From assembly GCA_964188305.1 (NCBI GenBank), contig OZ076886.1: 64,000 bases of DNA; one strand, given 5' to 3'. Position 1 is the stretch's first letter; the number at the start of each line of letters is the position of its first letter. Made by a program: the position numbers and the translations under genes. Source of the stretch: Podarcis bocagei (lineage: Eukaryota). Below the pieces are notes generated by a model, which made no database searches, was not told where the DNA came from, and was given only the letters and a program-made list of their open reading frames with translations. Of the stretch, positions 1 to 64,000 are shown piece after piece.

Positions 1-719
1 TTCCACATTCATAACCCCTGCACCCGGTGGCTGCATTTGGAGTAAGGCATCTGGACAAAGATATCAAGGAACAGGCAGGTTCATATGAACAGAGGTGGCC
101 ATTCAGATATCCCTGATCTCAAACTATATGCATAGTACTTTGCTCATGAAGGTGGTGCTGAATAAGAGCAGTGGAGGGATTGTGTCTAAATGCGAGGCAG
201 CTTTTTATAGCCATATGTCACCTCTTAACCTTCTTTGGGTTTAGCAGCCGCTGAGTTGTGTTTTAAGTGCAGTGTGTGCTCTTCCTACCATCATGCTCCC
301 TGAAATCGTTAACTAGACACTTTCCCTTCCATGTGCCATCTAATGCTATTTAACCTCTGCGATGGGAATCACTAATTAGCTAGCAAACTAAAGGGGAAAT
401 ATAGCCCAAGGTCTACCAAAGCTCTTCAGGGAAAAAAAAATCAGTGGATTAGCATTGTGCACTGCAGGGAAGTCTTTTAGGTTCTAACCCAGGATATCCA
501 GGGATTAAGCTAAGTAGGACACCCAATTACCTGGGTTGGGAAAGGTGACTGACGAAAGGAAGATCACTTGCTCAGCTGGCTGTGCTTCTGCTTCTTTCAG
601 GGCTTATGATCAAAGGCTTGTAAAGCTGTTACACATTTGGCACAGTCTTGTCAACAAGGCTCTAAGCTCATTTCCCCTGTGGTCAGCCTGGAAAGGCCTC
701 CTGTTAACCTGTTGTGCAA

Positions 720-886
720 ATAATAATAATAATAATAATAATTTATTATTTATACCCCGCCCATCTGGCTGGGCCTCCCCAGCCACTCTGGGCGGCTTCC
801 ATAAAAACCAAAAATACAGTAAAATGTCACACGTTAAAAACTTCCCTGAACAGGGCTGCCTTAAGATGTCTCCTGAATGTCAGATA
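720..886 (-). mobile_element. L2-clade LINE 3' end with (TTA)n tail
   Basis: (TAA)n run followed by TTTATACCCCGCCCATCTGGCTGGG...GCCACTCTGGGCGGCTTCCA. The same 3' end recurs at 17562, 38299 and 60635. The L2 assignment is from recalled squamate LINE ends. Confidence 0.75.
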
Positions 887-997
887 GTAATAAGTTTTAT
901 TTTTCCTTTTACTTGTTTGCATGTTTTTCAGGGTTGCCTGTATGGATGAGGAGAGAGACAGTAAACAAATCTTTGCCATGGGCAATGCTAGTAGGAA

Positions 998-1065
998 CAG
1001 GGCTTTTTCCCCCAGCCGGAACTTGCTGAAACTCAGTTTGGCACCTCTCAGGTGGGCGCCATTGC
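998..1065 (+). mobile_element. Truncated hAT-type MITE (CAG[G/T]GCTTTTT TIR family), left part
   Basis: Starts CAGGGCTTTTT and shares AACTCAGTT..GCACCTCTCAGGTGGGCG.CATTGC with the copy at 48026-48162. Confidence 0.65.
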
Positions 1066-1517
1066 ACCTGAGTGCAGCTTACTCCCAAGTACACAAACAT
1101 AGAATTACAGCCATAGTCCAACTATATTCAGTGGGATTTAATTGTGAGTAAGTATAGCTAGGATTGCAGAATGGTTGCCAATGCATGTTGGAATAACTTG
1201 AGAAATTGGTGTTTCAGATATTTGCTTCTTGCGTATGGTCACCTAATTCATCCACACAAGGGTGTGACTCAAATGTACACAAGTTGTATGTATACTGTAT
1301 ACCTTTCTTAAGATGTCTCATTTCTCAGTCCATTTTGGATGTTCTCATAAGGCCCTCTCCTTTTATGATCCCAATGCATTACAGTGGTACCCCGCAAGAC
1401 GAACGCCTCGCGAGATGAAAAACTCGAAAAACGAAAGGTTTTTTCGTTTTCGAGTTGCCTTGCAAGACGAATTTCCCTATGGACTTGCTTCGCAAGACGA
1501 AGCTTGCCCTGCAAGCT

Positions 1518-2030
1518 CCGGGGACAGCGGGTCTTCCCGCTGTCCCCGGACCTCTTTTGAAGCAAGGGGCGGCGTGGAGAAGCGATCTCCCCGCAGCCCC
1601 TTGCTTCAAAAGAGGTCTGGGGACAGCGGGGAAGAAGCGATCTTCTCCCCGCAGCCCCAGGTCCGGGGACAGCGGGAAGCGCTTCCCACTGTCCCCGGAC
1701 CTCTTTTGAAGCAAGGGGTGGCGGGGAGAAGCGATCTCCCCGCAGCCCCTTGCTTCAAAAGAGGTCTGGGGACAGCGGGGAAGAAGCGATCTTCTCCCCG
1801 CAGTCCCAGGTCCAGAGACAGCGGGAAGCGCTTCCCGCTGTCCCCGGACCTCTTTTGAAGCAAGGGGCGGCGGGGCGAAGCGATCTCCCCGCAGCCCCTT
1901 GCTTCAAAAGAGGTCCGGGGACAGCGGGGAAGAAGCGATCTTCTCCCTGCAGCCCCAGGTCCGGGGACAGCGGGAAGTGCTTCCCGCTGTCCCCGGACCT
2001 CTTTTGAAGCAAGGGGCGGCGGGGAGAAGC
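1518..2030. repeat. GC-rich minisatellite, 149-bp unit x ~3.5, each unit made of three hairpins
   Basis: TTGCTTCAAAAGAGG recurs at 1601, 1750 and 1899. The unit contains the consensus palindrome CCGGGGACAGCGGGAAGC|GCTTCCCGCTGTCCCCGG. Confidence 0.9.
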
Positions 2031-2309
2031 CTGCCCCCGCCGCCCGGCTTTGGAACGGTGCTCCGAAGCCGGGCGGCGGGGCGGGAACACCTTCTGAAGG
2101 TGGGCGGGGGGCGAAAGTCTTTGTCCCCCCCTGCCTGCCTTCCCGGGAGAGCGGAGAAACACAGCGCGTTTCTCCGCTGTCCCGGACGGCTTTTGAAGGC
2201 AGGCGGGGGGGGGAAGACTTTCGCCCCCCGCCCGCCTTCAGAAGAGGTCCTGGACCTCTTCTGAAGGCCGGCGGGGGGGCAAAAGTCTTTGCTCCCCCCG
2301 CCTGCCTTC

Positions 2310-2640
2310 CCGGGGCAGCGGAGACTTCTCTGCTGTCCCGGGCGATCTTAAAATGCTGGCGGGCGGCAGCGAAGCCTTCGCTGCCAACCCCCAGCATTTT
2401 AAAAGCCCCCGGGGCAGCGGAGACTTCTCTGCTGTCCCGGGCGATCTTAAAATGCTGGCAGGTGGCAGCGAAGCCTTCGCTGCCGACCCCCAGCATTTTA
2501 AAAGCCCCCGGGGCAGCGGAGACTTCTCTGCTGTCCCGGGCGATCTTAAAATGCTGGCGGGCGGCAGCGAAGCTTTCGCTGCCGACCCCCAGCATTTTAA
2601 AATCGCCCCGGGACAGCGGGGGCTTTTAAAATGCTGGCGG
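2310..2640. repeat. Minisatellite, 99-bp unit x ~3.3, two hairpins per unit
   Basis: ATGCTGGC recurs at 2353, 2452 and 2551. Stems are TTAAAATGCTGG...CCAGCATTTTAA and CCCGGGGCAGCGGAGA...TCTCTGCTGTCCCGGG. Confidence 0.9.
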
Positions 2641-3949
2641 TCGGCAGCAAAGCCCTCCTGTCCCCGGAGCTTGCGGGGCGGGAGGTGGGGAGAAGGGCTT
2701 TTCTTCCCACCGCCAGCCTTCAGAACAGCCTTCTGAAGGCTGGCGGTGGGAAGAAAAGCCCTTGTCCCCCCCCCCCAGCCTTCAGAAGAGGTTGGGGGAC
2801 AGACTGTCCCCGGACCTGGTCTGAAGGCGGTTTCCCTAGGAACGCATTAATTGATTTTCAATGCATTCCTATGGGAAACCGTGCATCGCAAGACGAAAAA
2901 CTCGCAAGAAGAAAAAACTTGCGGAACGAATTAATTTCGTCTTGCGAGGCACCACTGTATAAGGAGGAAAGGAAAATGCTGGAAATAATCTGGTTCTCAA
3001 AGATACATTGTCATTTGTGAATCACTGTGCAACATACTTCAGCAGCATTGTGAAATGAAAAGTATCCTTTTAATCCATTTAATATAAGGGTCAGGTTTAT
3101 GATGAGTCATTAAACTGTGCACTTCTGCAATGACTCAGTCTATGTGTGTGCAAAACAGACTCCAGAGAAGGGGACTGTACAGCCCTGTATTTGAATGTCA
3201 AAATCAAAGGACTGTAGACACTTGATCATCTCAGTGTTAATTTTTAAGCATTAGCCTTGGGGGGGATATTTTCTTTTTAAATTAAATATCAAGAGATCAG
3301 AGCATCTTTTACTTTTAAAGATTTGACCCTTGAGCTCCAATTAAAGCTACTTTAGAAACACTGAGCTGCTGTCAAAAATGGGAGCCCCCATGTTAAGTTC
3401 TTTCTATTGTTCTGCAATGAGCGGTATCACTTGCTCCGTGTTGTGACATGATGATGTTAATGTGTTCCCAATAATATGAAGATCATGATGGCCGTTCTTC
3501 TTATGAAGGAGGAGAATTCAGATGAGGACTACTATTTAGGGGGCAGGGTGGGGTGGGTGGCAGCCCTGTGTTTAATCATAATGTCTAGTTCTTCCCTTAG
3601 AGGGTTTACAAAATGTTGCCTTCATCAACCTGCTTGAAATAATGCACAAATTGGCTTTTGCAGGATGTTATCTCCCACCTTACCCATCAATGTTTTCATC
3701 TTAAGAAATGCCTGAAGCTCCACTAAACATTTTGCTGGAAAAGATTTCATTCTTTGTGCAAAATCTTTCTGGTAATTAATTCACTTTTATTTTTTAATTA
3801 GGAAAGCATTCTATCACCTCAGGGAGGAGTGAAAGTCACAGAGGCAAAGGAAGTTCCAATGACTCATAGGCCTGAATGCTTCAAATTGTGCGCTGCAGGA
3901 AACAGAAGCGACTCCTTTGATGCAGATCAGAGGGGGGCACAGGTGAACA

Positions 3950-4137
3950 CAGGAAGTTGTCGTATGCCAGGTCAGACTATCCATCTAGGCCAATACTGTC
4001 TACTCTGGTTGGTAGTGGCTTTCCGAGGTCTTCAGCAGTGGCCTTTCACATGTTGTCTGAGGTCCTTTTATCTCAGATTGGCAGGGCCTTCTGCAAGCAA
4101 GGCAAATGCTATCTTACTAAGCTATTGTCCCTCCCCA
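3950..4137 (-). mobile_element. Old tRNA-derived SINE, degenerate
   Basis: Reverse complement resembles the SINE at 48800-48970 (GGGAC.ATAGCTTAGT head, CR1-like tail). Confidence 0.5.
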
Positions 4138-4710
4138 GTTGTACAGCAGATATGGAGCGGTTTTATGACTTAGCTCAGTCAATGACATAACTCAGTATCA
4201 CTTACAGACAGCAGTTCATGTGTTTAGCCAATTTGAGGACTTGGGTCAGGAGATTTTCTGATTTGCAGGGATCTTTTAATTAGTGTGATACGAGGGCCCA
4301 AACAGGAAAGCCTTATTTGTTTATACAGCATGTACCACTATCCTACATCTTCTCCCTTTTCATCTGCCTTCTTGCCTTTAGGGGCTTTGTGGTTAGGTCC
4401 TGGCTGGCATGTGAACATGTGTTTCAACATCTGTGGACCTCACAGAGAGTATTTTCTTAATTGGCAGGCAACACCCTAGGAGGGGCTACCATATTCTAAA
4501 GATAGTGCCTTACATCCTTACATTTTCCACGAAAAAGCAGAACGTACCTAGGCTCAGTTGGTTTGGGACAGCAGTAATGGTGCATCCTTTGGGTAAATAT
4601 TGCAGTGCTAAGAGTCAGTCCTCCGACCTATTCTGTACCTGGCTAGATTTCACCCTCATCCAGCCAAACAGTTGTGCACTTTCTAGATTAGTTTCAGTCT
4701 TCCAGTAGAC

Positions 4711-4968
4711 CAGAGATGGAAAGCCTGTGTTTTTCTACATGTTAGAATCCTAGAATTGTAGAATCGCAGAATTGGAAGGGATTGTGAAGGTCCTCTAGTC
4801 CAACTCCCTGCAATGCAGGAATCTTTTGTGCAACGGTGGGGCTTGAACTCACGACCTTGATGTTGTTGGACTCCAACTCCCATCAGCCTTAAACAGTATA
4901 GCCAGTGGTCAGGGATGAAGGGAATTAAAGTCCTATGTCATCGGGAAAGCCAACGTTTCCTCATTCCT
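4711..4968. mobile_element. Old palindromic hAT/Charlie-like MITE interrupted by a SINE
   Basis: Left part CAGAGATGGAAAGCCTGTG...ATGTT resumes after the SINE as ATGTTGTTGGACTCCAACTCCCATCAG. Homologous to 21579-21716. Confidence 0.6.
4744..4859 (-). mobile_element. tRNA-derived SINE with CR1-type 3' tail, 5' truncated
   Basis: B-box-like GAGTTCAAGCCC on the minus strand, CR1 tail with (ATTCTR..)n repeats, flanked by ATGTT on both sides. Confidence 0.7.
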
Positions 4969-5413
4969 TCAACAGTTGCTGCTAGCTCTACTTGCTGTAG
5001 CACCATGGCTCCGCCTCCTTGTAACTGGGATCATCGTCTTCTCAGCTTGACGCCTGCTGTGGAAATGATCCTGGAAAAGCTCCTGTTGAGACCCAGTACT
5101 CAAAAGACTCTTTTTAGGCTAAAAGTTTGCTGAAAACGACCCTGATATCTAGACTTCAAACCTTTAGCAGCAGGCACAGGTTATTGGATGTGTCATAATT
5201 GCTCATGTGTCCCAAGCAGTATGCCATTTTGCTGTTCTTGAAGATTTCCATTGGCTCAGTATGAAAAGACGATAAATCCAAAATAGGACAAAATTTTCCT
5301 CATCTGTTGTTGTCACTTTCTGGCTCTATATTTTGTGCTGACTCAGCTTAAAGGGAGGGGAAACTATCAATATAATGTAGTACCTTGTGTCCAAATGCAT
5401 AAATGAACAAACA

Positions 5414-5545
5414 CATAGAATTATAGAGGTAGAAGGGGTCATGAGGATCATTTAGTCCAACTCCCTGCAATGCACAAATATTTCACCCAACTCGGTGCTT
5501 GAACCCACAACCCTGGGATAAAGAGCCTCATGCTCTACCGACTGA
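5414..5545 (-). mobile_element. tRNA-Lys-derived SINE with CR1-type tail
   Basis: Minus strand reads TCAGTCGGTAGAGCATGAGGCTCTTTATCCCAGGGTTGTGGGTTCAAGCACC (tRNA-Lys-CUU-like), then GGGAGTTGGACTAAATGATCC and ATTCTATG. Confidence 0.75.
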
Positions 5546-6429
5546 TGCTTCTGCATCCTATGTGGATTGGGAGCAACATCATGGGACTCAGTTACTTCTT
5601 CTAGCAGGGAACACCTAAAATGCTTGTATCTAACATACATGAAGGTTCCATCAGTAGAAGGCTTTTTGGAACAGAATGCTCTCTGCCCCCAAATCTGTCC
5701 TGGGGGTTCCCTCAACCCCCTGGAGCAGATTTAGGGCAATGGGGGGCATGCTCAGTGGGGAGGAGAGTGGGAAAGTTTTGTTGTGCTAGTGTACATCCTT
5801 GGGCTAACAGAACAAATGATTTGGACAGCGCCCCTTCTTTGCAACACTGTTGCTTTTTAAAATGTACAGTCGTCTTGAAAGATCCTGAATTATAACACCT
5901 TGTGAGACTTTTAATTTCTTTTTGTGAATGTGAGGCATATAATCACATTCAGAAAAGCAGATATTATTAGATTTTTTTAAAGCGTTGTGCGAAATAAAAA
6001 AACTGGCAGGCGTGAAAGGTTCCATATGGTGGTAACAGCAGCACCAGCAGCTCTAGTGAACTGCATTCAATCAAGGGTGTTGCAGGTTGTTACAATTCTC
6101 ATTTCTCTCAGGTCTGAAAATAGCTCCTAAATAAAGGTTTTTGTATTAATGTAATGCTGTGCACAGGGACGGGTGGAGTGACGGTGAAAATCAGTCACAG
6201 CACCAGCTTGATGTCAAAGCAGGGAAAGCTACCTGTGACTTTTTTAAACCCGAAGACTTTTTTTTTTTTGCTTGTGGAGTCTAGAATAATGTTCTGAAGG
6301 ACAATTCTGTGAGCAGAAATTAGATTTTTGTGTGGCTTGTAATTAATTATGCAACAATACCCCAATTTATTTCAGTTTGTTTGAGCATTCTTTGTGCCAG
6401 TGAAGGTAATTTTTTGTTTAATGATGGAG

Positions 6430-6790
6430 CTTATTTTTATTTATTATAGTCTATTTGTGAGTCACCTAATTAACAACAACAATAACAACAAAAATTCTCT
6501 GGGCAACACAGTAAAATAGAAAAAAAATGGAAACAAATCCTATAACAATTCAATTAAACAGAAATTGATTAAATCAACCCAACAATAACATAAAATTCAA
6601 CCATAATATCCAACATAGACACACATCATAATCTTAGCAACCCAATCCAGCTACAAAACTAGCCAAACTGCCATTATTTTACAGAGGCTAAAATAAATGT
6701 GTTTAAAGAATATTAATAGAAGTTGAAAGACCTGGGAGAACGAAAAGTCTTTGCCTGCTGCCAAAAATATATTAAAGTAGATGAGTGAGT
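6430..6790 (-). mobile_element. Old L2-like LINE 3' fragment
   Basis: AC-rich UTR followed by AAAGACCTGGGAGAACGAAAAGTCTTTGCCTGCTGCC, similar to 49240-49600. Confidence 0.45.
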
Positions 6791-7182
6791 TGGGACATAA
6801 AGGCTGTATACAGTAAGGTCTGGGAGGTACCCAAACAGGCTGGGCTTTTCTGTGAGATTTGGGGATGTGGAAAAGGCTGCAAAGGCTGCCTTCCGTGTTC
6901 TGATGATAAACTATCTGGGATTCTGAGGACACCCATCATATTATGCCCTAAAGGCCAGGTTCTTTTTTATTTGTTCTTTGAAGTCTTAGAGATTTCTAAG
7001 TAACCCAGATTACAGATTGTGTACACATTTAACAGGATTTGTGGCACATGGCCAAACAATTAGGCCTCCCTCCCTCTCTCTCTCTCTCTCTCATCTTGTA
7101 GTGTTTTGCAAGTGGCTTTTCCCAATAACACTAATGGGTGATGAACACAGAAATCTTTTGGCTAGCTGTGCATGTCCTGCAC

Positions 7183-7310
7183 ATAGAGGTGTACAAGATA
7201 GCACATGGTGTAGAAAAGTGGATAGAGACAACTATTTTCTCCCTCCTTCCCAATGCTAGAACCTGGGGCCATCCAATCAAGCTGAGTATTGGAAGATTCA
7301 GGACAGGGCA
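7183..7310 (+). mobile_element. CR1 LINE ORF2 C-terminal fragment
   Basis: Translates to IEVYKIAHGVEK...RTWGHPIKLSIGRFRT, a typical CR1 ORF2 tail. Confidence 0.7.
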
Positions 7311-9158
7311 TTTAAAATGTGCTTAGAGGGTGCTCCCTAGTTTATGCGATTTTACCTACGCATACAGGGTTCTGGAATGTAACCGCCTTGTAAGTGGGGA
7401 ATTGCCTGTACTAAACTCTTGAGGGAGGCACCAAGGCACCAAGAACATGCAGGCTGAAAATGTTATTGATATAAACTCAAGGATGCTGAACAGCTGAGAT
7501 GTCTCAGTACTATTATCTATTAGAAATGAAAACTTGTGTGCAATTTCCCTTTTTCCTTTTTTATGGTGGTGGAAACCCAGAAGAAATTGATGGCAGTTAT
7601 GCTGTAGCAAACATCTTTACTGTGTGCCGCTGAAGAGAAAAAACAGAACATGCTCTGCTTGCCAAAGGTGATGCGCCCAAGCAGGCTTTCCATTGTAACG
7701 ATTTCCAGAGGAGTTGCCACATTTGTCTGTTGCAACAAAAACAGCAATGACTTTGCGGGACCTAAAGACCTTGTTTGTTTTCTTTCTTTTTTAAGACTAC
7801 TTGTTTTTTAGTTGGGTTTTATGCATTCAGTAGCACAAGCAGCCAGGGATGCTGTTTACTTGAGGTTCTTCCAGTCTCCATTTCATGTATGGCAAACTGC
7901 TGTCCTTCAGAGGGGTATTCTTCTTCATTATGGACCTAGGCTGATTTCTACTATGTTTGGTTATGCATGTTTGAAACAGATGGGTGAATGAAGAAGGTTA
8001 TGGGAATTAGAGCTTGCATTTCAACATATTTTCATTAGGATGACCACACCAGCGGAAGAGTAACTGGATGGCTCATGTGATAAGGTCAGGTGGTCTCCTT
8101 TTTGGCTGCAGCAGCAGGTAAGCTGATAATGAGCTGTATCCCACTTTCCACCAGCAGCCTCCTTTGTCCTGTGCAATTGTGATAGTCTTGTTTGGCACAG
8201 ATGGTCTTTCAATAGGAGTCATTTGGCTCTTGTTTAGAAACAAATGCAAGCACACTGCATTGGGACTAAGGTTTCATATGCAGTTTATTTTATTTTACTT
8301 TGTTTTAGTACTGAAAGGTTGATGCAGACACACATCCTGATGTATGGTCCGACCGTTTCTTCTTTGGTCTTGGACTGTACAATTCCATTCCTAAAGAAAT
8401 GTCACAAAGGATCCTCTCTTTCTCTTTCCCTCTCTTTCCCTCTCTCTCTCCATGTACACAATGCACAGCCACTGACAAGGAATAATTTGGCTTTTATTTT
8501 ATAATTTGGCTTTTATTGACATGCTTTCAATTAATGCATGTACATGTACGTGCACACACATACATACTGTTGACATCATTCAAAAATGGAAAAACGGGAT
8601 GGGGAGGAGGAATTTATCCTTCCTCTTCCGAACTCATGATGGGCTTGCTAATGTTAAAGCATGATGATTTCTAAAAATAATCCTCGGGTTTCTATAGTAA
8701 CCTGCACTGTTGCTATGTGTGAATCTGGAGAGGATATTACCCCCTTGATACCTGCTATTCCAGTCCTTTCAGCAACAGTGTTGTGCACACCCTTGGGAGG
8801 GCTTTGACAACAGGCAGATCAAACTGCTGCTTCTCCTTTAAATAGACTCAGTGAATTGACTACCTTTGTTCTATTGTATGAGGCATAAAAAGGCTGCTGA
8901 GCTGAGCCCATCTCAGTGCACAGAGCCATAGCATCTTCCTTTTCTTATTGCAGCTTATGTGTCTCTTTTAGTACTTGTCACTTTTTGTTCCAGCTCCATC
9001 CTCTTTGTCTGTGCAGCTTCTCTGCCTGCCATGAACTTTTGAGGAGTTTTTTTTTAAAAAAAAAAAAAGTTGTACAGCATCTAATTTATGTGACCTTTTC
9101 CATTTAAAAAAAAGTGGTGGTGGAGATTGCACAAATAAGGTGTGTGCTTACAAATGTA

Positions 9159-9914
9159 GAAGAAGAAGAAGAAGAAGAAGAGGAGGAGGAGGAGGAGGAG
9201 GAGGAGTTTGGATTTGATATCCCACTTTATCACTACCCTAAGGAGTCTCAAAGGGGCTAACAATCTCCTTTCCCTTCCTCCCCCACAACAAACACTCTGT
9301 GAGGTGAGTGGGGCTGCAGGGACGCGGACTTATAAAAAATATTGGGGGGGGGCCCCGGGGAAGCTCATGAATAATAAATAAGCTCATGAATATGCAAATA
9401 AAGTGGCTCCGGCCCTAAATAGGGCAAGCCACGCCCCCCCAGCCAGCCGATTGGCTGGCTGGGAGGTGTGGCCAGTCGGGATTCCCGTTCTCGCGGGATT
9501 TCCGGCAGTGCCTTGGCAGTGGTGGTGGTGCTGCGAAGCAGCGAGGCAGGAGCCCCCGCCCCCGGGGATTCCCTAATCTCGCGGGGGACGGCCGGGGCTC
9601 TCCGATTAGGGCGCGCGGCTGGCTGGCTCGCTGGTGAAGGAGCAGGTGGGGAGGAGGCGGGGGACGGCGGCGGCGCTCTGCTGGAAGGGCGCCCGAGATT
9701 ATTGGGGGGGCTGAGCCCCCCCAAAAATTTTTTTGAGGGGGCTCGAGCCCCCTCAGGCCCCATGGAGTCGGCGCCTATGTGGGGCTGAGAGACTTCAGAG
9801 AAGTGTGACTAGCCCAAGGTCACCCAGCAGCTGCATGTGGAGGAGCAGAGATGCAAACCCGGTTCACCAGATTACGAGACTACCGCTCTTAACCACTACA
9901 CCACACTGGCTCCC
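9159..9914 (-). mobile_element. CORE-type tRNA SINE (Ther1/MIR-related, Squam3-like) with (CTC/CTT)n tail, split by a hAT insertion
   Basis: Minus strand: GGGAGCCAGTGTGGTGTAGTGGTTAAGAGC head (A box), CORE-like GGGTGACCTTGGGCTAGTCAC, and a trinucleotide tail at 9159-9206. The sequence is continuous once 9317-9787 is removed. Confidence 0.85.
9317..9779. mobile_element. Non-autonomous hAT element, CpG-rich
   Basis: Perfect 8-bp TSD TGGGGCTG (9309-9316 and 9780-9787). Imperfect TIRs CAGGGACGCGGACT / CATAGGCGCCGACT. Confidence 0.9.
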
Positions 9915-11451
9915 CATATTGTCCACATTTCATGTGGCCACCTGTTGCCCCAGTGCATGTATAGGACTCCCAGTTGGAATGAATGGGTGAATCACATAAT
10001 CCCAAACCCTATAGATCATATTAGAAGATAAATTGTCACAGCAAAGATACACATTCAGTAATCCTCCAGGGATTGGACCACTTGAGAAAGTAGGAGCTGG
10101 GTCAAATATTTGTAAAATATCCCTTGCACCTGGAAAAATGCCACATTAGGGGAAGGCTTGGCTAGAACCCTTCTCTCTGATATACTAGCTTTCTGTGAAA
10201 GGGGAGAGTATTTGACATGGAAAAGCATTCAAATAGGCCATCTCCTCATCTATATCCTGAAGTGCTTCAGTCTCAGGAGGGATCTTCAGCTTGATGGTAA
10301 CACGTTTGTTGTTGCTAGGGTGGCAGATTAATATATGCCCTGAAAATAATTGGTGAAATTGTACAACTATGCACAACACATGCAGTCCCAACTGATTTCT
10401 CTCTTTACCTATTCCAGGCAGTATGTGCTACTGTGTGCACAGGAGCTATGCCCTGGCATACTAAGCTGATTCTGATGACATGACTTGTATACAATAAGGA
10501 AGTTCCAGCTTGGTGGTAGTTGTTGGTAGAAGAACAAGTATTAAGGAGTCAATGACTAGATTAATCCCATCATGTCTAATTTCTTGGCCATCCACCCTCT
10601 CCCCCAGCAGTCCAGTGCTTGTCATCCCAGGACTCTGACATTAGAAAGGAATATAATGATTAAAAGCTTCCAAGTGGAGACTTTTATTCCAACTAGCTAG
10701 GGTGAGTTTTATTCATGTAGCTGCTCATGCTGATACTTCCCAGAGTCTGTGCATGTATGGGGGAAGGAAAGGGATGGAGATATCTGGTACAAGCCATTAT
10801 TAGAGGGGGAAGAACCTCAGGGAACATCTGGGAGGCCACAGGTTCCCCACCTCTTCTTTAATGGAATCTAGATGTTTAGAGCCTCTTTGGAAATCAAGTT
10901 TGTGTAACAGGTCCGAACTTGCATGAAAAGCTTTGATCAGATCACAAGCCTGTCAGCATAAGGAATTGTGGTGGACAGTCATGCCACCATGGACCCTGAA
11001 ACAACAGAGCATTCTCAGAAGCATCACACTAGTGATTCAACTCTCCATGCCAGGCTTCTAGGAACATAGGAGACATAGGGAGCTGCCTTTATACTGAGTA
11101 AGATCATTGGTTTATCTAGCACAGTATTGTCTGCACCAGGAGTGGGACACCTTCAGCCTGTGGATCAGTCTTGGTCTGCTAAGGTATCTAGTTTGGCCCA
11201 TGAGGCCATTTACAGCTAACCATGCTTACCTGTCAACAACACTCATCACTGACATCTGTTGATGGGCAGGAGGGCAGAGTTCATTTCAGCCTTGGTTCCA
11301 GCCCATCTGTTCCCAGCAGTAGTTTTCAGTAGGGAATTGGCATTCACAGCCAGAACAGAATTTAAATCCCTGTTCATCAGCTGATAAGTGAGGAGTTAAA
11401 TACTGCTCAGTTTGGCTCCTGGGAAGAGGCATGTGCAGCTAAGCGGCTCTG

Positions 11452-11495
11452 GTTTGTTTGTTTGTTTGTTTGTTTGTTTGTTTGTTTGTTTGTTT
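11452..11495. repeat. (TTTG)n microsatellite
   Basis: Direct reading. Confidence 0.95.
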
Positions 11496-11613
11496 TTGCA
11501 GACTCTACACTGGCTGGCAGTACTTATCCCAGGGTTATGGGATGTCTCAGCCCTACCTAGAAATGCCATAGATTGAACCATACAAACAGAATGGCTGGTA
11601 CTGCAAGTTACGT

Positions 11614-11747
11614 CCGGAGTAGGAAACATAGTAACTTCCAGATGTTGTTGGATTCTAGCTTTAGCCCCAGCCAACATGGTCAGTGGTCAGGAATAATGGG
11701 AAATGTAGTCCGGTAATATCTGAAGGGTACCACATTGGTTTCTCCTG
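11614..11747. mobile_element. Old palindromic hAT/Charlie-like MITE
   Basis: CCAGATGTTGTTGGA...CCCCAGCCAACATGGTCAGTGGTCAGG...ATCTGAAGGG core shared with 21579-21716. TSD decayed. Confidence 0.65.
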
Positions 11748-12167
11748 TGTTATGACCATGGCAGGATTAAGACATTATCCATAGTAATTTCTAGCAGCCT
11801 TTGCATAGTGATTTATGTTCTGGTTAAAACAAAGGTTATAGGAACCGTGTGCTCTTTGTAAACATTGCTAAAGAGCAAAAAACCCAATCAATCAATAAGC
11901 AAGCAAGCAATAAAATCTAATTGTGAAACTGTTGACAGCTGGCAGCAGAAGAAAAAGCCAAGAAACACTTTTAAGAATCTGACAAATTCATAGCTTTCTC
12001 ACTGGCTATTTCTAGCTAAGACATCTAAATAGAGAAGAAGTATCGGCAGAAGCTAGTAGCCTCATGGAGGCATTACCAATGCAGGCTATATGACAATTAG
12101 GGATGTGTATCATGGTCTGGCCTGCTCATGTGAGCTTCCCAGAAGAACCTTAGTAGAATGGACTTTT

Positions 12168-13708
12168 TTTTCATTTTAATTTTTTATTAACTTTTCAAAT
12201 TTTACATTTCAAATTAAACATCTTCTATTCATACATTCATTGACTTTCCTCCCTCCCTTTCCAAGGTTCATTTAATATATCCATCTAATTCTATTTTCCT
12301 ATCTTACATCACTTCAACATATGTTATACTGTTAAATTTTACTTTAATACTGCCAGCATTTTCAACTGTACACAATTATTTTCAAAATATTCGACAAAAA
12401 AATTCCATTCCTCTTTAAATGCCTGTTCTTCTTGCTCTCTTACTCTGTTTGTTAGACCTGCCAAATCCAAATATTCTGTCATCTTCAGTTGCCAGTCTTC
12501 CTTACTAGGGACCTCACTCACTTTCAATTTTTGGGCTAGCAAAATCCGAGCTGCTGCTGTTGCATACATAATATTTTTTTCTGACCCTGGGAACCTCTGT
12601 TTTAACAATTCCTAACAGAAATGCCTCTGGTTTTGGGGGGCGAAAGTTGTTTTAAACATTATTTTTATCTCATTATATATCATTTCTCAATATTCTTTAA
12701 CTTTTCTGCATACCCACCACATATGGAAAAAGTTCCTTCCACCTCTTTACATTTCCAACACAAATCTGATTTCACATACATCTTAGCCAACCTGCTTGGA
12801 GTTAAATACCATCTGTGGATCATTTTCATATAATTCTCTTCCAGTGTGTAGCGTGCAGTGAATTTCAAATCATTTTTCCAGAATTTCTCCCAGAGGTCTA
12901 TCTCTATATTATGCCCTATGTCCATTGTCCAGTGGGTCATTGATGCTTTAACTTGCTCGTCCTTTGTTTCCCATTCCAATAAAGGTTTATACATTTTAGA
13001 CAATAATTTTTCCTTATTCGACAAAAGCTCTCTTTCAGATTGTAAGCTTTGGTCCAAAAAGCCATTTTTCTTATCCAATTTAAACATATCATGTATTTGA
13101 TGGTACTGAAGCCAGTCAGTAACTTGGCCCCTTCTTCCATTGCTTTCAATCTAGGTTCACTCCCTGAAAAGTCCAACAATTCTCTATAAGTCACCCACCA
13201 TCTGTTCATATTCATTCTTTTGTTTGTAATTGCTTCAGTTGGTGATAGTCATAAGGGTGTTTTCCTTCCAGCAAGTTTTTATACTTCTCCCAAACTCTAA
13301 ACAAATTTATCCTAATGGCATGGTTCATAAAACTTTATGTTACCATTAAGTAAAGAAATTTGTCTATAGTTCTTAGTCCCTGTTAAATCATAGTCTTGTT
13401 TTGGTATCAGGGTGATGTATGCATTTTTCTACACTGCAGGAACCTCTCCTGTCACCAGAATTCTGTTCATAGTGTCCTTGAGAGCTTCAATCAATGCATT
13501 TTGATTTTTTAAATAATAAATTGCAGTAAGTCCATCTGATGCTTTGCCTGTCTTCAATCGGTTTATTGCCAGCTGCAGTTCCGACATTGATATGGGTGCA
13601 GTTAGGTTCCTCAAATCCTCCTTTGCAACTTTGCATATATTACAGTTATTCAGATAAGATTCCATTTTCTCGGGTTCTTCCTTCTCAGGTCAATATAAAG
13701 CTGAATAT
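12168..13708 (-). mobile_element. L1-clade LINE, 5' truncated and internally deleted ORF2 pseudogene
   Basis: Minus-strand peptides LTAPISMSEL..AINRLKTGKA, AYITLIPK, NYRQISLLN and IHRWYLTPSRL..CWKC. A-rich tail at ~12164-12195. TSD AATGGACTTTT at 12157-12167 and 13709-13719. Confidence 0.9.
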
Positions 13709-14530
13709 AATGGACTTTTGGTCTGCCCCACCTGGGGAGATTTTCCAGTTTTTTGTGGCTTTGTTTCACTCTTGTGTGCTCTGCGGTGATTCCAACCCAG
13801 GGTTATATATCAGTCTAATTTCATGGAAACACTGATGCAGATAATGATCATAAGAAGGATCAGGCAAGTCCTAGACATGCATTCTGTTATTCCATAGTGG
13901 CCAGCTAGATGCCTCTGGAAAGTTCATGAAGATGATCACGGCAATAGCCTTCTCCCATTATTGTTCCCTGATGACTGGTATTCAGAGGCATGGCCTTATG
14001 TTTCCCCAAGGCCCTCTTGCCTCAACATTTGTTTACCATTAGCAATCTGATTAGAGATGGCTGTAAATGACCTTCAAGTCAAATACGCAACAGAGTGCTC
14101 CTGCTTCCAGTGTCCCAGCTATTGATTGGGATCATTGAGAATATTCATACTGCTATTAATAACAGAGTGCAGCTTTTGGGATTGATTTTCAACATTTTGC
14201 CTCACTTGTCTTGCCCTTAAGTCCATTTTGGAGCTGCCCTACTTCTGCAAGAAGCACAAGGCTTGGCACTGGTGTCTGTCCAGGAATGCATCCTAAAAGG
14301 AAAGCATGAATAATGAGTAGGAATAAGGCAGAAGTTTAAAAATGAGCTGATACTGAAAAAGGTTTAGTGTCCTGCAAGGGCATGTAGTGTGCCAGACACA
14401 GAGAGATAATGATCAATGGTCTGATTCTGAAAATCACCAAGTGGCCTTTGATGAGCAGGATGAGGAATTCACTGTCATTCTTGGGACCTTTCCACTGGTT
14501 CACATGATGAAGAGGCACAGCGTTCTTCTA

Positions 14531-14758
14531 CAGTGGTACCTCGGGTTAAGAACTTAATTCGTTCTGGAGGTCCATTCTTAACCTGAAACTGTTCTTATCC
14601 TGAAGCACCCTTTAGCTAATGGGGCCTACCGCTGCTGCCGCCGCTGCACCACTGCATGATTTCTGTTCTCATCCTGAAGCAAAGTTCTTAACCCGAGGTA
14701 CTATTTCTGGGTTAGCAGAGTCTGTAACCTGAAGCGTCTGTAACCCGAGGTACCACTG
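14531..14758 (+). mobile_element. pogo/Tigger-like MITE, subfamily B
   Basis: TA flanks and perfect 18-bp TIR CAGTGGTACCTCGGGTTA. Strand is an arbitrary reference orientation. Confidence 0.92.
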
Positions 14759-15318
14759 TAGTTTATAGAAAGTTTCAGGCATCACCAGTGAGGACTTTGT
14801 GAAGATGGCTAGTGTGGTGGAGCTGGCAGCATTCTGTCTCATCCCAAATAAGTGTTCCCATCACAAAGGTTTGTTTTGAGTGTGCAGTCTCCCCCAGCCC
14901 AAATGTTAAAAATATTGATGCAATGAATTTTAAAACCTCCAATATTCCAAGGCTTGCATTTCCTTGTGATTTTTCTTTCTTTTCATGGGACCGTGTAGTT
15001 TTTGTCTCTTAATTGCCAAAGGCAGCAGTGGTCTGTAGAGCTGGTCTGAAAGCTTTTCCTTAGTAATATGGGAAAGGCTTTTAGTCTTGGAAACAGAAGC
15101 ACTGGGTTCTGCATTCTGTACAGATTTGGTTCACAGATGGAATAGCAGAGCAACAGGTTGCCACCCATCTATTCCAGACAGCGTGGCAAAACATGTCGTA
15201 TGATTGGCAGATATTTGTCTTTTGTTCTGTTATTGGCAGAAGGCATTTTATTGGGGAACTTATCTGCAATAGCTGTGAGGTTTTCTTTAACCAAAATTGT
15301 GTGCCTTGTCCTGACATA

Positions 15319-15485
15319 CCGTATTTTTCTGTCTATAAGACACCCCCATGTATAAGATGCCCCCAATTTGGGGGGACTCTGATTTAAAAATGGAGGGGAG
15401 ATTTATTCGTTTATAAGATGCCCCCAAATTTTGGACATTATTTTTTTTAGGTAGGAAACCTAGACTTATACATGGAAAAATACGG
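15319..15485. mobile_element. Tc2/pogo-like MITE (CCGTATTTTTC TIR)
   Basis: TA flanks. TIRs CCGTATTTTTCTGTCTATAAGAC / CCGTATTTTTCCATGTATAAGTC. Internal TATAAGATGCCCCC repeats. Confidence 0.85.
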
Positions 15486-16849
15486 TAATAGGTCTTAGCC
15501 TATTAAAAAGTGTGCAATGTAACTGTTTACAGAATAGAACAGATGATAGGCAAAGTTAACTATTGTGAGTCTACTAACTGCGCCACTTATTTCTCTGCTT
15601 TTATTATTATTATTATAATAAAATGTGAAACAGGCATATTTAATGCATTGCCTTAGTTTGGGGAAGTGACTTGAAATATGTGGATGAAAATTGGTATGTA
15701 AGTGCTCTTAACAGTTTCTTCTCAGTGTTAAGCATTTATGGCAATTTTAAACAATGTCTGTGATGACAAGTGGATCAAATACAAAAGATGATTAAATAAT
15801 CAAAGCAAACCAGAGAGAAACCATGGGTCAAGGTGAGGAACCAGCCCAGAAAAGGCAGACGTGCACCATTCTGTATGACAGTCACTCTAGCAGATATATA
15901 TATGCTCAGAAATTATTCTCAAAACAACCACTGGTATTTGGGAGATGGGATGTAATAGAGTTTGGCGTATTCTTTGTTCTGTCATCTAATTAAATGCAGT
16001 CACTGACAGCCACACATTAGCACCAGACAATGAGGGTGCTAAATATAGAGACAAAATGTCAGCGTCATCTTCTGACTGTGGACTATGTGAACATCCCCCC
16101 CCCCCCCGGAACTGAACTAACCCATACTCGAGAATTTATTATTTTGAGCTGGAAGTGTATGTGATATATTTCGCTTGGTAGACTTTTCATTCCTGCAGCT
16201 CCCCTGGCTTAGTTGGACATTCCCTTCTCTTCTCATGGTTTTCTGGACACAGTATATCTAGGTATCTGAAGCACCAGGAGCTCCTTCTCAGGACACCATC
16301 TTTGCTTTCTGGTACCTCTCTGGCTCCCTTTGAAGACATGCACTGTGGCAGAAGTATTGCTGGAGTCATTTCCTAGGGTACATTTACTTGTAAGCAAGCA
16401 AGCAAGTCTCCTAGTAGAAGGAATTATTGGAAGCCTCAATTTAAGAGAAAAGGACCTCTAGCAGTTCTCCCATAAACTATTGTGCAAGTCTATAGTTTCT
16501 TCAGAATTACTGAATCTGACTTGATACTTCTCTGCTGTAGCTCATGCCTCTGCCCTTCCCATCAAAGCTGTCTAGCTATCATGAGACAGCTTGATTGCAG
16601 CTTTGGGAGGTAGAATTCATTAGGATTGCAAGGGGTACCCTTGTCCAGTGCATCTGTGAATTTTTGGATCCCAGTTTTACACCGCAGTGGGCTGTTGTGG
16701 AGGAGACCATGTCAAGCAAACCCCTGTTGCAATAATGTAATCCTCAGCTCAGCTGTAGGTTAAGCTGCCTGTGGTTTTTCCAAGTACTGAGTTTTGGAAA
16801 GCAAAGAGATGGCCTTTAAATATAAGCATAATAAGTAGAGTGCATGAAT

Positions 16850-16854
16850 CTTTT

Positions 16855-16905
<51 letters not shown>
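16850..16905. repeat. (TTTC)n microsatellite
   Basis: Direct reading. Confidence 0.95.
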
Positions 16906-17559
16906 GACTGCAGGGTTCGGATTACTTGCTTAAAGGGGTCTTCCTTGCAACTTGGGAGTTTCTTTTGAGGGGTGGGCAGGGGGGGAGGTGGAGTTTGCAT
17001 GAAACAATCAAATCCATGTGTGTTTGGAGAGTTTGCATGCTTACAATAACAAATGCCAAAATAAAAGCTTTGCAGGAGGCTTTAATGTGGGGAGAAATGT
17101 GAGGGGGAAGGAGCCCACAGCATGAAATAGAGTTGCATATTGTATCAGGCAAAGAGCCCAGATGATAAATTTCCCACAATTAACACTTGGGAATAGCTTG
17201 ATTTTTATAGGGAAAACATATTGTTCATACCAATCTGGTTTCTTTACAGATGCCCTGGTAGTATTTTTCCAACAGTGCTGTTCAGAGGTGTACTTGTCTG
17301 TGGCAATTTGGTTGCCAAGTGGGTTAAATGTCACTAATAGCCTCCGGTCAGGTCTTACTTAGTTAAGAAATTGCACATTTCCCTCCCTCCTCTCCTGTCA
17401 CAGTGGAGATTCCAGGTCAGAGTCATCCTCATTAAAGAACCTGGAGCCCAACTAAAGACAAATTCGATACACTGCTCCAGAAGGAACTAGTGGAAGAGCA
17501 GTAGACTGAGTCTATTGATGGGGTGGGGAGGCATGTATCATATTCAGAAGACTTTGAGT

Positions 17560-17561
<2 letters not shown>

Positions 17562-17606
<45 letters not shown>

Positions 17607-17672
17607 TATTTATTATTTATACCCCGCCCATCTGGCTGGGTTTCCTCAGCCACTCTGGGTGGCTTCCAACAA
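17562..17672 (-). mobile_element. L2-clade LINE 3' end with (TTA)n tail
   Basis: Near-identical to 720-800. Confidence 0.75.
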
Positions 17673-17713
17673 AATATGTCATGGAAACTGAAAGATGGAA
17701 CGATGCCATTAAA

Positions 17714-18570
17714 GGATTATTATTTTCTAGATTCATTTCAATCGGGGTTTAGGCCTGGTTTTGGCACAGAAACTTATTTGGTTGCCCTGTATTATGACCT
17801 CTGTCAGAAGAGAGACCAGGGAAATGTGTCCCTGTTAATTCTCCACAACCTCTCTGCAGTTTTCAATACCAACAACTGTGGTATCCTTCTGGTGTGGCTG
17901 TGTCAGGGGGTGGTGCTTTGTGATCGTCCTACTTGGCTGTTTGTTTCCAGAGGGAGATGCCTGGGGAGGGCTCTTCGGCCCCATGGAGCCTTCAATGTGG
18001 ATTTCCTCAGGTTTCAGTTTTATCCCCCATGCTGTTTAACATCTACATGAAACCACTGAGTGTGGTTATTCAGAGTTCTGGAGTACCTTGTCAGCAATAT
18101 GCTACTGACACACAGCTCTACTTCTCCTTTACATCTGCAGGGGTGGCAGTGAATGTGCTGGGCCATTGTCTTGCCTTGGTAATGGACTGGATGAGAGCCA
18201 ATAAACTGAAGCTCAGTTCAGATAAGACTGACTCACTGTTAGTGGGCAGTTCCCTAGACTGGATGGATGGGAGGTTGCCTGCTCTTGACGGGGTTATACT
18301 CTCTCTGAAGGAGTGGGTACATAATTTGGGGATACTTCTGCATCCTTTGCTGTTGCTTGAGGCTCAGGTGACCTCGGTGGCATGGAGTGGCCTTTTCTGC
18401 GGTGGCTGCCCATTTGTGGAATTCTCTCCCCAGGGAGACTCGCCTGGCACTTTTCATTGCATATCTTTGGGTTCTTGGTAAAAATGTTTCTCTGTAACCA
18501 GGCCTTTGGCTGATTAACATTCTATGGCCTGTTAAATGTGTTTGTGGGGGGGGGTGTTAATGGTTTTTTA
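17714..18570 (+). mobile_element. L2-clade LINE reverse-transcriptase fragment (decayed) plus 3' remnant
   Basis: FLDSFQSGFRPGFGTET..VAL, LLILHNLSAVFNT, GFPQVSVLSPMLFNIYM, QYATDTQLY (YADD degenerated) and WMRANKLKLSSDKT. Frameshifted. Confidence 0.9.
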
Positions 18571-21500
18571 AAATGTGTGAATGCACGTGCACTGTCTGGG
18601 GTTTTCCAACCTTGCAAATAGCCATTCATCTGTGATGTGTTGTTTTCAGGCAGGTTAGAATTGCCCTCAGAAATATTTGGGCCCCAGCCACTTTTACAGA
18701 CTAGGGAAAGTGTTGTGAGCACCACATGCATGCCACAACTCCCCCCCCCCCCGCTACAATTAGACTTGGAAAAAGTCTGTTGATACCACATTAGAGACTC
18801 ATGGGTTAAGACCTACTATTGACTCTGAGGAATGTGGTTGTCCTAAGGAAGGCCAACTGAGTGAATGAGAGTTGTAATACAGATTGATGTAGCTCTGGAA
18901 GAACCTCCAAAACCATCAATAAGAGGGTAGTTTGCTTTTACTGGCTTTGCATCAGTGCTCTAAACTGCATGAACTGCTTTTCCACTGGCACTGCAGATAG
19001 CATAAGCAACAACTAAATAATGAGGGAATTGTGATTTGCAGAATTGGATTTTGCAATAAGCAATAAAAGAAGACTGCAGTTTGGTCAGGTTTGAATAATA
19101 GTCCTTAGGCTCCGGGATTTCGGTGAGCGTGAGTCAGCGGATGGTGCTCCTCTTGGCCTTCCCTTTAGCTTTTGTCTTTTGGCGTTCTTGACAGTAAGGA
19201 GGCTCCTTCCTCGTCTCTCCCTTTTCCTGGAAAGGGGAAGGAAAAAACCCAGCTCACAGCCTTCGGAACACAACCCTGTGTTTTAAACGTGGTCTGCATT
19301 TTTGAGGTTGATCTCTGGAGTTGTTTTTCCCTTCCAGTCATAGGGCTTATGGTGCCTAAGAGGCTGGAAGAAAAAGCAAACATTTGCGCAAAGCTCCAGA
19401 ACGCAGTTGGAATGCATCTAGTGACCTTTTAAGGCTTGAAAGGTGACTCACCTGAATTTCTGGGGGGCAAGTCTTACTTGTCTAAAAGCAACTCCTACTC
19501 CTCCTACTCACAGGTGAATGACGACTCAAGTCTGTTACCAAGAAGAGATGCCAAATTGTACTAGAGGGCATCTGATGCTGTTCGTATGTTTAAGGAAATG
19601 ATACCTGAGATTTACTGTTGCTCTGAATGCTTACTATAAATCCCATGGTTATGGGACTATCAGAAAAAGAGATCACATGGTTTGCAGCTGTTGCTTCCCA
19701 TGAGGAGAAATACTTCCTTAATTCAAAGTCCCAGAGAAGTACATGGGATATCTCCTAAGTAATGGCATGAGGGTTGAAGCTGCCTAAAATTATTTATAAA
19801 TATTATCAGATTGCCACTACCATTACCTTCAATCTGAATATTAAATCCATCTACTCAGTGCTATTTTTATAGAAAAAAAGAGGAGCTAGAATGCCTAATT
19901 ATTACTATTTATTGTTATTATTATTATATAGACTAGCAGTTCATCATGTCTGGCCCAAGAGATGTTGCCACCCCCAAAACAGACCCTTCCTCAGCATTAG
20001 AGGGTTCAGGCAAAGAGAGGGAAGCAGGCCTCCCTTTGCACCTCTTCCCTTCCAACATATGGAGAGTAGCAGTGCCAGGTGACAGGGATACAACAGGAGG
20101 GCTGGAGCCAGCCAGCATGGTACCCTGTTCTCACCTTGTGTGATTACAAAGAAGGGCTTTAACTTCTGAATAGGGCTACTGAAATCTCTGTGAAATGAAT
20201 CCCCATGTTAAAGGCATGGCTTTGAGCAGACTTGTTCTCCTTGAGGTATCATACTGAGGAAACATGCTGCATTCTGAAGCAAGCCTGGAGGTTAAGGTTT
20301 TTGAACTGGAAAGGAAAAAGTGTTTCTCCTAAATTAATAACACTAACCACAATTTCCTCAATGGCATGGAGGGCATGATGATTGCATAGGTTGGCTCCAG
20401 GCCTTTCTGGCCAAGTTAAGTGTATCTGCATGAGCTCACTTCAGTTTTTAAGGCCAAGGCAACTCCTTAAACAAGATTCTGGGTTGTTTCCAACTAGGGT
20501 AATTACTCTTTCTTTTCACTTATTGCTGTTGATGTGCTGAGGTCTCCTCCTGGAAGGTACTGAAAACGTTCCCTGTTAGTAAGGAGGCTGTTTAGATGCT
20601 ATCTGTCCTTCGGGTGGGAGTTGCTTTTCTGCATTCTCCTACTAAGGACAGTTGCGCAGAACTGGACATCCAACTTTCCGTTCTGCCAGTTCTTCTGCCT
20701 GAGGTTACAGGAACTAAATAACACCCTAATTGCCTCCATTACATGTTAATGGTGCTTGGATTTGCAGCCCAGGGTTCCTTGCCACAAACCTGCTTTTGAC
20801 AAACAAGCATAAAATCCAGATTCTGAGCATTCAAGTAAAACTTAACATCCCAACTTTTCTCTGATCATCCTTCTAGTATGTGGCTTTTGGTCACGCTCCT
20901 TTCCTTGAGTCAGAGTATCACCAAGCCAGATCAATGATATTTTTCTAAATAAATAAAAAAAGGAAAAAACAAAGAAGCCTGTATTTCAAAGTGGAAATTA
21001 CTCCCCCCCCCCCACACACACTTCTTGTATTTTATGGCTATCTGCTTTCATTAATTTTTCAGTTGTGGTTTATTTTGGAGAAATCCCTCCACCAAAATTG
21101 TCACATGAGGGCTTGACTACTATGAAAATAAAGCAGTCTCTCTTCTATTTTCAAAAAAGAGTCTGAAAATCCCTGCCATAATCTAGATGGTTCTACAGTA
21201 TACTGAATTTATTCTGGATGTGTCAGTGCAAGCTTATTTTGCTCAGTATAATGATGATAAAAGCAAACAACATTTAATCCCTGCCTTCTAAGGAATGTGA
21301 TTACTAGATTTAACTGTTATAAGCAGCTGTATGTGAGAAATAGGATTGGGCTAAGTGGAGTGCGTTATAACTTGCTCTCTGTGCAAACTCTGGTTATTGT
21401 TATTTCATTAAGTTTATTCACTGAATGAGGCAGATTGCCAATTACCTTTGCAATAGTGAACTGAAATACAAAACATCTGAAGGTACGGTATCATTCTGTA

Positions 21501-21578
21501 CATGCCTACTCAAGAGTTCAGTAGGACTTACTCCCAAGCAAATGTGCATTGGGCTGCAGCCTGAACATTCCTCTAGAG

Positions 21579-21716
21579 CAGCCTTTCCCAAGCTGGTGAC
21601 CTCCATTTGTTGTGGAACTCAAGTTCCCATCAGCCCCAGCCAGCATGGCCAATGATCAGAGATGATGGGAACTGTAATCCCACAACATCTGGAGACCACC
21701 ACATTGGGGAAGGCTC
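21579..21716. mobile_element. Palindromic hAT/Charlie-like MITE
   Basis: 8-bp TSD CTCTAGAG / CTCTAGAA. Termini CAGCCTTTCCCAA ... TTGGGGAAGGCT(C). Long internal inverted arms. Confidence 0.88.
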
Positions 21717-22562
21717 CTCTAGAATATGGTACTGCTGCAAAATTTAACAAAAATAGAGAAAAGCCCAGTTTGTTAGGTGTGTAATTGTATGCAAGCAGAT
21801 GTAACAGTTGTGCCGAGTGAGATATAGCCGTATATCAAATGTTAGAACCTGCTGGTAATGTTAAAACACAAACAGAAGTGGCGTTAGAATCTAGTTCTCC
21901 TGGTTTCACCAAGAGAAAAATGAAAGTTCTCTTTTAAAGTGCAAGTTTTTATGCCACTGTTGGGAACGATTTAATGTCTTTGTCCAGCCTGCTGTCCATT
22001 CTGATCCATCTTGTAGGATCCTTCAAACAAGAGTGGTGTGGTGCTTCCCCTTATAGGGTGAGCTCTGGTCCCCAGACCACCACCTTAATTCCTCCAGTGA
22101 AACACATGCAACCTCTAGACCCTCTGCTGTCTCTCCCATCCTCCAGGAGTCCTGAGTCCTATATGTTACTTTTGTTTTTCAAGCACGTGTCATGTACGTA
22201 TATATGCTTCAGATGCCTTTTTAAAACTTCAAAACTGCTTTGATAATTGAGGGGGGCTCAAGGTCTAGCCAAGCTGTGCAGCATTAGGCTGGCTTCCACT
22301 GAAAAGCCAAAGAACAGGTTCTCCTCCATCCTGAGAGTGAAGGTTGCACGCCTGCCTAGAATGTGGCGAGGGTGGTTCTGCAGCATATACACCACCCAAA
22401 TTATGAACATCTGACTGTGCATGGTTTCTGTTGGGAAAGGAGATCCAAATTGCATTTGGCATTACATGTCTCTTTCATCAAAGCAAAGTCTTGCTGCAGC
22501 ATAAAGATCCTTGCCATTTTCCTCCCACACTAAAGGGAGGTTTTATAGAGGTGACCTATCTC

Positions 22563-22693
22563 CATGGGCGTAGCCAGGATTTTTGTTGTGGGGGGCAGAA
22601 GCAACATGATTGGTCAGTTAGTTAAGTATTTCTGTTGTTTTACTTGATCTAGAGGGGCAGCTGCCCCCTTGCTACCCCTTGACTATGCCCATG
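22563..22693. mobile_element. hAT MITE
   Basis: Perfect 8-bp TSD CCTATCTC (22555-22562 and 22694-22701). TIRs CATGGGCGTAGCCAGG / CATGGGCATAGTCAAG. Confidence 0.9.
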
Positions 22694-22935
22694 CCTATCT
22701 CGATGGTGAGATCTGGATCCAAGAGGATCTCTGTCTAGAAAGGGCTGCCCATTTTGCTATTACTGAGGAACTCAATATGAGCTTGCAAGTTTTATTCTAT
22801 AATAAGGATTCCATGATCCTCTTGGTTCTTGTCACAGACTCATTGAAAAACCATCTGTTCATAATAAAAAATAATTTTAAAAATCAGTTACAAATCCTTC
22901 TAGATATCTATTTAGTGTAGGGTTAGCCAAAAGAG

Positions 22936-22967
22936 GGGCAGGGGTACCTTTACCTTTACCTTTTACC
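22936..22967 (+). mobile_element. Extremely 5'-truncated Sauria SINE (tail only)
   Basis: GGGGTACCTTTACCTTTACCTTTTACC between 12-bp direct repeats TAGCCAAAAGAG. Confidence 0.75.
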
Positions 22968-22982
22968 TAGCCAAAAGAGACA

Positions 22983-23048
22983 CAGGGGGTTGGACTCGAT
23001 GGCCCTTGTGGTCTCTTCCAACTCTATGATTCTATGATTCTATGATTC
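22983..23048 (+). mobile_element. CR1 LINE 3' terminus
   Basis: GGGGTTGGACTCGATGGCCCTTGTGGTCTCTTCCAACTC followed by the (TATGATTC)n octamer tail. Confidence 0.85.
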
Positions 23049-24249
23049 ACTACTAGTAAGCCAAAGTAAAAGAACAGAGATGGATAGTCCTAAAACAAGG
23101 TGCTAGATTTCAGACTCATTTCTCTGAACTGGCTTGTTTTGTTATGCAATTTTGAGCACAATTACAATCAAACCCACCCATGATTATAAAAGAGTTTTTG
23201 CTCAATCTCAGCTATATAAAGAACAATGAATCTGGCCCCTGTGATTAACAGCCTTTGCTTGGGAGTGACTAAGATAATCACTTAGGAAAAATACAAGGGC
23301 TAGCCCAAGTTTTCAAGGTTGTTCATAATACTCATGCACACAGATGAGTCAGGGCAACTGTCACAATCAACTAAAAGAAAAAAAGAGAGGTGTCTCTCTG
23401 GCTTACGTTAGCAGCCCCATGATGGGTTTCAGATCCCTGCCTTTTGGAGAAGTGATGAGGAGTTTGGTACAGTGAATCAAGTCTTTGGATCAAGTCCTTA
23501 AAGAGGCATGTAAACTGATGCCGAGAAGCAAGCTGCTCTCTGCTAGCTGGCAAGCTCATGGCTGAGATGGGGGTTTAGTCGAGGTCCAGGGCCAAATATA
23601 CATTTTGCAAATGAAAAGGAAGTATAATTTGGTGGGGTTTTTGGTTTTTTTAATGCCACTGCTCGACCAGATGTTGTGGGTGACAGGGTTTCCATATGAT
23701 TTCATGTGTACTGCAGTAAGGAATAGGAAGATTTTGGAAGCGCCCAAGTATAGGGGACATAGCTCAGTGATAAAGAAAGCCTTGAAATGATCTTCCCTGA
23801 CTGGGATGTTTTATTTCTCCTGCTAGTCAGTGCAGCAATGATATGATTCAGTATATGGCAGTTTCATATGAGAAAGGAAGACACACTGCCACCTCCTAGA
23901 TGAATCACAGGACAAAACACCTTTGCTCTTTCAAATCATCATCTTCCTAGAAGTATTAAATATATTTTCATGACTTCATAGTGTTAGCCATACATGGGAT
24001 GGGATGGGGAAGGCTATAAATCAACTAAGAGAGTAATGTTATACGTACTCACAAGAATGTAACCGGTGTTGCAAGCAAGGAGTTTGCTGTTGCACTCAAG
24101 TCTTGCTTGTGGTGGAGGCATCTGAGACCAGGATGCTGGGCTAGATGCGTCATGGGCCTGATCCAGTAGGCTCTTCTTGTGTGCTAATGGTCAAGCAACC
24201 GGCTTCCTCACTGCCTTGCAGGTGGGTGGGGAGGCTGTGAGTATGTATT

Positions 24250-24507
24250 ACATACCTTTCCCCTCCTCTCCAGCCTCTGAATTAGGACTGCTCTCTGCCC
24301 CAGCCTCTTCCTGTTCACTAAACCTTGTTGCCTCTTTGGTTCTGACACTCCCTTCCTCCAGTGTGCTCCCTCTTCTTCCTCTGACCTCTCCTTGGTGTCC
24401 TACCACCAATCCCCTGGCTCTGAACCTTCTTCCCCTAGGGGTTCCCTTGGGGGTTACCCAGCTGGTGCCTCCCACCACTCCTCTACAACCAGCCAGTCCT
24501 TGTGACA
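24250..24507 (-). mobile_element. Possible truncated LTR-like repeat
   Basis: Minus strand begins TGTCACA and is strongly purine-rich. No second terminus or TSD found. Confidence 0.35.
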
Positions 24508-24509
24508 GT

Positions 24510-24800
24510 CAGTAGGAAGGACTCTTCCCATTGTGGTGCCCAGTTTGTGAAACCACATCCCCTCCAACATATGCAGGAACTGACTGATAAGTTTCTGACG
24601 CATGCTAAAGGCCTTTTTATTCATCCAGGCATTTGCTAATTCCAATGCTGAGCATTGAGTAGAATGGGTTGGTTTTGCTGTCATTGTTTCCTCCACCCCC
24701 CATTTTCTGTATTTTAATGTGCTGATCTTTTGCTGTGAACCTCCCTGGAATCACTGCTAAGGGAGCGATATATAAATGTTTTAAACAAGTAACCAAATAA
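24510..24800 (+). mobile_element. Old L2-like LINE 3' fragment
   Basis: CTAAAGGCCTTTTTATTCATCCAGGCATTTG, then a T-rich UTR, TGTGAACCTCCCTGGA and ATATATAAAT. Confidence 0.55.
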
Positions 24801-26699
24801 AATAATGCGCCTCTACTGAAGAGGGTACTAAAAGCAGGACCTGGGCAACAGTCTTAAAGCATTAATATGGAAAGTGGCATCAGGGTCCCATGCGATTTAG
24901 GCTTTATAAGACCTGGTATGAAAAATGCCTGAGGTGTGTAGCATAGTCTAGATTAGAAAATGTCAAAACTGTTAAGTAAAATGATGGCATTGTTCTCACA
25001 GGCACATGTTCCTGTGTTGTTTCCTACTACCCTGAAAGAAATCAAAAAAATTGTCCTGGAAGCAGGATAAGGAGCTTCACTCAGGGAGGCCAAAGTGGAT
25101 TCCCATTTTCTAACCACCATGAGCAGAAACAGCTTAATCCTATGGGTGACAGTGAGTGGCAGAAAGTCTAAAACTCCAGCAAGTACTGCCATGAATAGTC
25201 TGTCTTGCAGACAGAGGCAAATCCCATCTGGTCTCACCGAGCAGACGAGCCGACAAGCCATTCCGTTTGTGTCTGTGACCCTGTAATGTTTTCCTTCAGC
25301 TCTTGTTGAGCCAGCCAGCAGAGGGTGTCACAGCTAATTAAGAAATCATGCTTCCAGAGCTGCGGAGAACTAATTGGTGATGTAAGAAAACAAATAGAGC
25401 AGAGTATTTTCACTGGTTATCATAAGGGCAGGAAGCAAGAGGATCCTGCACGTTTCCAGATTACAGAAAACAAATCTGACAAGAGAAGAGGGGGAAGCAT
25501 TTCATTTCTAAGCTCTGTTTTAAAAAGTCTGTTAAAATGCTATAAAAATAGAACTCCATTAATATACAGTAATGGAGAAGTGAAATGGCTTTATTTGTTT
25601 CTTCAGCCTTGAATCTTTTGAGGGGGGGAATTATGTATGTAGGAGACCATGCTAGACATCTTAATTTAGATAATGGGGGTGGTGGGAGTGGTAATGGAGG
25701 AGGGTGTTGGGGCTTTTAGCTTTGCTTGTGCAGAGCTTCTGAGCTCCCCTAGGGAAATGGTTTGTGTGTTTGTGTATGTATGCTTAAGCCTGTCAACCTG
25801 TTACCTGCCGTGTACCATTTCAAAGACCATTCAGTAAGACCACTGCATGATTCCAGTCTCTTCCACTAGTTTTCTCCTTACCTCAAAGCTTCTGACAGCA
25901 AACAAACCCTGGAGTTGGTCAGATAAAAGGCTGCATCATATCCCTGCTTCCGAACTCTGTGTGGCTGCTACCACACCTCACTGAAAAATATCTAGCTAGA
26001 GTCCAGGCTTTACCAAACAATTACCAAATTGTTTTATGGGTGGGGAGAAGAAGGATTGAGGGCCCCTAGACTCTTCCTGTGGGTCCTATTGGAGAGGCCT
26101 TGCTCCAAACCAAAGTACTGTAGATGAAGTGGTGAGGGAGGAAGAATTGGATTAGAACAACTGTTACAGGGGAAGGCAGGCTTAACACTCCCCCATTCTG
26201 TTTTCCCTAGCTAAATTCCTGGGCCCAATTGATGTTTGTTAAATATAGTTTTCCAAGCAGGACAAATAATTACTTCAGGGAGTGATTAAGATGTGGAAAA
26301 CAGCATATACAGAAAAGTGTAAATCTTCCCCTTCCTCACCCAGTGATGCAGCCCAATTTCTATCCTTGAAATGTTTTTTTATAAAAAGTAAACCACCACC
26401 ACCACCTTAATGTCTGCCGTTGATTTTCCTGCTTAAAATGATGAACAGTCCAAATAATTCCCATGAGAAAATTATGGGCATAAAAAAACAACACTGAGAA
26501 CATAAACAGAAAACACTTTTCTGGGACCACTTTGTCTGGATTTGGCTCTCTCCTCTGCAACCAGTGATATGATATTGTTATGGTTTGGGGGCTTCAGTCT
26601 GGAGGATACCCTGGCTTCCTTCCAGTTCTTGTAATCCTGTATCTGTGAGGCTATAATGTGTAAGAGAAAGCTTGATGAACAGGTCAGACTAGACCCCTT

Positions 26700-26937
26700 T
26701 GTTAAGGTAATGACTTTAGCTGACTTTAGCTTAGTTTCTATCCAACATCCTTCTAACATTCATTAATTTTACAATGTTTCTGTAAGTAGTCTTTAAATTT
26801 CTTCCAGTCTTCTTTCACCAACTCTTCTCCCTGGTCTCGGATTCTGCCTGTCATTTCTGCCAATTCCATGTAGTCAATCACCTTCATCTGCCATTCTTCC
26901 AAGGTGGGTAGATCTTGTGTCTTCCAATACTTTGCAT
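26700..26937 (-). mobile_element. L1-clade LINE ORF2 extreme C-terminus
   Basis: Minus strand encodes AKYWKTQDLPTLEEWQMKVIDYMELAEMTGRIRDQGEELVKEDWKKFKDYLQKHC, homologous to ORF 12339-12608. Confidence 0.85.
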
Positions 26938-27002
26938 GAACTATTGACCATTCATAAATACCTCATTTTGGGGGAAGATTGTGGTGGGGAAATGCTAGAA
27001 CT

Positions 27003-27210
27003 CGTGAATGTTAGAAGATTCAGGACACAGAAAAGGAAGTACTTCTTTATGTAGCGCTTAGTTAATCTGTGGAACTCCTTCCCACAGGAGGCAGTGATGA
27101 TGGCAACCAACTTGGAAAGCCTTTAAAAGAGGATTAGACAAATTCACGGAAAAGATGGCTGTGCTGTCCCTCCACAGTTGGAGACAGCACTGCTTCTGAA
27201 TCCTTTCTAC
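27003..27210 (+). mobile_element. CR1 LINE 3' fragment
   Basis: AGATTCAGGACACAGAAAAGGAAGTACTTCTTT...TGTGGAACTCC...TTTAAAAGAGGATTAGACAAATTC. Confidence 0.75.
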
Positions 27211-27458
27211 CAGTTTCCCCCAGGATTTTAAAATTACTGTTATTAATATTGATCGCAAGATGGAGATCTGTACTGAGGTATAGGCCTCTTTGCCTGTCTA
27301 TGTAGTAGCTGGTTTAAGCTTAGATTGTGTTGCAGTAAATTAGGTCTAAATTCCAAATAAAGTTCACTTGTTCAGTCATTGCAATTTTGCTTCAGCCCAT
27401 ATAATCTTATGAAGCTTCTTGTAAAAAGTTCATATATTGAAATCAGTATGAGTTTGGT

Positions 27459-27636
27459 CAGTCCTTTTTTTTCTGGGGGTACGCAGGGGTACACATACCC
27501 CTAAACATTTTGTGAAACTTTGTACTTTTGTCCATTTACTATATTTATTTTCCCCAATATGAACTATAAAATGATGGTTTTCTTGAGTCAAAATGAGAGT
27601 ACCCCTAAACATTTTTTTAAAAGAAAAAAAGCACTG
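27459..27636. mobile_element. hAT MITE (CAGTGCTTTTTT TIR family)
   Basis: TSD AGTTTGGT / GGTTTGGT (7/8). Termini CAGTCCTTTTTTT ... AAAAAAAGCACTG. Internal repeat TACCCCTAAACATTTT x2. Confidence 0.88.
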
Positions 27637-29440
27637 GGTTTGGTGACTGTAAGCATCTGCAGGCCATGGGAGAAGTACCAAGTGCAAGGCACAGAGTGAG
27701 TCCACCAGGCAAAGTGAGGCGGTTGCGTCAGGTGGTAGATGCTGGTGTGTGTGTGTCAATAGCAGCAGCCCCCATAATTCCCCCTGGGTGCTTCTTAAAC
27801 ATGGATAGGATTGAACCTCACAAGTAATTCCTCATGCAGAAAAGCAGCCAAACATGGAGCAAAGCATGCATAAGCTCATAGAATATGCTGAGGCTCATGG
27901 TAATACCCAGACCTGGCCCTGGCTTGGTTCTTTGTGCTTTGGGGCCTTATACCTTTGGGAAAAGCAGGCAGGCAGCACAGTCACATATATTACATTTGTT
28001 CTCTCTTCTGATCTGAAGCACTTATATAAAGCCAGTTCTGTTCAGGGATACTGTGTACCTTGAGACTGTGTGTGTTTGTGTGTGCATACACACACATATG
28101 CACAAACACACAAACTATTTGCTGCTCCGTCTACTGTAGCAGAATGTCTTGGCTAGCCCAAAACAATATTAGTGCAATATGATGCCCAGGTGTGGAACAA
28201 CTCAGTTTGGGCGTTAAGTCACTCTTCCAGTATAGCCTGTTTAAACTGGACCACCAAATTCACTTCCATATAGAAGTCACAAATGCAGGTTTAATTTCTG
28301 TTAAATTAGCTATATGCTAAATGGATTACTCCTGCATGAGTCGGCGAAAGTATCTGGTTGTCATGGGGAGTAGGAAACCAAAGTTAAGTGATTATGTAGC
28401 ACAAATAATAATTGTTTGGATAAGAAAGTAATAAATGGCAAAACCTCCTGTTGTTATGTGTCAACATTAGCCTGGGATTTTTATTTACTTATTAAATCTT
28501 CCAAATTATTGCATCACTCCAAATGTATGTATCATTCTTTTTACACATTTTCTTCTTCCCATCCCTCCTTCCCTGATTTTTTTAAATTCTCCCTTAATAG
28601 CTGCATTAAAACAGATCTACATTCATTTTCTAAGCCCCCCAAATCCATTCTCTAAATTCTTCGGTTGCTCATATCTCAAATCCTGCATGTAATTTTATAT
28701 AAGAATGAAAATTTGATAAGTAGAACATTGGCCTGGGATTCTGTCCTGACCTCTGAAACCATGTGGTAATCACAGAAGCCTTGTCATCCAGTGCTTGACT
28801 AGCAATGAAAAGTAGAGGACTAGATAGGTGTGTGGCAGGGGGGAGGGGTCTTAGAGTTTTCTGTTCTCATCATCAGCAACATATTTCTTACAAATAAGCA
28901 TCAGCTCACAAGGTTTTTTCATGCATCTGGAAGAGGGAGCAGTAATGAGAAGCAGAAGGAGAAAGCATAGAGACGCTGCTTCTTTAATTAGCTAGCGTGG
29001 CAGATGCATGACTGATCAGAAGTCCAAGAGCATAAGGTATCTTGCAGCCTCGGACACTGATAGCCACTGAGTGAGATCATCTGCAATAATTCTTTCCCAG
29101 AGTGAAGGTTAAGGAGTCCTCCACCCAGCTCCCAAAATAGATTTTCTGTTGAAAACCCAGCTAGTTACACTATTTCAGTATCACACAGCCACTTCTTGCT
29201 ATTATGAGATGAGAATTAGCGACTAGTTAGATCATCTTATCTGGGTACTTTGGGGTCCCCAGAGGGAATCTGATGTGACTATGAACTGGGATTTTGTTTT
29301 GTTTTTTGCTAATTGTCGAAATGTAAGCCTTAGCCCACCCCTCTCCACTCAGTGGACTGTGCTAACAGGCTATCCAAAGGAGTGAGTTTTTCATAAGGCA
29401 AGTTACCTTGTTTATAGCTGCAGAAGTAGAATATAAAGTA

Positions 29441-29641
29441 CAGTGGTATCTCAGGTTAAGAACTTAATTCGTTCTGGAGGTCCGTTCTTAACCTGAAACT
29501 ATTCTTAAGCTAATGGGGCCTCCCGCTGCCGCCACCACGTGATTTCTGTTCTCATCCTGAAGCAAAGTTCTTAACCCGAGGTACTATTTCTGGGTTAGTG
29601 GAGTCTGTAACCTGAAGCGCCTGTAACCCGAGGTGCCACTG
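29441..29641 (+). mobile_element. pogo/Tigger-like MITE, subfamily B
   Basis: TA flanks. Termini CAGTGGTATCTCAGGTTA ... TAACCCGAGGTGCCACTG. Colinear with 14531-14758 apart from small deletions. Confidence 0.92.
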
Positions 29642-31108
29642 TAAAAGCCACCTTGGAGGCATTGGTCCTGCCTTTTTTTTATGCCTCTGAACAGGTGATT
29701 TGTTAACTTTATTGGCAGGCGATGAAAGATGGGGACATAGTTCCCATGGGTGTGAACTACTGGCACAACAATGTGCTGATGCTTTTATTTTTTTTAAAAA
29801 AAATAAATAAATCTGTGGCTGGCTTGTGGTTTCAAGGAGTGAAGGCTGAAGGTGGAACTCCATTACCAGCTTGTTTTCCAGACATCAGACAAGCTGGATG
29901 GTGGGACCTGCCTTTCCTGACCAGATTCTTTAACACTAGAGAAGCATATTTTTTGCCATACCTTTTCAAATAATTAATATACTTTATGTAGCAATAAAAG
30001 TTCTGAGCTGTTGCCTTAGAACAATCTCTTTAGTAAAGGGTGGCAATTCCAAGGTCGTTATAGTGGTGGCATAAGCATTGACTGTATTTGGGAATCGGTG
30101 GCATGCTTTTGAAAAAGAAACCCTTGAAGTGAGCTTTTGTTCCTCAGTGGAGGGAGCAAGTGTGTGAGTGTCATGGAAGTCTTAGAGGACCAGTCAGGAA
30201 GCTAGACAATAACTTTATATTCTGTCTTCAACAAAAACAGCAATGGGAAATTCCTGATTTCACCCAGATACAACTAAGCCCAATGCCATCTAGTGACTTG
30301 TCTATATAATTATCCTATCCACCATGTATGTACATTAGCACTTTGTGAGCCAGGACCTCTTTATGTAGCTGCCTGTGCTGGGAGACCTGATTTATGCAAC
30401 CCTTTCTAGCCCACACAATGCCTTGGAAGCGGTGGAGAGGATCATTCACCACAGAATAATGATGGAATGAAATGACCCGTTCCTTTGTACATCCTAACTT
30501 TGCCACACAGGTGGCCCAGAACAATCTGTTCAGTTGTCATGTACTTGTACTTGAGGGAACTAAAGGACAAACGTAATTCTCTGCCACATGCTACAAGCAA
30601 TCGTGGTAATGCATGCAATAAGCTAGTCTTAAAAATTAATCTTGCTGCACGAAGCACTATATTTGGGAAAGACTTTTCAGCAGTCTCCACATGGGAACTG
30701 TAATATTTAGATCTGTGCTAAGGCTGCCAAGTAATGGGAACAGGAAGTTGCAATTTTTACTGAATAATTCCCGCTTCTAGGTATTCAGTACTGTATAGAC
30801 TTTCTGAAAAGGGGAGAAAATGTCATTTCATTGATAATTTCCATGTCTAATTAGTTGGTTACACAAACAACCAAAAACCTTATTTGCCAAATATGAAGTT
30901 AACTGAAGAGGGCCTTAAATTTTTCATTAACTATGAGACAGAATTCCTAAGGACCTTCTCAGATGATGAGAATTTAGTAGTACAATAAACACATAGTTTA
31001 TATACATTTGTTGCCCACAGTCTACACATCTCCCTATGAGGTTCCTCTGCTTCTGTCACAGGGTTATGAGGGTTGTATTTTGTGCCTGGAAAAACATGAT
31101 TATTTCCT

Positions 31109-31186
31109 AAAAAGGTAAAGGTAAAGGGACCCCTGACCATTAGGTCCAGTCGTGACCGACTCTGGGGTTGCGGCGCTCATCTCGCT
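31109..31186 (-). mobile_element. Sauria SINE 3' fragment
   Basis: AAAGGTAAAGGTAAAGGGACCCCTGACCATTAGGTCCAGTCGTGACCGACTCTGGGG is the (ACCTTT)n tail plus body on the minus strand. Confidence 0.85.
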
Positions 31187-31805
31187 CATTTATTGTGATT
31201 GCTGACTGGAATGCAACTGCGTGTGCCACAGACACCTATTGGAGATTTTCTTTGATGTGAATGGTGACAAGTGTTTTTATTACTAAAGAGGAAAAACAAC
31301 ACAACTGAGTTAACTTAAAAATTGGTAAATGCATGTTATGCCGAAAGAACAGCATTATGTTGTCATCCCATATGTAATAAAAACAACAACTATAACTCTC
31401 TTTCCCAGAGTTCTTCCATAAGTCTATTTTACGCTCTCATACGAATCACTGTAAGTTTTTTCATTGTCACTTATTGTCTCCCAAGATTTCAGAAGCCACT
31501 TTGGTACTCCTGATTATTTGTTGTACCTCTCAGGCAATTGTTGCAGCTCCTAAAAAAAATTGTCTCAAGTATCGTGTATTTGACTGGCATATGCCTTTCA
31601 GATACCACATCTGGATCACTCATTTCATATATAGTCAGGATAATTTTGAAGAGGTAATTTTTAGTCTCCTCCAGCAAATATTTTGGACTACAACTTCCAC
31701 TAGCTCCAGCCAGTATAGAGGGCCTATCTGGAGAGCACCAGGCTGATGAAGGTGGGGATAATTTAGTATTCAAACCACATTATGAAAAAATACCTGCTGA
31801 TAATG

Positions 31806-32191
31806 TGCTTTTGAATTATGGTGCTGGAGGAGACTCTTGAGAGTCCCATGGACTGCAAGAAGATCAAACCTATCCATCCTTAAGGAAATCAGCCCTGAGT
31901 GTTCACTGGAAGGACAGACCCTGAAGCTAAGGCTCCAATACTTTGGCTACCTCATGAGAAGAGAAGACTCCCTGGAAAAGACGCTGATGTTGGGAAAGAT
32001 TGAGGGCATAAGGAGAAGGGGATGACAGAGGACGAGATGTTTGGATAGTGTTCTCGAAGCTACCAGCATGAGTTTGTCCAAACTGTGGGAGGCAGTGGAA
32101 GACAGGAGTGCCTGGCGTACTCTGGTCCATGGGGTCACAAAGAGTCAGACACGATTAAAGACTAAACAACAACAATAACAACAACAACAAC
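31806..32191 (+). mobile_element. RTE-BovB LINE 3' fragment with (CAA)n tail
   Basis: AFELWCWRRLLRVPWTARRSNLSILKEISPECSLEGQ.LKLRLQYFG.LMRREDSLEKTLMLGKIEG, then GTCCATGGGGTCACAAAGAGTCAGACACGA and (CAA)n. Confidence 0.95.
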
Positions 32192-33872
32192 AATTTTTAG
32201 TCTCAACAGACATGGGGGTATACTAAAGCAAGAAAACATTGTTAATCTACATAATTCTATGTGTGTCTACTCAGCAGTAAGATCCATTGATTTTGATGGG
32301 ATTTACTCCAAGGTAAGTGTGCATAGGATTGGAGCTCTGTGTATCTCTTAAATTCTGGCAGGAGCCGAATGCCAGCAGTATATCATTTTATACCCTCTGG
32401 CTGCCTCTTAGTGCAGACCAAGATCATTGAGCTTGAGTTTCTACATCCCCTGCCCTACCCCTACTAATTGGTAGGATTAGTAGCAACAGCATCAGATATG
32501 TTCTATGCTTATGGCAATATTGTATTCCCTTGTTAATTAATTTTCTATTTGACTTCAGTTAGTAATGCTTTCTTTTGAAATCTTTAAGAGAATATTGTAG
32601 CTTCCTGTTAAAGATGTTGCTTTTAATGTATACTTTATGTTTGGTTTTCTTCTGGACTGTTTTATTTGATGTTTTAATGTGCACTTTGAGTTTTTTTCTT
32701 AAAAATTTAAAGTGGTATAGAAATGAAATGCATAATAATTCCATCTGCATTCATAGGCATCCTTAACAATATGTTTATAATTTTTCAGCTTCCCTTTGAA
32801 TTTGATGTCTGATTCTAAAAATTCCTCAAAATGAAGTTGCTGGCCTAATAAGGAATTAAACTATGAGTTTGGTTAAACACCTTGTTACATAGGTATTTCT
32901 TCTGACTGTAGACTTTTACCTGCTAAGATCACTTCCACATATATTGGGCATTCATCCTGATTTGTTTGCACAAAGTTTGCAAGAATGTTATACAACATTG
33001 CATCAAGCAGTTGTTATCCCACACTTACCTGTGCATTTCTCCATCATTTCCTTCATCACAAAAGGTCAGGCGTCCGTCCCCCCCAAACCTGGAAGTGCAT
33101 TTGTTCCATAAGAGCTCCAAATCCACTTTTATTGCACACCTGAATTTGCTGGCATGCCATTGGTTCCTACCTGCAAAAAAGCAGCAGTCTGGAGGTGCCC
33201 CCCAAATAAATTTAGCTAGCAGCTGTTGCCATTATTTCAAGTTTATATGATTCTTGACATTTGTTTCTAAGCTGGTTATAATGTGCACCTTGCACTTTGC
33301 ATTGTGCACATTAAAGAAGCTGAGCTGAAAGAAGCCCAAACTAGCTAGACTGACAGAGAGGTGTTTAAACTAACTGAAGCTCTTTCTTATCCTGGGAGGA
33401 AACAAGTGGCGCAGAGGGGCCCGCCTCATAATTAAAGGCCTCAAGGAATGTGTGCTCATGTAACAAGAACATTGTTAATTATCAGTTTGGTGTTTAGGTG
33501 TTGTTTCATTTTCTCTTTGGTGGCAAACAGCAAGTGTACAAACAAGCCTATCAAATAGAATGTCAAATGATGTGAGGGGGAACTAAGCAATTTTAGGGGG
33601 GTGCTCCTTATCAAAAGGTGATTCCAAAAAAATGTATTTGCAGAAGACATGCAGAGTGGAAAGGCCTATATTATGTAAGGAAATGAGGTAGGAATAGCTT
33701 GACATCAAGGCTCTCTTGTCACTAAAAATCCATGAAGGACAACCCCCTGAGTGAATACAGGTGAACCTTTTCTGGATAATTGTCTGCATATGACCACTTG
33801 CTTAGGAAGCCAGTTGTGAGTGCCCATGCCCAAAGTGAGCTTTCTTCCCCTCAGAATAGCTAGGCCATTTGT

Positions 33873-34020
33873 AGGAACATAAGAAGGCCTTGTGGATCAG
33901 ATCAATGGCCCATCTAGTCCAACATCCTGTCCCCATGGTGACCAACCAGATGCCTCTGGGAAACCTACAAGCAGGACAAGAGCACGAGAATGCTTTCCCA
34001 TCCCGTGGTTTCCAGTGTTA
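33873..34020 (-). mobile_element. CR1-like 3' end
   Basis: GAACATAAGAAGGCC..GGATCAG..CAATGGCCCATCTAGTCCAACATCCTG. Related remnants at ~24100-24180, 44320-44425 and 62540-62630. Confidence 0.6.
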
Positions 34021-34119
34021 GGGTTGAACAAGATAACCGGTGGTATCTGACATCTCTGACTGATCAGGAAGGACCAGCATAGTTTCACTCCCTCTGCCTC
34101 TTTCTCCTGATAAAGGTGA

Positions 34120-34307
34120 TCATACTGGGCAGATATGAAAATACTGAAACTTATTAAAATTCACAAACAGCACTTCTAAAGCTTCTGGGTAGGCTTGTCT
34201 GGACAAGAATGTTTTTAGCAGGCACCAAAAGGAGTATAGTGAAGGTGCCTGCTTAATATCAATAGGCAGGGAGTTGCAAAGCATAGGTGCTGCCACACTA
34301 AGTGATC
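34120..34307 (-). mobile_element. L2-like LINE fragment
   Basis: AGAATGTTTTTAGCAGGCACCAAAA...GAAGGTGCCTGC...GGCAGGGAGTTGCAAAG, similar to 49400-49500. Confidence 0.6.
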
Positions 34308-34315
34308 GAGTAGAT

Positions 34316-34492
34316 CAGGGGTTGTCAACCTGGTCCCTACCACCCACTAGTGGGCGTTTCAGGATTCTAGGTGGGTGGTAGGGGGTTCTGCGGCACAAGC
34401 TGAATCCTCCTTCCATCGAGCACTGGTGGGCAGTAAGGAAATTTTACCATCAAGAAAGATGCATTAGTGGACGGTAGGTCTGACTACCCCTG
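34316..34492. mobile_element. hAT (Charlie-like) MITE
   Basis: TSD GAGTAGAT / AAGTAGAT (7/8, central TA). TIRs CAGGGGTTGTCA / CAGGGGTAGTCA. Confidence 0.88.
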
Positions 34493-35340
34493 AAGTAGAT
34501 GGACCTTCGCCTAATCTGGTAGGGCTCTTATGAGGTTCTTATGTTTAAGTGCCGAACCATATGAAAAAGCAGCTGCCATGACAGGGCTATAATGTATGCA
34601 GGGCAACTTTTTTATCCTGCTAAGTAGATGAGTGATAATTTTGTCATCTGTCCCTACCTTCTGTGTTTCTGTTTTTTGAGATCTCTTCATGTAGCAAAAG
34701 CATAAAGGGAGATCTGTGTCTTTCTTCTTCCCCAGAGCAGTTAAACTGGTTCATGCTTTGTGAAGTTAAAATATGTTTATCCCACTCCAGTTTCCTTTTT
34801 CTTTACCGTTTGAGACTTTGATGATCTTGGGAGCAGAAGTGGACTATTCTTGGATATCATCCCCGTTCTAGAAATCGTAAGCCTGGCAGCATATGAGATC
34901 CTCCCCCTGCCCCCCTTTGACCTCATCTCTATCTCAAATGCTTACCACATATCAAAACAGCCTGTGTGTTCTTTGTGGAGCTGCTGGCTGTTAAAGATGC
35001 TAGTATGCTGTCTTAACACATTTTGTTTCGTCCTGCTGCTGCTTTCTGTAGATCTGCATAGGCTTCTCTTGCTGCCTCTGTCACCATCATCCCTTGAACC
35101 CAGTGCTTGCCAGAGCAGGGGCCTTTAAAAGGAAAAACTTAGCAAACAATGTCATGCCAGAATAAATCATAGGTAGCAACAGGGATACGTGAATAATACA
35201 TAATGGAACAGATGGGCCACAGAGTCAGTAAAGACATGGATGACCTTTTGAGCCTCTATGCTGCTTAAGACTCTGGCTAAATTAAAAATTAAAAATCTGC
35301 ATTGTTAAGGAACTGTAGCCGCAATCCAACACACAGTAAA

Positions 35341-35428
35341 GCTGCAATTGTGCACCCATTTTCCTGGGAGCAAGCTCTGCTGAACTCAGTGTGTCTTACT
35401 TCTGAGTAGGCAGGTATAGACTTGCACT
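35341..35428. mobile_element. Short degenerate palindromic repeat (MITE-like), with related copies near 1065-1170, 21515-21562, 32245-32335 and 61072-61150
   Basis: Shared CTTACT(T/C)C..AGTA....TAG(G)ATTGCA arm and inverted symmetry. Confidence 0.5.
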
Positions 35429-35545
35429 CACACGTCATTGAACTTATTTAAATAAATGGCCTTAAGTGCAGCTAAGTGCCTTACTCCGTGTTAGATTGGG
35501 GACAAATGTCTCTGTGTTATCATACTTCCATATTTTCTTGTCTTT

Positions 35546-35665
35546 TAGCCAGTTCTTGTGCATGAGACTCTTAATCTCGGGTTCATTGGTTTGAAAGATT
35601 CCTGCATGTCAGGGGGTTGACTAAGTGACTCTGATGGTCCCTTCCAGCTCTATAATTTGATGAAT
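35546..35665 (+). mobile_element. tRNA-Lys-derived SINE with CR1-type tail, degenerate
   Basis: GCATGAGACTCTTAATCTCGGG head, then AAAGATTCCTGCAT..CAGGGGGTTGACT...GGTCCCTTCCAGCTCTA. Confidence 0.7.
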
Positions 35666-38298
35666 CTTATGTTTTTTCAAGTCAGACTAATGCGCACCAC
35701 AAGTTGCTGCTCCACCCCCCACCCCCGCAGTGGATTTTGGCATATAGGAGCAGTCTTGTGATATGAATGCTTTGTTTTGCCATGTATTCAGATAATTAAC
35801 ATCCTTAATATCCACTAAGCATATGATTTTTGGGGTGAATATAGTATTCAGGCTATCCTGTGGCATGGTGGATCACAACCTGAATTTGCTAACCAATTCA
35901 CAAGACTGATTCCAACACTAAAATACATGGGGGCTGCCCATAGAGAAAATGATTCCATTAATTTGCTCTAGCATTGTAAGACTATATTCTCTTTTCAGCC
36001 TGGACTGAATGTATAATTATTTGACCTTGCAGCCTGAAATTCTTGTGGTCTGCAGCATAGGGGATTTCATGGGTGAGGGGAGTTATTTGGAGAGGGTGCT
36101 TACTGTGATGGCAAGCAGCCATGGTTTCCTAAGAACATGAAGAGCTGATTAATAGCAGAAGATGTCAGATAAATCAGGAGAATCTCAGTATACTTTATAG
36201 TCCAGTTTGGAAGTTTCCTATGGTGGTTTTTAAAAAGTAAATGTGACCATGGCTCTAGTGAACCAGCTGTCTTTCCAACACTGGCTGAGTATTTATTTGG
36301 GCTAATAAAGTCAGTGAGAGGCCTAAGAGTGGGGCAGAGTGAATTTTCTTTTCGTTCCTAAAAGGTGGACTATTTGTAATGAAAAGCCCATGGAATAACT
36401 GTTATACAACTGAATTTCACAGAGTGTGCATCAGCCTCCGGAGCTGTCAATATGGAATCTTTCTCCAGTATGAGCACCACAGATGAAGGCTTAAATTATT
36501 TTTTTAAGAAAGAATTCTGTTCAGAGGCTGCATTTTATACCAAAGGTGTTTGACAGGCTTTAGTGCACCAGGAAGCCACAGTACAATACATTCACAGCAA
36601 GCTGGTGAGTCATTCTAGGTAGGAGAGCTAGCAAAATGCACCTTAATAGCCCCCATCACTGCTGAGATAGTGTAATTACAACTCTTATACTGTGCATGCA
36701 TTATCTATCTGATAAAGGGGGGCAAAGATAATTTTATTTACAAGAAACCGTGGCACTATTGTAATTCTCTCACTAGCAGCCCATAGCAGTTCACACACCA
36801 CACACACCTGGCAAAAATTGGATTGAAAGTACTGAGTGCTTACTTTTAGCAGCTGTCAGAGTGAATAGGAGATAATGTGAACATTGCCCCTAGAGCCAAT
36901 GATGCCACTGAGTCAAAATCAAACCCTCTGTGCATCCTCAAGCTACATATGCTTGGCATTGCAGAATACTGTAGTAATTTGGTAACATGCCGTGGTTTGC
37001 TTTGTTTACAGCTTGTTTGCGTTGTATCCTCATCTCATTTTTGCCCTTGCACACTTGTTGGATTGTTGTGTTGTAATAATGATGATGATGATCATGATAA
37101 TGATGGGATGCAAGCCAAGATTGGTTTGTTTGCTGTCTTACTCCTTTTGTTAAAATAAGCTCTTCCAGCACACTTGTATATTAATGGATGCTCAAAAAGG
37201 ACTATCAGGAGGAATGTGCCAGAGCAGCGAAAGGACTACTTAGTGTTCATATCTTACCATTTTATAATCTTCAAGCACAGTTCTGGTCCTCTCCAGGCTT
37301 TAACGGTCTAATGTTGAAGAACTTGAACCGTGGAAATATTGCCACACGTATATAATGCCACAATAAGATGTCCATTAATTTAAATCCAAATGATGAATAT
37401 AATGCCTTGCAAGATGGCAAGGCAAGCACACTATCAATCTCTAGAAAGTGGGCCTGGTAAACCGATTATAAGTACCTCAGAATAATTTTACAGTGCAGCT
37501 TAAAATGAATGCTAACATCATTGCTAAGTACAGCAACTTGAGTATTAATCCTGCCTAGCCACTGTGAGAACCTAGGGGAAGACTATTGTGTATTGCTCTA
37601 AATTAAATCCTTTATCTTATCCCTCAGCAAAAATTATTTCTGTGAGGTATATCAAATTCCACAATCCACCCTCTCTTTTCCTACTAGCTCACAAACGGAT
37701 TCGTTTATACATATCGTACCTTCAAGAGTAATTGTACAGGAGCCAAACCACATGGACTATTTAAAACCCAGCTTGTATGCTTATCCCACAAGAGACATCC
37801 AGTTTGTCAGGTTCGTGCACATTCACAGCAACCATGTACCCTTTTATACTGTCCTGTCTTGCTGTAATATCCTAGGGCATTTCTCATCAAAGTTCAAGCG
37901 AGGAAGTAAAAGCAACAACACCCCACCATAGCTCTTCCTTTTTGTAGGTTATGAAAATGTTATGGGGGGGGGTAGGCCAATATAAACCAACCTCAATATG
38001 GTTTTAGAAGCTAAGAGGGTTGTGATAGACAGACAAGGAGACCTGCATCAATTAGCCAGGCATTGTAAGACAGGTGGATAAAATTATATATTAAGCAGGA
38101 ACTTCATGCAGAAGGTGGAACTGCAGTTAGGTAAGCTTTTTGTAGGGGTAGTTTCCCACATTATGTATTCCTTCTGTGTGAATTGGGAAAGGTTTCTTCC
38201 CTTGCAGCTCAGGTGAGGCAGATGATTGCAAGGCCCCTTTGTGCACAAATAGTTGCAAAGCCATGTGCTGCTTTTCTTCGGGTTCCCCCTGTTATTAT

Positions 38299-38299
38299 C

Positions 38300-38351
<52 letters not shown>

Positions 38352-38386
38352 TAATTTATACCCCACCCATCCGGCTGGGTTTCCCC
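38299..38386 (-). mobile_element. Very short L2 3' end with long (TTA)n tail
   Basis: (AAT)n followed by TTTATACCCCACCCATCCGGCTGGGTTTCCCC. Confidence 0.7.
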
Positions 38387-41139
38387 TATCCTCCTGCAAT
38401 GAAATTGTGCCAATTTCTGTCATTGCAAAGAACATTTCCTAAGAGGGGAGAGAAACTGGTTACAAGGGAATGGCCAAGGCTCTTTGCAGTAATAATCACC
38501 TCTCTTGATAGCTGCAAATACTTAATTTTAGTATGATAGGGTTTGGGGTTTTTTTGCTTTGTTCTTCTTTGTTCCCACTGATCTGATAAGCAATCAGGAC
38601 AGTCCATAGGGCGGAGCTCATATAATAACGAAAAAGCCAAATCAGTGATCTAAATAGCCACCCCATTTCCATGTTCCGCTTGCATTCATCAGCATAATGT
38701 GAATGTAGCACATTTCAACCCAGAACTTCGCTGTGATAGGATTAAGTTGCTACCAGTTTTATGTGAGAATTCCTTACTGAAATAAAGGGTGCCTTCAGTT
38801 ATAATAAATTTTCTATATGTAATTATCACGGTTGGTCATCTTTATGCATTTACCTGCGCTCTCCCCACCCCCAATGTCAAAATACTACAATTCCTCCCAA
38901 CAACAATTGGGGTGGGGAAAGGAGGCCTCATCACTTGGCTATTGAACATTATTTGAATTTCAGAAGACTGGAAGCAGAGTTGCTATTCCAGATTAAAGCA
39001 GAACAGCATTCACAGGATGCTGCTAAATCGTCCACGTCTGGATGCAGCCTTTGAGACACAGCCTTCAGTGTCTTAGGCAGATGACCATTGTGAATCTATT
39101 CCCCAGCTAATTCTTGACTGCAAGAGAGCTGTCCATGTATTTTGCACATTCCCGATCATTCCTTTTGATGGTGCCAAGAACCTGAAATGAAGCAGACGCT
39201 GTGGCTCGGATGAGAAATGCTAACAAAGGTGCTGAAAACAGCCGTTCACTGAAAGAGTATAAAGCAGGGGGAGAGTGGTACCAGTTCAGTGATAAATAGA
39301 TAAAGTGCATTCTGGGCCACAAAAGCTTATGCTGCTGTATTTTTTCTAATCTTTAGGATACCACACATCTCTTTGGGTTCCCCTCCACTTACAACAGACC
39401 AGCATAGCTACCCATCTGGAAACTGGAGACACACAAACTTTGAAAGTGCAAAGCCATTTAAATTTGTAGGGACAACCTTAGGTGGGAGACTGCCTTAAAT
39501 AATAAGTACCAAGGTCAAATATGAAGAGAAATTGATGGTGTTTCCTAATGGCAATTAAGGATCAAATAGCTTTATAGTCTAAAAATTACAGATTTCACAG
39601 TACAAATTTCCTTTTGTCTGTATGTATTTAACAGCCATGCACCAATTTATATACTCTAGGAACTGTTACATGAAACAAAGTCACTGCATGCATGTTACCT
39701 ATGCGATTCACCAGTACCTTGTTCATACTGGCCTAGTTTGTATATCATGGTAAAACCATAGTTAATTGTTATTACAAGCCCATCCTTCCGGGCTACTTGT
39801 TTCCTTCCCACTATCAAAAACCGTTCCAAAAAAGCATGGTCAGTAAACAAAGAACAAACCATGTTGGGAGCAATCCCTGGTTCAGTCCTATCCCAAGGAT
39901 TTTGGTTTGTTTCTTCCCAATGTGAGCTGGAAGGAGCAAAGTGGTCGAGAGAGCTCATAGTGTACTGTTAACTATGATATGCTGCAATGTTTGAATAAGG
40001 TCACAGAAAGCTTATTTGTCATCTGTCCTTGCTATAGTCAGCTCATGATCATCATTGAATCCATAGGTTCCATGGCATTTGGAAACTTCTGATGTTGTGA
40101 TTAAGTTAGTGAAAAAGACTCCAAGCATCTTGGCTTTTAGCAGATGTCTTTATGTATCAGCGTTTCAGCTTTTCCATTATATAAAATACACAGCAGCGAT
40201 GAAAGCTGTAAAAATTCTTCTACAGAAAGAATTTTTTTAAGTATTGCAAATATCACTGCACTAATACTGCTAAATTTCCCCTCTGCAATTTTTCTTTATT
40301 AAGTTGAGACAAAAAACCCCCAAAAATTTAAATCTAAGCAAGTTAAAACAGAGCATACAGCATTGCTCATTGTTGTTGCTTTTGTTTGTCAAATACCTAG
40401 ACTGCTAAATCTTGAACAATCAGAACTCTGAATCCACATGCAAATTATCTCTATTCCTACAGATTATTCACTTGGCCCATTGGGACCCACACCACTGAAC
40501 GTGTTCTATTCTCACCTCATGTGGTGGCAGTACCAGGGATCTTCTCTCACATGAGAACTGGAGAGAAATGACTGGAATTTCCAAAAAGGTGGTGGTGGGC
40601 TTTATTTCCTTCCCTCCCTGGCTGGACCCAGTCTTGAATCCATTCCCCAGAAATGGTGCTTGCTGCTTATAAGATAGGATACTGCAAGATAATCAACTGG
40701 AGGATGTTTGCTCAGCCAAAAGGCCTTCTTTCTAGTTGCTTTTGAGACCTTTGCTCTCAATTATTCTCCTTGCCAAAATGTCCCAACCTGTCCCTACATC
40801 CTGTCCTTTGGGTTTGTCTTGGATTATGTGCACATCTGCTTCCTGTGACTTTCCACCCCTGGTTTCCAGTTTCCAACATTTCTATTGCCTTTGTCACCCC
40901 TTTCTCAGTTTCAAACAGACTCCTTTAAAAAAGGCTTATAACTCAGCATCTTCACCTTGCTCCTGGATACTCTTCAGTACATTCTCTGCTTCAACTTAAC
41001 CCCTGATTTCCCTTTGGACTAGTTTACCGTTTACATAATATCATGTGGATGTGTACTCACAGCCAGACGCAACCGTTGCATTCTACTACGGAGCTTTAAC
41101 ATGAGGCCGGTGAAGAAGAAAGGCTAGAATCTTTGCAAG

Positions 41140-41250
41140 CAGTGCCTTTTTTCAGGAGGTACTCTTTTTCTTGTGGCTAAAAAGTGTGGCACATACTCTG
41201 ACAACTTCATGGTGAGTACTAGCACCAATTTTTCTAGAACAAAAGCACTG
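41140..41250. mobile_element. hAT MITE (CAGTGCTTTTT TIR family)
   Basis: Perfect 8-bp TSD TTTGCAAG (41132-41139 and 41251-41258). Termini CAGTGCCTTT ... AAAAGCACTG. Confidence 0.9.
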
Positions 41251-42777
41251 TTTGCAAGCCATGGTACAACAGGCTTAGACCTCCTGAAGTCCAGATGGTC
41301 TGCTAATTTAGACTCGGTTGTGACGTTACCATTTTAGTTTGAGATGATTATTGACACATTAGAACAATCCTTTGTGTCTGTCTGAGGCAGAATCAAACAG
41401 CTGCTTTCAACAACTTCCTCATCGCTTGTTACTCAGTCTCTTTCATTTTGCAGCACCCACCAAGCTAGCAGCCCAGTGTCTCTATAGGTACCAACAGCTC
41501 TGCTACTTTCACACACTCACCCAGCACTGATACACCTTCTATAAGTGATTTGGCTCAATATTCCAACCCAATGTTCGACCCTGAGACCTTCTGATGAAGG
41601 GAAGGTTAATCATCATCATCATCAGTCATATGTAACATTCCCCCCCCCGCATATTTTGAGGATTTTTCACCCATGCAGATGAAAGTGGAATTGTCTTCCA
41701 TTCTTCTCCCATTTTATGCTTGTTTAATAGTTGCAAAAACAGTTTCTAGATGAGTGTTCATTACTTTTTTTGTATATGCCCTCTTACTACCATTGATTGT
41801 ATGATGGTGGTAGCATACTAGCCCGCTGGTAGCATGCATGAAGGTGATTGTGTGTAGAGTACTGGTACACACAAAATCTGGTACAGGTTTTCTCACTTCT
41901 GTAAGTAGGCTTTGCCCAGCACACTCTCCAAGGCATTGTAAAAATCAGTGTACACTACATTCTGCATGTAGAGGTGGCCTGTATACCACCACCTCTGTAC
42001 AGCTTGAAATAAGCAAAAATTTCATGCTAGGACATTGATAAAGTCAGCCTTTTTATGATTGCTGCTTTATCTGTTATGGTGGATGTGGTCTTGGTGCCAT
42101 ATTGATTAAATAGGGACTGACAGGAGTTAACCAAGCTGAATATTAGTTGGGGAGCTTTTGTGTCTCAATCCAAAGAGGTATTCTCTGTATTTCCCAAACT
42201 TTCAGGCATACTTTGGAAGGTTCATGTAAGTTAAGACTAAATTCCACAGCTGCAGGGCCCTTGTCTTCATCCCTAAGCTGCCGATTCTTAAGTTTTGTTG
42301 TTATTGTTTAATATCCTGTCTTTATTTAGCAGCTGAGATAGCAGGTTTAGGCCTATACACCCTTGGGGAAGATTTTAACATTAGCAGCTATGAAAACACA
42401 TTGGATTTGTTTGGAAACCATTTGAGATTTATGGGACATGGCAACTACTGAATTTATAAACTTATTTCAACATAGCAGAGACTGCTATTGTCATTGCTCC
42501 TTTTTCAAATTTACCAGTAAGGGTCATTGCATGCGAGTATGACCATTGTTTATGAATTTTCTAGTCCAGCGTGGGTTTTCCTCCCTCATCTTACTTGATG
42601 TCATAATTCAGGTCAAAGACAATGTTTATCTCTGGTGATGCTCCAGTAAAACTAATACGAGTGTTTCGAAAGCTAGGATGACCTAGCAATGCAATTTTGA
42701 CCTAGTAATGCAATTTTCCATAAAACTCAGTGCTTCTTTAACACCAGTTGCAAAACTAATGAATGGACATAATTCAT

Positions 42778-42814
<37 letters not shown>

Positions 42815-42816
42815 AA
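42778..42816. repeat. (GAAA)n microsatellite
   Basis: Direct reading. Confidence 0.95.
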
Positions 42817-43559
42817 TGCTTACCACTCTGAAAATATTTTTCCTCTGCATTTAGGGCAGCAGATATTCTCCCTCAGTCTGTTTCCTGGCCTCAACCCACA
42901 CTTTCCTTCCACTATCTAGTCCTGCCACCTCCCATCACTTAACAGTGGCCAGCTCTACATTAACAGGAACTGAGGTGGGATATTTGTTCCTAGATGTACC
43001 ACTAAAGAATTCAGATGGAGACATACAATTCTGTTCTGCTGAGATAAACACCCTGTAGATAGAAAACTAGTTGTCAGAGAGAAGGTTGCTAGCACAGCCT
43101 CTTCCATGGACATACTAATTTTTATGTGTAGCATTTTTGCATATGCTGGAGGATTAAAACGTACAGCGAACCACATATATGTGGTCTGGTGTAGTGCAGT
43201 CCAGGAAAGGTTTTGCCACATCATCGGCATTTTCTCTTACTTTTTAAACCTTCTACTTGACTGCTTAGATAGAGCCAACCAAGGTGTACAGAACTGCATA
43301 TAACATGCAGTTCCCACGTAATTTTAAATGAAACAATGACATGGGAGATGGGGAAAGGAAACTTCTTAACCATTTCCTATGTGCCACTCTCCCACTCAAC
43401 ATTGCTTCTGTCAGTTGCTTTGTCCTTGCTGGGGAACAGATATGGCTACAAATCTCTTCCATTCTGGAGACGAATAGCAACTGGATTGTGGGAGGCTATT
43501 TTCAGCAGAAAAATAGTACTGGAGGAAGGGTTAGGATGCCATTTCCTCCTATGCTAATA

Positions 43560-43921
43560 CAGTGGTGCCTCGCAAGACAAAATTAATCCGTTCCGCGAGT
43601 CTCTTCGTCTAGCGGTTTTTCCGTCTTGCGAAGCAACCCTATTAGCGGTTTAGCGGATTAGCGCTATTAGCAGTTTAGCGGCTATTAAAGGCTTAGCGGC
43701 TATTAAAGGCTTAGCGGATTAGCGGCTAAAAGGCTATTAGCAGCTTAGCGGCTTAGAAAAAGGGGGGGAGCGGGGGAAAATCGGAACACTTGCAAGACGT
43801 TTTCGTCTTGCAAAGCAAGCCCATAGGGAAAATTGTCTTGCGAAGCAGCTCAAAAACGGAAAACCCTTTCGTCTAGCGGGTTTTCCATCTTGCGAGGCAT
43901 TCGTCTTGCGGTGCACCACTA
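43560..43921. mobile_element. pogo/Tigger-like MITE, subfamily A (opposite orientation to 1382-2957), with internal (TTAGCGG)n-type tract
   Basis: TA flanks. Left end CAGTGGTGCCTCGCAAGACAAAATTAATCCGTTCCG matches the right end of 1382-2957. The last ~130 bp match the reverse complement of 1382-1515. Confidence 0.9.
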
Positions 43922-46407
43922 TATCTGACCATTCCCTTTGAGCTGGTTCATATTTTTCACTGTACATCGGTTTAGGAGCTTGCCTTTCCAATGCTATAAA
44001 ATTGTAGAGAAACAAGTGCCCAGAACTACACTGATGACTTGTTCATAGTTCCCACATCCATTCCCACTGATGTATGGAGTTTTTCTTTCAAATAATAATA
44101 TGGATATTGACATGCAGTGAAATCGTCAGCAAAACCATCTGTCAGTGTAAACTGACCCATTATAGTTTACAGAGTTTTATTAGGGCATCTTGTAGTCTCC
44201 ACTGGTCTGTGGCACTTTAGGAACATTCAGCTATAGGTGGAAGTTTATTACACAGCTGCTTTGGAGAGTTACAGTAGAGGGAGGGAAGAATGGAAAACTG
44301 GCTACAGCATAATGCTTCCTCCCTTCCTGATGGAGGATAAGTCTATCAGTGTCTACTCGCCCCAATGGCTATGCAGTCCCAGAAGAGGATGCTGGACATG
44401 ATGGGCCTTTGACTTGATCCAGCAGAGTTCTTCTAATGTTCTTTTTTTTTACAACCAAGAATTAAAACTGAGTTATGAGAGATTGTCCTACCAAACACCC
44501 ACTTAGCACATTTTTAAAATCTGTTTTCTTGGCCTTCAGGGGAAACAGAAGCAAGATCTAGTTTTGTTTTCCTCGCCTGCTAGAACTGGGCCTTGTTTCA
44601 TGAAATTAAAAATGGGTAGGGAAGAAGCGGGTGGAATTCAACAAAGGAAACAGTATATGCAGCAGCTTCTGCAACATTCCTACAATGTGAGGTCTTTCCT
44701 TGTTGGCTCTCAGTTGGGAGTGGATTGTCGGACCAGAAAATAGTATAGTTCAGAAATGCTGCTTGAGCTGTGCCGTCGCTGGTTGTTTTGCTACAAGGAT
44801 GAAAACACAGAATGCATTTGGTCGTAAACTTGGTCTTGCAAAATGTGCCCCTGAGAAGGACATTGTGGATTGGATCCTTTGTCACTTGTCCAGGGATAAA
44901 GGCAGCGACATGTCAGACACACCCAAGGATGCTGAATGCTGGTTGCCGAAATGCTAGAAGAACAGGCTTGGAAAGATATGGGCTTAAGTTTAATTATATC
45001 AAATGCCCAAGTGGGTGCAAAGTGCTTGGCAAAGCAGGCAAAGACGTATTCTGTTCTCAGAATGGCCTTACAATTGGATGACTTCACTCTCCAAATCTTT
45101 ACTCGTAGGAGGTCACAGGCAGCACTGAAGATAGTTTTTCATGTAATGACAAATGCGTAGGGAGAATTCTTGTTCTCCTGCCTGCCAATTTTTTTTCTTT
45201 TTTTCTGAGGACAGTAATGTGACCCTTTGGGAAACTTGAGTATGATGATTTATTATTAAAAATATGCAGCCATTTGAGGGCCCCTACCTTGCCAAAATGG
45301 AGTGGGTTTTTGGCTCTTCAAAGAGCAAAAACACGCCACATGAGTAGGGCATTTAAGAGATTGTATCTCCAATGTTAAATTAAGAACTACAACAGCAGCA
45401 AAATAAATCAAAGGACTGAGCTGATATTCTCCATGTTCTGGGAGAGGGTGGCCAAAAAAGAATGAAGTCTCAGAATGTATCCTGAATATTTCTATACCTG
45501 TGGATCCTCCTTAGAACAATAGTGAGGGTCCAGCGTGAGTGTGAATGGCTACCACTGTCTCCAAAGGTTCTTTTCCATCCTTCAGATAAAGTTGCTTTGT
45601 GCCTTGTCCTATTTTTGGTTGCAAGTAGATGGCATTACTGTTTCCATATTTGGGAATGTTTGGCTCCAGGGCTGTTCTATCTTGCACTGACATCGTGACC
45701 ATGCAAGTTCATCAAAGGGTATGTTCAGACATCACGAATCTCTACCAAATTGGCTCCCTGTGCTAATTTTGTAAATGCATGTTTGCTGGGGGAAAATGTT
45801 TCCGCACAGCTATATAGTCAGGAGTGAAGAATCGTTTCTGGAAAGGAGGAGGAAAGCTTAGAAACGGAAATGTTATAATCTGAATTCTGCAATTGGCATA
45901 TATGTCTTTTTCAGTCACAAGTTTAATTCACCAAAAGGTGCTTTGGGGGGGGGGGAAGGTGGTTGATTCTCTGCGGTGTCTTAAGTTGGGTGGAACCTGG
46001 ACGTAGGTATGGCAAGCTATTATCATACTGCACCCACATATCACTACTGCACATCCATTTAAAAAGTATTTCAGAGTTTGAATATCAGTTGATATAATAG
46101 TTGCCAGCACTCCGTTGACTACCCTCAATCTAGCTCAACATTGTTTAAAGCAGGAGTAAGTCAGATGCCTCTGGGACCTTTACAAGCAGAGCATGAAAGC
46201 ATCAGTTTCCTTCATTGTTTGCCTTCAGTGTCTGATATTTGGAAATATATTGCTGTTTGATGATAGACGTTAATAGCTGTCGATAGACCTATCTCCCATA
46301 ATTGTTTCCTAATTATTTTAAAATTAAACATCTAAGTCAGCGCCAGCATATCTACTGGCTTCGAATTATATGGTAAATCATGTGTGGAAAAAGTTCTTCC
46401 TTTTGTA

Positions 46408-46628
46408 CACTGGTACCTCGAGTTACAAACGCTTCAGGTTACAAATGCTTCAAGTTACAAATTCCGCTAAGAGTTACCTCGAGTTGAGAACTTTGCCCCA
46501 GGATGAGAAGGGAAATCGTATGCCAGCGGTGCAGCAGCAGCAAGAGGCCCCATTAGTGAAAGCACGCCTCTTTCAGGTTAAGAATGGACCTCCAGAACGA
46601 CTTAAGTTCATAACTAGAGGTACCACTG
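46408..46628 (-). mobile_element. pogo/Tigger-like MITE, subfamily B (more diverged)
   Basis: TA flanks. Termini CACTGGTACCTCGAGTTA ... TAACTAGAGGTACCACTG. Confidence 0.88.
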
Positions 46629-47160
46629 TATTGGGTAGTCACGGATTTTGTCGCAGCAATGTAACAGCCTTGCTGTAGCTCATAGTTCTATCTTATCTCC
46701 ACATTTGAAGTCTGCTTCATCACTCTACATTTGTAAAGCAGAGACCTTGTTTCCTTCTTTCTTACAGGTGGTTAAGTACATGCACATTAAAGCACGAGTA
46801 CTATGTGATTGGATCAGGCCATTATGCCATATAACATGACCAAATGATTTTCACTGGGATCAGGAACATAGGATGCTTCAGAGCAAGTATGCAAAGAATT
46901 CAGCAGTGATGGAGTGACCTATTTGTAACAGGTGCTTAACAAACGAGGGTGCATTGCCCTTTCATTTGACCAATGCATGCTCATGCAGCTTTGTGGCATT
47001 ATTTTTTCTAGGCACTGGATTATAAAGAAAAAATGGGTTAGTGTGGAGAGAACTGTTTGTACATCAGTGTCAAGGAGTCCTCAACCTGCTTTTTTCTAAG
47101 ACACATTGCTTGCGAAATTTCTGGTGTTATACCACTTTGGCTGTCCATAAGACCTCATGC

Positions 47161-47239
47161 TCCTGCTTGGCAGGGGGTTGGACTCGATGGCCCTTGTGGT
47201 CTCTTCCAACTCTATGATTCTATGATTCTAAGATTCTAT
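47161..47239 (+). mobile_element. CR1 LINE 3' terminus
   Basis: Core identical to 22983-23048, with octamer tail. Confidence 0.85.
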
Positions 47240-48025
47240 TCCTTTCCTTATATATAAGATGCTTTCCTGGGCAAAAGGGGGACAATGTGAGGACTCTTGT
47301 GAAGGGACAGCTGAGCTGGCTTCAAGCTGAACATTTCAAGGAACAGGAGTATAGATATATTTGTCATCGGAGGTCAACCTACCTCTGCTGAATCTTACAG
47401 GAGTTAGAAGGGAGATGGAGCCAATCATGCACCTAAAATAAATATCACAGAGCAGTTCTCCTCCTGCCACACTCTGCCCGGTTAATAAGAATGTGATCAT
47501 TTGTTGTTGTTTTCCGTATTTGAATAAACAGTTTTGTGCCTCCCTAGTACTCTTGCTGCTGTTCTGCTTGTATAGAGTTATGAGAATATGGAAACTCACT
47601 AAGACAGGGAGAAAGGACATATGAAATGCAGGTGATACTGAAGGAACCATATAGCTCTCAGGATTGAGAGATAAGTGTGTGTATGAACTCTAAGAAGTGT
47701 CTGCTTATCTATGGGAAAGAAAGCGTGACCAGGCAACTAATTGCATATGCTTTACTAAACTGCCATCAGATGTTATCTGCTGAGGGACCCATAAATCCGT
47801 CTACTGATAGGGAGATTATAGGTTTGTATCTCCTCTTCAATCTCCTAAACAAGTTAATCCTTGACTTCCAGTTGCCATTTCTGAATATTTAATCTATGTT
47901 TGTAATATTAAGCAAGGAGTTACTAAATCCTTCTTGTTTGATTTGCAGTATAATTCTGCTTCTTTAAGAGCAGCATGCAGAATTTAGCACTATGATCAGG
48001 CCTCTCAGTTTTTTAGGCCCCTGAC

Positions 48026-48162
48026 CGGGGCTTTTTTTCCAGGGGGGGCTCATGGGAACTCAGTTCCAGCACCTCTCAGGTGGGCGTCATTGCCATTCTA
48101 AAAGAACAAGGGAGGTGTTCATGGTGAGTTCTGGCACCTCTTTTTCTAGAAAAATAGCACTG
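48026..48162. mobile_element. hAT MITE (CAG[G/T]GCTTTTT TIR family)
   Basis: Termini CGGGGCTTTTTTT ... AAAAATAGCACTG. TSD CCCCTGAC / CCCCATAC (6/8). Right arm TTCATGGTGAGT.CT.GCACC shared with 41140-41250. Confidence 0.8.
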
Positions 48163-48799
48163 CCCCATACCAAATGAAAACTGATGTTCTAACAAATTAA
48201 ATCTTGACTTTAAATCTAATCTAACCTTATTCTAATAACTACTATGGGGATATCTTCAGCCTCTAGAATGCCTCACCTAGAGCCTGCCTCTTGAGACCCT
48301 CTCCTCCCTAAATAGGCATGTGGCTCCTCTTGAAATATTTTCACAGCAGCACATCTATTGCAATCAGAGACAGAAGCAGAGCCAAGCTTTAGGGATTCAG
48401 AATGGGGGCCGGCAGCTAACTGGAGGACATGTGTTAGCTTTCAGAATGTGTGTCAGAGTTTTTTGGATGGCTAAGGACACTTTTACCAAATATGGATTTG
48501 TTTATTTTTAACAAAACATGGGGGAATAGATGGCTTAAGGGGATTGGTAATAGCATTTACAGATGTGCAGTTCAAGACTGCTGGGTTTTAGTCCACCTAA
48601 CACTGCTGGGTTAAAAAAGCTCTTCTATGATAGTAGCTGGTTTAAAGCAGATTCTTTAGTCTACTTTCCAGTAGGGAAGCATTCATGTGACACTCTCTCT
48701 TGATCTATCTGTCCCAGTTAAGGCTGCCAGCTTTTAAAACTTCTCCTGTGCTTTTAACCACAGCCTGATACACAGAAATGTAGCAGCTGAAGCTTTTCC

Positions 48800-48970
48800 T
48801 GGAGCATCTGCTTTGCATGCAGAAGGTTTTGTGTTCATTCTCTGGCATTTCCAGATAGGGCTAGGAGAGAACCTTGTCTTAAATCCTGGAGAACTGGTGC
48901 CAGACAATGTAGGCAATACTGAGCTTGATGGACCAACGGTTTGACTCATATAAGGCTTCCTAGGTTCCTA
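48800..48970 (+). mobile_element. tRNA(Ala-like)-derived SINE with CR1-like tail
   Basis: GAGCATCTGCTTTGCATGCAGAAGG..GTTCATTCTCTGGCATTTCCA head, followed by AATACTGAGCTTGATGGACCAA...GTTCCTA. Confidence 0.7.
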
Positions 48971-49064
48971 CTGCAGGAAAAGCTTCACCTGCTAAATTTC
49001 TGGGTGTTGAACTGCTTGGCAGGCACAGGAGCAAGGCCAATAAAACCAGTGGCAACCCTAAGCA

Positions 49065-49225
49065 CTATGCTGCCTACTGTCACTGGCAGTAATTCTCCAG
49101 GGCTTCAGACTGAAGACATTTATCCAGCTCTGCAACATGGGGTTCTCCTCTTCCTACTAGGTATGCTAGGGATTGAACCAGGGACTGTTGGCAGACAAAT
49201 CATGCTTTCTGCCATTGAGCAATTG
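49065..49225 (-). mobile_element. tRNA-derived SINE, same family as 48800-48970, older
   Basis: Minus strand reads GCTCAATGGCAGAAAGCATG...GTCCCTGGTTCAATCCCTAGCAT. Confidence 0.6.
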
Positions 49226-49239
49226 TCTGTTATAGAGTG

Positions 49240-49597
49240 CTGCTATTTTATTTTGTTTATGAACTAAATTTCTATACTGCCCTTCATCTGAGGATCACGG
49301 GGCGGTTTACAATATAAAAACACAAAAATGCACTAATAAACAAAATCAGCAACTCTTCAAGACGTTTAAAAGGCCATAGATTGTTTAATTAGTCAAAGGC
49401 CTGGGAGAATAGGAATGTATTGCCTGGTGCCTAAAGATTTGTAATGAAGGCACCAGGCAGACCTCCCTGGGGAGATCATGCTACAAACAGGGAGCCACCG
49501 CAGCAAAGGCCTGTTCTTGTGTTTCTGCTCTCTGGACCTCTTGTGGAGGAGTCACACAAAGAAGGGTCTCAGATGACGATTGCAGGGTCTGAGTAGT
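49240..49597 (-). mobile_element. L2-like LINE 3' fragment
   Basis: TTCTATACTGCCCTTCATC...GGGCGGTTTACA terminus and AAAGGCCTGGGAGAA...CCTCCCTGGGGAG. Confidence 0.7.
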
Positions 49598-49751
49598 ATT
49601 GTAGAAGATGGCATTTCGACAAGGGTAGCTTGTATGAGAAGCTGCACCTGTTGAAATTCCCTGGTCTACATTACTGCTATTAAAGACCCTGCCCTCTTTT
49701 GTATCTGCCCACTCCGGCTGGGGTCTATTAGATTAGTAGTGGATGAATTAA

Positions 49752-49820
49752 TGTATTGCCAGATTATAGAGAGGGGAAACCAACTGTATTGCCAGATTAT
49801 AGAGAGGGGAAACCAACTGT
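49752..49820. repeat. Perfect 33-bp tandem duplication
   Basis: TGTATTGCCAGATTATAGAGAGGGGAAACCAAC x2 plus TGT. Confidence 0.95.
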
Positions 49821-51500
49821 GAAGTTTGAAATTATGCTATAACATTTACATGAGTAACTATGTATGTATTTTTAGCTATAGGTCTCCCCAGCAGAGTACA
49901 TGCAGTATTCATATCTCACATGCCATGTTGCCTGGGCAACATGAAGCTTAATTGCTCCTGCACCATTCAGCAGCAATGCCTTCAGGGGTGGGTGAGGGGG
50001 AATCCAAAAGCATGCATTTTTCTTTTTCAATATTTTTGCAGTTGAACACGTCTGGGATGTTGAATTCAGAGAAACCTGTCCCATCTCCCTTTACAAGATC
50101 ACACACACATTATGAATGCTGTTTAGGTTAGTCCTGGAAACTGCCTTGGATCATCTATGATGTTGCTAATAAAAGCAAATGTTTCCTAGGCTGTAACCCT
50201 CTCTAACAACTCTTAATGGCAAAATAATAGCAAGGAGCTGAGATGCCTCACACAGCTCCATGTGATGCATGCATTCCCTCTTTAGAAAAGGGGGTCAACT
50301 CTGCAAGAGCCTCTTGCACCAACTCTCATCAGTAAAATTTGCTTATTGGACTAGTGATCTGGAAGGCCAAGTTTGCTTATAGATCCCTCTGTGCCTTTAA
50401 CAGCATCACAGAAAATAAGCTGGTGAAGTTTACCCTCTCCCCCCTCCCTTTCTCCGTGCCAGAAAAAGCATCACTTTCTAAATTTGGGTGTACCGGGCTA
50501 CTATAAAAGCCAAAAGAGCAGACCTACATTGTCTTTTGCTGGGCTGTGTGTGTGTGCAGAATCAATGTTGCAGGCATCAACAAGCATGTCTCATTCTATT
50601 TTAGAGAACATTTTGCTTGCTGAAATTGTTGCCTTATAAATAAATATATAACCAAGCATCATTTTTGTATTTTAATGGACACCAATTTGTGAGCTCCTGT
50701 TAAAAAGACACACATAAAGTTCATAAACAGTAAAAAAAAAATACGTACTCTTCATTAGTGACTGACTCTATCTCCATGTGATTGGGGAGCCTGAGATTGT
50801 TCCTTGTTGTTAGAGCATTAAATGCCCACTGTTTCTTTGTTGTGCTAGGAAAATAGCTGAATTTGACTTTTTTTTGCTATGTTTAAATATTCCGAGCCTC
50901 AAGTTCTTTGTAGGTCATGACTATGGAAGCAATGCCCCATTTTCTGTGTTTTTCATGTTCTCCTTACAAAGACAGAGCAATTCTTACCCACCTCTAAAAT
51001 AGGTATATGTACCTACCATAGTGTTATACTATACCACATCATACAGCTAAATTGTGGGTTGCAACTTACATAGCCCAGCAGGAAATGATATCTTATTGTT
51101 AGCATATGGTTCCCTTATTAGTAGACACCTGGAGGGTTGCCTCCTGTATACCATGCTTGCCTTTAAAACACCCACCCACACACCCTTTTCCTTGAGTCCA
51201 GATTGCTCTGTGTGTGTGTTGTGGGAAGATAATTCACTGTGCAACTCCAAATTCTCAATTCTGGCAGGTGGCTGCATCAGTCCAGGTGGGGTGGGGTGTT
51301 GGGATCCAAAAGCAACAGGCATTACTACCAGGTAAGGATGTACAGGACTGTTGCCTAGCTGAAAATGTTAAACTTATGGTTTACAGTAAACAAAACTCAG
51401 TAATTTCCCCCCTGTTAGAATTTCTTCAGTGTGGTTTCTGGTAAAGTATTGTTATGAGTTTGTGGGTGCTAGGCACCCCTAAACTCCTGGAGCCAGTAAG

Positions 51501-52058
51501 TGTTAGAATTTAATCAAGGCTCAGGGTGTTAAAACTGGATGCCAGTCTCCAAGTGTATTCAGTTATGTGCCAGATACTTCTATTCCCCTGGAATCAGTCA
51601 GCTAATTCAGCTAAACTAAGCCTCCTGTTTCCAGGAAATCTGGAGTGATGGGCCATTAGGAGGACAAATGGAAGGTGATGAGCCATTAGGAAAGCCAAAG
51701 AGAAGGGGCTCTGGACAAATAGGAGGGGCCCCTCCCTCAACTCAATTAGAAGATAAAGCTAGAGCTTAAAGACGTTAGAGTTAGGAGTTATGTGACTGAG
51801 ACGCAAAGTAGCAAGCAGAGCACAATGTTGAATCTCTGCTAGGCTGCTCCTATGGAGGAAGCAAGACCCTCTTGGAGTGTTAATGCTGTGAGCCCCTCCA
51901 TTGTGAACTCAGGCTGCATATATGTGTAAATAAATCATATATCATAAAGACACCACAGTCTCCGCTGTGCCTCATTTCCAAAAGGAAACATGAACCCTAG
52001 GTAAGAGTGCCTGGAACCCCTGGAATCTTGCACCGCTCAGAGATTGGGGTGCGTATCG
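51501..52058 (+). mobile_element. Probable solo LTR
   Basis: Begins TGTTAG, ~560 bp, U3-like direct repeats (GTGATG.GCCATTAGGA x2), AATAAA at 51929-51934. Terminal CA and TSD not confirmed. Confidence 0.5.
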
Positions 52059-54673
52059 GAGATTGTTTTGAACATTGATTCTGTGACTTTCATTACGTTT
52101 TCTGCATATAAGCAGAAAGCTGCAAATTAATCTTTGCAGCCCCAGGCTTCTGTCAGAATGAGGAGACTATTTTAAATTTTAGGAAAGAAGAAAACCCCTA
52201 GTCCTAATGATTATTGAGAAAAGCTTGCAGTAACATACATGTATTAGGCTCAAAAATTAGTGGACAAAAACTGTGATTTCCAGGTAGATTATAATTCAAA
52301 GCAGCAGTGTAATATTTTGCAATAGAGAGAGTCTTAGGGAGAACTCTTGTTGTGCATCCCACCTAAAAGGAATTATTTCCTAATGACTGATACACCCCAC
52401 TGTAAACTGAAAGCAAGGGACTGTACAGAAGTGATCAGGTCTACTTGTCATGGATGGCCTTCTCCCTGTCTAACTTGCGTATCTTTAATGCAAATTGCAT
52501 GCACTTTAATATCCACATTGTATGCAAACCTCCATCCAATTTATGGTACATTTCCCAAAGGATAACACTTTTAAAGATGCCCACTGTTGCTTGGTCGGTT
52601 GAATGCCTAGTGCTGTAGATGCACCTGATGACCCATCCCTGCATTGCAGCAGCTTACAGATGTTTGCAATGCTCATTTTAGCCACTTGCCTGGGGAAGTT
52701 TATCAAACACTGAGCAAGCCACCAGTGGCCTGAGGATTGTGAATTTATAGGCCATTTGAGGCTTCATACCACTTGGAGCAGTTATCTGTGTTTCTGAAGA
52801 ATGTGGTTTGAGGATGGCAACTCCCCATGCCTCACCCTGACTTCTCTTGACACTTGGATAAACAAACAATGCCATAATTTAAGTCTCCTGGAGGCTCTGT
52901 AGAGACTCGAGGCAGGAAACACCTTCTGTTTCTTTGCAGCCAAGAACAGTTTGAGATGGTCTTTGGCGGGTGCAGGTTTTCCTTTGCTTGTGCTTGGAAG
53001 CTCCTGCTTCCCTTGACTCCCCCTTAACTTTCAAGAAAACTGTTCCTTTGCACGACCTGTTGAGACCCTGGGCATCCTGCGCTTGTGTTAGGAGGAGCAG
53101 GGGAAGGAAAACAATTGCTTTCAGCATTTAAGCCGTGTGGGTGGCATGATAGCTCTCTGCAAGAATTGAGGACACAGTGTACGCGAATCCTTCCTAAACA
53201 AACAGCTCTTGAATGTTCATTATGGGAGTCAATCAATTAGGTCTGTTCTGGCTAGGGTGATTATTACTAATGTTCTCTGCCTATTGGCTTTGAGGCAACC
53301 AGATCACAAGGCAAGGGAAAACCAAAACGTCTCTGACCAAGGCATGATTTGCTCTCAGCTAGTCCTGTGATGCTTAAAACTAGATTAGTTTCCCGTTCTT
53401 AAATAGAGCCTTTCAGTTACTGGATGGTGGGAGGAAAGAGTGTATAACTGGAACTGGTTAAAAAAGCATTGTGATAGAAAAAGGAGTGATTCCCATTGCA
53501 CTGCATGTAGTATTAGCATTTCAGTATGTTTTTGTCATGTACCTAGTAGTCTATTTCTCAAATAACATCCTTCTTTTTCTATTCACCCTCCCTTGAACAC
53601 TCCATAGAGTGGGAAGAGAGTATAATATAATCATGTATATTCATATGCCGTGCAGTTATGAGAAGGGGTAGGGTGAAAGGGGTGGATGGAGAGGAGTCGT
53701 ACCACAGTGTAGATGAGGAGGACAGAGGCTTCCAGGTAGGACTGAGCAGACTTCCCTCCCATGCTTCAGGTGTTAGGGCAGAGGTGGGGGAACTCCAGCC
53801 CAGGGGCCTAATTAGGCCAGGCAGGCCTCTCCATTTTGCCTGCTAGGCTGTTTCCGCCAAGCCACACCCACTTTCCCTACACCCACTGGGCGGGAAAAGA
53901 TGAGCAGGAAAACATGCACCTGGGCCAAAGGAGGTTTGCAGGCACCACTAATCAGCAGCACCTGTAAAGCCCTGTGCCTGTCCCATTGCAAGTGCATAGG
54001 AAGCCCCTAAGACCAGCTGACAATTATGGTAATTGGGTTTAGTTGAACTATGTGACTGTATTTCTAAGGGCACCTTCCTTTTAAGATTGAGGAAGTTAGG
54101 CCCCCATGTTTTTCAGCAGCAGGCCCAGAGGCATGAAGAGAAAGAACAATGGATCTTACCAGTTCTTAATAAAGACCATTTTATTTTAGTCTATTTGATG
54201 CCCTGTCTCTCCCCTGGAGCAACCATTAAGCAACACGTTGTATCAGGAGTGCATTAAGCTGTGGAATGCATAATTGCACTTTCAGGTCATTTCCCTTTAG
54301 TGTACAATCACACATGCAACCAAATCCTATTACCCTAATAGTAGGCATGAAAAGGAACAAGGAGGATGGGACATAAGGTCATAGAAAGGTGGCTTATAAA
54401 GACTTCACTGGGAGCTTTTGAAAGCTAACACAACACAGAGAAATTGGAAATAGATTTCAAGATAGCTTGGAAGCTACCGTAGCCGTCCAAGTTTCAAAGT
54501 GCCAGAGGCATAGGATGACAGTGATGTGGAATCCCTGCTGTTTAGAAAGATGCCAAATGAAAGTGTAATTAAGGATTTATCATGCCAGCCTCCTGTTGAT
54601 GCAACAATTTTATTTGCTTGCTTCGATTTTTGCTCTGCCTTATCCGGAGCTCAAGTTCGCTACATTTTTTAAA

Positions 54674-55707
54674 AATATATATATATTTTTATTAAAGTTT
54701 TCTTGGTTTACAAAGGTATGCGCTATGTCTCTTTTTTCAAGTTACATTTTCCATAGGTCAGTTTCATTTGTTGAGACATTAGGGCTACATTAGGAAGAAA
54801 AGGGGGGAAGAGGTGGAGGGGGGAAAGAAGAGTGGGGGTGGGGTCGGGAGGCGATGTTTCTAATTTGCTTAATGTATGTGTGGGGTTTTGTGTCAGCGTC
54901 ATTTGTGCTCTTTGCTATTCGCTTGTGCTCCTTTGGTGGTGAGAGAAATTGGAGTTGGCCTAGGGTGCGGTTGCTTGTTTGTGATTGGCTGTGGTAAACT
55001 TTGTTTTCGTGTTTGGGGTGGATGGGTGTTTTTGCATCAGGTTAGCCATATTGATTTGTAAGCTGTTGGTGGATTCTTATCATTGTCTTGTTGGGCTGTG
55101 TATGTGATAAAGGGGAGCCATACTGGGTTGAAGGTATCTTCTTCTATTTGTCCCCGTGTCAGTTTCAGTTTATTGGTTAATTTTTCTAGTAGGGCTGTTT
55201 CCCATACTATTTGGTACCATTGGTCCATGCTTACTCCTGACAGGTCTCTCCAGTGTCTGGCTATGATGTTTCTGGTTGCTGAGAGTAGGTGGGTTATGAG
55301 TTCTTTGTGATGTGAGTGGGCATTATTGTCTTGGAATATGTTTAGTAGGGCCAGTTCTGGGGTGATTTCTAATACCTGCTTAGTTTCTTTACATATTTCT
55401 TGTATGGCTGTTGTCCAAAATAGTTGGATTTTGGGGCATTCCCACCACATGTGTATGTATGTGTCTGTGGAGGTGCACCCTCTCCAGCATTTTGGTGAGG
55501 TTTCTGGGCATATTAGCGCTAATTTCCTTGGTGTTAAGTACCACCTGTAGATGAGTTTCAGAGTGAGTTCTCTCCTCCTTCTCGTTGACATGGATTTAAG
55601 GGGGGTGGTTTAGACCACATTCTGGTCCATTGAGTTGGGTTAATTTCATAGCCTATGTCGTCTTCCCAGTGTTTTTTTATTATGTCTAGGGGGTTTGTGG
55701 GGCTACA
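54674..55707 (-). mobile_element. L1-clade LINE 3' fragment (ORF2 C-terminal Cys-rich domain + 3' UTR)
   Basis: ORF 55037-55591: LKLIYRWYLTP..KCWRGC..DTYIHMWWECPKIQLFW (CCHC knuckle). Approximate TSD ACATTTTTT(T)AAA at both ends. Confidence 0.92.
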
Positions 55708-56149
55708 ACATTTTTTTAAACTTAACCCTCCCCTCTGAAAGCTTCCAAACAAACTAAATATAAAACACCATCATGTAAGCATACAATTCAATCTAAACCC
55801 ATATTAATTTTAATTGGGACTTCCACAGAGGGAGTATATCCCATGGGTTGTGTCTATTAGTCAGATCTCCTGCTCTGCAACTTTAATGGCTCCCCCAATT
55901 CTGCCACAGGACATGACCCTCACCTTATTTCATGGCATAGCGGCATAGCTCTTGACTTTTCTCCTCCCCTCCAACCAGCTTCACATTTTCTTGTGCACTA
56001 TGGGTGCAGCTGCTGCCTCATGGAATTGTCATTCACGGCATATTGGAGTGCCCCACTGCTGCTGCTTCTTTATTTAGAATATTAGCCTGTCCAACCCCCA
56101 CCCCCAACAGTACGTGTGCAACAGTACATTAAATTACCTGTTCATTAAA

Positions 56150-56287
56150 CTATTTCTGTAATTTCATGTTGTTTTAAACTGTTCTAAATATTGTGTAATA
56201 TTGTGTTTTAATATCAAACTTATGTTTTAAGTGTTGTAACCTGCCCTGGGACCTTAGGGTGAAGGGTGGGTAAACAACAACAACAAC
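56150..56287 (+). mobile_element. L2-like LINE 3' end
   Basis: T-rich UTR, then TGTAACCTGCCCTGGGACCTTAGGGTGAAGGGTGGGTAAA and (CAA)n. Confidence 0.6.
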
Positions 56288-57982
56288 CCTTTGCTGTAAG
56301 CCTTGATTAAACCAAGAAGGCTCTAATGAGCTACAGTTTTCTGTTTTGTCGGAACCTGGGAAGCTACGGTTGTTGTTTCATTCTGTTACTACTTGTTCAT
56401 GCTATTTTAGGTGGCGAGTTTGCTGTATTTTATATTTCTTTATTTTTATTTGAAATGTATTTGCTGCTTTTACTATTTTTTATTGCAAGTTGCCTTGAGA
56501 CTACAGAGTTAGGCAACAGAGTAAATAAATAATTTGCCCACTTTGGAATAAGATAGAATCTTAAAACGTGGTTTGAAGTTGCTTTAAATTCCTGACTTGC
56601 TCTGAAGCTGCTATGTATATTTTCCCGGATATTTATTATTTTATCTGAACCAGCTTACAGGAGCCATTTTTGGGTAAAGGGCATGCTAAAAGTGAACTTG
56701 AAGAGGCATGTTTGTGTTGTGGATGTGTTTGTTTTGTTTCTTTGTGACTAGTTAATATACAGTCCCATCCCTGGTTAACAGACACTTCCAGAAGGGGTAT
56801 AGAACACCATTTATATAATGCAAATTAAACATGAGACTAGTTGATGTAACGTAAAAAAGCTAAACAGTTTTAAAGGGATATGACTTAACCAGAGTAAGCA
56901 ATTATGAGTTGAAGCTTTGAAGCATTTCATTAGGCATAGGATATATCAATTGGGAATTCATTACAGTTGTTGGAGAAGGCCAGGGTTGTTTTTCTCAAAA
57001 TGCAACTGGGAAAGTAGGCTACCTGTATTACGGAGCTTGTATCATTGTTCATCTTGCCAGCTGCTGAAAAGTGATTAGCCTGTATTTATGTAAAACCTCT
57101 CATTATGAAATGCAGGAATCTTGACTGGTAGCACCAACTATTTCAATTTACATATACAATTCCTTCCAGTGACGCTGAACCTCAAGGGAATTTTTATATT
57201 TCCATAACTTTCTTTCCTTCTCTAGGCAGATAAATGTAGGTTATCCCTTTCAATGTGATCCTAAGCTCTTGAGAAGGAAGGTATGGTTGGTCGCCTGTCA
57301 GCAAAAAGGCAAAAGAAGGGCTGTGGAATTGCAGATTGATAAGCTCCTTGTGTCAAGAAGCTACCTTAGACAAACCTACAAAATAGTTTACTTTCCTATA
57401 ATAGGTTGGCCGTTTATGCTGCATACCGTCCATTGAGCCACACAGCAACACCCGTCATTCCCCAATTGAAGATGGTTTTTACTCGTAAACCATTGAAGCC
57501 TTTTGGGTAGGTTGCTATGGTGACAGATTGAAGTGGTGGAAACGAGTGACACAAAAAGGCTAAAACATGGAATGGGTTGTCAGGAAATATATGACGGCAG
57601 AAGGAGTGTTCAGATAAACATCCAACATGCATTGAGTTCAGGATTGTACCCTCTCAACATGCACATCCGGTAGTCTTGTGAAATGGCCCCACACCTGGTC
57701 TGAGGTATACAGAATTCTTCCACATGAGGATTCATTTGGAATCCCTCTTCACATGGGGGAGCTGTACACATGTACATCTGTATGTGCACAGGGCATAGAG
57801 CCCCCTTCACATGCCTGCTGAATGTGCATGACTTATGGCAGGAGGGCTTGGGGGACAGGTGCCTAGCGGCAGGGCTAAACACTGCAATCCCATGACCTTA
57901 CTCATTCATTATTTCAATAGATGAGGGATCAAGTGATCTCCATAGATCATAATTGCAGGTTGCAAACTGTCACTATACAGTA

Positions 57983-58059
57983 CCTGGCTATTGGCCCTGC
58001 TGGCTGGGGCTAATGGGAGTCCAGCAACATCTGGAGGGCCACAGGTTCCCCATCCACTG
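57983..58059. mobile_element. Half copy of the palindromic hAT/Charlie-like MITE
   Basis: GCTGGCTGGGGCTAATGGGAG..CCAGCAACATCTGGAGGGCCACAGGTTCCCCATCCACTG. Confidence 0.7.
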
Positions 58060-60635
58060 CCATAAAAAGACATTCTAAAGTGTGGAGGGAACAGTTTAAT
58101 AAGCATGGGTCAACACTCTTCAGGTATTAAGTGGCAATTCACTTGAATGTATAATGGAACTGGATTTCTTGAGCCATTAGTTTTTAAGGGATCCTCCTTA
58201 GATAGTGTTTGATGTTGATTACTGTAGTATTTCAATTCTTTGTACCTTTTGGTTGGCTTATGATTATACCCTTGGTTTTATATTAAAGTAATTCTTTTGT
58301 GAACAGGACACTGAAAATATTCACATGCACCCGAACAAATATATTTGATGCTGTTTCCAGCATCCACTTTCTTAATCTAATGTATTTTGGAACAGCAAAA
58401 CCTGGCCCTTTGGTGCCCCTCCTTCCTCCAGGGCATGAAGGAGGTACGCCACTTTGGTCTCCTGAAATCACTCTTGCCCCTAGGTTTGTCCTTCTCTTCC
58501 CAGAAAAGTAAGAGTAAGGCGGGGAAGAGTAAGGTGGGGAACTGAATCCACTGCCCTCCTGCAGGCCAAGATTGACAGATGGGTGTCATGTGACCCATTT
58601 TGCCCATGCCAAGTACCAGTTGATCAGGAAAAAAAGAAGAGGTGATGTCTTATTGCCTTCATGTGGTGGTGATACTGGAGAAGGAAAACTCACAAAAGAC
58701 TTTAATCCCCAAAGAACCAATGTAGGATGTCTGAATGGTGGGAAGAGAGTCAGTGAAATTTAGATATGCCAGATTTCCATTCAAGGCTCAGGCCAAGGTA
58801 GAATTCTCCCACCTGCTCGATCAGGGGAACAAAAAGAGTGGAAGACAAACTGACAATCTGCTCTAGTACTAGGGTAAAATTAGACAACCTGAAAGGAACA
58901 TTAGACACTCTCAATTTTCCGCCTTTGTGTCTGAACGTGTGGGAGAGAAAGCTGGACGGAGGTGTTGGCTGTCAAAATAATAGTCGCTCTGACAAAATAA
59001 TGGGGCTGCACTTATTTTTCTCAAGAAAAGGCTTAGGGAAATACACTGCACTGATTGCCTTTGTTTCATGCTTGATGTATTCTGCATCGTTATTATTTGG
59101 ATTTTGCTCATTCCCCACCCAAGTCCTGCTGACAAAATATTAATCGCTTCAGGACTTCATGCAAGCCTGTTCCCCAAAAATATGGAGATTAGCTTTCCTC
59201 TTCTTCCTTTTCTTCTTGGAAAACAATTGCATTCTGAGTGGTTGGCTTTGCTGTATGAGACGTCAGTACGGTAACATGTCCTGAGACCTTCAGATATGGC
59301 AAGCATGATAAATCTAAATGAATACTCTTATAGGTAACGTAAGGTCACTGCTGTAGTGCATCAAGGATGGATGAGGGAAGCATAACTCCTCCACTGATTT
59401 ATGCCCCTAGATGAAAAATACAAAGTGGAAATGTAAGGTGTGTGGCACTTCCTTGAAAGCTTCATTGAAATAAATGGGACTTGTGTGGGAGCAACTCTTT
59501 GTGCCACTGTTCCTTTGGAAAGCAAAAAAGCAAGCTGCTTTTTAGAACATGGTAATCCAGCTGCACACGACCACAACCCTTCTGTACTCTAATGCCTTTT
59601 AAAGCCATATAATTATATCTGCCCCACTTCCCTCAGAACTGTGAATTAGAGGAAGGGGAATTTCCCTTCTGGAAAGCAGCCCCCTGCCTTTTGCTCTCTA
59701 ACAAGGAGCATTTCCCCCTGTCCACCCTAATGTATGCACACACTTTCTTTCTCAAAAGAGCATGTTTTATTTCAGCAAGAGCATCCTTGATTTATTTATT
59801 TTTTAAATGGACAGGTTTAGCATTTGCCTTGGTGAGCAAATGGCCTACATGTATCTAGATTGGTTAAAGTCTCTTTTTAAAAAAACGAATTTGTATAATT
59901 AGTTTCATAGTAGATCTTTTGGTTTTGTATCTCTGCTGAATACTACACTTGGTATGCCATCATCTTCCCCTGCATTTTCTGGAGGCTGTTGATCACCTTT
60001 GTGTCAGTTGTAGGTCATATTATTTCACTCTGTTTTTCTTTCCTTGACAAAGTCCAGTCTAAGGAACCAAGTTTGGCCACGTTCTTACAAATCACTGTTC
60101 TATCTCTTTTAAAAATTGTTCAACCTGTGTCAGGGGAAAAAAACTACCAATCAGAATATGCCTTAATATAATGTACACTTGTGGACATGTTAATGAGGTG
60201 CTTTTGCTGTGGCAGATTTTGCATACAGTGATGTAATTATTTAATAAGCCATCACCTGGACCAGTTAGATTAAATCACGTTATTTGGTACATGTGTTATT
60301 AGATAACATGGTGTGATGCAAATGTCCATGTATGACATTGTGTGGTATCAGTCAAAGATCAACACCCCCAAAAGCACCTTGATTAGTACCTGGTTGGGCT
60401 AATTTTAGTGCACATGTTGTAGCATGTTATCTGGTATCTAATATCAGCTGATAACAACATAAAACAAGTATCTCCATCATCTTAAATGAATTTCGAAGCC
60501 ACCCTAATTATAGATAATTATAGCAAGTGTGTCCTCAGATACAACAATAGACCAAGCCATAAGGAAAAGCAGAAGGCACTTTCTTTATACTGTGCAACAG
60601 TTGCAAAAAAGGCTTTACTTTTACAACAAACAGGA

Positions 60636-61011
60636 GTAATAATAATAATAACAACTTTTTTATTTATATGCTGCCCATCTGACTGGGTTGCCCCAGCCAC
60701 TCTGAGTGGCTTCCAACAGGATATTAAAAACACAATAAAACATCAAACATTTAAAACTTCCCTATACAGTGGTACCTCAGGTTAAGCACTTAATTTGTTC
60801 TGGAGGTCCGTTCTTAACCTGAAACTGTTCTTAACCTGAGGTACCACTTTAGCTAATGGGGGCCTCCTGCTGCTGCCGTGGCGCCGCGGCGCGTTTTCTG
60901 TTCTCATCCTGAAGCAAAGTTCTTAACCCGAGGTATTATTTCTGGGTTAGCGGAGTCTGTAACCTGAAGCGTCTGTAACCTGAGGTACCACTGTACAGGG
61001 CTGCCTTCAGA
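60636..61011 (-). mobile_element. L2-clade LINE 3' end interrupted by a pogo-like MITE
   Basis: Matches 720-870. AAAACTTCCCTATA|MITE|TACAGGGCTGCCTTCAGA restores the sequence seen at 837-867. Confidence 0.85.
60767..60993 (+). mobile_element. pogo/Tigger-like MITE, subfamily B
   Basis: TA flanks and perfect TIR CAGTGGTACCTCAGGTTA. Confidence 0.93.
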
Positions 61012-62161
61012 GCTCAATTGAACAAAGTAGACTTAAGCTCCAAGGAAGCAAGCACAGAATTGTGCTACAAACCTGCAGACCTATGTACACACATCTTATA
61101 ATAAGCCCTGCTGAATGAAGCAGGACTTCTGAGTAAACATACATAGGAACCTGATACACGTTATACAACAGACCAAAGTAACAGGGTTGGGTTTATTTTC
61201 CCTAGGTAGTTTTCTCTCTCTCTCTTTTGAATGCCCATATGAATGGCTAGCTAAATAGCCAAAAGATCCTTGGAGATGAGTCTGGAGGAGATGCCCGTCC
61301 ACATGACTATCACTGATGTGTATGCATAATACTGGGGTACCACCTAAGCTTATATTTTAATAAACCTATGGTGTTTAAGGGATGGTGGTGGTAGTAGTAT
61401 AAAGGCAGAACAAAAGGCAACTTTCAACCTGTGATCCTATACATCAAGGTTTTTGTCTAGAATAATATGCACAGAATAGCCCCATCTTGAGTGCAGTATA
61501 AATTCACAAAAAAGATCGCACTTGTATTATAATTGTGTTGCAGTCAGCCTTATGGATGGGTCACAGAGCTTCGAGCACATTAGGACGGCCTGAAACTAGG
61601 CATCAAGGAGCTCCATGAAGTAAGAATGCTTGAAAATGGCAACTAAGTGTGTGCTTATACAAAACAGGAGAATCATTTCACAATGAACTCCTAAGAAACT
61701 CACATTTCAGGAGTAAACATCCTTGAAATTGACCTTACTAGGAATGACTCAAGAGAATAATAGAGGGGCAAAATTACCCTTGACTGAATAAAGGAAACAG
61801 CAGGCTCATAGAAACACATACGCCACTGTGGTGTTAACTATTGCAGTAAAACAACAACCTGTAAGGTTTGGGAGACTCTACATATGCCTAGATATTTTGT
61901 CACATTTTTAGAAGACTAAAGTAGTAAGATCTGTTGTATAATCTGAGGCAGCTGAATAAAATGACTTCCCAGAGTATATTTTAATAGTCACAGTAGATAC
62001 ATTTGATTTTCTGGAATTAGAAGCCATTATTTTACCTAATGGTTGTGTAGCATACATAATGTTCAGCCTTTCAAATCATCACCCAGCTGCCTAACAGGGA
62101 GCAGGAAACTTCTACCAGCTTTTAGCCTTTCTTAAATTCTACCCCTTTTGTATTCTTCATA

Positions 62162-62403
62162 CAGTGGTACCTCGGGTTACATACGCTTCAGGTTACATAC
62201 GCTTCAGGTTACAGACTCCGCTAACCAAGAAATAGTGCTTCAGGTTAAGAACTTTGCTTCAGGATGAGAACAGAAATCGTGCTCCAGCAGCGTGGCAGCA
62301 GCAGGAGGCCCCATTAGCTAAAGTGGTACCTCAGGTTAAGAACAGTTTCAGGTTAAGAACGGACCTCCAGAACGAATTAAGTACTTAACCTGAGGTACCA
62401 CTG
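62162..62403 (-). mobile_element. pogo/Tigger-like MITE, subfamily B
   Basis: TA flanks. TIR CAGTGGTACCTC[G/A]GGTTA. One extra copy of the subterminal GGTTACATACGCTTCA unit. Confidence 0.93.
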
Positions 62404-62468
62404 TACTTACTTCCACTGAAGAAAACTGTTCTTGCTATGCTTGTATACTAATGGTTTTACAAAGGTAG

Positions 62469-62539
62469 CTGCATTGCAGGGGGTTAGACTAGATGACCCT
62501 GGGGGGTCCCATGCAACTCTACAATTCTATGATTCTATG
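62469..62539 (+). mobile_element. CR1-type 3' tail (LINE or SINE)
   Basis: CTGCATTGCAGGGGGTTAGACTAGATGACC...AACTCTACAATTCTATGATTCTATG. Confidence 0.75.
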
Positions 62540-63049
62540 CCTCCCATAGGCATCTGGTTGGCCACTGTGAGAATAGGATGCCAGACTAGATGGCTATAGG
62601 GCTGATCCAGCAGGATTAGTTATGTTCTTAAGGATTCCAATTCCTTAACATAATTCCAATTCCAAACTGAGGGGATGAGCGTTAAAAAAAGCAAATGGGT
62701 TTTGATATGCAAGTATTGTAAAGGGATGCACATTACCAACCTCACCCCTCAAAATACATTTTGGGGAAGGTCTGAGCTGGTGGCATTGACTAGGAAAGAG
62801 ACCTTGGTGCTGTGGTGAGCTGTAGGTTGATGGACATGCTGACACAGTGTGCAGCAGGAAAATTCCAAGTTGGGAATAATTAAGAAAGGGATCTGAAATC
62901 AAACTGCCAATATTGTAATGCCCTAATACAAAATCTGTGGTGCATCCACACTTGATGTACAGTTGTGGCCAACGATGAAGAAAGTGGGATCCACCTGTCA
63001 CCAACCATTCTGAGCTTCTGGCAACCACAGCCAGGATTGTGTTGCAGAA

Positions 63050-64000
63050 TTGCAAAGCGGATTCTTTCCTGCAGACGTCGACGCGTTGTTTGTATATCGC
63101 ATGCAGTAGGGGGCGGGAGCGGGGAATCACAAGGTTAGCAAGGACCACGTGGGTGGCATTTAGCGGGGCGAAGGCTCAGGTGTGCTTAAAGAGCACGCCT
63201 ACGCTGGCGGGATGGAGGGTTGCAGCGCGTTGTAGAAGCGCCCTAAAGCTGGCGTCGTAGCCACGAGCTTCGGTAAGGAGGTGTAGGTGAAATGTACAAA
63301 GTGGGCTGTTGACACGGATCCAGCCTCAGGGATGCGGGTGGGCTGGGTGACCTCTGAGCACATTCCAGCTCTCAGCCATTCTGCCATTCGCCGTAGCTTG
63401 CCTTTGGCTTCGAAGCCATTCACAGTGCACTGCCTCTCCCCCTCGACGTCTCCCACCTGCCTCCCATATGCATTTATCCGTAGTTTGGGGGGTGGGGTGC
63501 AATTCTCCTTTTTACTTGCTTCGAAGCGGGCTGCCCCTACCCGCAAGCAGGGCCCCAGCCCGCTTTAGAGGGCCACTCGTCGGCATGCTCCTCTACCCGG
63601 ACCCGCTCCCGTTGCCGCCGCGCGCATTGTGACGGCACAGGCACCCCTGCTGCCTGCCTCCTCCAGCGTCGCCGCCCCCGCCCTCAATCCCGCCTTACGT
63701 AGGCTGGGCAGGCCGGCCGGCTGGCTGGCTACTGCCAACTTTCAAACAATGCGTGCATGGCGGGCTCCGCCCCGGCTGGGCGGAGACGAGGGCTGGGCTC
63801 CGAGCCCTCGGCCAACCCTCCGGAGGCGGCCCCGGCCGCGGGGAGCTGGGGGCCGCTGCTGACTCGCCGGGGCTGCTTCAGTGCCTGGTTCGGGGTTAAG
63901 CGCAGGGGAGACTCGCGAGCCCCAGCCGAGCCAGCGGAGCTGGCGGCGGCCCCCCCTCCCTCTCCGCCCCGGTCAATGGCCCCTCGGAGCGCCGCCGCGC
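63050..64000. promoter_or_regulatory. CpG island / probable promoter, continuing past the window end
   Basis: Abrupt rise in GC and CpG density in non-repetitive sequence. GC boxes at ~63109-63117, ~63765-63774 and 63961-63970. Confidence 0.85.

Follow-up and report, generated by a model that had tools for sequence, protein, structure and literature searches.

Ends and identity of the element

The 64,000-nucleotide stretch of Podarcis bocagei DNA analysed here (contig OZ076886.1; hereafter the window) contains, at positions 1382-2957, an element of 1,576 bp with TA on both sides (Table 1). A previous sequence-only reading described it as an insertion filled with tandemly amplified hairpins, and upon recomputation the reported structure is borne out in nearly every detail. 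The two terminal inverted repeats (TIRs), which had been called intact, pair at 20 of 22 positions (1382-1403 with 2936-2957) and are flanked directly by the TA dinucleotides. The mismatch at position 11 of the TIR (C versus T) is also found in a second copy of the family, copy B, and is thus a family feature rather than a sign of decay.

Table 1. Features of the element and of copy B in the window
Feature	Position	Strand	Remark
Left TA target-site duplication	1380-1381	.	flank ...GCATTA then CAGTGG
Left terminal inverted repeat, 22 nt	1382-1403	+	starts CAGTGGTACC
Left chassis	1382-1515	+	84-86% identical to reverse complement of 43793-43920
Inner inverted repeat, left arm	1507-1527	.	brackets variable region
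149-bp tandem array, about 3.5 units	1514-2030	+	TRF, folding
Middle stretch, single-copy hairpins	2031-2308	+	
Middle-stretch hairpin	2035-2081		
Middle-stretch L-type hairpin	2089-2142		
Middle-stretch S-type hairpin	2143-2185		
Middle-stretch L-type hairpin	2190-2245		
Middle-stretch palindrome	centre 2251		
Middle-stretch L-type hairpin	2256-2309		
99-bp tandem array, 3.1 units	2309-2619	+	each unit one S and one L hairpin
Inner inverted repeat, right arm	2658-2678	.	
Long hairpin, 50-nt arms	2676-2780	.	two adjoining L-type modules, mirrored
Last S-type hairpin	2790-2822	.	
AT-richer hairpin adjoining right chassis	2828-2880	.	z -7
Right chassis, including right TIR (2936-2957)	2876-2957	+	85.5% identical to reverse complement of 43560-43635
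Right TA target-site duplication	2958-2959	.	
Copy B, same family, 362 bp, TA flanks, opposite orientation	43560-43921	-	ends match

The TIR of the element opens with CAGTGG, and both family ends carry terminal CAGTGGTRCC. TIRs of Tc1/mariner elements typically start with 5'-CAGT or CAGG, and the superfamily uses a TA target-site duplication. The element had been called pogo-like; the combination of TA and a 5'-CAGTGG terminus is compatible with any Tc1/mariner clade, and a place in the pogo/Tigger/Tc2 clade would call for ends like those of an autonomous element with a pogo-type transposase (CENP-B-like DNA-binding, DDD). No transposase or autonomous partner was seen in the 64-kb window. The longest open reading frame, 329 amino acids in the interior, is repeat-derived and gave an empty Pfam domain search, and the one relative retrieved from a database is itself the translation of a sister copy; we therefore regard the element as being without coding capacity. 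Judged from its termini and flanks, the element is a TIR- and TA-bounded DNA transposon of the cut-and-paste kind, non-autonomous and of the Tc1/mariner type, belonging to a MITE family of Podarcis wall lizards. It exceeds the usual size of a MITE (under about 800 bp; copy B has 362 bp) on account of its amplified interior.

The family is defined by its ends, a left one of ~130 bp and a right one of ~80 bp, both with several 11-nt CGCAAGACGAA motifs. The terminal 130 bp had been proposed as the conserved portion, which holds for the left end (about 126-134 bp) but not for the right, where it amounts to about 82 bp. The left chassis contains CGCAAGACGAA at 1393, 1461 and 1491, weaker versions with a 16-bp spacing at 1409 and 1425, and a local hairpin at ~1421-1456. 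On the right the motif lies at 2887 and 2903 (+ strand) and at 2936 (- strand), and these motifs fold into a terminal hairpin. The motifs are most likely putative sites bound by a transposase acting in trans, through which the element would be mobilised.

Structure of the interior

The interior alternates throughout between two GC-rich hairpin modules, S and L, which are related to each other. The arms of S are GGGGACAGCGG and CCGCTGTCCCC, and those of L are of the CTTYTGAAGG... and ...CCTTCARAAG type. TRF places 3.3 copies of the 149-bp unit at 1533-2030 with 95% matches, and the count rises to about 3.5 when the variant first hairpin (1514-1553) is included. Three hairpins had been assigned to each unit, in agreement with the DNA fold of a single unit (z -14): an S hairpin formed by a 44-bp palindrome, an L hairpin (5-nt loop, arms of 45-47 nt), and a third, shorter hairpin similar to the apex of L. 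The loopless palindrome is present at 1659-1702 with one mismatch. The second array likewise has the two hairpins per unit that had been reported (TRF x3.1 at 2309-2619, 95% matches; DNA fold z -8). The two arms of the inner inverted repeat are complementary at 20 of 21 positions, and the perfect stem within the long hairpin (2693-2725 with 2731-2763) pairs at all 33 of its 33 positions around the loop CAGCC.

The sequence-only reading had all modules reuse two words, which is true in part. GGGGACAGCGG occurs 12 times in the element, against 0.36 expected for the whole window, although the 99-bp units hold it only in a variant form; CCTTCWGAAG is found only in the middle and right parts, whereas both arrays hold diverged versions. 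In nhmmer searches the interior modules match one another on both strands with E values of 1e-5 to 1e-22, and module-to-module similarity lies above that of shuffles. The same searches gave no other match in the 64 kb, and hence no free-standing array there. Relative to shuffled sequences, DNA folding yields z scores of -25 (1507-2040), -17 (2031-2310) and -23 (2300-2830). The self-complementarity of the interior is far beyond chance. No Rfam family was matched in the window.

Other copies of the family

The family comparison covers three copies, one of which is known only as a translation that may be spliced. The interior of copy B is a TTAGCGG-type minisatellite from which the S and L hairpin modules are absent, and its site is unrelated to that of the element. 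The third copy, P0001 (UniRef A0A670HY40_PODMU, Podarcis muralis), reads as a translation through a family member at another locus: its residues 33-92 correspond to 2207-2386, and its residues 111-217 share ~93% identity with the +3 frame of 2621-2942. The presence of the same ends at the unrelated site 43560-43921 and in the Podarcis muralis sequence bears out its reading as a non-autonomous DNA transposon.

P0001 has the hairpin modules roughly once each and both arms of the inner repeat can be read in it, but it lacks a 149-type module; its 99-type units, so far as a possibly spliced protein shows them, are fewer and partly truncated. The long hairpin at 2676-2780 is also present in P0001 with one residue changed, and the hairpin at 2828-2880 is translated there almost unchanged and does not occur in copy B. 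P0001 and the element differ by deletions that take out hairpin apexes. A nested transposon bounded by the inner repeat was considered and rejected, since the arms lack an adjacent target duplication, the left one reaches into the family chassis and P0001 contains the pair.

In word-based protein searches the 329-residue interior frame retrieved only P0001, P0001 retrieved only itself, and an 85-residue frame from the array retrieved nothing. Exact protein look-ups with six interior, junction and flank frames, with P0001 and with ten more flank frames gave no match. Exact DNA scans with the TIR and with the S palindrome found none in metagenome, prokaryote-genome and viral collections; these hardly contain lizard DNA, so the blank scans are uninformative on copy number. 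The window holds no paralogous empty site, and the flanks adjacent to the insertion match nothing else in it; repeat matches of the flanks begin only at least 300 bp upstream of the insertion.

CpG content and age of the arrays

The interior is rich in GC and CpG, as had been claimed: positions 1510-2830 have 65% GC and a CpG observed/expected ratio of 0.71, versus 0.22 in the remaining window. These 1,321 bp have the composition of a CpG island (over 200 bp, over 50% GC, observed/expected over 0.6). Five other MITEs in the window have ratios of 0.59-0.70, so a high CpG content is not peculiar to this interior. The array units are 94-97% identical, and their differences affect 8 of 135 CpG sites versus 6 of 657 other sites, a 6.5-fold excess (Fisher p = 7e-4) in which every change at a CpG site leads to TpG or CpA. 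From its preserved CpGs the array had been judged young or unmethylated. Its youth accords with the identity among units, whereas the excess of TpG/CpA changes at CpG sites speaks, indirectly, against an unmethylated state; the array looks both young and methylated.

The same observations bear on whether the element has a function, be it as a mobile CpG island, as a regulatory module or in giving rise to hairpin RNA and small RNAs. CpG-island composition over 1.3 kb and extreme predicted folding speak for such a role, but the pattern of CpG decay points to methylation, the neighbouring MITEs have similar CpG ratios, and Rfam offers no match. Moreover, compensatory pairs account for 0 of 10 unit differences in the 149-bp array, and there is thus no sign of selection on pairing. 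We consider this reading very unlikely, and no host function is indicated for the element.

That the arrays and palindromes were made by an assembler or by chimeric long reads is more improbable still. Although palindromes and short arrays are prone to assembly error, the units bear distinct substitutions, mostly CpG transitions, as real diverging copies would; the sequence contains no Ns, and P0001, an independent sequence from another locus, has the same modules in the same order.

Origin of the interior

Recent tandem amplification of both arrays, one of the earlier proposals, agrees well with the 94-97% identity of their units. Mismatches between hairpin arms are common to all units, which indicates that the hairpins are older than the amplification. 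Around centre 2728 complementarity between the halves reaches 90% (and 100% over 33 bp), against 66% likeness as direct repeats, and at centre 2251 the corresponding values are 91% and 34%; complementarity so far above direct-repeat likeness shows that inverted duplication did happen. The fold-back origin put forward previously is therefore consistent with the signature at 2728, but it was not an event of this copy, as the palindrome also occurs in P0001 and so dates to the family ancestor. A fold-back origin of the modules, predating the present copy, is plausible on these grounds.

The mechanism put forward in the sequence-only reading is more specific: during repair of an excision gap, repeated rounds of fold-back or template-switch synthesis would have assembled the interior, which was then amplified in tandem. 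It would account for the many stems with 0-5 nt loops, the inverted duplications evident at 2728 and 2251, arm differences between the L hairpins of the 149-bp and 99-bp units that are, by inspection, mirrored in both arms, and the removal of hairpin apexes by the deletions in P0001; hairpin-based models also exist in the literature (PMC3879986, PMC12628747). However, palindromes shared with another copy were not made at this locus, the recent events here are head-to-tail rather than inverted duplications, and the evidence does not distinguish excision repair from ordinary replication. The comparison of arm-to-arm complementarity with identity between module types is likewise not clean, because end gaps went unpenalised, so that identities came out too high and the comparison is indecisive. 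We regard gap repair as a possible but rather doubtful route.

The 149-bp hairpin repeat might instead be a pre-existing satellite or borrowed module that was copied into this MITE. Its absence from copy B and P0001 would fit, and such capture is described for Xenopus miDNA4 (PMC12628747). Yet the 149-bp unit is a paralogue of the element's other modules and has the S word in common with the inner repeat, itself a family feature; by inspection, neither the internal ends nor the target duplication of a nested insertion can be seen, and the window has no free-standing array elsewhere. Capture is accordingly improbable. We give even less credence to the idea that the S/L pair is a self-propagating palindromic cassette that multiplies within the MITE and, through template switching in the course of repair, is copied between families whose ends are unrelated, with lizard MITEs as vehicles of a mobile hairpin satellite; were it true, this satellite might yield hairpin RNAs when transcribed.

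Taken jointly, the data probably describe a Tc1/mariner MITE of Podarcis whose interior of non-coding hairpins is a passenger that underwent older duplications followed by two recent amplifications. Older duplications, some of them inverted, gave several diverged versions of S and L that are already common to other copies. In the lineage of the present copy two of these versions were multiplied in head-to-tail orientation, to 3.5 units of 149 bp and 3.1 units of 99 bp, most likely by replication slippage or by unequal or misaligned repair between repeats prone to hairpin formation. Afterwards, to judge from the pattern of substitution, the units started losing CpGs through methylation-driven deamination. 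The interior is non-coding passenger DNA and the element is most readily regarded as selfish DNA, and the intrinsic instability of a palindromic interior would explain why it differs among copies.

The element provides a clear case from a vertebrate, a lizard, of the interior of a small DNA transposon turning into tandem repeats; the tandem-repeat MITE is a concept familiar from frogs, bivalves and flies. Because old diverged modules stand beside two fresh amplifications and sister copies are in other states, the family constitutes a usable natural series, suited to the study of palindrome-driven repeat growth and of the birth of satellites from transposons. For annotation, such interiors yield long spurious open reading frames, of which the UniRef 'uncharacterized protein' of Podarcis muralis (P0001) is one.

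Comparison with known elements

MITEs that contain tandem repeats have been described, and their growth has been modelled on the basis of hairpins (PMC3879986, PMC12628747). The element resembles such MITEs in its layout, with tandem repeats at the centre and TIR-bearing modules on either side. No publication on this lizard family came up in literature searches; a Zootoca paper (PMC10058329) concerns a different Tc1/mariner-like fragment.

As summarised in PMC12628747, miDNA4 of Xenopus (Scalvenzi and Pollet) is, like the present element, a vertebrate Tc1/mariner-type MITE with an internal satellite; its repeat occurs either singly or in arrays whose copy number varies, and its growth is attributed to errors of replication or repair. 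The element differs in having two different arrays in which every unit is a GC-rich hairpin set, in the absence of AT-rich microhomology flanking the arrays, and in having no derived free satellite within the 64 kb. Xstir and Xmix of Xenopus (Hikosaka and Kawahara 2004), as summarised in the same review, are also tandem repeats derived from a MITE interior for which a stem-loop-based model of expansion was proposed. They belong to another superfamily and differ in sequence, and Xstir forms long lineage-specific arrays outside elements.

In DTC84/pearl elements of bivalves and the DINE-1/PERI type of insects, the ends enclose, as a 'cassette', up to about five core repeats of ~150-160 bp (PMC3879986). 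The palindrome in each repeat is viewed as a hotspot of length change, and every copy is different (PMC3879986). Their target duplications are AA, a microsatellite adjoins them and an affinity to Helitrons is possible (PMC3879986), whereas the present element has TA flanks, a CAGTGG end and a unit that is palindromic as a whole rather than at one site. The Foldback elements and Tetris of Drosophila, as cited in PMC12628747, are alike in consisting mainly of self-complementary tandem subrepeats and in being able to seed satellites. The long terminal inverted repeats of Foldback are themselves built of subrepeats, a defining trait that the element does not share: its TIR has 22 nt and its arrays are internal, direct and mutually different.

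Closer at hand, the window holds seven TA-CAGTGGTNCC elements. The common squamate CAGTGGTACCTCGGGTTA... MITEs, five of which lie in the window, share with the element the TA flanks, the first 10-13 terminal bases and tandem subterminal motifs spaced at 16 bp; they differ in having GGTTACATACGCTTCA rather than CGCAAGACGAA as the subterminal motif, in their length of 200-250 bp and in being without hairpin arrays. A further likeness is that the right chassis gives a faint nhmmer match to 14531-14612.

Structure of the element

The element at 1382-2957, a hairpin-filled non-coding transposon, is real, and the sequence-only reading described it accurately, subject to three small corrections. TA adjoins both of its ends, and its TIR of 22 nt, matched at 20 of 22 positions, starts with CAGTGGTRCC, in agreement with the TIRs and TA flanks that had been described. 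Tandem Repeats Finder detects a 149-bp repeat at 1533-2030 (3.3 copies, 95% matches) and a 99-bp repeat at 2309-2619 (3.1 copies, 95%); the first array becomes 1514-2030, with approximately 3.5 units, if a variant first hairpin at 1514-1553 is counted in. Folding of single units yielded the three hairpins per 149-bp unit and two per 99-bp unit that had been described. We also recovered the loopless 44-bp palindrome (1659-1702, one mismatch), the 33-bp stem (2693-2725 / 2731-2763, 33/33, with a loop of 5 nt), and the long-range inverted repeat that brackets the variable region (1507-1527 / 2658-2678, 20/21). When three stretches spanning the interior (1510-2830) were folded as single-stranded DNA, z values of -25, -17, and -23 were obtained against dinucleotide shuffles. 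The interior has a GC content of 65% and a CpG observed/expected ratio of 0.71, compared with 42% and 0.22 in the rest of the window.

Inspection and folding resolve the 1.3-kb interior into a chain of two kinds of hairpin, S, with arms of the GGGGACAGCGG / CCGCTGTCCCC type, and L, with arms of the CTTYTGAAGG... / ...CCTTCARAAG type around a G-run/C-run core (see table). All modules had been said to share the words GGGGACAGCGG and CCTTCWGAAG; the 99-bp units carry only a variant form of the former, and the latter is restricted to the middle and the right of the element. The interior parts cross-match on both strands (nhmmer E 1e-5 to 1e-22), with local alignment scores at z of 3 to 25 above shuffles, a result that led us to reject a mosaic of foreign pieces. 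No nhmmer match to the modules was found elsewhere in the 64-kb window. As the parts match each other and nothing else in these 64 kb, they constitute a single module family that was duplicated hierarchically.

Modules of the element interior and related MITEs of the window
Feature	Coordinates	Remarks
S0, then ~3.5 units	1514-2030	unit: S, L, short third hairpin resembling the L apex
Single-copy hairpins	2031-2308	2035-2081, L, S, L, palindrome at 2251, L
Three (S, L) units	2309-2619	
Partial unit	2620-2657	
Inner repeat, right arm	2658-2678	
Hairpin with 50-nt arms	2676-2788	two mirrored L modules
Final S	2790-2822	
AT-richer hairpin	2828-2880	
TA-CAGTGGTACC MITE	14529-14760	TA flanks, CAGTGGTACC first bases
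TA-CAGTGGTACC MITE	29439-29643	TA flanks, CAGTGGTACC first bases
TA-CAGTGGTACC MITE	46406-46630	TA flanks, CAGTGGTACC first bases
TA-CAGTGGTACC MITE	60765-60995	extra internal end-like site at 60840
TA-CAGTGGTACC MITE	62160-62405	TA flanks, CAGTGGTACC first bases

A transposon family with variable interiors

A TIR-pattern search of the window revealed a second family member, copy B (43560-43921; 362 bp, TA flanks), in the opposite orientation. Alignment of its ends with those of the element extends over about 126 bp at 86% column identity for one end and over about 82 bp for the other; blastn gives 84% identity across 119 bp and 85.5% across 76 bp, and nhmmer gives E values of 1.6e-24 and 2.3e-13. 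The conserved terminal 130 bp of the sequence-only reading thus holds for the left end, and the right end is conserved over the shorter length only. Each end of both copies contains an 11-nt motif, CGCAAGACGAA, several times over, in part at 16-bp spacing; these repeats are putative transposase-binding sites. One copy B TIR has decayed to TAGTGG. The mismatch at TIR position 11 (C in the left-type end, T in the right-type end) is identical in both copies and is therefore a family trait, leaving the element with a single private TIR change. The interior of copy B, unlike that of the element, is an 8-18-bp TTAGCGG-type minisatellite in which no hairpin modules were found. The element therefore belongs to a transposon family and is not an isolated case. 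Five further elements of 200-250 bp in the window have the same architecture and first bases as the element but another subterminal 16-bp tandem motif, GGTTACATACGCTTCA or a variant of it. Related Tc1/mariner-type MITEs are evidently abundant in this genome.

A third copy was encountered as protein. The 329-aa ORF spanning the interior has no Pfam domain, and its sole database relative is P0001 (UniRef A0A670HY40_PODMU), a 232-aa "uncharacterized protein" of Podarcis muralis, which tblastn onto the element shows to be a translation that reads through another copy. Element 2621-2942, in frame +3, shares about 93% identity with residues 111-217, where the 33-bp-stem hairpin differs by one residue; element 2207-2386 corresponds to residues 33-92, and the N-terminus reads the left chassis, the conserved family end at 1382-1515. 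P0001 appears to be a spurious gene model running through a non-coding transposon copy from the left chassis to near the right TIR. The inner inverted repeat has both of its arms in P0001, about 300 bp apart versus 1,130 bp in the element, although this copy is known as protein only and could be a spliced model. Mapped onto the element, it lacks the 149-type module altogether, and its versions of the 99-type unit are truncated and roughly single. Both the large palindrome and the hairpin modules thus predate the copy at 1382-2957. The match also places the genome in a wall lizard or in a species very close to one. Exact-protein look-ups of 17 sequences (16 window ORFs and P0001), word-based protein searches, and exact DNA scans of metagenome, prokaryote-genome, and viral collections, which contain hardly any lizard sequence, returned no further copy or orthologous site.

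Order of duplication events

The sequence-only reading, in which fold-back synthesis came first and tandem amplification later, is a fair outline. The halves around 2728 are 90% complementary (100% over 33 bp) and 66% alike as direct repeats, those around 2251 are 91% complementary versus 34% alike, and the tandem amplifications run direct, head to tail. The 2728 palindrome is also present in P0001; its inverted duplication therefore belongs to the family's past. Furthermore, the arm-to-arm mismatches of the L hairpin are identical in all three 149-bp units, so that this hairpin must predate their amplification, and the pairwise unit identity of 94-97% makes the amplifications recent. These comparisons show that inverted duplication took place before the tandem amplification: fold-back duplication in the family's past would have been followed by head-to-tail growth of units. 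Ordinary replication slippage at the hairpins would do as well as the gap repair after excision that had been invoked, and models exist for both kinds of growth (PMC3879986 and PMC12628747).

CpG content and methylation

The units differ from their consensus at 14 of 792 compared positions, comprising 8 of 135 CpG positions and 6 of 657 others (a 6.5-fold excess; Fisher p 7e-4). In each of the eight CpG-site differences, the change is to TpG or CpA, a pattern that reads as the footprint of methylated cytosines. Of the earlier wording, "young or unmethylated", the first half agrees with the unit identity and the second conflicts with this excess, so the array is better called young and methylated. 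The ten differences in the 149-bp array include no compensatory pair; thus there is no sign of selection for pairing, over what is a short time span. High CpG content is not special to the interior, as the chassis has a ratio above 1.1 in both the element and copy B, and the five TA-CAGTGGTACC MITEs range from 0.59 to 0.70.

Comparison with known systems

Internal tandem repeats in MITEs are established in Xenopus (miDNA4 and Xstir), and Tetris of Drosophila is a foldback-type example with such repeats (PMC12628747). In the pearl/DTC84 group of bivalves and the DINE-1/PERI-type elements of insects, which also have internal tandem repeats, the ends are termed a cassette for the core repeats and a palindrome in each repeat is regarded as the hotspot (PMC3879986). 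The element has the tested features of non-autonomous Tc1/mariner-type elements, small size excepted, as well as the structure that defines a tandem-repeat MITE. We rejected a foldback transposon on account of the short TIR and of arrays that lie internally and run in direct orientation. The pogo assignment of the sequence-only reading would need a partner transposase. Our literature search found no paper on this lizard MITE family. The element is a new example within the established tandem-repeat MITEs, and it will serve best as one member of a natural series in which palindrome-driven repeat growth within transposons can be studied.

Other features of the window

An ORF at 17933-18481 with a reverse-transcriptase domain (Pfam RVT_1, E 2e-9) is presumably a LINE fragment. 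The stretch at 54800-55600 shows strong strand asymmetry (GC skew +0.5, AT skew -0.4), with a G/T-rich + strand, and may represent the antisense strand of a retroelement; an ORF of 184 aa on the minus strand, for which Pfam gave no match, overlaps it. Toward the window end (63200-64000), GC climbs to 60-75% with dense CpG, and an ATG at 63977 is followed by a GC-rich open frame, probably representing a CpG-island promoter and the first exon of a gene that continues past the window edge.
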